Translations under genes and position numbers: made by a program
In this document: in pieces, positions 1-64,000 of the stretch
Position numbering within the stretch: position 1 is the stretch's first letter
How the letters are laid out: the number at the start of each line of letters is the position of its first letter
Source: Octopus sinensis
Lineage: Eukaryota
Length of the DNA stretch: 64,000 bases
Direction: 5' to 3'
Assembly: GCF_006345805.1 (NCBI RefSeq)
Contig: NC_043003.1
Location: forward strand, 115,320,001-115,384,000
Notes under the pieces: model-generated
Databases searched by the model: none
Told to the model about the DNA's origin: nothing
The model's input: the letters and a program-made list of their open reading frames with translations, nothing else

Positions 1-193
1 CGAACCGCTAAGTTACGGGAACGTAAACACACCAGCATCGGTTGTCAAACAATGTTGGGGGACAACACACACACACACACACACGTATATATATACATAT
101 ATACGACGGGCTTCTTTCAGTTTCCGTCTTCCAAATCCACTCACAAGGCTTCGGTCGGCCCGAGGCTATAGTAGACACTTGCCCAAGGTGCCA
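1..193 (-). mobile_element. SINE family A fragment (tRNA-derived SINE with internal TA/CA microsatellite)
   Basis: Reverse complement matches the copies at 13427-13805, 17697-18150 and 62911-63293 (ggcaccttgggcaagtgtc...gccttgtgagtggatttgg...ggaaactgaaagaagcccgtcg). Confidence 0.9.
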
Positions 194-463
194 TACTAAT
201 TATATTCTTTATTCTATATTATATCTATTGTGAATAATAGAGCGCATCTAATATTAATAATATCAGTAATAACTGCATATTGTATATGCTTATAAATGTA
301 AATATGTATGTATATTTCAGTATATATATTGGTATTTATGTATGTATATATATATATATGTATATGTATATGTATATGTATATCTATCTTTATATCTATC
401 TATCTATCTATATATATATATTTATATATATATATATATATATATATGGTGTGTGTGTGTATG

Positions 464-494
<31 letters not shown>

Positions 495-582
495 TTATCT
501 ATATATAAGTATTCAAATGTCTGTGTATTTTATTTATTTTATATTTATATTTATTTGTAACTTAACATTATGTACTCTATAA

Positions 583-703
583 TCTCCAACGAAGCGTAGA
601 GATATACCCAAGTACCTCATTTTCATCTACCTATTACTTCACTCCACTTGAGTAATAAAGGTAGAATGAGGTATTTTTACCTCTTCGCTGAAACAGCTGT
701 AAG
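583..703 (+). ncRNA. Degenerate type-I hammerhead ribozyme with ~95-nt stem II
   Basis: The core reads CCAACGA instead of CTGANGA. Stem II is agcgtagag/ctcttcgct, enclosing tacctcatt/aatgaggta, ctacc/ggtag and tattac/gtaata. It is followed by GAAAC-AGCT-GTA with a palindromic stem III. Confidence 0.55.
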
Positions 704-1275
704 TGATTTCCCAATTTATATCCATGTTTGTTATTTTATAATAATTACCGGTAGCCTTATATATTACTATATTTTATGTTTTATATGTAAAACATATGTT
801 ACCTGTATGTATATTATTGTAATTATCAGTTTAGTAAATAAATAAATAAGTTAACATAATATAATGTCTAAAAGTTGATGAACCACCTAATGATCCTCTC
901 CATTGTCTTATTGCTATATAAATTAATGGTAAAATATCTCCTTACCTTCACCCGTTTAGTATAATACATAATGTAATTGCAATGCTATAAATAACACTTC
1001 TGTATTAATAATTGTATATTCTATCAGCAGTATATTGGATAGATATTATCCCTTAGTGGGTTGGATTCACAACCTCTAACTTTCTTGGAGTTATATATAT
1101 ATATATATATATGCATGTATATACAAACTTTTATTCTTCTACATGCTTCAGTCCTAAGGGTGTGCCATACAGGGACACTGCCAGTGAAAAATAACAAATG
1201 TTATAATCGGGAGTCGAACTTTGATCGATGGTTAGGAAGACAACCATGATATATATATATTATATATATATTATA

Positions 1276-1309
<34 letters not shown>

Positions 1310-1412
1310 TACGCTGAAGAGAAAAGAAGTTTCGGTAAGATAGAATTATTTAATATTTAATATTTAATTCTTATGCTTTCCTAAAAACTTGATTTCGAAA
1401 CGTACGTCCGTA
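1310..1412 (+). ncRNA. Type-I hammerhead ribozyme in a short TA-flanked element (~1310-1600)
   Basis: Stem I tacg/cgta; CTGAAGA 1314-1320; stem II gaaaagaagttt/aaacttgatttc; GAAA 1397-1400; palindromic stem III acgtacgt; cleavage triplet GTC ending at 1408. Confidence 0.8.
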
Positions 1413-1599
1413 GATAACTTAAAAATGTATGATAGATTGCCGTCAATTCATTCTCTCTTACCTGTTTGTGTCTGCCTTCCAATTGCTGTTTTACTGAGAT
1501 CTCCCTTTTTAGTAGAAGAAATAGCTATAACTCTTTGACTGCTATTTCTAAATTCGGTATGTGGTAAGGCAATTCGTTGCTATACCCTTTATTGCTTAG

Positions 1600-1659
1600 T
1601 ATATATATATATATATGTCTATATATATAAACATACCTTGTCACATATGTACATATACA

Positions 1660-1703
<44 letters not shown>

Positions 1704-1724
1704 TGTCTATGCATATATATATAT

Positions 1725-1783
<59 letters not shown>

Positions 1784-1818
1784 TGTCTGTCTATGCATAT
1801 ATACATATATACATTTCG

Positions 1819-1870
<52 letters not shown>
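1600..1870. repeat. Compound (TA)n/(TG)n microsatellite
   Basis: Directly visible; explains the IYIY/THTH ORFs. Confidence 0.95.
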
Positions 1871-3455
1871 CTTAACAAACATGCATGTATTTATATAATT
1901 GGCAATATTAATAACATATAAGTATGAGTTTCCAAGCAAGGTTTGTTTTATTCTCACCACTAATTATACGATTCAAATTTTACTTCAAGTAATTCCCTCT
2001 TGGATTAAGAGAAAGTGCTTAGGGCAAGGATATTTAGGGCCTATTATACGTGTTAATTGAGAGCATGAAACTGCAATTAAGGCAAATAATTCACACGTGT
2101 GCTTTAACTTGTTAACTCCGGTTAATTCGCATGTTATTTGCTGTTTAGCCCCAGGCCAATGCTGACAGATTAAGCGTATGCTAAAATGTTGAAATTTATT
2201 TCATTGATTAAATCATTTGGTAAGGTTTTAGTCATTTGAACTCTGTTATTCATATTTCGCGTTCCCTATACGGTAGCCTGTGATTTGAGGTAATTCGACT
2301 TTTATATTTTGTTAATGTTGTTCGATTGCATAGAAGATGCTTCGTTGGTTTATGATGTTTCAAGATAGGTTTGAATGAAAATATATCTTGATTATTACTT
2401 TTTAAAAATTCGGTAACAAGATCATTTCTGAAAATATTATAAAAATGCACTATACTCACGTTTGTCTAAATCGATGGTTGTATTTTACGATTTTAATGGA
2501 TCAAATATTGACAAATTTTAATTTTCTCCCGCTTCTGTTAAGTTCGAATTAAAGTTTTGCAATTAAATTTAGTGTTTATTATTAGTAGGAGCTTTGTAAC
2601 TTTTGATAAGTTGAAAGGAAACAATTAGCAAGACTTAATCAAAGACATTTATCCGGGTGCATCGTTAATAAAAACGTAATTCTGCCAAAGAAAAAAATGA
2701 AAACGCAAATTCTTCGCAAAATATAGCAACTATTATTCACAGTAAAGGAAATAAGTCTGCCACCCTCGGCCATTTTACAAGAATATCGCTATTCTACTTG
2801 TTTTTCCAAAACAAGAATAATCACCAACTTCAAAGAATATAACTGCCAACTTGAGCACACGGTCTTACGATTATAATCGAATTTAAGCTCATCAATTTTT
2901 TCATTTACTTTACAGAGAGAAGCACGAGAGTATTAGCAACTATTATGGATGAACATATTTATTCAATCGGTAGCAAATGGACGCTTTGTGATCACTGGAG
3001 GCTACAGTAACATCAACAGTAATAAATATTATGTAACTGAGTATACCTCGGGGAACAAAGGGTCAAGCTCAAAGTTATGATTCTCTCAGAACTACTGTAA
3101 TTCCATTCGACATTTGTAGACTACGTTACAAGCGAAAGTTCTCGAGAGAAGAAGAATAAACATAGTGAAGTCACGTGTGGTCTGAACTAAATATTGTGGT
3201 AAGCAACAGAAACATTTACTATAGACTGCTACACGCTGCGTACCATAGAAACACACGCAAACGCACACACACATGTATGTATGTGTGTATGTATGTATAT
3301 GTATATTAGTTCAAACATGCAGGCATAGTGTGTTCGAAAGGAAATTGTTGCTACAAGAAGTTTGCGAATTAGTCGTGACCCTACAAAAGACATTTGGTTG
3401 AATATAACGAAAAATATGTATTAATCTCGGGTACTTTCAGTCGTTATGCTCACAT

Positions 3456-3508
3456 AATGAAATAATTTTGTCCAATGAAATAATTTTGTCCAATGAAATA
3501 ATTTTGTC
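3456..3508 (+). repeat. 18-bp tandem repeat, ~3 copies
   Basis: Unit aatgaaataattttgtcc. Confidence 0.9.
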
Positions 3509-3717
3509 GCTCGGAATTTGGGGATTTTCAGTTGAATGGACACTTTATATTATGCTTTTTGTAATTGATCACTATGTGAACTGATAGCCGATTTCTTAAG
3601 AACAGCCTTCTGTCACAGCCGTACTATTTTCTGAATTCATATTACAATAAACATTAATATTTAGAGATAAAGGCAGTGCATATATATACATAAACATACA
3701 GGCATACAATGGATATC

Positions 3718-3738
3718 TCTATCTATCTATCTATCTAC

Positions 3739-3827
<89 letters not shown>

Positions 3828-3865
3828 CAGCTATCTATCTAGCTAGCTACCTACCTACCTACCTA

Positions 3866-3902
<37 letters not shown>
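3718..3902. repeat. (ATCT)n/(ACCT)n/(TA)n microsatellite
   Basis: Directly visible. Confidence 0.95.
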
Positions 3903-3903
<1 letters not shown>

Positions 3904-3907
<4 letters not shown>

Positions 3908-4270
3908 AGGTGCATGGCTTAGTGGTTAGAGCGTCGAGCTTGCGATCGTGAGGTTGTGAGTTCGATTCCGGGATCGAGCTGTGTGTTACGTTCTTGAGCA
4001 AAATTCTTTATTTCACGTTGATCCATTTCACTCAATTATAGAAATGAGTTGCGACGTCACTGGCGCCAAGCTGTATCGCCCTTTGCTTTTCCCTTGGATA
4101 ACATCGGTGGTGTGGAGAGGGGAGGCTGGTATGCATGGGCGTCTGCTGGTCATCCATAAAAACACTCCTAGGTGGTGCATTTGCCGGTGAGGGTCTTTCA
4201 GCTCAGACTTGTACTCCGGAGGGGAACCTCTTGGGTTCAGCCATTGTCATTCGTGACCGTCGGAGTCGAT
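3904..4270 (+). mobile_element. SINE family C, near full length
   Basis: tRNA-like head with A box TGGCTTAGTGG and B box GTTCGATTCC; body shared with 47255-47492; lies between TA tracts. Confidence 0.85.
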
Positions 4271-4271
4271 T

Positions 4272-4309
<38 letters not shown>

Positions 4310-4388
4310 ATTAAGGGTAGAAATTGATATTAATCAATTAAAACCAGTGGCCTTGCATATTTAAAAATAATCCGAAGATTAAAAGTTT

Positions 4389-4602
4389 TATACATACAAA
4401 ATTTAGAGGAATGACCACTAATAGGGAACAGCCTGTATGCTAGATATAGACGTCAAACTCGCCATTTACCACGAAGAATGTGTTCTGAAAAAAAAATGTT
4501 CTTGAGAACACATTCTTCGTGGTAAATGGTAAGTTTGACGTCTATATCTAGCATACAGGCTGTCCATTATTAGTGGTCATTTCTCTAAATTTTGTATATA
4601 TA
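4389..4602. repeat. Inverted repeat with ~97-bp arms and 18-bp spacer, within a TA-flanked element
   Basis: 4389-4486 is the imperfect reverse complement of 4505-4602. Confidence 0.9.
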
Positions 4603-4699
4603 TATGAAGACGGAATAACATGATGCAAGTTATTTTTGGCAATGATATAATTATTTTGCTACGTCACCAACTTATATATTGATAATAATGTGTATATAT

Positions 4700-4930
4700 A
4701 TTTCTTTACTACCCACAAGGGGCTAAACATAGAGGGGACAAACAAGGACAGACAAAGGGGTTAAGTCGATTACATCGACCCCAGTGCGAAACTGGTACTT
4801 AATTTATCGACCCCGAAAGGATGAAAGGCAAAGTCGACCTCGGCGAAATTTGAACTCAGAAACGTAACGGCAGACGAAATACGGCTACGCATTTCGCCCG
4901 GTGTGCTAACGTGTCTGCCAGCCCGCCGCC
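4700..4930 (-). mobile_element. SINE family B, full length, tail type 1
   Basis: A box TGGCAGACACGTTAG and B box GAGTTCAAATTC on the minus strand; tail agccccttgtgggtagtaaagaaa; ataatgtgtatata repeated on both sides. Confidence 0.9.
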
Positions 4931-6577
4931 TTTTGTGTATATAATGTGTATATAGCTGTGATGCGAGGCGATGTTTTGTAATAACTTTTGAGTCTGTTCA
5001 TCTATGTTTGAGATATATTTGACATGGGAATTGGCCGATTTCACTGCGATTCGTTGGGGAGGAAAGTGTTACAGCAACAACGGTTGATTCAGAATGCTTA
5101 CTCCGTATTAAAATTCTTTCTATTACTATCAGAACCAGCTACTAAAAAGACGATCTGAGGAAAATAATCTATGTAGAACTTGTTTCTTTGTCAAAAATTT
5201 AGTAAGAGATATAGTCTGAGTGTGTCCAAGGGTTCTTACAGTGATTTTAGAAGACACTCGGTGGACCGATGAATGTAGTGTAAATAACTATATAAGATGA
5301 ATAAGACAAGAGATAAAAATAAAGCGTATAAGCAAAGTACTTGTCAGATAAAGTGTTTCCTATATATCCTAAATTTCGTAAAGTATCAGCATAAATTAAT
5401 CGGAAATGTGCATACATACAAAACTACAAATAAAATATTACGAAAAATTCATAAAGGAAACTGAATACAAGTTTATAACATTTGATTAGCAACTGATTTT
5501 CAGTAAACATTCAGCCATGTTTCTGTGACTGATTATAGTTAGAAGATTCAGAAATATCCATGAGAACATTTCTGAAGAGAAAGCAATTAGCAGTATGCAG
5601 GGAATTTCCACGCTAAATACGATGTTTTGGGGATTGTTGGGCGTTTATATAGAACAATACAAATTAGTGTTTATTTTGAAATTACATATTTTACAGGATT
5701 TTCGTTTAAAAACACCTGTACTTCTTTTGGATAAAGCAGTAATTAAGAACACATACATTTTCCGTTCTCTTTGCACTTTAGGGGTTCATTTATGATTTTG
5801 AGAGGTCTACAGCGATTACTAAGATTATAGATGTCACCAATGTTGTAACTTTCAACCGTGTTTTATTTTTATTCTATTTGTTTCTTTATGTTCTCAACGG
5901 TTTACATTTTCTATCTTGGACACGTTCTTTTATCTGTCGTAAATATTCACTGAATTCTCTTTGAGCCATTCGACCCTCCACTTTGTACATCGTTGCTTAT
6001 ACCGTTTCATTCTCTCCCCTCTTAACTCACATCGACAGCCATCCACATTTTATAAATGAATATCAATTTTCTAGCGAGAAGACGATACATAATTGCACTT
6101 ATACGCACACTTTAAGTGATATGCAATATAATAAAATGTATTTCACTAAGAAAAGAATACTACATTTTCCCTATCCACTCACCACTATCATCACCTCTAC
6201 CACCATCACCACCACTACCACCATCACCACCACTAACACCAACACCAGCATCAACAACACCACCATCACCACCACCACCACCAACAACAACAGCAGCATT
6301 AACGACAACCGCACCATCATAATTATAGTTTTCTGCAACAAAGCTCATTTAAGGTGCTTCATTTCAGTTGAGTTATTTGTTAATATCCACTTTTCCTGCA
6401 GTCGATGTATCGCTGACTAGCAAATTAACAAATAAGAACAAATGAAAAACAATAGAATATCCAGCGCTGTTTTGGTTTGTCATTTCACTTCCATCGAAAG
6501 ATCTCTCTTTCTATCTGTGCTAAGATTATTACGAGATATAATGCAAGTTTTCTTTCTTCCCTCTGTCAATGTGAATC

Positions 6578-6775
6578 GTGGTGGCACTCCGTCGGTTACG
6601 ACGACGAGGGTTCCATTTGATCCGATCAATGGAACAGCCTGCTCGTGAAATTAGCGTGCAAGTGGCTGAGCACTCCACAGACACGTGTACCCTCAACTTA
6701 GTTCTCGGGGAGATTCAGCTTGACACAGATTGTGACAACGCTGGCTCTTTGAAATACAGGAACAAGAGAAACACG
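6578..6775 (+). mobile_element. Probable dispersed repeat or SINE body fragment
   Basis: GC-richer block resembling a cephalopod interspersed repeat I recognise; single copy here, so not confirmed internally. Confidence 0.4.
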
Positions 6776-6779
6776 TAGA

Positions 6780-6950
6780 AAGTCCGAGAGACAGTTGTGG
6801 TGTAAGATTACAGCAGGGTTCGCCACTACCCCCTGCTGATGTCTCATGGAGCTTTAGGAGATTTCGCTTAATAAACACTCACAACGCGCGGTCTGAGAAT
6901 CGAAACCGCGATCTTACGACCGTAAGTCCGCTGCGCCATTGTGCCTTCAC
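6780..6950 (-). mobile_element. SINE family D fragment
   Basis: Reverse complement matches 47582-47870 (gatcgcggtttcgattc..agacc, ggtagtggcga.ccctgctgta, caccacaact). Confidence 0.8.
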
Positions 6951-7051
6951 TCAATGTGAATAGATAGTTAAATAAATAAAAGATAGAGAATATACAAAAA
7001 TTAAATATTAAAATGCAATATAAATGTTTAACATTCTCCTCTACTAAAGAC

Positions 7052-7131
7052 GTCAAGCTCAACAGGGTCTTCTTTCCCGGCCGATCCATCCAAGCCCGTT
7101 TCCTTGGCTGTGGTTTCGTTAGACACTAGAT
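7052..7131 (-). pseudogene. ~80-nt diverged 28S rRNA fragment
   Basis: Minus strand reads CGAAACCACAGCCAAGGAAACGGGCTTGG...GGGAAAGAAGACCCTGTTGAGCTTGAC, a conserved eukaryotic LSU rRNA segment. Confidence 0.9.
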
Positions 7132-8765
7132 TAAATATCAGTTACAGCAATATAAATGGTTAAAATTCTCCTCTACTAAACCCGTTATATTTCTCTTCAC
7201 CTCTTACTTCAACAAAAGTTTTAACCATGTGATTCCTCCTCACGTGTCTTTACAATTTACCGCTTCCTCTTTCTTTTCACCTCTCACTTTCACTAATCAC
7301 GTGCAGTGTCACTACACTCCCTTCATCAACCTTTTACTCATAATATAACTGCCGTTCACCACTTTCTTTCAATCTCTCTCTCTTTCTCTCTCTGTGCATG
7401 CATTTAAGCTCACCACTAAGACGTCAGCCTTCTGCTAAGCACCGTATTACTAACTATATTTCTTCTTTGAGATAACGTTCTAAGCACGTGATAACCCTCG
7501 TCATTAACACTTCTCTCGTTCTTTGGCTGTCTCTTCGGTTAACCACCTGACAGCGCAACGCATTTGGCCTCAGTGTATTAATATTTATAGTTAACGCACA
7601 ATCGACAGATATTCCTTCGCTTTTAGCACTTTGAGATTCGAATACAACTGAAGATGAATATTTGTTGACAGTCTGCTATTTGTATGTATAAACTGAGATA
7701 GATTTCATCTGTCTACATTATATTACTAATATGTTTTGAATGCAAGTAAATTCCCGCGGCTGTGATTGTCAGGGATATAACGAAACTATTTTCCTTTTAA
7801 CGTAATGACGTAGTGCTTTATAAGAACACTCTGAGTTCCGATAAAAAACAAATATATCTGCATTGTTAGCATGATGGCATCGATGTTTGTTTCAAACATT
7901 CAGAAACATATTAGCATGACACCTCACAAGAATAAAGTCTATGTGAAGCTTCTTACATCATTGCTAATAAAAATACGGACATGCTTATATTCAATGTATA
8001 TCGTTCCGGAAATGACAACACATTTTACTATTTCTTTCTCTCTTCGCTTTTTTTTTAAATATTTTAAATATTGTTTCTACAGCAAAACCCTTTTTTGTCC
8101 GCATATATCTTGACAGCCACGAAGGAAATATTGGTATTAAATAAATTATTCTGTCCAATTATGATCAGGACTTTATACCTCTAACATTCTCGCACTACCA
8201 CTTTCACCACAACCACCACTCTGATATATGCAAATAGTCTCTACACCAAACCAATAATTCTATTATTATTGTAAATATTTTAAAGATGATTATCACCGCA
8301 ATAGCTTCTGAAGCAGAAATTTACGAAAATCAGCCGAAACCGCAACGTCGTTAACAACAAGGCCAATGTACCAGCTATAAATCTCTGTAGCAGTATACAT
8401 AAACGATTTTATCGAAAAAAAAACTCTCTGATTTGGAGGTAAATATACTCTACAAAAAAAAAAGGAAAGTAAACCACATCAAAATTTATGATTCGTTTCA
8501 ACTAAGCAAAGAACAAATTCAGCTTGGGGATTCTTGGTAAGACTTTGATTAAATGTCATTTTCTCTGTAGTTTCTTGTAGAAGACAAGGAACAATATCAA
8601 TCCTTGTTATCTTTTGAACATTATAGGCCTTGGGTATCACATGGTAAATTTTTCCCATATAAGTAGAAATGTCTTACCATGTATCGATCTATTGATCTAT
8701 GAGTACATATACACAAATATAATGTAAATATATGTATGTATATATATAGTGTAAATATATGTATG

Positions 8766-8799
<34 letters not shown>

Positions 8800-8888
8800 T
8801 ATATGTATATATATATTTGTGTGTATGAGTGTGTGTGTGTGTGTGTGTGTAAATATATACGTATAAAATATGTGTAAATATATGTATG

Positions 8889-8955
<67 letters not shown>

Positions 8956-9008
8956 TGAATTGAAGAAATGGAGCTGGACGCAGATTGAACAGAAATCGTT
9001 TTATTTCA

Positions 9009-9088
9009 TTCTACACGTGTTTCGAAAGGCACAAATTACCAAAATCCGGTTGAATAATGGGACCATATTGTGTCTTTCTCTTCAGGAA
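9009..9088 (-). ncRNA. Type-I hammerhead ribozyme (left arm)
   Basis: Minus strand: ttc-CTGAAGA-gaaagacacaa...ttgtgcctttc-GAAAC-acgt-GTA-gaa. Confidence 0.75.
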
Positions 9089-9267
9089 GAAAAAAGGAAA
9101 TCCGTTAGAGAAACAAAAACAGAACAGAGGCGGAGCAAAAACAAATCGAACTATGCCCTAAGAGCCCATGGCGAAACGTTTCGCCATGGGCTCTTAGGAG
9201 CATAGTTCGATTTGGTTTTTGCTCCGCCTCTGTTCTGTTTTTGTTTCTCTAACGGATTTCTTTTTTC

Positions 9268-9342
9268 TTCCTGAAGAGACACAAATGGTCCCATTATTCA
9301 ACCGGATTTTGGTAATTTGTGCCTTTCGAAACACGTGTAGAA
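9268..9342 (+). ncRNA. Type-I hammerhead ribozyme (right arm, 4-nt deletion in stem II)
   Basis: CTGAAGA 9271-9277, GAAAC 9328-9332, palindromic acacgtgt, GTA ending at 9339. Confidence 0.65.
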
Positions 9343-9874
9343 TGAAATAAAACGATTTCTGTTCAATCTGCGTCCAGCTCCATTTCTTCATTCACCAATA
9401 ATGTTTTAATTTCAATTATCCCACCAACGCACGTTGCAACGCCAGATGGTTGTACCTCAACCGTGCTGTTTACTGCTGTGATTTTTGCTACTAAGGTATC
9501 GGTTAACTTTTGATTAATCTACAAGATTATTCATCTTTCTATTTCACATAATATATATTATATATTATATATATATATACTATATATATATATATATATA
9601 TATCTGTAAGTATATATATATATACAAACGCATAAATACACATACACACACAACACACATACTATATATATATATATATACAGAGAGAGAGAGAGAGAGA
9701 GTAGAGGGAGAGAAGGACGGAAAAAAGAAAGTATACAGCCGTATTATCATTATCATCATTGAATGTATCCAATGATTTGTCATCGATGTAGATCAGAGAA
9801 GGCTGAATAAAACTGTGGGCCAACCTACACCCTTTGTATTCATATATGTATATATGTATACATTAGTGCATGCA

Positions 9875-9922
<48 letters not shown>

Positions 9923-10697
9923 CACACATACACGCATGCGCACACAGACACATCTACTCATATATTCATTTCTTCGACTGAACATGGCGTGATCTGTTTT
10001 CTTTTAAATGGATTTCGCCGTGCGTGTGAATATTTTGTGGTATGCATATTTAAAACCTTAACCCCTCACCTGAGAAGTGATAGCGAAATTCTCAACCTGG
10101 TATTTTATACGTACAAGAAACACAATATAGGACGAGTAGCTTGGAATGCGTTACTATGATCTCCTTATGCTTGTCATATGTTGTCTGTAAACCTCAATTG
10201 ATGTAAACGGATGTTGCAGTGTAATCTGAGAAACCTCTTTGCGTTTTTGGTATAAGACATCTACGTATTGGGTAGATATACATGTGATTCACTTTAGGGC
10301 ATTGATATTTTCACTTTCATTTACATAAATTCTTTCAATATATATACGTAAGATATATACCAAGAAATACACACACAGATGTGAAGGCAGGTAAACATAC
10401 GTATATATGCTTCATTTTAGTGTTTGTTATTATTTGACAGAACGTTGTTAAGATTTTATTAATGATGGGAGAAAAGAAATGTCTAGAAAGCATATGACTG
10501 AACACTTAAAAGGAGAGACCCTATGTCTATATGATGGGGTGACTTAAAAGAAAAGCCGATAATCTTTGTAGAAGTACACAATTCAACTCTCAAAACCACA
10601 TCGGCAGGTTTGCCCTAAACACCCTGGCAGGATTAATGAAATTATGCATTTGCTGACGTATAAGACTAGACGTAATTATTTATAAATGTTTAATGCA

Positions 10698-10884
10698 GAT
10701 AGCTGGCAGAATCGTTAGCACGATTGGGTGTGTCTTCGCTTTCTGGGTTCAAATTCGGCCGAGGACAATTTTGCCTTTCGCCATTTCGGGGTCGATTAAA
10801 TAAGTACCAGTTACGCACTGAGGTTGGTGTAATTGCCTCAACCCCTTCCCCCAAATCCGTGGCCTTGTTCTTCCAGTTGAAAGC
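10698..10884 (+). mobile_element. SINE family B, tail type 2
   Basis: agctggcagaatcgttagcacg...gggttcaaattc...gtaccagttacgcactg; flanked by attatttataaat at 10675-10687 and 10885-10897. Confidence 0.85.
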
Positions 10885-11104
10885 ATTATTTATAAATCCT
10901 TGAGAAACTGCTTTTAGTCTAACGCGGTGGTATTGAGAATGGAAGCTGGCATAATAAGTAATACTGATAACAAAATATTTAAAACAAAATCCAAAATATC
11001 AAAGTCTGTTTCCAACAAACTTACCAAGAATTGCTCACAGTACAACGGCAGTAGTGCTGTGTAGTGACAACAGTGCATTAAACCTCCTTACAATCCACAC
11101 CATA

Positions 11105-11142
11105 GGCTCAGGAGTGGCTGTGTGGTAAGTAGCTTCTTACCA
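11105..11142 (+). mobile_element. 5' head of a SINE family A copy, split by the 11143-13426 insertion
   Basis: caggagtggctgtgtggtaagtagctt matches the intact head at 62911; the SINE resumes at 13427. Confidence 0.85.
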
Positions 11143-11432
11143 GACAGACGTGCTGTTTTTTGCTCCGGCAAATGTCACGTGTTAACGTGAATTATTGAAC
11201 ATTTTACGGCAACAGGTAGGACATTTTGGATATTTTTGGAAGCATAGTGAGGTTTATTGCTTGCCGTTGATACTTTTTTGTTTAATTAGTGTTAACACTT
11301 TTCTGCGCGCAATAAGCTTCACTTTGCTTCGGATGCATTTGTTCTGCCTGTTGGCGTATTTATTGTCTCACCTTTTAGTGAGAATTGTGTATTTTGAAGA
11401 GGCATAGCCCCTCCTCAAAAATTAATTTGTTC

Positions 11433-11519
11433 GCTTGGATTTACCACGGAGAACCAATTGTGCTTGGATTTACCACGGAGAACCAATTGTGCTTGGATTT
11501 ACCACGGAGAACCAAGTGT
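11433..11519 (+). repeat. 29-bp tandem repeat x3 in the element 5' UTR
   Basis: Unit gcttggatttaccacggagaaccaattgt starts at 11433, 11462 and 11491. Confidence 0.95.
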
Positions 11520-11686
11520 GCTGCAACTAGGAGTACCCTGTTTCGTGAGGATTACCAGTTGCAGAACTGTGTTGCCATTATTTGAACTGTCTTCCTTCGT
11601 CCTTTTCTCTGTTCTGTCTTTCTGCTCTGTCATTGTGTTTTTTTCTTATTGGACTTTGAACTTTTAGTTGAGATTTTTTCAAAATC

Positions 11687-12892
11687 ATGGCAACAAAAGA
11701 AACCACTGCTTTGGAATGGGAGGTTGTCCCACCCAAGCAGTGGATTGAAAGTCTTGAGAAGAGGACGGTGGTCCTACGAACCTATTCTAGGTCGCGTGGA
11801 GCTATCGCCCTCTTCGACAGGAGCACCATAGAGAAAGAGTTGGGGGACCACCTACCAACGATAAAGTTTATTTCTCGGGGGAGTAAATTTGCAACGGTGT
11901 GGTTGCTGTTTGGTACCCCCGAGGAAGCTAGCAGATTTGCTAGCGAGCCACTGGAGGGAGAGGAAATTTTGTTCCTCCCCTCGTATTGTGGCAGAAAAGT
12001 AAAAAGAGCCTGGGTTTGTGGGATGCCCCCGGGCACGGAGGCGGAATGGATCGAGAACACCATCCGGCGAGGCCTGGGGGATAGCGGACCCAGGCTACTG
12101 AGTGTGAAAATGGCTCCCGCGGTCGCCTGGGAGGGGTCAAAGGCAACTTTGACCCTGTGGACACCGGTGGCCGTGGGAAAAATGAAATTCCCGGACTTCC
12201 TGAGAATGGCTGGGCACAGGTATCCGGTGATACTCGAGGGACGCCCCCTCCCCAAGTGTCACCTGTGCCTGAAGCCCGGACATATCAAGAGGAATTGTCC
12301 CGGGGGCCGTGGTGGTGCCCCGGAGCATGAAGGGGAAAAGGCGCCCGCCGCCCCCTCATTGGAGGGGGAGACGGTGGAAGTCGTGGAGGAGGTTGCCTCC
12401 ACGAAAAGAAAGAGACAGGCGAGCAACAATGGCTGCTCGCCAAAGAACGCTCAGGTGGCGGAGGGGGATAGCGATCCCCCGTATCTGGTGACGGAGTCCC
12501 CTGGGTCAGCAGTCTCCCCCAAAAGAAGGAGGAGAAAAAGAAAGAAAGGTCGGGCGGCTGATATCCATGAGCCGCAGACGTTGGCGGGAACTGTGCCGCC
12601 AACGAAAGAACTGAACGTATTGGTCCTCTTCTATAGAGGAGGAGAAATTGAAAAAAAAATGATGGAAGAGTACCACAAGGGAGCTCCTTTAGCCTTCACA
12701 CAGGACCCCGAATGGCCTCCGCAGATAGCTGTGGAGGCCGTGGCGTTCGACGTGACGCTTGGGCTAAAGGAGCTCAGTGAAGATTATAGCTTGGTCCCGG
12801 GCGACGCGAACTCGGAACTTGATTACGTTCTGAGGGAGGCGTGGTTGATGGTGGAGGGCGCGGGCACAAGCTATTTCGAGGACGATATGTAA
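11687..12892 (+). CDS. LINE ORF1/gag-like nucleic-acid-binding protein, 401 aa, with a CCHC zinc knuckle
   Basis: Uninterrupted GC-rich ORF with a good ATG context (aaaatcATGG). C-X2-C-X4-H-X4-C (CHLCLKPGHIKRNC) is preceded by FP..L...G....V.LEGRP as in Tx1-type ORF1. Basic stretch PKRRRRKRKK. An RRM-like N-terminal half is inferred. Confidence 0.85.
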   Translation: MATKETTALEWEVVPPKQWIESLEKRTVVLRTYSRSRGAIALFDRSTIEKELGDHLPTIKFISRGSKFATVWLLFGTPEEASRFASEPLEGEEILFLPSYCGRKVKRAWVCGMPPGTEAEWIENTIRRGLGDSGPRLLSVKMAPAVAWEGSKATLTLWTPVAVGKMKFPDFLRMAGHRYPVILEGRPLPKCHLCLKPGHIKRNCPGGRGGAPEHEGEKAPAAPSLEGETVEVVEEVASTKRKRQASNNGCSPKNAQVAEGDSDPPYLVTESPGSAVSPKRRRRKRKKGRAADIHEPQTLAGTVPPTKELNVLVLFYRGGEIEKKMMEEYHKGAPLAFTQDPEWPPQIAVEAVAFDVTLGLKELSEDYSLVPGDANSELDYVLREAWLMVEGAGTSYFEDDM

Positions 12893-12907
12893 TTATTGAA
12901 CTGTTAG

Positions 12908-13252
12908 TATTAATAATGGACTGCTAAGTCCAAAAATTGGAAAATTGAAAGAGGTTTAATACCTCGTTTTGCATTTTTATTAATAATGGACTGCTAAGTC
13001 CAAAAATTGGAAAATTGAAAGAGGTTTAATACCTCGTTTTGCATTTTTATTAATAATGGACTGCTAAGTCCAAAAATTGGAAAATTGAAAGAGGTTTAAT
13101 ACCTCGTTTTGCATTTTTATTAATAATGGACTGCTAAGTCCAAAAATTGGAAAATTGAAAGAGGTTTAATACCTCGTTTTGCATTTTTATTAATAATGGA
13201 CTGCTAAGTCCAAAAATTGGAAAAATTGTAAGAGGTTTAATACCTCGTTTTG
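12908..13252 (+). repeat. 70-bp tandem repeat x5 in the element 3' UTR
   Basis: taataatgga recurs at 12911, 12981, 13051, 13121 and 13191; four copies look identical and the fifth is slightly diverged. Confidence 0.97.
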
Positions 13253-13426
13253 TGTTTATCTTTAAAAAGAACAATGTTTTAGAGAAGCGAAAGTCGGCGG
13301 GCGCTTTTTGTCTTCTCCCATCCTTATCATCTGTCTTTCATTATCATTCACTTCATTAATGTCCTCGTCCAGCCCGCAAAGCTAACTTAATCTGTGTACT
13401 GCCTTTATGGCAAATGTTTTGAAATA

Positions 13427-13805
13427 AAGTAGCTTGTTTACCAACCACATGGTTCCGGGTTCAGTCCCACTGCGTGGCACCTTGGGCAAGTGTCTTCTAC
13501 TATAGCCTCAGGCCAACCAAAGCCTTGTGAGTGGATTTGGTAGACGGAAACTGAAAGAAGCCCGTCGTATATATGTATATATATGAGTGTGTGTTTGTGT
13601 GTCTGTGTTTGTCCTCCTAGCATTGCTTGACAACCGATGCTGGTGTGTTTATGTCCCCGCTACTTAGTGGTTCGGCAAAAGAGACCGATAGAATAAGTAC
13701 TGGGCTTACAAAAGCATAAGTCCCGGGGTCGATTTGCTCGACTAAAGGCGGTGCTCCAGCATGGCCGCAGTCAGATGACTGAAACAAATAAAGGAATAAA
13801 AGAAT
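13427..13805 (+). mobile_element. Remainder of the split SINE family A copy
   Basis: B box GGTTCAGTCCC, body, internal microsatellite and tail ccgcagtcagatgactgaaaca, as in other copies. Confidence 0.9.
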
Positions 13806-14042
13806 ATATATGTGAGTATACACGACGACTATGTGTATATATACCACATATACATACACGTCTAATTCATTTTGAGGGTGTGATGGAAGGTACACATGTT
13901 CAAATCGATTCTGAGCATGATAATACTTTACACGTTTGAATATTTGATCTCTGAAATTAGATATTGAATCTTCTTTGGCCACTTTCGGTCATAGCTGACC
14001 ATGGGTAGTGAATATAATGTGATTTTAAGGGTATTCTTTTTA

Positions 14043-14128
14043 CTTCAGACACAAGACCCAAAATTTGTGGGGAAAGAGCCAGTCAATTAGATCGACCAAA
14101 GTACGAAACTGGTACTTAATTTATCGAT
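14043..14128 (-). mobile_element. SINE family B 3' fragment, tail type 2
   Basis: gtacgaaactggtacttaatttatcga is shared with other B copies. Confidence 0.7.
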
Positions 14129-15959
14129 TTTAAGGATATTAATAAATGATTTGAGAAATATGTGTGTGCTTTTTGTACAGCATCCTTTGACTATTTCAGA
14201 GGCAACTTTATAAAACATACTGTATGAATTAGCGCGGTGATAGCTCTTCAGACGATTCGTTGAGGCTATAATCACTTCTCATGCATATGAGACGTTTAAA
14301 TTTCACAAGAAACAGGAGATTTAATACACTACTTGAATATGTTATCTGCATCCGTCTATTGCTCTCATACACACATAGTAAAACATTACACACACACACA
14401 CACACATATGTATGCGGACACATATCGAAACACACACATGAACATAGAGAAATGTGGAAGGAAGCAAACAAAAACACAAATAAACATAGTTATATATTTT
14501 CTTTGATGAATTAGAAAGAACATTATCATTTGATTTGTGTAAATTAATCACATGATGTTTGGGATAATTCTTAATAAACAAAATACGTAATCAATAACTC
14601 GCAGAAATCAGATTACAGATATAGCATTTTGTTGTTCAGCAGCCATTGTTCTTCGTTTTATTTTGTTTTGTTTTTTTCTATTGCCGATTTTGTTGTTGTT
14701 ATTGCCTTTGTTTTTGTTGTCATAGCCGTTATTTTTTCGTTCTTTCATCTTAAGCACACGGCAGCTGAATTTATGAGTGACTGATATCCGTTGTTTTATC
14801 ATTTAATTACCATTCTATCCAACACAACCAATGAAATGGTCGATTTCCTCGCATATAGTTACAGTTGATTTCTAATTATATGTTGTTCTTGAACTTCAGT
14901 GGAAACTTGGGCAAATAAAAGAGGCAGACGAGATATCAGCACAGTATGTCTGTTAATGCTTCTATGAAAATTAATATCCCACAATTCGATAAAGAATTAG
15001 TCTGAAGCTCAGTGATTCGAAAACATCTGTCTTAAATATTAATGATACGGGTTCGAGCCTCAGGAAATTATTAAGATTATATATAAGGAATACAAAAAAA
15101 AAGACATGTGGTTGTAGAATGGCTCATCATCCCAAATTAACAGTAGTGTATACCTGATGTGGAGAGGCTTCCGTCTCGGCAATTATATTTCTAATAATCA
15201 TTTTATTAAAACTGACTCATTTGCATTACATCACAACTACACCACATATATACATGTGTATATATGTGTAAGTGTATATACATACATAAATATATATATA
15301 TGTAAGAGTGTGTGTGTGTGTGTCTGTGTGTGCATATATGCGTGTATCTGAAGCTTACATATACAAGGCAAAATCATTACTTTCTCATCCTTGAAGTTGC
15401 GTTTCAGTCAAGATTTACGAAAATATTTCCAACATTCATTCGATTAAATCTTTTTCCGGTTTGCACACTTAACATGTTTAGCTTGAGGGTACGTTCTGTA
15501 TTATAACATTTAATAAACGTTTTCTCAAATAATGGGCATAAGATTGGCAGAAGGAGTAAAGATGGAGACGTAACTGGATTTGTGTAGTTCTCGTCCTGAT
15601 CATTCTTGATTCCTGTAATTTCATTGTCTATTTTAAGTTTCCTTATTCTAGTTTTAATATGGAAATGCTTATGTCAAATACAGGGTGATATTTACAATCA
15701 TGTGCATCTCACACAATATCTGATCTCTTTCTCTCGTTCCCGCTCACTTTTCTGCATGTGTATAAATATATATGTGTGTGTATATATCTCCCTCTCTCTA
15801 TATATACATATGTGTGTGTATGTATGTACATGTAACTGAATGTTTCCATGTATGCATGTGTATATATATACACGCACATACACACGCGAGCGCACGAACA
15901 CACACATAAATATACATCTATATCTATACCTGTCCTGTCTCTCCATCTATCTATCAATC

Positions 15960-16002
<43 letters not shown>

Positions 16003-16027
16003 GTAGATAGATAGATAGATAGATAGG

Positions 16028-16120
<93 letters not shown>

Positions 16121-16135
16121 GGATGGATGGATAGA
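15960..16135. repeat. (AGAT)n microsatellite
   Basis: Directly visible. Confidence 0.95.
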
Positions 16136-16460
16136 TGCGTGGCACCTTTGGCAAGTGTCTTCTACTTTAGCCGCGGGCCGACCAAAGCCTTGTGAGTGGA
16201 TTTGGTGGAAGTAATCTGAAAGAAGCCCGTCTTATATTCATGTGTGTATGTGTGTCTATGTGTCTGTGTTTGTTACCCACAGATCACTTGACAACCGATG
16301 TAGGTACGTTTACGTCCCCGTAACTTAGTGGTTCGGCAAAAAAGACCAATAGAATAACTACTATTCTTACAAAGAATAAGCTCTGGAACGGATTTGCTCG
16401 ACTAAAGGCGCTGTTCCTGCATGGCCGAAGTCAAATGACTGAAACACATAAAAGAATAAT
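16136..16460 (+). mobile_element. SINE family A, 5'-truncated
   Basis: Starts at tgcgtggcacc and follows the family body and tail. Confidence 0.9.
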
Positions 16461-16472
16461 TAATTAAAGCAT

Positions 16473-16561
<89 letters not shown>

Positions 16562-16629
16562 CAAGTGGAGTTGTGGGGTACACATATTATGGGGTATATA
16601 TATACAGCATCAGAACGAGAGAGAGAAAA

Positions 16630-16660
16630 CGGGTTTCTGCAGATTTTTCCATCATCAGAA
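16630..16660 (-). ncRNA. Partial hammerhead-like core
   Basis: Minus strand: CTGATGA-tgga-aaaatc-tgca-GAAAC-cc-GTT; stem I is not evident. Confidence 0.4.
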
Positions 16661-16687
16661 TGTAACTAACAAGTCCTTGTAATCAAG

Positions 16688-16896
16688 CAGAAGAAGAAAG
16701 AGGAGGAGGAGGAGGAGGAGAACAAGAAGAAGGAGGAGAAGAACAAGAAGAATAGGAGGAGGAGAAGAAGAATAAGAATGATAATAATAATAATAATAAT
16801 AATAATAAGAAGAAGAAGAAGAAGAAGAAGAAAAACAATATGAAGAAGAAGAAGAAGAAGAAGAAAAACATGTAGTAGAAGAAGAAGAAGAAGAAG

Positions 16897-16926
<30 letters not shown>
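16688..16926. repeat. (AAG)n/(GAG)n/(AAT)n compound microsatellite
   Basis: Directly visible. Confidence 0.95.
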
Positions 16927-16928
<2 letters not shown>

Positions 16929-17658
16929 TGACTACAAGGAGAGAAAATAAAAACAGAAATAGAAAGAATTAACGCTTAAGTTGACAGAAGATTTGACAAC
17001 AGATGCAAAACGTTCCGTTTTCCCACATTCCATTGCATTGTAGTCATTTCTGTTTTCATGAAGAAAGAAATATGTACAGGAAAATAAGGGGGAAACGCGG
17101 AAGTCACCAATCGACGGAAAGCAAAAGTGTCAGTCTTCATCCATCGGTGTTTTTGTTTTCTGGGTTTTTTTTTTTTTTTTCAGAATCGGACGGACAGTTA
17201 GGTGTAAGATAGCAGAGGCTTACAATCGAACTTTGAGAAATGGTAATTCATTACGTTTTGTTGGCATAAGAATACCGATAAGATATTCATTTCACAGGAA
17301 AGACACACAATAAACATTTTCTTAATTCTTTACGATTCGGAAACCTACACGGACAAAAACGGAAATGGATACGCAATCGAAAAACAGGAATGGGAAGAGG
17401 GATCACGTGATAGAAACAAAAATCACCGTAAACGCCACACAGTATGTCACCTCAGGGGGATAAGTAGAAGTTGTCGATGAAGTGTGGGTATATTTTAATC
17501 TTCAACCGACATTTAAGGAAACAAAAATGATAAAATAACAAATACATTGACGTACAAATGAATGACAATGAGAATATCGGATTTGTTGATTGTGCGCCAT
17601 GCATTGCTATATAGATTTTCTGTTCATCTACTCCTTCACTCTCTCTTTCTCTCTCTCT

Positions 17659-17696
<38 letters not shown>

Positions 17697-17699
<3 letters not shown>

Positions 17700-17854
17700 A
17701 GTGGTTGTGTGGTAAGTAGATTGTTTACCAACCACATAGTCCCGGGTTCAGATCCCACTGCGTGGCACCTTGGGCAAGTGTCTTCTACTATAGCCTCGGG
17801 CCGACCACAGCCATGTGAGTGGATTTGGTAGACGGAAACTGAAAGAAGCCCATC

Positions 17855-17929
<75 letters not shown>

Positions 17930-18149
17930 GCGTGTGTGTGTTTGTGTGTCTGTGTTTGTCCCCCTATCATTGCTTGACAACTGATGCTGGTGTGTTTATG
18001 TCTCCGTTACTTTGCGGTTCGGCAAAAGAGACCGATAGAATAAGTACTGGGCTTACAAAGAATAAGTCCCGGGGTCGATTTGCTCGACAAAAGGCGGTGC
18101 TCCGGCATGGCCGCAGTCAGATGACTGAAAGAAGTACAATTGTAAAAGA

Positions 18150-18150
<1 letters not shown>
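17697..18150 (+). mobile_element. SINE family A, full length
   Basis: A box TGGTTGTGTGG, B box GGTTCAGATCCC, expanded internal (TA)n; flanked by TA tracts. Confidence 0.92.
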
Positions 18151-18193
<43 letters not shown>

Positions 18194-18925
18194 TACATAT
18201 GTGGGAAATTCTCTGTGGGTGTGTTTGTGGAGTTGTTACCTAACTCCTCCTACATCCTTTTATCGATTTTGATGAAACATGAGACGTGAGTAGAACGCAT
18301 GTCTGGAAACCACATGGCATACACAAATTGTTGAAAAAATCGATAATAGGGCCTATGCAAGGGAACTTTATATATATCTAATATATGTTATTTTCAAAGT
18401 CATTTGCCCATGGAAGTGATCTTTATATATCCAAGGGAAATAACCCATTCATTTTCCTAAATTATTTGGTAAAAATGGAATTGAAGATGCTTATTTCTTA
18501 GTATTTGAACTGTTAGAGTTGTTTTCGCAATTTATCAGGTACAATTTATCCTGTGAGTAGTATTTCCCTAAACAATAGAACCTCTTATTTCGGTTAGTGA
18601 ATTATTCACGAATATACCAACACTAGCGCGCCTGAGGGTAATATTCACTGGGAACGCACCGAAACCCTTTTCAGTATTATTTGAATTGAATTGTTAGTAT
18701 CTCATATCTGATTAACCTGTTATTACGTACACTTGCTTCACAATTTTAATATACACACCTTATTAGTATTTCCTCTTATGTTCCATATAATCTGGGAACT
18801 CATTACAGACCATTTCATGGTTACTTCTTTTGAATTCTTACTATCCGGGTAGTCATGATGGCTATACTGGGCTTCGTATATTTTACCCCAGTTTCACTTT
18901 GATGGCATGCACTGTTCTCTCACTC

Positions 18926-18965
<40 letters not shown>

Positions 18966-19439
18966 TTAATAATAATAATAATAATAACCACAATAACATC
19001 AACAGCAACAATGTCATATATGTGCATGTGATAATCTTGGTAGATATCTCGCAGGTTCTCTCACATATACAGCAGCAGTTTCTCATTTCTAACGCCATCT
19101 CTAATAAGCAGCACAAGCATTCACAGACCGCATCTCCAGCCACAGCACAAAGGATTATATGTCTAAATCACATCACATTACTTTTGCATAAACACAGGTC
19201 ATTTGGCATAATTTATTTTATAAGTGTCTTCAGATGCTCACACATATCATTAATGTACATGAACATTTTCTGGATCAATGTGCAATTCCTGCTTATAGTT
19301 ATTTAGCATTAGACAGCTACATATAAGAACTTGAACGTCTGGAAAGTGGTATTAATCGTTTTGAACAGGAGGAACCGGCTAATTTTTCAAGTGCGGCAAG
19401 TTCTTGAGCAGAATATGAGATTTTGTTGGTACATATTTC

Positions 19440-19858
19440 GGATCTTTTCGGTTTGAAAGGCAGTTGTTTCTAGCATTATCATATGAAATTGTCACCCATT
19501 ATTATGACCCTAGAATCGACCTATTGTATTTCAATCTCTTTTAGGGTTAGGGTTAATTAGGGTTAGTTAAGATTACGGTTAGGCGTGGGGGAATGGTATA
19601 TTTTTTCTTCACAAATATAACCCAAACTGTTTCTTAAACGAGGGACATATTCATACGGCACAGAATGCTTTTTAACTCAATAGATGTCACTGATTGGTTG
19701 AAATTGCAGAAATTAAAAGAAAAAAAAACGACAAATATCTTACAAACTATAGAATTTTCTCAATAAACCCAAGAGAAAAATATGTTTTATAAACACATTC
19801 TACCAGTAAAGTTACCCAGAAATTATGTTAAAAACTGTCATCCAAACCGAAAAGATCG
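19440..19858 (+). mobile_element. MITE copy 1 (TIR GGATCTTTTCGGTTTGAACGGCAGTTTT, internal TTAGGG repeats)
   Basis: TIRs at both ends; degenerate 8-bp TSD catatttc/caaacttc. Confidence 0.9.
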
Positions 19859-20834
19859 CAAACTTCTCAAAAATATAACAAACCAAATCTTCAAAGAATT
19901 TCCTTGTTTTTAACTTTTCTTTGTGGTTTGTCATCCTGAATTTTGAACTTTAATTCAATCGATGTTAAGCACTGAAAATTATGCTTGGTATTGAAGGCTA
20001 TAGTTTTGCTTTCAGTATATGTATTGTAGTTTATATGTTAATAGGGCTGTGAGGAACAGCACACTCTTCCAATTGAAAGAAAATAAAATAAGCTTATTAG
20101 AATAGTAGTTTCTGAAAGCAGCGTCAGAAGCTTACTGTGGAATGTTAAATATATAACAACGTAGGGATTTAAAATATAGAAAACGGATACTCTTCGGCCT
20201 CATATTCATATAATATTCATAGATTTTTAAACATAAATATGAAGAGACGAACGACGGATAATATATCATATCTTTCTTTATTTTTGCAATTTTTTTAAAG
20301 CAGCTGTTTATAAAGATAGCTATAAAAAAAGCTCACCATACAATTTTTTAATAATTTATTTTCCAGAAAAGCGCACAAAAAATTTCATCATGAAGTCCAA
20401 AAGAATAAATTCTAGAGAATTTGACACTGAATCTGTAAATGTAGAATATGTATCACAAAGTAAAAATGAGATAATCTTGAAAAAAAAGGATTTAGACACA
20501 TAATTCTATCTGATCAGGAATTAGGTATTTAAAAGAATTATAACGAAATTATTCAATTTAGTGTTCTTCTGCACTATTTGTAAATGTCTTGATACGTTAC
20601 GATGGTCAAAATAATGAACGTTTTTTTTTTTTTATTTTTAAGTTCCACTTGACAGGCACCGAACCGGAGGCGAACAACAAGAAAGAAAATGACTGAGCTG
20701 TGAGAAATTACACTGCGATGTATTTTAAATACAAGCGGTGAACAAATGGACGATTATCAAATAATCAGTATGTACAGAGATATTAGTATGAATACAGGTA
20801 TAACGTCTTTGAAATACGTTCATAGAGACACACG

Positions 20835-21266
20835 GTATCTTTTCGGTTTGAACGGCAGTTTTTAACATAATTTCTAGGTAACTAAAAAATTTAAAACTTC
20901 GTATATTGTTAGAATGTTTTTATAAAACATATTTTTCTCTTGGCTTTATTGAGAAAATTCTATAGTTTGTAAGATATTTGATGTTTTTTTCTTCAATTTC
21001 TGCAATTTCAACCAATCACTGCCGTCTATTGAGGTAAAAAAAACATTCTGTGCCGTATGAATATGTCCCTCGTTTAAGAAACAGATTTGGTTTATTTACA
21101 TTTGAGAAGAAACAATATACCCTTCCCCCACCCCTAACCCTAACCCTAAATAACCCTAACACTAAAACAGATTGAAATGCAATAGATCGATACTAGGGTC
21201 ATAATTATGGGTGACAATTTCATTTGACAACGCTAGAAAAAATTGCCGTTCAAACCGAAAAGATCC
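20835..21266 (-). mobile_element. MITE copy 2
   Basis: TIRs; TSD gacacacg/gacactcg; ccctaa repeats. Confidence 0.92.
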
Positions 21267-21570
21267 GACACTCGTGCACACAAACATTTTCACTTACATA
21301 CATACACTGAAAGAGAGTTCCAATCCTTTTGAATGGAACAACACGTCGAAGGGCGTCGTTGAACCAAAATGCCGTTATCTCAGAGAGTTCTGAGACAAAA
21401 GATACCAAACAGTGACAGGATTTATGACTAGTGAAGCTAATATATACGCGCGCGGTGCTTGTGTGTATATTTATATAGAGTCGGAATTTACAAAAAAAAA
21501 AGGAGACGAAGGCAAGTGTGTAAACAACAAACAGATGTATTAATTTAACGTTCGGGAAGGTGAGAAAGTA

Positions 21571-21601
21571 CTTTATGTTTCGAGCCTACGCTCGTCAACA
21601 G
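21571..21601 (-). ncRNA. Variant hammerhead-like core in a short repeat
   Basis: Minus strand: ctgttgac-gagc-gtag-gctc-GAAAC; the core deviates from CTGANGA. Confidence 0.35.
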
Positions 21602-22369
21602 AAAAAAACACGTGAAAATAAACAGAGAGAATAAAAAGAAAGCTTTAGTAGGTAACGGTCAATCATATACATAGTTACATAACTGATATGCTGAAACACG
21701 CATGTATGTATGTATGTATGTATGTATGTATGTATGTATGTATGTATGTATGTATATGCCTGCAATATATAACTATAGGTGCGTATGCTTATCATGTTTT
21801 AAATTAACAATGCCCTTAATAGAATTGTACATACATACTTTTACTAATTATTATGTTCACATATACCCCTGATTAGATTACGATGCACGGGTTAACTATC
21901 GACTTGTAAAATCCTAAAATATATCTCACTAACTCATACATTTCATAATCAGAATAGATTGGGAGAATAATTTCAGGAATTTAATATCCAGCAAGATGAC
22001 ATGCGGGGACTTAAAATATGGACAATTTTTTTAACGAGTCACAGCTGACAATGATAGAAATATAGGTGGCTTTTTTCTTTGTATTGAAAATAGTTATGCA
22101 TGAAGCAATGTACAAATAAAATGAAGACAAAAAAACAAAGATATATAACGACGAGTAAAACGTCCCCTGTCCAATGGATGGTGCTGAGTTGTCAAACATT
22201 TATACCAAATTTTCTCAAAACAACTTGCCCGATTGTCCCATAGGCCTCCCTTTTGAAAAACACTGATTTAACATAAATTTGAGACACCAGCAAAAGAAGA
22301 AATAAAGATAGACTTTTTTTATTCCAAAGAAAAACAAACTGTATTCACTTTATCGATCGCATTCTCACC

Positions 22370-22519
22370 TGGAATCGATTTATGTAATTTTTTCAAGACT
22401 TATACCCGCCCTGATACCGTCGGTATCTACATATCAAATTTGAGCGCAATCGGATGGAGAATGCCCGCGATCCTACAAGACACACACGCAGACAGACAGA
22501 ACGGATTTTATATAATAGA
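22370..22519 (-). mobile_element. Helitron-like non-autonomous 5' fragment
   Basis: Minus strand begins a|TCTATTATATAAAA...tctgtctgtctgcgtgtgtg, like the 5' end of the Helitrons at 27622. Confidence 0.5.
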
Positions 22520-22842
22520 TATTCAGTTAAAGTTGCTTGGGCACTGAAAGGATGTAATAAACGAGATTTTGAAAGTAAGTCAGTGGTGCACAATGAGCAA
22601 GGGAGAGATTGACTTAAATTATTAACTGGTCAGGACAAAAACAAAAATAGCGGAATGGAAATGACTCATTGCACCTACATATCTGGGATTGTTGAAGTTA
22701 TAATCTGAAAATAATGTCAATTTCGTGAAAGTTTCAGATAATTAAATGGAGGTAATTACATCAAAGATAATTATATAATTTTGTTTCATTCAAAATAATT
22801 ACTCGGTCGGATCAGAGGTGAATATATATATATAGAAATTGT

Positions 22843-22843
22843 C

Positions 22844-22887
<44 letters not shown>

Positions 22888-22888
22888 C

Positions 22889-22958
<70 letters not shown>

Positions 22959-22998
22959 CATCTCTCCATCTATTTATCTATCTATCTATCTATCCATC

Positions 22999-23036
<38 letters not shown>

Positions 23037-23083
23037 ATGCAAGTATATTTATATATCTGCATGTATACGTGTATCTGTAAATG

Positions 23084-23134
<51 letters not shown>

Positions 23135-23135
23135 C
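22843..23135. repeat. (ATCT)n and (TA)n microsatellites
   Basis: Directly visible. Confidence 0.95.
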
Positions 23136-23604
23136 ATGTACTTACAGACACATACGCAGACGCGCATATATGTATCAGTTTAATAGAAACATGGGTGTCA
23201 CTTTAATGTTTTAAATGCATTCTTCATATCTATTTATATGTTGCAATGCCTTCAACTGATATATTTACTTATTTAGACTGTTATAAATTGCGCACGCTGA
23301 CACGCACACGAAGCCAGGCATACATGGTATACAAAACTCATAAATATACATGTATATATATGCGTTTGTGTGTATGTGTGTGTGCATGAGTGAGTGTGCG
23401 TGTGTTTGTGCATGTGTATGTATGAAGACGAGGTCCAAATCTATAGTAACAAGAACCATACCCCACGAAGTACAGACCAGATAACATCTATAAGGTAACA
23501 ACATGAAAATTACGGCTTATGTTCAATTTGCTGGTCTAAATCGTCTGTGAAATGGAAAAAAAACCAAGTGCCATCAAGTAAGATTCTCGCATAATTTTTT
23601 ACCT

Positions 23605-23790
23605 TTAACTTGTATTAGTCATTACAATGCGGCCATGCTGGGTCACCGCCTTAAATAACATTAGTGAAACAGTGTTTAGTGTTTAATCTTGGTAGGTATT
23701 CTATTGGAGTTCTCTTGTTGAACCGCTAATTTACCAGGACATAAACACTACAACACCGGTTTGCAAGAGTTAGTGAGACAAACGCACACA
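23605..23790 (-). mobile_element. Old SINE family A-related 3' fragment
   Basis: tgcggccatgctgg..caccgcc, gaaccgctaa and acaccggtt match the reverse complement of the family A tail. Confidence 0.6.
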
Positions 23791-23851
23791 CTCACATCTG
23801 GAGCAATTTAACTGGTCCATCCGTCAGCGCCCCACTACTCAGTTAAACAGC

Positions 23852-23870
23852 ATAATAATAATTAATAATA

Positions 23871-23908
<38 letters not shown>

Positions 23909-23916
23909 AACAATAA

Positions 23917-23968
<52 letters not shown>

Positions 23969-24021
23969 TAACAACTACAACAATAACAATAATAATAATA
24001 ATGATAATGATAATAATAATA

Positions 24022-24052
<31 letters not shown>

Positions 24053-24069
24053 CAACGATGGTGATGATG

Positions 24070-24147
<78 letters not shown>

Positions 24148-24160
24148 TTGATGATGATGA
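23852..24160. repeat. (AAT)n/(ATG)n microsatellite
   Basis: Directly visible. Confidence 0.95.
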
Positions 24161-24379
24161 GGAGGGGGAGGATTTCAATTATCTTCCAAAAGAGCAAAAT
24201 ATGAGGGGACAATACAATGACAGACGTAAAGTGTAGGAGTGTACAGATAATGAAATGATAGAAAATAGAAAAAAAAACAAAGAAAGAAAGTAAACACTTC
24301 TATACACTGAAAGCGAAAGGACATAGGCGTAGCATACAGAAGTTTAAAACAAAAAGAGTGGGGAAGATGATAGAGTTGT

Positions 24380-24845
24380 GGCCCTCTTAATACAGGAAAT
24401 CCTTTAGGGATAATCGAGGGACCTCACAGTCCGAGGTTTCCCTGAAACCCCAGGAGCAAGTGCCCCCTGAAATTCCTTCTCCCCGACTCACAGGCCAATA
24501 TTTAGTGGTACCATCTACTCTTGCCATTTTCGCAACTTTCATCCGACTTCCAATAAACTCACTCCAGGACAGTGTTTACTCTCATTTTTCTTTTCAAGTG
24601 AAACTTGAAGAAGTCAATAAGAGCTCAACCAAAGAGAAATGTATTTGTCCTGTTCCCGTTCAGCTTTGTCCACCAAACAACCTCTTTCGGCACAGCCACA
24701 GAGCAAAATAAAACTGCCTTGCCGGCCTGATTGAAAGAGGCTGGCGATGAAATCATTACGACAGACTCGGTCGACCGACAGGTCCCTCCTACACATTGTA
24801 GCAACTATTGAGCATAACCCTAAAGTCAGCAATGCCCGGACATTA
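24380..24845 (-). pseudogene. Decayed Tx1/L1-type LINE ORF2 C-terminal fragment
   Basis: Frameshifted translation KEVVWWTKL..TNTFL...LIDFFKFHLKRKMRV...VAKMARV aligns with the 61745-62137 peptide. Confidence 0.75.
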
Positions 24846-24850
24846 AGCAC

Positions 24851-24913
<63 letters not shown>

Positions 24914-25499
24914 TGCTTGCATATGAACATACTCAGTCACACACATATAACGTTTATAATAAGGGCGAAAGTGGCTTTGAAATTTCGTTATGCCAGACTT
25001 CTTCAGACTGTGCTATACTTGCGTCGCTTCCTGGTTTGCATTTATTGTGGCAAATTGTTTTTCTAGTGCAGTTGTAGCAGCTCTGTGAAATGATATTATT
25101 GAAGTTATCTTCCGATGTCTATCAGGGGCGCATTTTCTGGATTTCTTTTTTTGTTAGAACAGAGATATCCCAGATGGTTGTGTCTTGTTCAGGGTCATAT
25201 ACTGTTTCAGGCATCAGCATAATCATCGTCGTCTTCTTAAAAGAAATTCGCCGGAGAACGTATCAGAGTTTAGCTGTTGACAATCAGTGGACAACGCTAA
25301 CCCTCTCCACTCTAATTTCGAGGAGTCTGTGATGGATTCGTACAGTTCGAGGTAATATTGCCTTCATACCTTACTCTCAATTTAATCTGGTTTCTGAGTT
25401 TGCTATTTATAGCATCTAAACTTTTAACAATAACAGGTAAATCTCTCAAATTCATTTTCTCTCTTCATCTATTTTTATTCTCTCTTATCTTTCTTATTT

Positions 25500-25853
25500 C
25501 TTCTTGTTGTTCTTCTTTACTCCTTGTTTTACTTCCACTTCCTTCTTCTTCTTCTTCATCTATGTCTTCTTCTTCTTCTTTTCTTCTTCTTCTTCTTCTT
25601 CTTCTTTTCTTCTTCTTTTCCTTCTTCTTCTTCTTCTTCTTCTTTTCTTCTTCTTCTTCTCCTCCTCCTCCTTCTCCTTCTTCTTCTTCTTCTTCTCCTT
25701 CTCCTTCGTCTCCTTCTCTTTCTTCTTCTTCTTCTTCTTCTTCTTCTTCTTCTCTTCTACTTCTTCTTCTTCTACTTCTCCTTCTTCCTTGTCTTCTTCT
25801 TCTTCGTCTTCTTTAGCTGCTGCTACTGCTGCTGCTCATACTACTACTACTAC

Positions 25854-25884
<31 letters not shown>

Positions 25885-25942
25885 CATTTTCCTCCTCCTC
25901 CTCTCTCTTCTCTTCTTCTTCTTCTTCTTCTTCTTCTTCTGC

Positions 25943-26000
<58 letters not shown>

Positions 26001-26027
26001 CATCATCATCGTCATCATCATCATCAT
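25500..26027. repeat. (CTT)n/(ACT)n/(ATT)n/(ATC)n compound microsatellite
   Basis: Directly visible. Confidence 0.95.
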
Positions 26028-26449
26028 TCCGAAGTGCAGGTAAAGGATTAAAAGTTCCTTCGAATATAATTGCTTCAAGTGTGTGAATATTTTGGAGGTA
26101 AAACTACGAAGGGGTTTTGCAATAGTGAAGGTGAAGCTGTGGGTGTTACGGTGAGGTTGGTATAATCTGGTTACATTTTTATGTAGTTTAATTGTTGTGG
26201 GTTTAGTGTTTGGCGGATGACTAATGAGCCGGTTGCTAGGAGCAATAATATTCGGCTATATTTGAAAAGGGCAAGTTGACATTATTCATGGAAATCAAGC
26301 TATGATGACCTGGTGTAATCGAAATAAGTGGAATTTAAAAGTGTGTTTCGTGTATACAAACACACGTAGACTTGTGCATCTACTCGCAGCAGCCCTCTGC
26401 ACGTAATCTTTAAATAGATACATAAACACATACAAGCACACACGTGTGA

Positions 26450-26488
26450 TTGTGTGTGTTTGTATGTGTGTGTGTGTCTCTCTCTCTC

Positions 26489-26537
<49 letters not shown>

Positions 26538-26639
26538 ATATATTATATATATATATATGTGTGTGTATGTGTGGGCATATATATATATATGTATGTATAT
26601 TATATATATATGTATGTATATATATATATATATATGTAT

Positions 26640-26703
<64 letters not shown>

Positions 26704-26716
26704 GTATATATATATG

Positions 26717-26778
<62 letters not shown>

Positions 26779-26960
26779 ATGTGTGGGCATATATATATAT
26801 ATGTATGTATATATATATATATGTATGTATATATATATATATATATATGTATGTATATATATATATATTATATATATATGTATATATATATATTATATAT
26901 ATGTATATATATATATAATATATATATATATGTATATACATATATATATATATATATATA
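26450..26960. repeat. Long interrupted (TA)n tract
   Basis: Directly visible; includes a duplicated gtgtgtatgtgtgggc island. Confidence 0.95.
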
Positions 26961-27621
26961 CAGTTGCATACATATATAGAGAGAAAGAGAGAAAAAGAGA
27001 AATAGATGTACGCATGGTTATGAAAGGATGAATGGATCTGTATGTGTGCGTGGCTGCATGCTGTCATATATGTGCTTGCGTGCGTGGTGTGTACGTGTCT
27101 GTGCGTACGTATATGTGTCTTTACGTATATGTGTGTGTGTGTCTGCGCGCGCGGGCGGGCAGGTGTGAGTACGTACATGCTACATGTATACATATCGGAA
27201 AGAAAGAGGTAATTTAAAGATATAGACGTAAATCGATACACCAATCATTAGTAGATATTATGTATATAAAATTAAAAAAAAAGGAAATAACCTTCCGTGC
27301 AATCATAATTCTAGCGGTACGTTTAGACGCGACGGATTTTTCTTAAAATAATTGTGTATTCTTTCTCAGAAGTTTAGAACGAAAACAGCTGATAGGAATG
27401 ACTTAATTGGAATTTCTCTCCCATGATCTCTTTGCGACTAAGATTTTTTCTTTTCTTCTATCCTCGATCTTTAACATACAACATTGTAACTACCACTACG
27501 GCTATTTTTGAATATTCTTGCGTTATACCATGTTGAATTCTACCATAACCAATAGAAGCAGCAGTATTAAGTCCACTATCACACTCAGTTTGACCCATGA
27601 AAATTGAACCGACTTTATTAA

Positions 27622-28133
27622 TCTTCTATATATATAAAACTGTAGTTGTGTGAGTGTCTGTCTCCTACGATTTAGATTCCTAACTCCTCCCACATTTTGC
27701 GGTGCAGTTTAACCAAATTCGGGTATCTTATAGTCGTGATTAATATCGAGCCTGTCTGGCTATTAGCGCGCGTCTACGATGAGTCTACGATTTTAAAAAT
27801 AATTTAACATCATTTTTTATTCCATTTTAATGCATAATTTTTCGTATGTCGATGGCGGCGGAGTTGGCGTCCATGGTCACACCTGCACCTGTTTGCTTCT
27901 CCCCTTTTTCCCTCCCTCGTGAAGCTGTGGGGAAGGGAGTGTAAGGAAATCAACGTCGTAATGCGTTGTCAAGGAGACCAGCGTTCTTTTAGAACGACTT
28001 CATGGCTTGAAGACACCAAAACAGAAATGGCTAAGAAAGCCCAAATTAGCATCTATAAAGGAAGTAACTCTCTAAAAATGCTTATATAGTTATTTCCCTT
28101 ACGAACCCGAGCAACGCCGGGCGATACTGATAG
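27622..28133 (+). mobile_element. Non-autonomous Helitron, copy 1
   Basis: 5' a|TCTTCTATATATATAAAA; 3' hairpin cccg-agcaacgc-cggg (28106-28121); the end reads ATAG rather than CTAG. Confidence 0.8.
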
Positions 28134-28528
28134 TTATATATAAAAATGAAGTTGTGTGAGTGTCTGTCTCCTACGATTTAGATTCCTAACTACTCCCACA
28201 TTTTTCGGTGTAGTTTACCCAAATCCGGGTATCTTATAGTCGTGATTCATATCGAGCCCTTATGGGTATTAGCGCGTGTCTACGATGAGTCTAGGATTTT
28301 AAAAATAATTTACCATCATTTTTTTCCATTTTAAGGCATATTTTTTCAAATAAAGGGAAGTAACTCTCTAAAAATGTCTACGATGAGTCAACGATTTAAA
28401 AAAAAATTTACCATAATTTTTCTTCCATTTTTAATGCAATTTTTTGCTATTTTTTGGCTATAACTCTCTAAAAATGGTTTATAGTTATTTCCCTTACAAA
28501 CCCGAGCAACGCCGGGCGATACTGCTAG
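28134..28528 (+). mobile_element. Non-autonomous Helitron, copy 2 (head-to-tail with copy 1)
   Basis: Same 5' body; hairpin 28501-28516; terminal CTAG|t at 28525-28528. Confidence 0.85.
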
Positions 28529-28956
28529 TTGTAAATATAACTACTTCTGTATAATGTCCAGCGCTATATATATTAGCTAAACGTGACCAGCAGGAGAGGC
28601 GTGTGAACGGTCATTCGCCTTGAAGGATGCATGAGGCATAAACTCCGGACTTGAATATATCGCATGATGTAGACATATATAGACTAATTTATTATATTCA
28701 TATATAGACTATATATAGATTCATATAAAGACTAATTAATATATAGACTAATTCAATATATAGACTGTTCAATATATTTAACGATGGTGCATCCGCATGG
28801 CTGCAGCTCTGAACTGAAACTACAGAGAAAAAATATAACAAAACTTTGTCAGAAATTAAAAATTTCTAATTTTGGTGATCAGTAAATAAAGTTTACTGAA
28901 AATAGAATATATTTTCAGAGAGGTTGCACTCATCTTCAGCTAGCGAGACTTGATAC

Positions 28957-29002
28957 CCTGGACTGATGACGAGCAATACACTGAGAAACATACGTCTTCA
29001 GG
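28957..29002 (+). ncRNA. Type-I hammerhead ribozyme with a damaged stem II
   Basis: cctgga-CTGATGA-cgagcaatacactga-GAAAC-atac-GTC-ttcagg; 6-bp stem I with one G-U pair. Confidence 0.65.
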
Positions 29003-30264
29003 TGCTTAGTCCCAGCTGGCGGGGGTGATTGCCTCCCCTTTGCAAATATAAGGACACAGGAAATGTGTCAAAGCCGACAGGAAACGTCGATGTTTCCTAG
29101 GGCTAAATGGCGGTGGTGTAATTCCCTTACGGGACTGTCACGTTTGTCAGAAAGTTCATGGTAAATCTATTTATTGTAGACTTTACCAGGTTAATAAAGC
29201 TACCATAATGATTATACTCAAACTGAAGCTGTAGTTCCTTAAACAAAACAGACCATTATTACGCGGCATTAGATACTCTAATCATTCGCGTTTCGGTTTT
29301 TATTAATTCTACATTCATGTCGTTGAAACATTTTTGCTCATGCCTTCCTGTATGTATCAGGGATGGAATATGATTATCGCAGTGACACTGTACTTATATT
29401 CTTTCAGATGCAATAATTTTAATTTACAAATATAATTTTCTACCGTGCAGTAGCATATATCATGCTGATTTGGGAATTTATCTGTTAATATTTGTTGACG
29501 TGAAACTATAATTAAACGCAATATTTCCTCCAAAATTTATTTAAAATAATCTTTATGAGAAATACACGTTTATTCTCTAACAAATTTATTACCATATATT
29601 GTAACTTTTGTTACTTTCTTTGGTAACATTTTCGTAATACAGCAACATTTGCATTGAGACAACAGGTCTTACAGATTCTCGATCCAATATATTTCAACTC
29701 GAATGCCTTCCATGTTGTTGAGTATTGGAATAAATATCCAAAAAATACAAATAAAGCTGGAATCATTGATTTTATCCCATATCTTTTTTATTTACTTATT
29801 TGTTTAAATAATTTAAATTTTCTTGCTATGTCACCGCATCCTATCAATATTATCTGATTGTGCAGAATCAATGATTTTTTCCCTCCGATTCATGTTCTAA
29901 ATGGGATTCATGCTATTCAATATGTTCGAGTTTGTTGTCGTTCCTCACAAAAGAGTCCTGTTTCCCCTCATTGTATGTACGTAGTAATGTCTTTGGTTCC
30001 TATTGTCTATAGAATGGGAAAATATTTTGACTGCCGCGTAAAGCACCCTGCACCATATACGGAACTGCGCCTGCTGACGATGAAGATTATGTCGATAATG
30101 ATGATGAATATGATGATAATGATTATCATTACCATCATTATCAATAGCATCGTGATCATCTTCATCTGCAGCAGCAGCAGCAGCAATAACAGTAAAAATA
30201 TATTCGATATCGCCAATCTGACTTATTCATGATTTTCCCATAAATGCAATCGTCATTTATGTTG

Positions 30265-33440
<3,176 letters not shown>

Positions 33441-34353
33441 TACCATCATAACTACCAGCTGATCCACCCCAACACCGCGCCACCCCTTCCATCACCACCA
33501 CCATCATCAGCATCGTCATGTGTGTAATAGTTATTCTTGCTGCTTATGTATTTATTTTCATATTTCTTTTGTTTTTTATAATTTTCCGTTTCTTCTTTCA
33601 TTATGTTTTTTTCTTGCATGTAATGTGAAATGAGTGCAGTTTTATGCAGTTTTATGCAGTTTTGATGAAATAAGCTCCTTAGAACAGCAGCAAGTGCAAC
33701 CATTCCATCGTAGCATTGTTGTAATTTGTACATTCTTAATTGCAGTTCTTCTTCATTACGGGTTTGTTGTCATTCTCATGGACAACTTCCGCTCTTGATG
33801 AAGATGTTTTTAGATTGTTATTTGTCATACATATTTTGTTGCTGGTGTTGTTGTTATTGTTGTTGTTACGCAACAAGACGGGTGAGGGTGATTAGTTGAT
33901 GATCTAAGGCTTAACGGCGGAAGAGACCCCAGACCTTGGAAAAAAAAACTTTGGTCGTCTTGTTGTAGTCGAGGGCTCTTCGTTGACGCCCGACACCACT
34001 GAGAGGTGTCCCTCAAAGTCGCTGGAAATGGAGATCTGCAGGTCCAAATTCTTGAACGGCTGTTGGTGGTGTTGATGTTATTAGTTACGGTCCCTGTGTC
34101 TTTTAGTTGGTATCCCTTCAAACAGTTGATTACCTTCACCTGATCCTCTTCCCTAGGTTATGGTTGTTTTTTTCCCTCATATTTGAATTATCTGTTGTTT
34201 AGAGATTTTTCTGTTCTATTTTGATCTCAGACATATCCATTGGAAAGTGTTGTATTGCTAGTTTTAACCTCCATTAAATCATTATACAGTCCGAACAATC
34301 AATATATCTATTCCTAGATTATTTCTAAATTTCATTTGAAGACATATTCACTT

Positions 34354-34640
34354 ATCATCATCATCATTGTTCGACCGTGGTCCAGACAATGGAATTTACC
34401 ATGCTACGCCAGACTTCACGGTCCATCATGGCATTACGGAGGTCCTGTTGCTGGATGCCTGTATCCCTGGAGATTACATCAGGGTAGGAGAGTGTGCCCC
34501 CTCTGGTATTGCGAGTAGATGGCTTCCAGAGGAGAAGAGTAGAACTTACCTCTTTTTCAGCTCTACAACAATGTCCAGCAAACTGGACTCTCTTACCTTT
34601 CACAAGAGATGACACAGGACTTATAGAGAGTAACATTATG
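34354..34640 (-). pseudogene. RTE-type LINE 3' fragment with (TGA)n tail
   Basis: RVQFAGHCCRA...LLLWKP...RG..LSYPD...AMMDREVWR resembles the post-RT C-terminus of RTE-clade ORFs; the stop is followed by tgatgatgat. Confidence 0.75.
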
Positions 34641-36254
34641 CGACAAGAAAGCTTTTGACGAGTCAACGAATGAGACCGTTTCATATGGCTCAAACTCCTT
34701 TTAATGTTGCCATTATACATACATATAAAAAAAATAATAAAAGAGCTGTCTGATGGAGTCACTGACAGATTATATTTGAGTGTAATTAGCGATATTCATG
34801 GTTAAAACGCCTTTGATGATGGTCATTTTTCACAAAAGAACATATGTCAAGCCTAGGAATGCTACGCAACATTTCCAAGGCTGATGCAATGACACAGCAT
34901 TTTACGGCACATTTTCACTTTTGATATGTATGCCAAAACGGGAGCATAGTCACTCGATGAACCAAGACTGTAATATATCTTCAAAGAAGGAACTCTGACC
35001 ATTACAATTGTAGTTCATGCACGCGGTAGCTGTTTATAAAATTCGAAGTAAATACTCCTCATTTGAAGTTTTCTTTAGCGATATGTTTTTCATTAATATA
35101 GTTTGAAATTTCGTTTGGGCGATTATTAAATCTATTTGGTGGCGATTTAATAGGTATTCGGATAAAATGAAAATATAAAAATACGTTGGGAGAAAAAAAT
35201 ATATACATTTAAAAATATACTATGAGAAAAACCGGTTGTTTGAAAATGGGATTTGAAAAAGAAAAGTATGAATTGTTTTGTGTGTGTGTTAATGAAATCG
35301 CAGCGTCACTCGAAGAGAAGCCATTCTGTTCTCGAGATTGTAAATCCCTTCCAAACATTGGAGCCCGTGGATTCTGTGCCCAGATGTAACTGCTGATATG
35401 ATTGCTTTTATTAAATGTTGTTTTCCTTCTTTTTCTTCTTCTGTCTTCTTCTAACTTCTTCTTCTCCGTACCATGAAAACGCCGATATCAAGAATACGTC
35501 GCATTCTGTTTTTCGTCCTTTTACCATGCCTCCAGTCCTTTTATACTTATCCTTACTTTCTATGTAGAACATTCTAGATTTTTTTTTATCACCGTAAAGC
35601 TGAATTCTGCACTTCTTTCTATTATGTTACATTCCGAGTTTTACACTCAAATTCTTCATCAGAATTCTCAAATCCCCAAGGAAAACCGACAAGTTTATGT
35701 CCTTCGTATATTTCATATTTCATTACATTCTTATACTGTTTACAATCTACCGCGCCACGATTTTACGAGGCACATTTGCCAGTCATTGATGACCTTAGTG
35801 GACTTGTCGGATTTTATAGGAAATTCTCAACAATCTCAATCCCTTTCCAATAATGTTCACTTTTTACACCACAAAACTCTTATGGCACTTTTCTGTTCCT
35901 GTCAATGAGAGCATTGCATCAAAATCCCAGTGAATTATTCTACTACAATTCAAGCTTTTTTTATGAATTCCAGAAGCATTTTTGGTGCTTTCAATTTCAG
36001 ATGTCTTTCAAAAGATCTCTTCTCTTCTGAGGAGATTCATATGGAAATTCCCTTCAGATACAATCACTGAAGTAATAAACTAACCTCTCTAAGAGAAAGA
36101 TGTTATGGCGTTTGGAAAAGGGAGGGGGAAAATAGACGAATGGATGATTAAGATGCTCTTATGAATTGTAAAAAGAGAATGACATATTCGTATATAGCGA
36201 GGCTCAATTAGATTATATAATATAATAATATAATATGATGGCATTATAAATGTA

Positions 36255-36666
36255 GGATCCTTTCGGTTTGAACGGCAGTTTTTTGTAGCAGTGTCATATG
36301 AAATTTTCACACATAATTATGAACCTAGTATCGATCTACTGCATTTCAATGTTTTAGGATTAGGGGTGGGGTGAAGGGTATCTTTTTTTCTTCACAAATG
36401 TAAATAAACCCAATCTGTTTCTTAAATGAGGGACATATTCATATGGCACATAATGTTTTTTTTACCTCAATAGACGTATTTGATTGGTTGAAATTGCAGA
36501 AATTGAAGAAAAAAAAACAACAAATATCTTACAAACTATAGAATTTTCTCAATAAAGCCAAGAGAAAAAGATGTTTTATAAACACATTCTACCAGTATAC
36601 GAAGTTAAAATTTTTTTAGTTACCTAGAAATTATGTTAAAAACTGCCGTTCAAACTGAAAATATCC
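36255..36666 (+). mobile_element. MITE copy 3
   Basis: TIRs; perfect 8-bp TSD taaatgta (36247-36254, 36667-36674). Confidence 0.95.
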
Positions 36667-36724
36667 TAAATGTATATATAACAATATAATTCAATACAAT
36701 GTAATGACATACTATATTGTTTTG

Positions 36725-36925
36725 TATTCTAGGCACAAGGCCCGAAATTTTGGGGGAGGGGGCTGTCAATTACATCGACCCCAGTACGAAACTGGTTCTT
36801 AATTTATCGACCCTCCACGAAATGATGAAAGGCAAAGTTGACCTCGGCGGAATTTGAACTCTGAACGTAAAGACAGACGAAATACTGCTAAGTATTTCGC
36901 CCGGCGTGCTAACGATTTTGCCAGT
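36725..36925 (-). mobile_element. SINE family B, tail type 2
   Basis: Family head and body; tail aaaatttcgggccttgtgcctaga on the minus strand. Confidence 0.88.
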
Positions 36926-37455
36926 TGTTTGAAAAAAAGTTCATTTCTATGTTTTTCTTTTTATGTTTTAGTTTCTCATTGTGATCAGCGTTTTTTTTAT
37001 GTCCTGTACCCATATATGCATGTATATATACATATATATGTAGGTATGTACATATATGTATGTATATCTTTTTCTATCAGTAATTAAAAATAGAACAAGA
37101 TGAATAGGTTCCTTTCAAGGCGAAGTTCAGCGCTCTCATTGATCGCTAGTAGTAGTAAACACATTTGCCCTCTTCTGACCCCAATGGTGTGAAACCCTTT
37201 TTGTCTCTTTATCGCACAGGAATTCCCATAGTTGATCTCTTCACCATCAGCCGAATCTATTTACAGACCTGTGGAATATAATCTCTTCCCCAAGCTGTGT
37301 CTCTTGTTCCCACTTACTCCCTTAAACATTCACATCCAAGACAAAATTGGAAACTAAACAATATTTAATAATACCTTTCAATAATGAATGGAAATTATAA
37401 TAAAGATGGTAATAATAGTGATATTAATAATAATAATAATAATGATAATAATAGC

Positions 37456-37498
37456 GGCTGGACGTGACAGAGGCTGGACGTGACAGAGGCTGGACGTG
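37456..37498 (+). repeat. 16-bp tandem repeat, ~2.7 copies
   Basis: Unit ggctggacgtgacaga. Confidence 0.9.
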
Positions 37499-38399
37499 TT
37501 CTTCGCTGCTCTGGCCTGTCAACAGCTGAAGCCACAGAAACACTAATACAACCCAGCTGGACAACTGAAAAAGCAACTGTAAAACACTGGAATATCTACA
37601 GTTTTCTGTGAGTATTTTGAATTTGCCTCAAAATAATTTAAGGAACTTATATATCTACGGCTTTGGACATACACACGAACACCTAAAAAAAATATAAAAA
37701 CTTGAATATCTCTTATTTAGTGTGAACATTTTGTCTTCCATTCTTCCCTGACTTACAGAATATGTCAACATGTCTTTTATTGTAACACGATTCAATGCAC
37801 GATAAAAATATATATACATACTGCCCAACTACAAAAACTATAAACCACAGCAAAACTTTAAAAAATAAGAAAAATAACTTCAGAAATTCAAAAATTCATC
37901 AAGGTGAACATCTCTTCCTCCTACTATTCCCAAAGACTGGAATATCTACAATTTCCTGTGAATATTTTAAATCTCCCTCAAAATAAAATAAATTAGGAAA
38001 CTTACATACCTACAGCTTTCGAACACACAAACGATCAGCTTTAAACAAAATTTAGTTGTAGATAATTTCATATCTACAACTAATGCGTGACGACTTTCCT
38101 TTCTCCCTGAGTATTCGAAAATGTAAACATCATCCTCCTTTTTATTCTAAGAACACGACCATTTCTCTCTGTGCGGTCATACAAAAGACCATATTTAGTA
38201 ACTTAAAACTTTACTATCTACAACTTGTTTTCTTTTCCTTTTGACTCTCCCTGAGCATTCGAAAATGTAAACATTCTTTTAATTACAAGAGTCATACTGT
38301 ACTCTCCAACTGGACATCACCCAAATACTTAAAAACAACTTTTATTGCAACAGCACAATTGAATTCAGAAATTCAAAATTTCAATGACATGAATATCAG

Positions 38400-38434
<35 letters not shown>

Positions 38435-39119
38435 TTCTGTATATGTATGTATATATATATATTTTTTCTACTAGTAATTACAAATAGAAACGGTTGAACT
38501 GCTTCCTTTCAAGGCAGCGCTCCCAATATCCACTGGTAGTAGTAAACACATTGGACCTCTGCTGACCTAAAGAGTGCGAAGAATCCTTTGTCTTTATGGC
38601 TGACCTCCCCACCATCTGTCGAATCTATTTATAGACCTGTAGCATGGGATTTAGTCACCAAACTGCTACCCATCTTTTCCCTAAAACAATGGTGGTGGTG
38701 CTAGTGGTGGTGATAATACTACAACTATTATGGTAGCAACTATTATGGTAGCACAAGTATCTGAGACAAAACTACCATCCTTAACACTACCCCCACCCAC
38801 GCTACTGTTGCTGGTGCTGCAACCACTGCTGCTACTACACATAAAAACAATAATATCAGTGATTATGATAATAATAATAATAATAACGAAAGGAAACGGG
38901 TGGAGCCTCCCCCTCCTTATCAGCTGATTAATGATATATGTAGTAAGGGTGTCACAATAAAAACACTGGTAATTGCGCAACCTGATGATTGCTACCTCAT
39001 ATAAGTGACAATGAAAAAAACAAAATATTGTGACTAACGGTGGTAATGCAACTGAAGCCGATGATGGCAGTATTACACTCGGTAGGCTCAGAGATCCTGG
39101 TCAGGCTCCAGAAAGGACC

Positions 39120-40290
39120 ACCACACACGGCGTAGATGGAACAAGCAGACTAATGTTGTGGTCATGGAGTGTTATTACCTGAGCATCCCGGTAGATGAAA
39201 ATGGTGCTCAAATTAGGGGTTACCATCAACGTATGTATAACCATTGGAAAGAAAATGGATTGCTTCAACTCACGGAACAGAGACTATGTTATCAAGCGAG
39301 AGCAATAAGAAAAAATATTGGTTCACAGAAGTAGAGCTCGAAACTTTGAAAAGACGGGTCTTGAACAATCGCAGCAGACATAACAATGAAAATACAGTTC
39401 TTACTAATAAGAGTAGTCCAATAGTACAGGAAAGGGGCAGTAGTAGATTACTTGATGAGAGGAATATCGATGATCTAAAAGAAGACGATAAAACTAATAG
39501 CGACATGACAGATAAACAGAAGGCAATCTACGACAGAATAAAGGTAAGACTACAGGAGAACGATAGCAACATTATTTCGATGGAAATCGAACCAAGAAAC
39601 GAAAAATGTCAATGCAGTTCTGAAATACATAGAACAAAAAACATCACAGAAACAAATAATTTGATCAAGGCAGCAAGTATTGTTGTAACAGAAAATGTAG
39701 GTGTTGATGTCAAGAAAAAGAAATATAAATGGGAGTGAGAAAAGAAATGATCCATGGTGGAAAAGAAGAATCCAGGCAGGGTTAGACATGCTCTCGAAGA
39801 AAATCTACGTGTTAGACCGATAAGAGAAAGTAGAGCTTAAAAGTGAACAAAAATTCAGATACTGAAAAGGAAGAATAATATTGAAAGAAAGGGCTTGAAA
39901 GTAGTAGTGGTAGAACTGAAACAGCACCTCGTGGCAAAGAAAGAAAGGATGGTAAGGTACGACCAAATAATGAAGGGTTACCGCCAGAATAGCTTATTCA
40001 GAGTAGATAAGAAGAGACTATGTAAAGAAATAAATGGAGAGTGTACAGATGAAAAGTTGATAAAAAACTGGAGTCCTGCCACATGAGCAGAAGGGTTGCG
40101 CGTGTAAGTGAAGAGGTACCAAGGATCAACTGATAGACAAAGCTGTACTTAGAGACTGCAATTTGGAACTATCCTTAAAGACCTGAATAGATGGATAGAG
40201 GAAATAAGCATAAAGCCCAGTTTAGTACAGCTACACAAAATGGTGTTATTAGGGACAGCTAGGATACTGAGGAGGGCTCTTGGTCTCAAA
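39120..40290 (+). pseudogene. Internally deleted R4/Dong-type (RLE) non-LTR retrotransposon
   Basis: N-terminal RRRWNK...VMECYY...GYHQRMY..W...TEQRL; short RT piece EQKGC...GTKDQL.IDK at ~40066-40160; C-terminal GTI.KDL.RW...LLGTARILRR. Many stops and frameshifts. Confidence 0.75.
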
Positions 40291-40299
40291 GGCAACTTG

Positions 40300-40645
40300 T
40301 TCTAGCCCGATATTTGGATACAATTTTCCCAACAGTCCAAGGCCTACATATGTGAGAACGACAGTGGCCCAACATATGTATGTCAAAAACAAAATGAAAC
40401 CATTGATCATGTTGTCTCCACGTGCACTCTTCTTGCCCCTACAGAGTATCTCAACAGGTATGATAGAGCTGCACGATATATTCACTGGATAATGTGCAAA
40501 AATCTGGACCTACCCCATGATAAAAACTGATGGGAACACAAACCATATCTAGTGCTTGAAAATGATCACATCTCACTCGTCTGGAACTTCACTGTTCACA
40601 CTGACAGAAAGATAGATGAGAATACGCCTGACATTTTATTGAAAG
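40300..40645 (+). pseudogene. Second RLE-LINE fragment (CCHC knuckle and start of the PD..D endonuclease)
   Basis: ETIDHVVSTC..LAPTEYL.R.D......HW..C...WEHKP..VLEND....WNF.V.TDR.I..N.PDI. Confidence 0.8.
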
Positions 40646-43600
40646 CAGGGTGGGAGACATCTACGGGTCTATTCGAGGAGCTAGTGAAGGTAGCCATAAC
40701 TACTTGAACACAGGCTCATTAGAAAGTGAAGTAACCGTGGATACATATAGACAGAGTTGCGTATAAATTAGGACAGTCGCTTGAGAAATGCTTTTCATCT
40801 TGCAATCATTCCTGGAAAGAGTTTCAAAATAAATAAACAAAAGATCATATCGGAAAGAAGGCTGAACTGGAGAGAAAATCAGTCATAATACCATTTTTTG
40901 TTAATTAATGGAGAGCAAATAACATCATCTAAAATGCAATGTTTCTAATTGCCTGACAGGGCAAAAGATTTGAGAAACTGATTGTAAAATACAATTCAAA
41001 TAATTTATTCTTCTGTAACTGGTCTAACACATGATAAATAAAGGTGAATTATACTTCGGCAAACACAATCATTTACTTGACTAATGAAAATTGGATAGTA
41101 ACAAATCTCCCGAATAGTTTGGCGAGAATGAGATTGATATATAAGATGGTAGAGATCACTAATGTCTTGTCAGCAGAAGTTCAACCAAAGTGGTAAAACA
41201 GGAACTGATTAGCATGTAGCTGGCTTTCGAAGAAAATCAAACCACTACAAAATAAATACAAAAATAGCAATTTATTTCTACTGTTTCTTATTCTTTATTT
41301 CATAGTTTTAGATATTTATTAAATATTTAAGAGCATCAATGTGAAAAACAAAGAAGCTAATTAAAACTCAGCAGAAAAAATCGCGACAACAACAACAACA
41401 ACAACAACAACAATGGCAACAAGAAGAAAAATCCTTAGCCATCACCTCTCTATATATTTATAACATTGCTGAACAACATTTCTTAAAAGTACACCAACCG
41501 CACTGCATACAACTGTAATAAAGATAATATTGAAATAATTAATATCTTTTATACTATCAATTAAATCGAAATCGTAAAACACGTTTTTAAAAATTCTGTT
41601 AATCAAAATGGACCCCAGGTCTTTTGAGCAATCATCATTAATTCCATCACCAAATCTGCTTCAGATAAACAACAGAAACATCTATATTATCATCATCCAG
41701 CATCAGTTCCAAAACCACCACCGACACCGTCACCTTCATCATCATCATCATCATCATCATTGGAATGATCAGCTGATAGAACAGCAAAAACATGTATGGA
41801 GGCGTTCATTACATTATTTCTTTTTCTTGTTTTCAGTTTTGTCAATTTTTATTTGTTGAATTAAGAAGTCGAATAATTAAGGTTTAATTTCAGGCAACAA
41901 CTAGAGAAATATAATTTATTAAAGAAATAAAAAAAATAAAACAGAAAGAAAAGAACTACAAGATACCTTTTAATATTTTTCTATACATCACGTCTCTATT
42001 AGTTCGTAATTCAACCCTGTAATTAAGTTGGACAAGATGTTAAAACCTGTTGTTATGTATGTCACTTTGTATTTCCTAAAGAAAATGAACACAAAAACCT
42101 AACTTTAACTGTTATTCAAATATGTGTTAAGACTATGCGTCCTCGTTGCTCTGCCAGTGTTCATCTCTGTTTACGTGTGTGTACGTTTTCTGCATTGCGT
42201 CTCTGTATATTTGTCTATGTAGTTATATGTGTTTGCGTTTTCTGCGCAACGAAGCGCATATATGCATACGCGTCGGCATTATTGTGTGATTTGCTTCAAT
42301 TGAAATCCTTCATTACAGATAAACATTGAGTTTATTGACTGATTTAGCAGACGTTAATTAATGACGACGATGATGATGGTGGTGGTTTCCGTGTTGGCAT
42401 CTGTAGAAGAAGCGACGCAGTTATTGATATCGTTTTTGGTGAATAGTGTAGTTATGTTAATAACGATTATTTGTAGTGCAGCGGGATCTGATATTTTGAT
42501 AATGTTGGTCATTACAGTGATGCCATTGACTGAGTTGTTTTGTAATATATGTCGTAGTTACTGCTACAGTCTATAAAAGGCGATTTATGACATCATATCA
42601 TGTATGGATGGATGTGGATGTCTATCTTCATGCATGTCTGTGTGTCACGGCATAATTTCAAATATATCCGTAATCATAAAGTATTTTGACATGAGAGATC
42701 ATGATGTCATAATGGCTATATTTAGCAATAAGGAGGATTTTGGCAAAGACGACGGAACAATTTTTGATTTTGATGACGACGACGACGACGCCGACAGAAG
42801 ATGATGACAACCATAATGATGTTATGTAAGATGATACAGAATATGTTGAAATTGACGCCATGTTTATATCAATAAAAAAGAAGAGAAAGGTTGGTTCCAA
42901 GTTGAGTGGAACCCATTTCAATCGTTACATAATACAACACAACATAATTGGCTTTCGGATTGCTTAAAAGAAATACATCTTCGCTATTGCTGTGTCTTTC
43001 TTTTCTTTTCATGTTGTTGTTGCTGCAATTGTAAACATCTTTGTTGCTGGTTTTATTGTTCTTTTGCAATTAGATACTTTATTGTCATAAACGAGAAACG
43101 TTATTTAGAAGAGATGAATATTTCTGTTCATTTACCTCTATTAGACAGTACTAGTTACTTTATTTCATGTTTTATATAATTCATTCGTCTATTTTTATTC
43201 AGTAAGGACATTTGTGTGTATAAAGGTTCTTATAAATGTGGTTGGAATAGAAGCGTAAACATACAGCCATTAGAAACTTCCTTTCCTTGTGTCTTATTTT
43301 AAACTTTCACATCAACAGAATCATTATTACCATCATTAACATGAATATCCTATCTATCGTCCTCATCATTATTGATGTTGTTTTCTTCATGTAGTTTTTC
43401 TCGTATTATAATATCGCTATCAATTTTTCAGTTCAGAATTTATTTTGCGTAATTTCGATGTTTTTGTTCATTTAGAATCTATTCTTTTATACTGCCTCTG
43501 TTTACATCTGAGCTTTTAATCTTCTGCAAAACCACCGCATTGTATCATCCCTCCAACTACATTTCCTCTCACTGCCAGTACTTTTCCATTCCCACCTAAC

Positions 43601-43659
43601 CCAAAAAATCACAGGGCATTTCAAGCTTGGTAACTTTAAGTGAGACAAATATATTCTTT

Positions 43660-43853
43660 TCTAGACGAGGCACAAGGCCCGAAATTTTGGGGGAAGTGGG
43701 CAGTCGATTAGATGGATCCCAGCACGCAACTGGTACTTAATTTATCGACCACGAAAGGATGAAAGGTAAAGTCGACTACGGCAGAATTTGAACTCAGACC
43801 ATAAAGGCAGACGAAATACCGCTAAGCATTTTGCCCGGCATGCTAATGTTTCT
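43660..43853 (-). mobile_element. SINE family B, tail type 2
   Basis: Family body and B box; tail tttcgggccttgtgcc. Confidence 0.88.
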
Positions 43854-43854
43854 T

Positions 43855-43990
43855 ATTTCTTTATTGCCCACAAGGGGCAAAGCATAGAGGGGACAAACAA
43901 GGACAGACAAATGGATTAAGTCGATTACATCGACCCCAGTGCATAACTGGTACGTAAGTTATCGACCCCAAATGTACGAAAGGCAAAGTT
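43855..43990 (-). mobile_element. SINE family B 3' half, tail type 1
   Basis: tttctttattgcccacaagggg...cgaccccagtgc; abuts the previous copy. Confidence 0.85.
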
Positions 43991-44449
43991 GCACGACTGT
44001 TCATTGCAATAGTATGACACCCTTCCCAGCATGAATATACACCACAAGAGTTGAGCTTGTTGGGAACCTGTAAACAATATTTTATTTTTGACTCTATAGG
44101 ATATTAAGCACACAAGTAAATAAATATTCTGAAACATAGTCGTTGATGTGAACCTAAATTCATTTGTATTCGATTGATAGAAAAACTAAAAATCTCTGTT
44201 CTTTCATTGTGTTGAATAGTATAATTGTAATACCATTATTATAAGCAGGCAATCTATTATTTTCGATAACGGCAGGCGGTACGTTGTATAAAATAAAATA
44301 ATTTTTATCATTGATATGTAATTTATAAAATGTAATTTATAAAATACAATTATAGTGAATAAGTATTCATGATATTTCCTGTTTCAGTTACATATTAAAA
44401 TAACTTATTAGTAAATTGCCGTGGTAATATTTGTTGAATTTCCAAAACC

Positions 44450-44866
44450 GGATCTTTTCGGTTTGAACGGCAGTTTTTTCTAGCGGTGTCATATGAAAGT
44501 GTCACCCATAATTATGACCCTAGAATCGATCTATTGCATTTCAATCTCTTTTAGGGTTAGGGTTAGTTAGGATTAGGGGTGGGGGAAGGGTATCTTTTTT
44601 TCTTCACAAATGTAAATAAATCCAATCTGTTTCTTAAATGAGGGACATATTCATACGGCACATAATGTTTTCACCTCAATAGACGGTCATTGATTGGTTG
44701 AAATTGCAGAAATTGAAGAAAAAAATCAACAAATATCTTACAAAATATAGAATTTTCTCAATAAAGTCAAGAGAAAAAGATGTTTTATAAACACATTCTA
44801 CCAATATACGAAGTTTAGTTCCCTTGAAATTATTTATAAAAACTGCCGTTCAAACGGAAAAGATCC
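44450..44866 (+). mobile_element. MITE copy 4
   Basis: TIRs; ttagggttagggttag; the TSD is only partly recognisable. Confidence 0.92.
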
Positions 44867-45816
44867 AAACCTTACTCCAAATCGGTTATATCATAACTAG
44901 TTCGTTGTGTAAAAACAATATCATTTTAAAACATTTTACTTAATGAGCAAAACTTCATTAAATTGTTTAAAGGTATCACCTCTGAACTTTTTTTCGGTGG
45001 ATTTTGATCTGATTTGGAAAGCTAAAACTGACAACGCTAGCCTTGTTTAGAATTCAAATCAGAATGGCAAACTTACAGAAAAGATACCATCGAAAATATT
45101 CCGTGTCTATCTTATCCATTTGTATTTTCCCCGTTAGAAAATCTGTATACTGTTTCTGAAGAGGCACTCGACAAGCAGTTGTTTGTGAATTATATACTCT
45201 ACTGAAGCATATTTAAGTGTATTAATAGTAATGGTTTTATTTGTTTCCGAATGGTTTTGGATTTGAATTTCTAATTCGAAATACAATGGTGTCTTAAAAT
45301 AAATTTAATTAAAGCTTCTTGTCGAGTTCTCTGCTCTCTCAAGCATCTGCACCTAAATGGAAATGAACTAAACAAGAGTAGTATAAACGCTAATCGAGAC
45401 TATATGGTTTGTGTGTGTCTGTCGGAGGGAAGATTTTTGTCTTTCAAAGTGTTTGTGTTTTTTACAAGAAGGTCAACATTCGGGTCACGCCCGTCATATA
45501 TGCTTCCGGCTAACAACGTACGATAAAAGGATTTTCAATAAATCACACCATTAATATTTTTTCTCTCTCTGTTTTATTTTACACTTCTTTTATATGTTAC
45601 GTCTGCAATAAATTACATTAAAATCTATTTTCACATTCCAGCGTTTTATATCAACTGTATCAGACTTGATTTTTCTAGAAATGTTCTATAATTTAATTTG
45701 CTCAACATTATGCAGACCACCTTCTCTTGTAACAAACGTTGTCGAACTCTCGTCCACATTCTTATCACAAAGCATAGTTGCATTCACATTGACTTTAGTT
45801 ACGATAATCCTACTAC

Positions 45817-46253
45817 GGATCTTTTCGGTTTGAACGGCAGTTTTTAACATAATTTCTAGGTAACTAAAAAATTTTAAACTCCGTATACTGGTAGAATGTG
45901 TTTATAAAACATCTTTTTCTCTTGGCTTTATTGAGAAAATTCTATAGTTTGTAAGATATTTGTTGTTGTTTTCTTCAAATTCTGCAATTTCAACCAATCA
46001 ATGACATGTATTGAGTTAAAAACATTCTGTGCCATATGAATATGTCCCTCGTTTAAGAAACAGATTGGGTTTATTTACATTTGTGGAGAAAAAAATATAC
46101 CCTTCCACCCACCCCTAACCCTAACCCTAACCCTAAATAACCCTAAACCTAAAACAGATTGAAATGCAATAGATCGATACTAGGGTCATAATTATGGGTA
46201 ACAATTTCATATGACACCGGTAGATAAAACTGCCGTTCAAACCGAAAAGATCC
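45817..46253 (-). mobile_element. MITE copy 5
   Basis: TIRs; (ccctaa)3; no TSD seen. Confidence 0.92.
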
Positions 46254-47254
46254 AAGAAACTTACTCGGAGTTTCGTTAGCAACGTTGCTGTGTATTAGTG
46301 TGGAATGGTGCTGCCGAACGCAAGGATACAAGATAATTTACATTTTAAAAGTGATATTAACTTTATTTTCGCAACTTTGAATTGATTACACTTAAAATCA
46401 GAAACAGTGTTATTTATTAGAGTAAGTCACGTTAACATCTTCGACACACTTTCCTGTATGTTTGAAAGTACCAAGTAAAAATTGTGACACTATGTATGTT
46501 TTAATAAATGTTAGGAAAATAATTTGAAGTCGCCATTATGAGAGACTAAGCTGGAAACAGTTGACATTTGTTTTAGTATTATTTGTGAGAAGTCATTTTC
46601 CTTTAAGTAGCAATCTTAATGCACCAGAGAATAATTGTTTGTTCGCATGTTCTTTCAATATGAACATTGGTTACTCAAACCACTGATTCTTTTCATTTTC
46701 CAACGTAACTGTTATTTTAAAGGAACGTAGAATATTTCTATCCGTATTTATTATGATTAAGAATATGTATTCATCCCAAAACGACTTTTCTTTGAAAGGC
46801 TTTACTCTATACATATCCCTTTTGTGTCCTATTTTTGACAACTAAAATATTTCCTCCCAAATTGCTGGCCTTGTATCACAATTTGAAATCAAAATTTTGG
46901 GACAATATCACTAGTTGAATATAGTTCCCGTTCTGAAAGATATATTCTGCAGATTTTCTATGGCCTCAGATGTATCTGTAACAGTTAATACCATAAGATT
47001 TCTACGATTGGGAAGTTTTAATCATGTTATAGAAATATACTTTGTCACTTTAATCTATAATTCTTTTCTTGAGTCTGTATGCGTCTCTCTCTCTCTCTCC
47101 GTGGATGTGTGTGTGCGCGCGTGTGTGTGCCGCTGATTGTGTATATGTGTGTGTATGTGAATATTGTTTTACCACTTCTAATAGTTACAAAACACGGACT
47201 GTCACTTTCTATACACGGCTGTGGCATGTATGCATACACACATACACGCGTGCA

Positions 47255-47492
47255 CACTTTATTTCACGTTGCTCCAGTTCACTCAGCTGTAGAAATAAGT
47301 TGCGACATCACAGGTGCCAACGTGTATCGGCCCCTTTGCCTTTCCCTTGGATAACACTGGTGGCATGGAGAGGGGAGGCTGGTATTCATGGGCGACTGCT
47401 GGTCTTCCATAAACAACCTTGCCCGGATTGTGCCTCGGATGGTAACTTTCTAGGTGCAATCCCATCGTCAGTCATGACCGAAGGGGGTCTCA
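47255..47492 (+). mobile_element. SINE family C, 5'-truncated
   Basis: Matches 4005-4265. Confidence 0.85.
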
Positions 47493-47496
47493 GTAT

Positions 47497-47565
<69 letters not shown>

Positions 47566-47581
47566 ATATGTATGTATATAT

Positions 47582-47870
47582 GCAATGGTCCAGTGGTTAC
47601 GGCAGCGGATCGCGGTTTCGATTCCCAGACCGGGTGTTGTGTGTGTTTTTTGAGCGAAAACACCCAAAGCTCCACGCCTCTCCGGCAGGAGGTAGTGGCG
47701 ATCCCTGCTGTACTCTTTCACCACAACTTTCTTTCACTCTTTCTTCTGTTGGCCTGCTCACTTAGCCAGCGGGGTGGCGTCATTTGAAGGCTAAATCAAT
47801 GCGAAGCGCATTGTGACCAGCGATGTGTAGCAATGTCTGATAGCCTGGTCGGTCACGGTGATCACGGTGA
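47582..47870 (+). mobile_element. SINE family D
   Basis: A box TGGTCCAGTGG, B box GTTTCGATTCC; matches the reverse complement of 6780-6950; short cacggtgat tail repeat. Confidence 0.8.
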
Positions 47871-47888
47871 TGTATGTACGTATGTATG

Positions 47889-47960
<72 letters not shown>

Positions 47961-48681
47961 TTATCCACATATATATGTATATTCATGTACATATATCGAG
48001 TTCTAACGCATAGTATGTATTCACATACACATATATATTTACACAATCGCTAAACATTATGAATATTAATCACTTTACTGTTCGAATATTTCTGATTTAT
48101 TCACGTACAAAATGATAATAAAGCACTTTGTTTTCATTGCAGCTGTAAAGCTATATAATGTATGTACATCTAACAGGAATTTAAGAGGAATATTGATCGG
48201 AACTAACGTGGAATATCCATAGCACACTGTACCTGCTAATTGGCTATATACAAATCTGCGATTCCGCCTCTGCGTTGCTATATTTTCCTTTTCGAATTAT
48301 TTAAAAACTAACTTACACCATATTTCATTTGTATAGTTTCTTAAAGTTTCTTGATTTCATTGATCGATCAAATCGATATATGAAACTGTTTTTGACAAAT
48401 GTTTATCATGCTAATATCTGAATGGTTTTATCTTTCTAACATATATGTGAGGGATTTTATCGATTTATTCAGTATATTCAGATAAACATTGTTTATTGCG
48501 CTTTGTTTACCGGAACGAAATATATATTTACTCTTCTTGTTAGAATCAACAATAAAGATATATTTTGTTTATAAAAACAATGAAAAAATACATAATATTC
48601 ATATCAGTATATTGAATAGTTTGAATGAAGCTGACAGAATGGTAGAAACACCAAATTGTCAGGGAAAATGCATTGCGTCGT

Positions 48682-48907
48682 GCTGGCAGAAACATTAGCA
48701 CGCCGGGCGAGATTCTTTGTGGTATTTCCTTCGCCGTTACGATCTGAGTTCAAATTCCGCTGAGATCGACTTTGCCTTTCATCCTTTCGGGGGTAGATTA
48801 AATAAGTATCAGTTACGCACTGGAGTCGATGTAATTGACTTAATCCGTGTGTCTGTCCTTGTTTATCCCCTCTGCGTTTAGCCTCTTGTGGGTAGTAAAG
48901 AAATAAG
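48682..48907 (+). mobile_element. SINE family B, tail type 1
   Basis: Full head, body and tail; a MITE is inserted at its 3' end. Confidence 0.9.
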
Positions 48908-49331
48908 GGATCTTTTCGGTTTGAACGGTAGTTTTTTCTTGCGGTGTCATATGAAATTGTCACCCATAATTATGACCCTAGAATCAATCTATTGCATTTC
49001 AATCTGTTTTAGAGTTAGGGTTAGGTCTAGGGGTGGGGGGAAGGGTATCTTTTTTTCTTCACAAATAGAAATAAGCCCAATCTGTTTCTTAAACGAGGGA
49101 CATATTCATACAGCACAGAATGCTTTTTAACTCAATAGACGTCACTTATTGGTTGAAATTCCAGAAATTGAAGAAAAAAAATCAACAAATAACTTACAAA
49201 CTATAGAATTTTCTCAATAAAGCGAAGAGAAAAGGATGTTTTATAAACATATTCTACTAGTATACGAAGTGTAAAATTTTTTAGTTACCTAGAAATTATG
49301 TTAAAAACTGCCGTTCAAACCGAAAAGATCC
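48908..49331 (+). mobile_element. MITE copy 6
   Basis: TIRs; TSD gaaataag/gaaatagg; the empty site is visible in the duplicate at ~49946-49953. Confidence 0.95.
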
Positions 49332-49503
49332 GAAATAGGTATTTGCTGAAGTTTTCTAAGTGTTGTATTGTAAGTCGAAGGTCTGGACGTACCCACTCCC
49401 TTAAGTTTCCTGGTCGTCTGTCTCGATTAGTAGCAAGTTTTCTTTTTACGATGTATGAATTTATATTGGTGACAAAAACCCATTGTACAATTATTGATTG
49501 TGA

Positions 49504-49914
49504 GGATCTTTTCGGTTTGAACGGCAGTTTTTAACATAATTTCTAGGTAACTAAAAAATGTTAAACTTCCTATACTGGTAGAATGTGTTTATAAAACAAC
49601 TTTTTCTCTTGGCTTTATTGAAAAAATTCTATAGTTTGTAAGATATTTGTTGTTCTTTCTTCAATATCTGCAATTTCAACCAATCACTGACGTCTATTGA
49701 GGTAAAAAAACATTCTGTGTCGTATGAATATGTCCCTCGTTTAAGAAACAAATTGGGTTTATTTACATTTGCGAAGAAAAAAAGATACCCTTCCCCCCAC
49801 CCCTAACCCTAAAACAGATTGAAATGCAATAGATCGATTCTAGGGTCATAATTATTGGTGACAATTTCATATGACACCGCTAGAAAAATCTGCCGTTCAA
49901 AACCGAAAAGATCC
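49504..49914 (-). mobile_element. MITE copy 7
   Basis: TIRs; flanked by a ~186-bp duplication instead of an 8-bp TSD. Confidence 0.92.
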
Positions 49915-50386
49915 CCTCTGCGTTTAGCCCCTTGTGGGTAGGAAAGAAATAGATATTTGCTGAAGCTTTCTAAGTGGAAGGTCTGGACGTACCCACTCCC
50001 TTAATGTTTCTGGCCGTCTGTCTCGATTAGTAGCAAGTTTTCTTTTTACGAGGTATGAATTCATGTTGACTAAAACCCATTGTACGATTATTGATTGGGA
50101 TCCATAAAAATGTTACACAATCTCAATACAAGATCTGTCGAATGACTTACATCGCTAAGCTTTCTTCACTCACAGAAATGGATTGACGCAACATTCAATA
50201 CATTTAACAATTTAGTATAGCATTCAATCACACGCTTTTTTTATTTTGTTGAGCTCATAATGGAAGACGGGCATTAGATCTTCACATAAATTGCATATCT
50301 CAGACAAAACAAAATGCCATCATCTGTGTTTGATTAAAGAAGCGATTGTTTTCTTCAGTTATTATATTTATCTACACACACAAACC

Positions 50387-50614
50387 AATTTCTTTATTAC
50401 CCACAAGGGGCTAAACACAGAGAGGACAAACAAGGACAGGCAAACGGATTAAGTCGATTACATCGACCCCAGTACGTAACTGGTACTTAATTTATCGACC
50501 CCGAAAGGATGAAAGGCGAACTTGACCTCGGCGGAATTTGAACTCAGAACATAAAGACAGACGAAATACCGCTAAGCACTTCACCCGGCGTGCTAACGTT
50601 TCTGCCAGCTCGCC
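50387..50614 (-). mobile_element. SINE family B, full length, tail type 1, 16-bp TSD
   Basis: TSD tctacacacacaaacc at 50371-50386 and 50615-50630. Confidence 0.95.
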
Positions 50615-51957
50615 TCTACACACACAAACCGTGCAGGCACGTGCCTGTGTGCCTGCCTATGTTTGAATTTACATAACTCTTTCTCTCGTGGTATATCGTC
50701 GTCTTCATATACCAAAATCCTGTAGCGCATTGATGACACCATGCCAAAAGACTTCCCGATTAGGTTCACGCTTTCCAGCTGCCTTGCAAATATTTTCCAA
50801 CCAGATCTTGATATTGTTCATCCTTTGCATATTTTGACTGCCTCTAGATCGACTACCCCCTGCTCTTTTCCATGATAATGTTTACCAAAATCTCTGCTTC
50901 TTTGAACATGACCATGATAAATGAGAATTTGTTTTATTGTAACATGCAGGAGCCGTCGTCTTTCCCCTACGCGGTCTAGCACACAATAGGGAGAGGTTGG
51001 TGAGAAAGAGAGAGAAGTACATATATATGTATATACAACCCCATAGATATAGGTTCATATTTTCGAAATTCAGGTTGCTTATAATGACATTCCGTTTAGC
51101 AAATCTCATTTACAACACCTCGTTCAACACTTAGTTAATATAGAGGTCGCTAGTACAGTCTACCTCGTGACTGTGAATCGAACGTCTAACGCCTAGCTCT
51201 GCTTCCCTGAATTGAAAGAAGAGAAAGTAAAAGTAAGAGATGTAGCGTAAGGATGTAACGTAATGGTGAAAATAAATTCTACAAACAAAGGGTTACGCTA
51301 TTTGGAATGATGCAAACTTAATTCAATTGTGGAGACATCATGTCTTAGGCTATCCGTGAGATATTATTTTCAGTGCGACATAACTATGGCTTTTTGTGAT
51401 TATAGAATATCAAATTTAAAGAAACGCAGATAAGTTGTACTTTCGAAATAAGCGCTCGATTTCTAGAGTCTTCTAATTCCATTTAAATTTTAGCAATTCA
51501 CTTAAGTATTTTATATTATCATGGATGTTGTGTAATCTTGTCTAATTCCAACGCCAGATCAGACTGCTATATGTTGATGTAAGAAATCAATAAGTTTAGA
51601 ATACATCTATTTATTTGACATTTTCAAATTATGTTTTATCCACTCAATCACTGGTTTCTTCAAATTGGATATGGCATATCTTATTTCATGCAGAAATAAA
51701 AATAAATGATTATCTAATTATAAACTTCTCAAATTTCACATGTCACATTTCCGTTGTTTCCAGATATCAAATTTGTGACTGAAAAACTATGTTTTTTTTT
51801 CCTTAAGTCTCCAAGCTATATCTTATGTCATAACAGTAAATAATTGCCATTTATCATTCTCAGCAATTTAACATTAACCAGGTTTTTCAAAATCACTCAA
51901 GCTAAACTAGAAATGCTACACAAGTAATCATATGGAACCGCAAACGACATTTATTTT

Positions 51958-52075
51958 CCACTATAGGCACAAAGTCTGAAATTCTAAGGAAGAGGATAGT
52001 CGACTTCCTCCACCCCAGTGCGTAACTGGTGCTTATTTCATCGACCCCGAAAGGATAAAAGGCAAAGTCGACATT
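51958..52075 (-). mobile_element. SINE family B 3' fragment, tail type 2
   Basis: ccccagtgcgtaactggt...cgaccccgaaaggat..aaggcaaagtcgac. Confidence 0.75.
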
Positions 52076-52120
52076 TGCCCACGCTGAGGTGAATGTGTTA
52101 AGTTGTTCATATAAGATTGC

Positions 52121-52526
52121 TTATAATAATGGAAGTCTGTCGGGGTTCGACAATGACGTCTGTGACGCCGGAGGTGGGAGCGGAACCCAAAGGCGGATGC
52201 GCAGACGCGGCCACATGTTGGGCACGTGACAGCAGAAGCAGTGTTGGGGATCCTCTCTTTTCGTGCTTGTCGCTTCTGGTCCAGGCTCTTGAGGCGCTTT
52301 TCCTCGAACAGCCAAACAGGCTTTTGGTCAGCTGGAAGCCAGGCGCCGCGGGCAGGGGCAAGCGATTCTCAGTCACGGCTGTCCTTGTATTGCCTCAGTG
52401 GCCTTTCAGGGTTTCTTGCTCCAGAAGCCAGCTCAGAAGGCAGCGCAGCAAGATCATCTTTGGTAGACGCGCGTCGTCCTTTCGGACTACATGTGCGACC
52501 CACTGGATCTGGGCCTTCGTTCACAG
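52121..52526 (-). pseudogene. RTE-clade LINE 3' fragment with C-terminal C2H2 finger
   Basis: AQ.QW..HVVR.DDARLPK...ELASGARN..RP...YKD...CPTCGRVCASAFGFRSHLRRH, then a short 3' UTR. Confidence 0.8.
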
Positions 52527-52581
52527 GTAGTGAACAGCTGACACTGTAAGACATCTTCAGCGTTAGAAGCTGTGCAAAAGC

Positions 52582-52612
<31 letters not shown>

Positions 52613-52630
52613 GTAATAATAATATTAATA

Positions 52631-52661
<31 letters not shown>

Positions 52662-52725
52662 AATAATAATAATAATAATATAATAATAATATAATAATAA
52701 TAATAATAGTAATAATAATAACAAC
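52527..52725 (+). mobile_element. 3' tip of a Dong/R4-type LINE plus (TAA)n
   Basis: tagtgaacagctgacactgta...gcgttagaagctgtgcaaa.gcaataataa matches the 3' UTR at 56611-56668 (reverse complement). Confidence 0.8.
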
Positions 52726-52777
52726 AACATCGAAAAATACCTTAGGAATGAAAACACAGGTTCGAAATTTCCCCAAG

Positions 52778-52822
52778 ATATCTGATGAAGGATGGAGGGT
52801 ATATCAACCGAAACGTTGTGTT
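52778..52822 (+). ncRNA. Minimal type-I hammerhead motif, partly decayed
   Basis: CTGATGA 52782-52788, stem II ggatg/caacc (one mismatch), GAAAC 52810-52814, then gttgtgtt. Confidence 0.6.
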
Positions 52823-53866
52823 AACAACAAACAGGATGAGGACAAACATCCGACAAACGTATATAAAGTAAATAATTCCTGATCTCTTAGATATAGAACA
52901 AGTATTCATGCATAGAATATCTTTATACACACACGCACATAGAAACAAGCAAGCACACACATTCATACATCAGACTATAGTTGTTTTCCTTGATACTCAC
53001 ACCTAATCTGACCTGCAACTATTTGCACTCTTTCATTATATATACATGTATGTGTGTGTTTATGTGTGTGTGTGTATGTGGAGGACGTGCGTGTTTGTGT
53101 GTCTGATTGTGTGTATAAGCGGAATAGAAATGATCTTCGGTAGGCTGTCTTTTCATTTATCGAGTTTGGCGTAATACTGCAAAGATGAGTGAAAGTCAAT
53201 GTTAAAATACAATTGTAAAGCCACAACCGGTAAAGCCAGCAGAGTTGCCATAACTGATTTAATAAATGCCACAGAAAAATGTGAGCGAATGCCTCTTAAA
53301 ATAACATGCATATAGTTCATGGCCTTTAAAATGCTATGTTGACAAGTTGTCACTCACGGAGATAACAAAGTTTTCATGCGCATGTCACTGAAGTCTTTCC
53401 GTTCTCATGAAAGTGCTTTCGTTCAAGAAACAAACACCAAACTTCGTGAGAGATAAGTGTTGCCTGCCATTCACATTGTCCGTACATATTTTCCAACAAA
53501 TACATGGAAACTTCCTCGTAGCGAATTTCGTGCACTTTGCCGAAGCATTCGAAACTATGACATTATTATAATAGAGATATAAAATTAAAACACTAGATCA
53601 AAGAGCAGATATTAAATGCATGTAACTATCCATCGACAGACACAACAGCGAAAACCTTTTAAATATTGAAAAACTATCACGTGTTTTCAGAGTGTATACC
53701 TTAGTATTGTCTCGAAGTAGATTAAGTAAAAGACATGAATATCAATGAACGGGTTTCAAGTTCAGTTAGAACAAATTTTCAACGAAAAATGGTCACAGCG
53801 ATGAAGATCAAGGAATTAAATATAAAATCAAATCATTCTACAGCATTCAATATTACACGAAATTCC

Positions 53867-53902
<36 letters not shown>

Positions 53903-54079
53903 GTGTGAATGTGTATATACACACATACTCACACACACACGCACACACACACACGTATATATACATAGATGTGTATGTATGTATTTATGTATGTATGAAT
54001 ATGTGCCCTTCTGCTTTTAATCATTGATCTTTTCTTTAAGGAAGAAGTCGATTGTTACACACATACACACACATGCATA

Positions 54080-54116
<37 letters not shown>

Positions 54117-54139
54117 GAGAGAGAGAGAGAGAGAGAGAG

Positions 54140-54737
54140 ATAAATAAAATTAGAGATAAAACCACTATTAGGCAACTCAAACAGTGATAGACATAAACCA
54201 AAACATAAAAAACGAAAAATTAAATATATAATTAATATAATATACAAAATATATATAACATATAAAATTTAGAATTCAAATTTTTAAATCTATATTTATA
54301 AATTCTTATAATTTTATATTTTAAATTTTAAATTTATAAATTTTTAAACTTTTATTTTTATTTTAATTTTCAAACTAGCCAAAAAGTATTAAAAAGTTTA
54401 ATATAGTATAATAAGTATTATATTATATTATATTATTTACTTATTACTTATTATATGATATTAAACTTTTAATACTTTTTGGTTAGTTTAAAATTTTTTA
54501 AAGAAATAAAAGTTTAAAAATTTATAAATTTAAAATTTAAAATATAAAAATATAAAAATTTAAAAACATAAATTTAAAAATTTCAAATTTTAATAATTCA
54601 AATTTTAAATTTTATATTTTATAGATATTTTCTATATTATATTAATTATATATATATTTTTTGGTTTCTTATGTTTTGGGTTATGTCTATCACTGTTTGA
54701 GTTGCCTAATAGTTGTTTTATCTCTAATTTAATTTAT
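54140..54737. repeat. ~600-bp imperfect palindrome with an extremely AT-rich core
   Basis: Outer arms ...tattaggcaactcaaacagtgatagacataa / ttatgtctatcactgtttgagttgcctaata; symmetry continues to ~54420-54440. Confidence 0.92.
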
Positions 54738-56427
54738 GTTCATACTGTGAAATTTGATTTAATATATATATATGCATGTGTGTATGTGTGTCGTGCCCAG
54801 TGAAAGTGTTCCGTTTAAAATTTTCTTTTTATATGGAAAACTGCTTGCATCGAAGCAGAAACATATCTATTAAAGTACACCTTGGAAGATTTTGAGTCTA
54901 ATGAAAACTTTTATAAATAATTTACACCTGAATGACTTCAGAAACCATTAAGGACCTGAACAATGGAAAACGTCATGGTTCAGGTGGCTGGAGTACTTAT
55001 CCTAATCGGGCATATTTGCCATTTAGTGTCATTCAAATGCTGAGTACGAGATAATCCAATGCTGTTTTAACAAGAACATTGCTTCAGTACTTGTAAACGA
55101 GGAGAGGCCAAAATACATTAGACTCTGCTCTAAAGAGGGGAGATATGCAATAATAAACGTATCTCACATGCATCAATCATCCATACTTACCACACTCACT
55201 TTAACACATATACACGCACGTGCAAGCATGTATGGTTATGGGGTTCTTATAATATCTAACATCTGCCATTGCGATTGAAAACTAGAAAAACCGCATGAGC
55301 TGGACTGCAGTATAGTCATTCAAATGTACAAACGTACAGTGAATACAAAATACTGTAATATTCTCTATAGCATAAGGATTTTCAATACCTTTCAGATATA
55401 TTAATAACAACAAATATGACAGAAAAAGACACAGACCAATTTTTATTTAACGAGGTAAAAATATATCATCCCAAGAACCGTAAATGCGGTCGGGTTTCCA
55501 GCACGTTTAAACCCCGAAACAAAATATACCGACTGGAATTCGCAAATGAAATAAATATATCAATGTTGATGCCTAAGAATCTCCACAAACTGTGGCTTAA
55601 AGAAGGAAGAATAAAAATATGGCATCATATTCTTATGGATGGTAATTGCTTCATGGATATCTTTATGAAACGGAAAAAAGCTTTCTGTCAAAATGTCTAG
55701 CACAAATAGTTATTGAAATGAGACACTGAACACTCACATATACAAAAACGTACATATACAAGAATACTTAGCGATACGCAAATTCAGACACAGTCACTCA
55801 CTCACTCACTCACACATATATACACAAAAGCACACACATACACACATACACGCAGACACAGTAATACAAAGATATAGAAAGAAAATGTAGAAAGATGGTT
55901 TGTGAAATTTCTCTTAAATAACAAGGCAAAAATATTTACATTTTTATTAAAATATTCAACCGGTTTCATTTATTTTTGGAAACCTAATCATGCATAAGAA
56001 AATTAATTGAAGTTAAATTTTAAAAGAAACAACTTTCATAACGAAATCTCGACAGCGTATTTACCACTGTAGGGGTGAAGCGGTTACTACTCTTAATGCT
56101 AAAACTACCATATCTGCTGTGAGGACTACACCTCCCACACTTACCGCTGTCTTGCCCTGACACTAAAGGAAAGGAATGAGGCGCTGCATTCATGGCTTTA
56201 ACCGACTCCATTTCGTAACGCTGGGTTAATTGCAATTACAGTGGTGGCAATAGTAACACAAATTTAACTCGGGCGAGATATGAACTTAGAACGTAAAAAT
56301 GTACAAAATATCCAACGATCCCTTGTATTGCTAACGATTACGCCAGCTCACAGCCTTATGTAAATAGTAATACAAATAACATATTTATAAAAATATTATT
56401 CATGAATGCTTTAAATGTATATTGAAA

Positions 56428-57022
<595 letters not shown>

Positions 57023-57617
57023 TTATTATTATATGTCCTAATGCAATACCAGGCAGTGGCCCGCATAGCTTCTGATCTTAAGTGATTGGAAGTGATATCA
57101 TGTACATTGTTTTGTCTTGGTATGAAAAATAGGTTACAGCAAATATTCTGCTCAATACCACAGATTTGCTTGTCAGTTGTTTGACCTTAACCAGTTGAGC
57201 ATGTCCCATGGTGGCTGATGAGGTTAAATACCTATCAAAGTATTACTCTAACAATTGTTCGTTAAATCGTTGCTCGTGGATGTTTGTTTTCTGAATTTTT
57301 AGACACATTTCTAATTTAAAATTCTTAAATTTGTAAAAATAAGAATGAGAATAACATTTTGCAATTAATGATCCATCGGTTTGCAAAACTACTTTTATGA
57401 AATGAACAGATTAATGTTAAAGTAATATCTAGTGTTTGTTTCCATCGTAACTGTATTTTCTCAGGAATTCAAAGGATCAATGCAGATGTCGACAGATTGT
57501 TTGTCATACAGTCCATATTTGGTAAATAGCTTCGAATCAATATCTTTGGAAGTAAAAGATACAATGCCATAAGAGTGTTTTATAAGATCTAAATTATTTT
57601 GATTTCAACTTTTTTCA

Positions 57618-57800
57618 GAAGACATTTGGGGGAGTAAATCAATTACGTCGACCCCACTGCTCAAATGGTACTTGCTTTATCGACCCGGGAAGGAGGAAAA
57701 GTAAAGTAGATCTCAGTGGAATTTGAACTTAGAAGTTAATGACAGGCGAAATGCCATGAAGTATTTTGCCTGCCGTGTTGACTACTCTGAGAGCTCGCCG
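57618..57800 (-). mobile_element. Old SINE family B copy
   Basis: Diverged match to the family head and body. Confidence 0.7.
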
Positions 57801-58618
57801 CATTATAGAATATCTAAGATATATTAATCGGTATTAATATGAATGCGAATGAAAGACGGATACGATTCATTACTAGTCAAGCGTTTAAGGTAAATTGCTT
57901 CGTATTAACATTATTGGAAGAATGCAGGAGAACATTTCGACCGTGTGTCAGAATATCTAAAATATATTTAAAATGAGTAAGAATATTAATCAAAAACTCA
58001 CTAAAATTCTCTAGAACATCGTTGTATTTAGATATAAACTTTATTTTTAAACTTACAACGTAATAAATAAATTAATTTGTAAATAAGTTTTTAAAATTTT
58101 TCTTTTGAAATAAGACAAGACCGAAACCTCCGAGTGTCTTTGCAATATTTTTTTTTCTTTTTATAATGAAATGCACGGATAAATAATATTTAATGAAACA
58201 GTTAGTTACATCCAACTTATATGAGATGACAAATTTGAAAATTCACTTTAACATATTATAGAATGTAAAAGCATTTTCATAATGAAAGAAATCTTACAAT
58301 TCCTTCTCATTAACTTCAAACATTTTAAATATTAGTGACCTATTAGAAATATTTCGCACTTATATACTGCCATCTTAGTCAATAAACACGAAAAATCGAT
58401 GTAATTTAGAATAAACTTATTTAGACTATACTTTGTTCTACAGTTTAGATACTGACAAACATATAACCGCTTACATACTCGCACATAGGCATAAAGAAGC
58501 ACTTGGATTGATACAATTTACAAACACATATACCAGTACATGCATAAATACATACATGTATACATACATACACACACACACATATATACATATTACATAC
58601 ATACATACATACATATAT

Positions 58619-59118
58619 GTATTTTTACGTTCGCTATTTCCAGTAAATATCGGTACTTAGTTGTGCCATTTATTTACTAATTTGTGTATTTTTCCCTCAC
58701 GGGCTACTTTTTACTGGAAGACAATACTTTGTATTGCATTACTGATATTTTGAAACTTCTTCACCGTTTCTCGTACTGTTAGCGTTCCGTATTTCAGTCG
58801 AGTGTGTTAGTATTCATGTGGTAACATCGTAGTTTCGTCTTGGTATATGTTTGGCTGAAGAAGGTAAAGCAAAATGTGGGTGAGAGACATATCTTGCAAA
58901 ACCTGAAACCTGCAGGTACCACATTATCCATTTTCCGGGTGTTTCATCTTTCAGATGTTCTCCCTGGAGGTAAGACGGTTTTTTTTTCTCTATTTTGTTG
59001 CACACACGCATTTTTACTAATACATACGCGGTGAAGCTACACATTAGCGTCGTATTTTTACGTTCGCTATTTCCAGTAAATATCGGTACTTAGTTGTGCC
59101 ATTTATTTACTAATTTGT
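58619..59118 (+). mobile_element. 433-bp hammerhead-containing unit with 67-bp terminal redundancy (retrozyme or pLTR-like)
   Basis: 58619-58685 is repeated at 59052-59118; internal hammerhead; TA-rich microsatellite flanks. Confidence 0.75.
58852..58921 (+). ncRNA. Type-I hammerhead ribozyme with an intact core
   Basis: tgg-CTGAAGA-aggt...acct-GAAAC-ctgcag-GTA-cca; palindromic stem III acctgcaggt; predicted cleavage after 58918. Confidence 0.82.
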
Positions 59119-59360
59119 ATATATATATATATAATATATATATATATTATATATATATCTTTGAAAAATCCACCAGAATGGACGAAAGCGCTTTTATATA
59201 TGATATATGAGATGAGTTGTATGATGTATAAAAACATGTAATATACAAATAAATATCTGTAAATATAAAACCATCCGAATTTCTGAGTACCTCATTTCTT
59301 CTAATATAAAATACCTGTACATCATATCCAAACCTTCCAATATATATATATATATATATA

Positions 59361-59454
59361 TTATTTTATAGAAGGAGCTTCTACAGGACTAGAACTGATG
59401 ATTTCATTTGAATGAAACAGTTCTAGTCCTGTAGAAGCTCCTTCTATAAAATAA
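59361..59454. repeat. 37-bp perfect inverted repeat closing on a hammerhead-like core
   Basis: Arms 59361-59397 and 59418-59454; the centre reads CTGATGA-tttcatttgaat-GAAAC. Confidence 0.8.
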
Positions 59455-60510
59455 ATTAATTTACTCTGCTATGTATTGAGTACCTTATTTACTGTGGTTA
59501 ACCCCGACTCAACCCGGGACCTACATATATATATATATATATATAATATATATATTATATATATTATATATACTCTGTGTGTGTGGTGTGTGTAATTACG
59601 GCTTCTTCTATAACTACAGCTAGAAAGAATTTGTTTACCTGTTTTGTTGAGCTGTAGTTTTCATTCTGTTCTTTGGCTGACTCCAGCCATGTCGTAATTA
59701 AGCTTAGCCGAAAATCATTACGACCGTGAATAAGAGGACCCTCCTCAGGTAATTCATCTGAAGATTAACCAATTGTTTAACAGGCTGAGGGCTGTGGCTC
59801 CAAAGTTGCAGATAGTATTCATCTATTTTCAATAAATAATCTCCCACGCCAAATATGGAGTATTGCACTAAATCTTCGATTTATTCCTTCATTTCGTGTG
59901 ATTTGGAATATCTTGAACACGAGCTAAACCTATAACAGTATACAGAACAGCAAGATTTGTTTGAACTATACCTATTTTTATTTTAGCGCATGGCTATGAA
60001 CGATAGCTTCAAACATAATGTTAAGAGACGTTAAACACTTTGGAGGAGATAAAACATTGAAAACTGCAGTTAAATGTAACGTGATTATTCATGTTTGCCG
60101 TTTATATTTTCACGTCGTTACAAATCATACATACAAGAAGAACGAGATAATATCGTATATATGTATTTGCAAAGATAATAATCTGGATATATGTATACAT
60201 TGTGTATATATGTGTATGTATGTATGTATATATATATGATTTTATTCATAATAACCGGCAAATTACAGATGAACAAAGTGTTACATTCACGTATATTTGC
60301 AAACATACATGCAAATATGCATATATGAATTGGTTTATTTACGAAAACGTTCTCTTACGTAATGTTCATTTTAGATAGATGCAAGGTGTGGTCGCTCTCA
60401 GATTGGTGTATTTGTGTGTGTAACGTTTTCTTTCGTCTGATTTTGATGAAGCACTTAGTAACATTGATGCAAAAAAACCGACGGCAATTGCGGTGCCGTG
60501 AAATCTAACT

Positions 60511-60571
60511 GAACGACACACGCTCCTACATACATGCCTATATATGTATACCGTCACACTCAAGCACACGG

Positions 60572-60618
<47 letters not shown>

Positions 60619-60649
60619 CTATCTATCTATCTATCTATCTATATCTATC

Positions 60650-60689
<40 letters not shown>

Positions 60690-60854
60690 CTCCTCTCTCT
60701 CTCTCTATATATATATATTATATATTATATATATACCAAGCTGTCTATCTATCTATCTATCTATCTATCTAGATAGATAGATAGATAGATAGATAGACAG
60801 CTTGTATATATATATATATATATAATATATATATATATCTAGATATATATGTAC

Positions 60855-60887
<33 letters not shown>

Positions 60888-60913
60888 CAGCTTGGTATAT
60901 ATATATATTATAT

Positions 60914-60944
<31 letters not shown>

Positions 60945-61061
60945 CTAGATATATATATATATATATATATATCTAGATATATATATATATATCTAGATAT
61001 GTATATATATATATCTATATATATAATATATATTATATATATATATATATCTATATATATC

Positions 61062-61093
<32 letters not shown>

Positions 61094-61159
61094 CAGCTTG
61101 GTATATATATATTATAGAGAGAGAGAGAGAGAGTGAGAGAGAGAGAGAGAGTGAGAGTG

Positions 61160-61201
<42 letters not shown>

Positions 61202-61285
61202 TAGATAGATAGATAGATAGATAACCGTGTGCTTGAGTGTGCCGGTATACATATATAGGCATGTATGTAGGAGCGTGTGTCGTTC
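60511..61285. repeat. Fold-back inverted duplication built around ATCT/AGAT/TA tracts
   Basis: The unique segment gaacgacacacgctcc...caagcacacggttatc recurs inverted at ~61220-61285; ccaagctgtc recurs inverted three times. Confidence 0.85.
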
Positions 61286-61372
61286 TAAATACACACACAC
61301 CACACAGACCTAGATACACACACACACATACATATACATATCTAGATAGATAGATAGATAGATAGATAGATA

Positions 61373-62136
61373 TGTTTCTTTATTAGCCACACAGGCTGCA
61401 CACAGATAGAACAAATTACAAGGTAAAGCTTTTCTTTTGAAGGTATTAAAAAAAAAAAAAAAGGGGGAGGTTCGATCAAAGGGATCGTAAAAGGAGAGAA
61501 AGAGGACAAAAATAAGGGGGGTTAAAAAAAAAATAATAAAAAAGGGGGGAGAGGGAAAAAAATGATCAATAGGATCGTTATCACAGAAATGTCAATATGA
61601 AGTGTAAAAGGGGAGGACAGGTGAGGTTTACCCGTGGAAAGAAAAGCCTGCGGAAAAGACCACGGTAACCTCGGTCAATGAAGTCACATTTATATTTTTT
61701 TTTTTTTTTGCAAATAAGCAACTCTCTGTTTTCGATTTCTGGGTTCATAGGACTATGCTCAAGGTGGCTTCGTCATTCATACGTGCCATTCTTGCTACAT
61801 TCACCCATCTTTTTTTAAAACATTCGCTAGACAAAACTTGCCTCTCTACTCTCACTTTCTTTTCAAGTGGTACTTGAAGAAGTTGATGAGAGATTGACCA
61901 GAGAGGAAAGTGTTTGTCTCCAATCCTTTCAGACGCGTCCACCAGATACATTCTTTCGCCATAGCCACAAGGATGATGAAAATAGCTCTTCCTTCCCGTT
62001 TGAAGGAAGGAGGCGTGACAATATTGACGATAGACTCAGCTGATAAACCGACTCGTCCCACACGTGACAGCAGTTGTTCGACATAAGCCCACAGGTCGGA
62101 AATTGTTGGACACTGAACGAGTGCGTGCAGAACGGT

Positions 62137-62137
<1 letters not shown>
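61373..62137 (-). mobile_element. 5'-truncated Tx1/L1-type LINE (ORF2 C-terminus and 3' UTR) inside (AGAT)n
   Basis: TVLHALVQCP....LW (end of the L1/Tx1 C-terminal knuckle)...AKECIWWTR...F.KRW; stop at 61745; one frameshift near 61855; tail gcagcctgtgtggctaataaagaaac; AGAT repeats on both sides. Confidence 0.82.
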
Positions 62138-62167
<30 letters not shown>

Positions 62168-62194
62168 GTATTTTGTCTTTAATGTTTTGCATGT

Positions 62195-62560
62195 TTCAGT
62201 TATTGACTGTGGCCATGCAGCAGTACTTCCTAGAAAACATATTACGGAGGTGAATCAACCCCCTCCTCTATTTATTTCTCTTTAGCCTCGTACTTAATAT
62301 ACCGATGTCTTTAATCGAATCTTTAAGATACGAGGACGTAAACAACCCGACACTGGCTGTCTGAGGTAGTAGAGGACAAACTCAAACACAAAGGGACACA
62401 CACACACACACACACACTTATGTATATATATTACGAGCTTCTTTCAGTTTCTGTCTACCAATTACACTCAATTCCATGAATTTACAGTTGATCCCGTGAT
62501 ATACTAGAAACGCGGTGGGATTGAACTGAGAACTAAGTGATTTGGAAACAAACACCCTAC
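62195..62560 (-). mobile_element. Old SINE family A-related copy
   Basis: tttcagttattgactgtggccatgc, ggacgtaaac and gcttctttcagtttctgtctacca match the family reverse complement. Confidence 0.65.
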
Positions 62561-62804
62561 CATGTGTGTGTGTGTTGGCAACCCCGCTTGACAGTGAGAG
62601 TTCGTGTGCTTGTGTTGTCGGGACAGAGCGTTTCGTCAAGAGCACAATAGAATAAGTAAGAGGCAAAAGAAAATAGAATTGAGAAGTGGTGGGGGTGCGA
62701 GGTCGCAATCTAAGGAGTGAAACATGAAAAAAATAATCTAAATACACACACACCACACAGACCTAGATACACACACACACACACATACATATGCATATAT
62801 GTGG

Positions 62805-63293
<489 letters not shown>

Positions 63294-64000
63294 TATATGT
63301 ATGTATCTGTGTATATAAATGTGGATATAGATATAGAGACCCGAATACCTATGTATACATGTGTACACTCAATCTCATGCATACGCAATTACTCATACGC
63401 TGATACATATATTTACGGTGAGGCTCATGAAAAATATTTAGACCCGAATCCAAAAATATAACCAAACATATATACATACATACATACATACGTAGGTTTT
63501 TGTTTGTGAATGTGTATATATATTCTCGCATACAATTTCTTTTTAAGCAGCAGGCATGTCATGTATATTCACCCATATCCTTTCTAACATTCTTTTTGCC
63601 AACTGTTATTTTATATACATACAAATGTTCACACATCTGGAAATAATTAGAAGCATGTAGCCAGAGGTTTACAAGGGTTAGACGAAATAATGTAACACAA
63701 TATCAACTCTTTGATCTACGCTCGAAACTGGGGGTAATTGATCCGGGAGATTTTTTTCTCCGACGTGTGTGCGTATGCGGAGGGTCACAATATGGGCGTT
63801 TATATCACTATGTGTAAATATGAGTGGGTGTTAAAATATGTGTGATTTATACCTGCATTTCTCTATGTTGTGTAATTTTAAACAAACAGATTGCTGTGAG
63901 CAAATGTTTAACCCGGAGGCGGCTTTTGTTTTTTTGTATTTTTTTAAATTATTTCACTGTTCTTAATTCAATGTCGTCTTTAGGTTCTATTTCATCACGC

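Follow-up and report, generated by a model that had tools for sequence, protein, structure and literature searches.

The window analysed here is a 64,000-nucleotide stretch of the Octopus sinensis genome (contig NC_043003.1, positions 115,320,001 to 115,384,000), and on its forward strand lies a full-length, non-autonomous LINE of 2,284 nt that encodes only an ORF1 protein (11143..13426; the same two ends are found in 28 of the 30 best-matching loci). The element is inserted in a tRNA-like SINE, whose 5' part, or head (11105..11126), stands upstream of nearly all full-length copies and holds an A-box-like motif. Head and element are separated by a 16-nt left repeat (11127..11142), with the first ~9 letters target-like and the last 7 fixed in the family. 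A 17-nt right repeat (13427..13443) carries the target allele, which differs between loci; together with the SINE body, in which a B-box-like motif can be read, it occupies 13427..13805. An earlier note on this DNA had placed the split SINE and the ends of the element correctly, but its imperfect target site duplication (TSD) is not a decayed one, the left copy being a family-fixed string.

Within these limits, the element begins with a 544-nt 5' leader (11143..11686) that is swapped between subfamilies, contains a 29-bp repeat in 3.1 units (11433-11522; 1 to 5 units among copies), and likely acts as an internal Pol II promoter. A candidate promoter motif in the leader, similar to the downstream element of Drosophila LINEs, was considered and dropped, its distance from the junction varying between families. 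ORF1 starts with the ATG at 11687, is open for 401 aa (11687..12892), and is followed by a 70-bp tandem array of 4.9 copies, or 5 units (12908..13252), and by a 3' tail (13264..13426) that is ~70 to 100% alike among ORF1-only subfamilies. Leader, intact ORF, and repeat-filled 3' UTR had all been described accurately, as had a hairpin near the end (13400..13412; 4-bp stem, variable loop of 5 to 6 nt); the AATAAA reported with it (13423..13428) spans the junction of element and target, which contributes the final two letters, and the same junction is seen at other loci. A poly(A) tail is absent from the 3' end in the sequence, and a second candidate pairing scheme was spotted by eye in the 160-nt tail. 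With E values of up to 1 allowed, Rfam returned five weak matches, all scoring far under the gathering thresholds, and no HDV-like ribozyme. Contigs from four presumed-RNA runs cover parts of the element, giving neither strand, start, nor level of transcription, and the genomic copies that they could derive from are many, so that they speak neither for nor against expression.

With a complete ORF2 from the same genome as query, tblastn detected no similarity inside the element, in agreement with the earlier report of no reverse transcriptase or endonuclease trace, and its matches in the window were confined to two regions, around 24.6-24.8 kb and 61.7-62.1 kb. The former region (24574-24816, minus strand) holds a C-terminal piece of an L1/Tx1-type ORF2, with 52% identity to L092, and the latter (61375-62140, minus strand) a 5'-truncated copy of a very young autonomous LINE in (TATC)n, of which L092 is a full-length copy and whose tail hairpin shows a compensatory change relative to SINE-targeting tails. 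The view that the other LINEs of the window are decayed has to be given up for this second copy, which is truncated, yet over a 94-aa piece is 100% identical to 150 of the 150 copies scored.

AlphaFold2, proposed in the earlier note for characterizing the ORF1/CCHC protein that it had recognized, gave a confident model (pLDDT 80-97) for aa 11-200 of ORF1 and not past it. The top Foldseek matches were the tandem RRMs of hnRNP A1, HuR, and IMP3 (E ~1e-4, low TM), and two RRM domains are accordingly predicted at ~aa 27-183 (11765..12235). They are followed by a CCHC zinc knuckle at aa 191-204 (12257..12298), identified from the alignment, in which two of its Cys are nearly invariant, and from a match to Pfam PF00098 at aa 190-205 (E 0.01, under the curated cut-off). 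No Transposase_22-type Pfam match was found in ORF1. Two RRMs plus a CCHC knuckle is the layout of a type I ORF1 in the scheme as summarised in PMC5203782. ORF1 has 38 database relatives, ten of which were looked up; the six with names are all from octopods. P0005 and P0039-P0041 are ORF1 homologues on sequences of 1.85-1.93 kb, a size that would suit ORF1-only elements in another organism. A search with P0001, a protein that one source labels Octopus sinensis and that the genome (G000) encodes without a single difference, returned 138 genomic places, every one at least 59% identical. The 30 that were examined comprise several subfamilies with differing leaders; in most, the tail and SINE site are no more than ~1.2 kb away from the ORF1 core, and the flanking sequence covered contained no ORF2.

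A DNA search with the element only, excluding SINE letters, in which the best 40 candidates were scored, recovered 27 places matching from base 1 over 1.8 to 2.3 kb at 93 to 100% identity. The SINE-site 3' end was present in all 30 of the best loci, the SINE head on the left in 29, and the window's first letters at the start of the element in 28. Counting exact patterns, which gives lower bounds, we found at least 151 copies of the 27-nt tail; 143 of these run straight into the first 6 letters of the target, and the five examined among the remaining 8 are SINE copies with a point change. Exact left junctions of the window's 5' type number at least 53. Against at least 586 exact filled SINE junctions for all families together, the genome (G000) has at least 57,332 exact empty sites, for an occupancy of ~1% that is rough, because the counts are lower bounds and the patterns differ between filled and empty sites. 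Genome-search candidate totals (3,065 to 26,426) included loose matches and were discarded as copy numbers. Copies are interstitial and spread over many contigs. They share the ORF1/3' UTR junction, as had been anticipated, but not the distinct TSDs also anticipated, since all use one target; this strict specificity had been overlooked. Several older subfamilies (L036, L038-L042, L053, L232, and L241) occupy an older SINE allele, which suggests that the elements and their target changed in step.

These copies bear on whether ORF2 was merely lost from, or concealed in, the window, either through a one-off internal deletion of a LINE or through assembly collapse at the 70-bp array. The window's array is unusually long, with 5 units compared to 1 to 2 in the 28 other copies counted, and internally deleted copies do exist in the complete LINE family described below (L146). 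However, the same ORF1-to-tail layout recurs in those 28 full-length copies, whose short arrays imply that the 70-bp array hides nothing, and it is kept in 39 of another 40 loci, as well as between subfamilies whose dS exceeds 1. These 40 are tail-bearing places outside the earlier match lists, taken with ~6 kb upstream: the SINE site is next to the tail in 40/40, ORF1 is present in 39 (its N terminus is reached in 36), and ORF2 is present in 0/40. Nor was ORF2 found within 1.5 kb of ORF1 across L001-L060. The multi-copy data refute deletion or collapse, which retains virtually no probability, and the two outcomes that the earlier note had named as fatal to its proposal, a single-copy element or an ORF2 in other copies, both failed to appear.

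SINE sequence borders nearly every copy left and right, and the copies have a uniform left repeat, which would also be compatible with movement of the whole SINE together with its insert, as a composite retroposon or by DNA-level duplication; the target specificity would then be one ancient insertion, inherited. The two SINE halves, however, differ by allele and by 4 to 6.6% between loci, compared to ~1% for the element (the SINE head has 4% mismatch to the column majority), and the allele table already suggests incongruent histories of element and SINE. Moreover, unrelated families, 5'-truncated copies of the complete LINE, and tandem arrays share the site. We consider joint movement very improbable.

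Copies of the window's type are 0.4 to 2.0% from the column majority, and pairwise distance within the window's subfamily is 2.0%. The recent activity suggested earlier is thus upheld, and the distance from the majority is a better sign of it than the intact ORF originally cited: the full ORF1 is open in only 5 of 29 copies of the subfamily, that of the window included, and broken in 24, some of these breaks possibly being assembly errors. As had been recommended, dN/dS was computed among copies, using 60 ORF1 pieces (aa 1-215) out of 65 loci. Values were 0.23 at dS 0.4 to 0.8 (71 pairs), 0.19 at dS 0.8 to 1.5 (394 pairs), and 0.13 above dS 1.5 (869 pairs), from pairs that are not independent, with some pieces crossing frameshifts and high dS near saturation (63 of 1770 pairs saturated). 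ORF1 is therefore under purifying selection between subfamilies (dN/dS of 0.13 to 0.23), and pN is below pS in most C-terminal ORF1 comparisons. Among the youngest pairs, dN/dS is about 0.75 to 1 (0.75 over 136 pairs). Constraint between subfamilies, combined with mostly broken copies, indicates that selection works on copying lineages rather than on resting copies. The strong long-term constraint, and the long separate stem of the ORF1-only clade in the ORF1 tree, could alternatively mean that ORF1 is kept for a host function or for inhibition of the complete LINE rather than for its own copying, in the manner of L1TD1. Yet single copies decay, as the broken ORFs and the dN/dS of the youngest pairs show, and constraint between subfamilies is expected if only copying lineages are selected, leaving a retained host or inhibitory role a slim chance.

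The window's subfamily is itself a recombinant, with a switch of parent near 12560-12600. In 100-nt bins of identity, sequence upstream of the breakpoint interval (12543..12642) is 79 to 100% identical to one subfamily and sequence downstream is 88 to 95% identical to another; some relatives match the query over positions 1-1419/1438 only.

A truncated ORF2 that ends exactly at the SINE site, beside another copy, served as query for a candidate partner family, in which 28 of 30 ORF2-bearing 3' ends are at the SINE site. Long partner copies measure ~5.4 kb and encode ORF1 and ORF2, and 16 of 17 are preceded by the SINE head. Both ORFs are open in one copy, L130, which has an ORF1-only element in tandem behind it, and 15 of 16 partner copies are 1.0 to 2.4% from L130; at least two partner subfamilies exist, ~80 to 85% alike in DNA. 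The partner combines a type I-like ORF1 (RRM and CCHC) with an ORF2 of the L1 group (APE, RT, and C-terminal zinc domain). Among solved structures, the L130 ORF2 is closest to human L1 ORF2p, with EN and RT covered (E 3e-65), and it is 58% identical over its length to the ORF2 of L092, which carries PF03372, PF00078, and PF13966. Architecture and target specificity, rather than a tree, suggest that the partner belongs to Tx1; RRM/CCHC combinations are consistent with Tx1 in the summary of PMC5203782, and the 120 homologues listed include no Tx1-named entries. Some partner-family copies (L119, L121, L123, L129, and L146) are apparently internally deleted, with 5' sequence near the ORF2 end. In the partner leader, a second target-like remnant lies ~20 nt past the first (L130:1915-1960), as if 5' heads had been added stepwise.

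The window's ORF1 is only 27 to 29% identical to that of the partner (27% for L130), and the tail that ORF1-only elements share with the partner is confined to the last 36 to 44 nt. A tail match of 36 nt at 81% was seen with an older partner copy; L130, the youngest partner copy, gave no blastn match to the window element at E 0.01. The terminal hairpin has the same 4-bp stem in 51 of 72 distinct tails, with 7 different 5-nt loops, and is likely a recognition signal for ORF2p. Taken together, the common site, tail, and age make it likely that the partner's ORF2p mobilises the ORF1-only elements in trans. The L092 family was rejected as a helper: its tail is related and its autonomous ORF1 is 24% identical to the window's, but its target is a microsatellite. 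The low ORF1 identity to the partner, the presence of more than one partner subfamily, and the scoring of the best 40 to 150 candidates per search, behind which a closer autonomous relative could be hidden, would also allow ORF2 to come from another, unsampled autonomous family with a more similar ORF1. We regard such a helper as unlikely, given that the P0001 search yielded no place below 59% identity and no ORF2 at the places examined, and that the L130 family matches in site, tail end, and age.

On the ORF1 comparisons, the ORF1-only family reads as an old lineage rather than a fresh deletion of the partner, because so little ORF1 identity remains between the two. In a 42-row ORF1 tree, all 16 rows from ORF1-only elements group together with 100/100 support, on a long stem of 1.74 changes per column. 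Two placements of this clade, beside the partner's ORF1 (p 0.39) or beside a second ORF1-only lineage (p 0.087), were each left unrejected by AU tests on 22 rows. The latter is a 1.5-kb element at the same SINE site that was found through tandem arrays, and its ORF1 is 24 to 30% identical to the window's and 31 to 42% identical to the partner's. At 30 loci of this lineage (L218-L247), no ORF2 was found downstream in the flanks; 23 end with the tail and target junction, often into another element's left repeat, 6 are without a tail-target junction, and 1 match is spurious. A third group of ORF1 relatives (L248-L262), 40 to 49% identical to the second lineage, lies away from the SINE site and has no ORF2 directly after ORF1. 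Mixed arrays of 2 to 4 elements, with one left repeat between neighbours, occur at L096, L097, L098, L099, L130, L189, and L202. Of 40 unselected loci, 2 are arrays, one of them triple; this exceeds the ~1% expected from occupancy, and filled sites may attract insertions. One ORF1-only element (L058, and also L049) begins with 23 letters that match the partner's 5' end, which points to leader exchange between partner and passenger.

The left repeat behaves differently from a simple copy of the target. Among 29 informative copies of the window's 5' type, it is the exact family string in 24, the family string with a slip of 1 to 2 bases in 3, and the copy's own target in 2, whereas the right repeat changes with the SINE allele at each locus. 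Letters 10 to 16 follow the family in 27 of 29 window-type copies and in 19 of 20 copies of the sister subfamilies and the partner. In comparison, two 5'-truncated partner copies (L101 and L127) have duplications of 15 to 16 nt in which the left letters are those of their own target; at other 5'-truncated partner copies the duplication is short or is replaced by a small deletion. For letters 1 to 9, compared in 82 copies, no variant was common to both repeats (3 left-only and 9 right-only, with 2 indel copies dropped), although elsewhere, in L097/L218 and L241, variants shared by both repeats do occur. Since the last 7 letters follow the element and not the target, the RNA seems to carry target-like letters on its 5' end, and the simplest reading would be that full-length RNA begins within the left repeat, 7 to 10 letters in. 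For R2 (PMC3774820) and R1 (PMC2718515), a proposal of this kind, with RNA that starts in target letters, accounts for uniform 5' junctions.

We conclude, with a probability of about 0.87, that the window holds a member of an old, recently copying ORF1-only LINE family that inserts at a fixed position of a tRNA-like SINE and is likely trans-mobilised by the complete LINE of the L1/Tx1 group that shares this site. The earlier proposal, an ORF1-only element that borrows ORF2 in trans, is thereby supported. A Pol II transcript would yield the element's own two-RRM/CCHC ORF1p, which would coat its RNA in cis, while partner ORF2p would bind the terminal hairpin, cut one strand of the SINE directly downstream of the A-box-like motif, and start reverse transcription from this nick. 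With an RNA start 7 to 10 letters within the parent's left repeat, the cDNA end would anneal to the target overhang and so write the family letters into the new left repeat. More tentatively, the RNA might read through the junction-made AATAAA into the SINE and pair with the primer, which would account for 3' ends that are exact yet lack poly(A). Mixed tandem arrays would arise as elements insert again into the repeats, and there families would recombine and swap leaders. In the human L1 assays of PMC2666806, Pol II transcripts require ORF1p, which offers a reason to retain ORF1. A wider, three-tier reading is possible, but we hold it only tentatively, at somewhat less than even odds: the SINE would be a safe harbour, exploited by a site-specific LINE and, through it, by at least two long-lived ORF1-only lineages with ORF1p 27 to 40% identical to the helper's. 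Non-cognate ORF1p and a 40-nt tail would suffice for mobilisation, each element would bring its own target-like 5' letters, and filled sites would attract further insertions, among which families recombine.

Mammalian L1-type ORF1p comprises a coiled coil, one RRM, and a CTD, and HAL1 ends in poly(A) and is dispersed, with little target specificity. The octopus element, with a type I ORF1 (RRMs and CCHC) in place of the Transposase_22 type of HAL1, a strict sequence-specific target, no poly(A) tail, and the low ORF1 identity to its partner noted above, works like HAL1 but falls outside a strict definition of it in ORF1 type, tail, and target. Likewise, HeT-A is telomeric, in head-to-tail arrays at chromosome ends, while the octopus copies are interstitial in SINEs and their arrays are short and inside SINEs. 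Common to HAL1 and the octopus element is the coding of ORF1 only, under long-term constraint; HAL1 encodes only ORF1p, has several origins, and has been proposed to use ORF1p in cis and ORF2p in trans (PMC5753468, PMC3627910). Non-autonomous LINEs in which ORF1 is present form a class with HeT-A (Jockey), Ag-Sponge (CR1), and HAL1 (L1) as examples in PMC5786205, where no Tx1-type or mollusc member is named in the part that treats this class. As in HeT-A and Ag-Sponge, a 5' part with ORF1 is joined to a LINE-like 3' end (PMC5786205), and the octopus element has the features of the class: an ORF1p homologue, no ORF2, many insertions, constraint on ORF1, and a shared 3' end.

Target-specific Tx1 elements covered in PMC4494074 include Xenopus Tx1 (in Tx1D), crocodilian Tx1-Mar with SINEU, Keno (U2), and Kibi/Koshi (microsatellites). 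The octopus system resembles them in that an APE-type LINE inserts into another repeat, passengers share its target, and tandem insertions form around the TSD, but it differs in its tRNA-like SINE target, of which none is named in the relevant part of PMC4494074. The octopus passengers also encode ORF1, and the SINEU passengers of Tx1-Mar do not. Uniform 5' junctions and tandem arrays formed by insertion into the TSD are shared with R1 and R2, going by the passages on these in PMC3774820 and PMC2718515; the octopus elements are of other clades, use another target, and gave no HDV-like ribozyme with Rfam. Our literature search, to which Repbase, Dfam, and subscription papers were external, found nothing on this family or on a SINE-targeting Tx1, and in the passages covered two papers on octopus repeats (PMC13282606, PMC8967140) mention L1-Tx1 in counts or lists only. 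These families may be present, as L1-Tx1 consensus sequences without names, in the supplements and repeat library of the O. vulgaris annotation (PMC13282606). ORF1-only LINEs and transposon-targeting Tx1 elements are each already known; what appears to be new, as far as this search reached, is the combination of an ORF1-only LINE with a SINE target.

With these elements, the range of ORF1-only LINEs comes to include a mollusc and a sequence-specific system of L1/Tx1 type, for which a probable helper is at hand, and site-specific LINEs of the APE type gain a SINE as a target. The family-fixed left repeat speaks, at the genome level, for homology-guided priming of the second strand in elements other than R1/R2. 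A short tail may be enough for mobilisation, a property relevant to targeted-insertion tools. Gene models annotated as "uncharacterized protein" in octopus, P0001 among them, are explained as transposon ORF1s. Considering that the ORF1 kept by the passenger is far from that of its helper, the element and its partner are a natural experiment on the role of ORF1p in cis.
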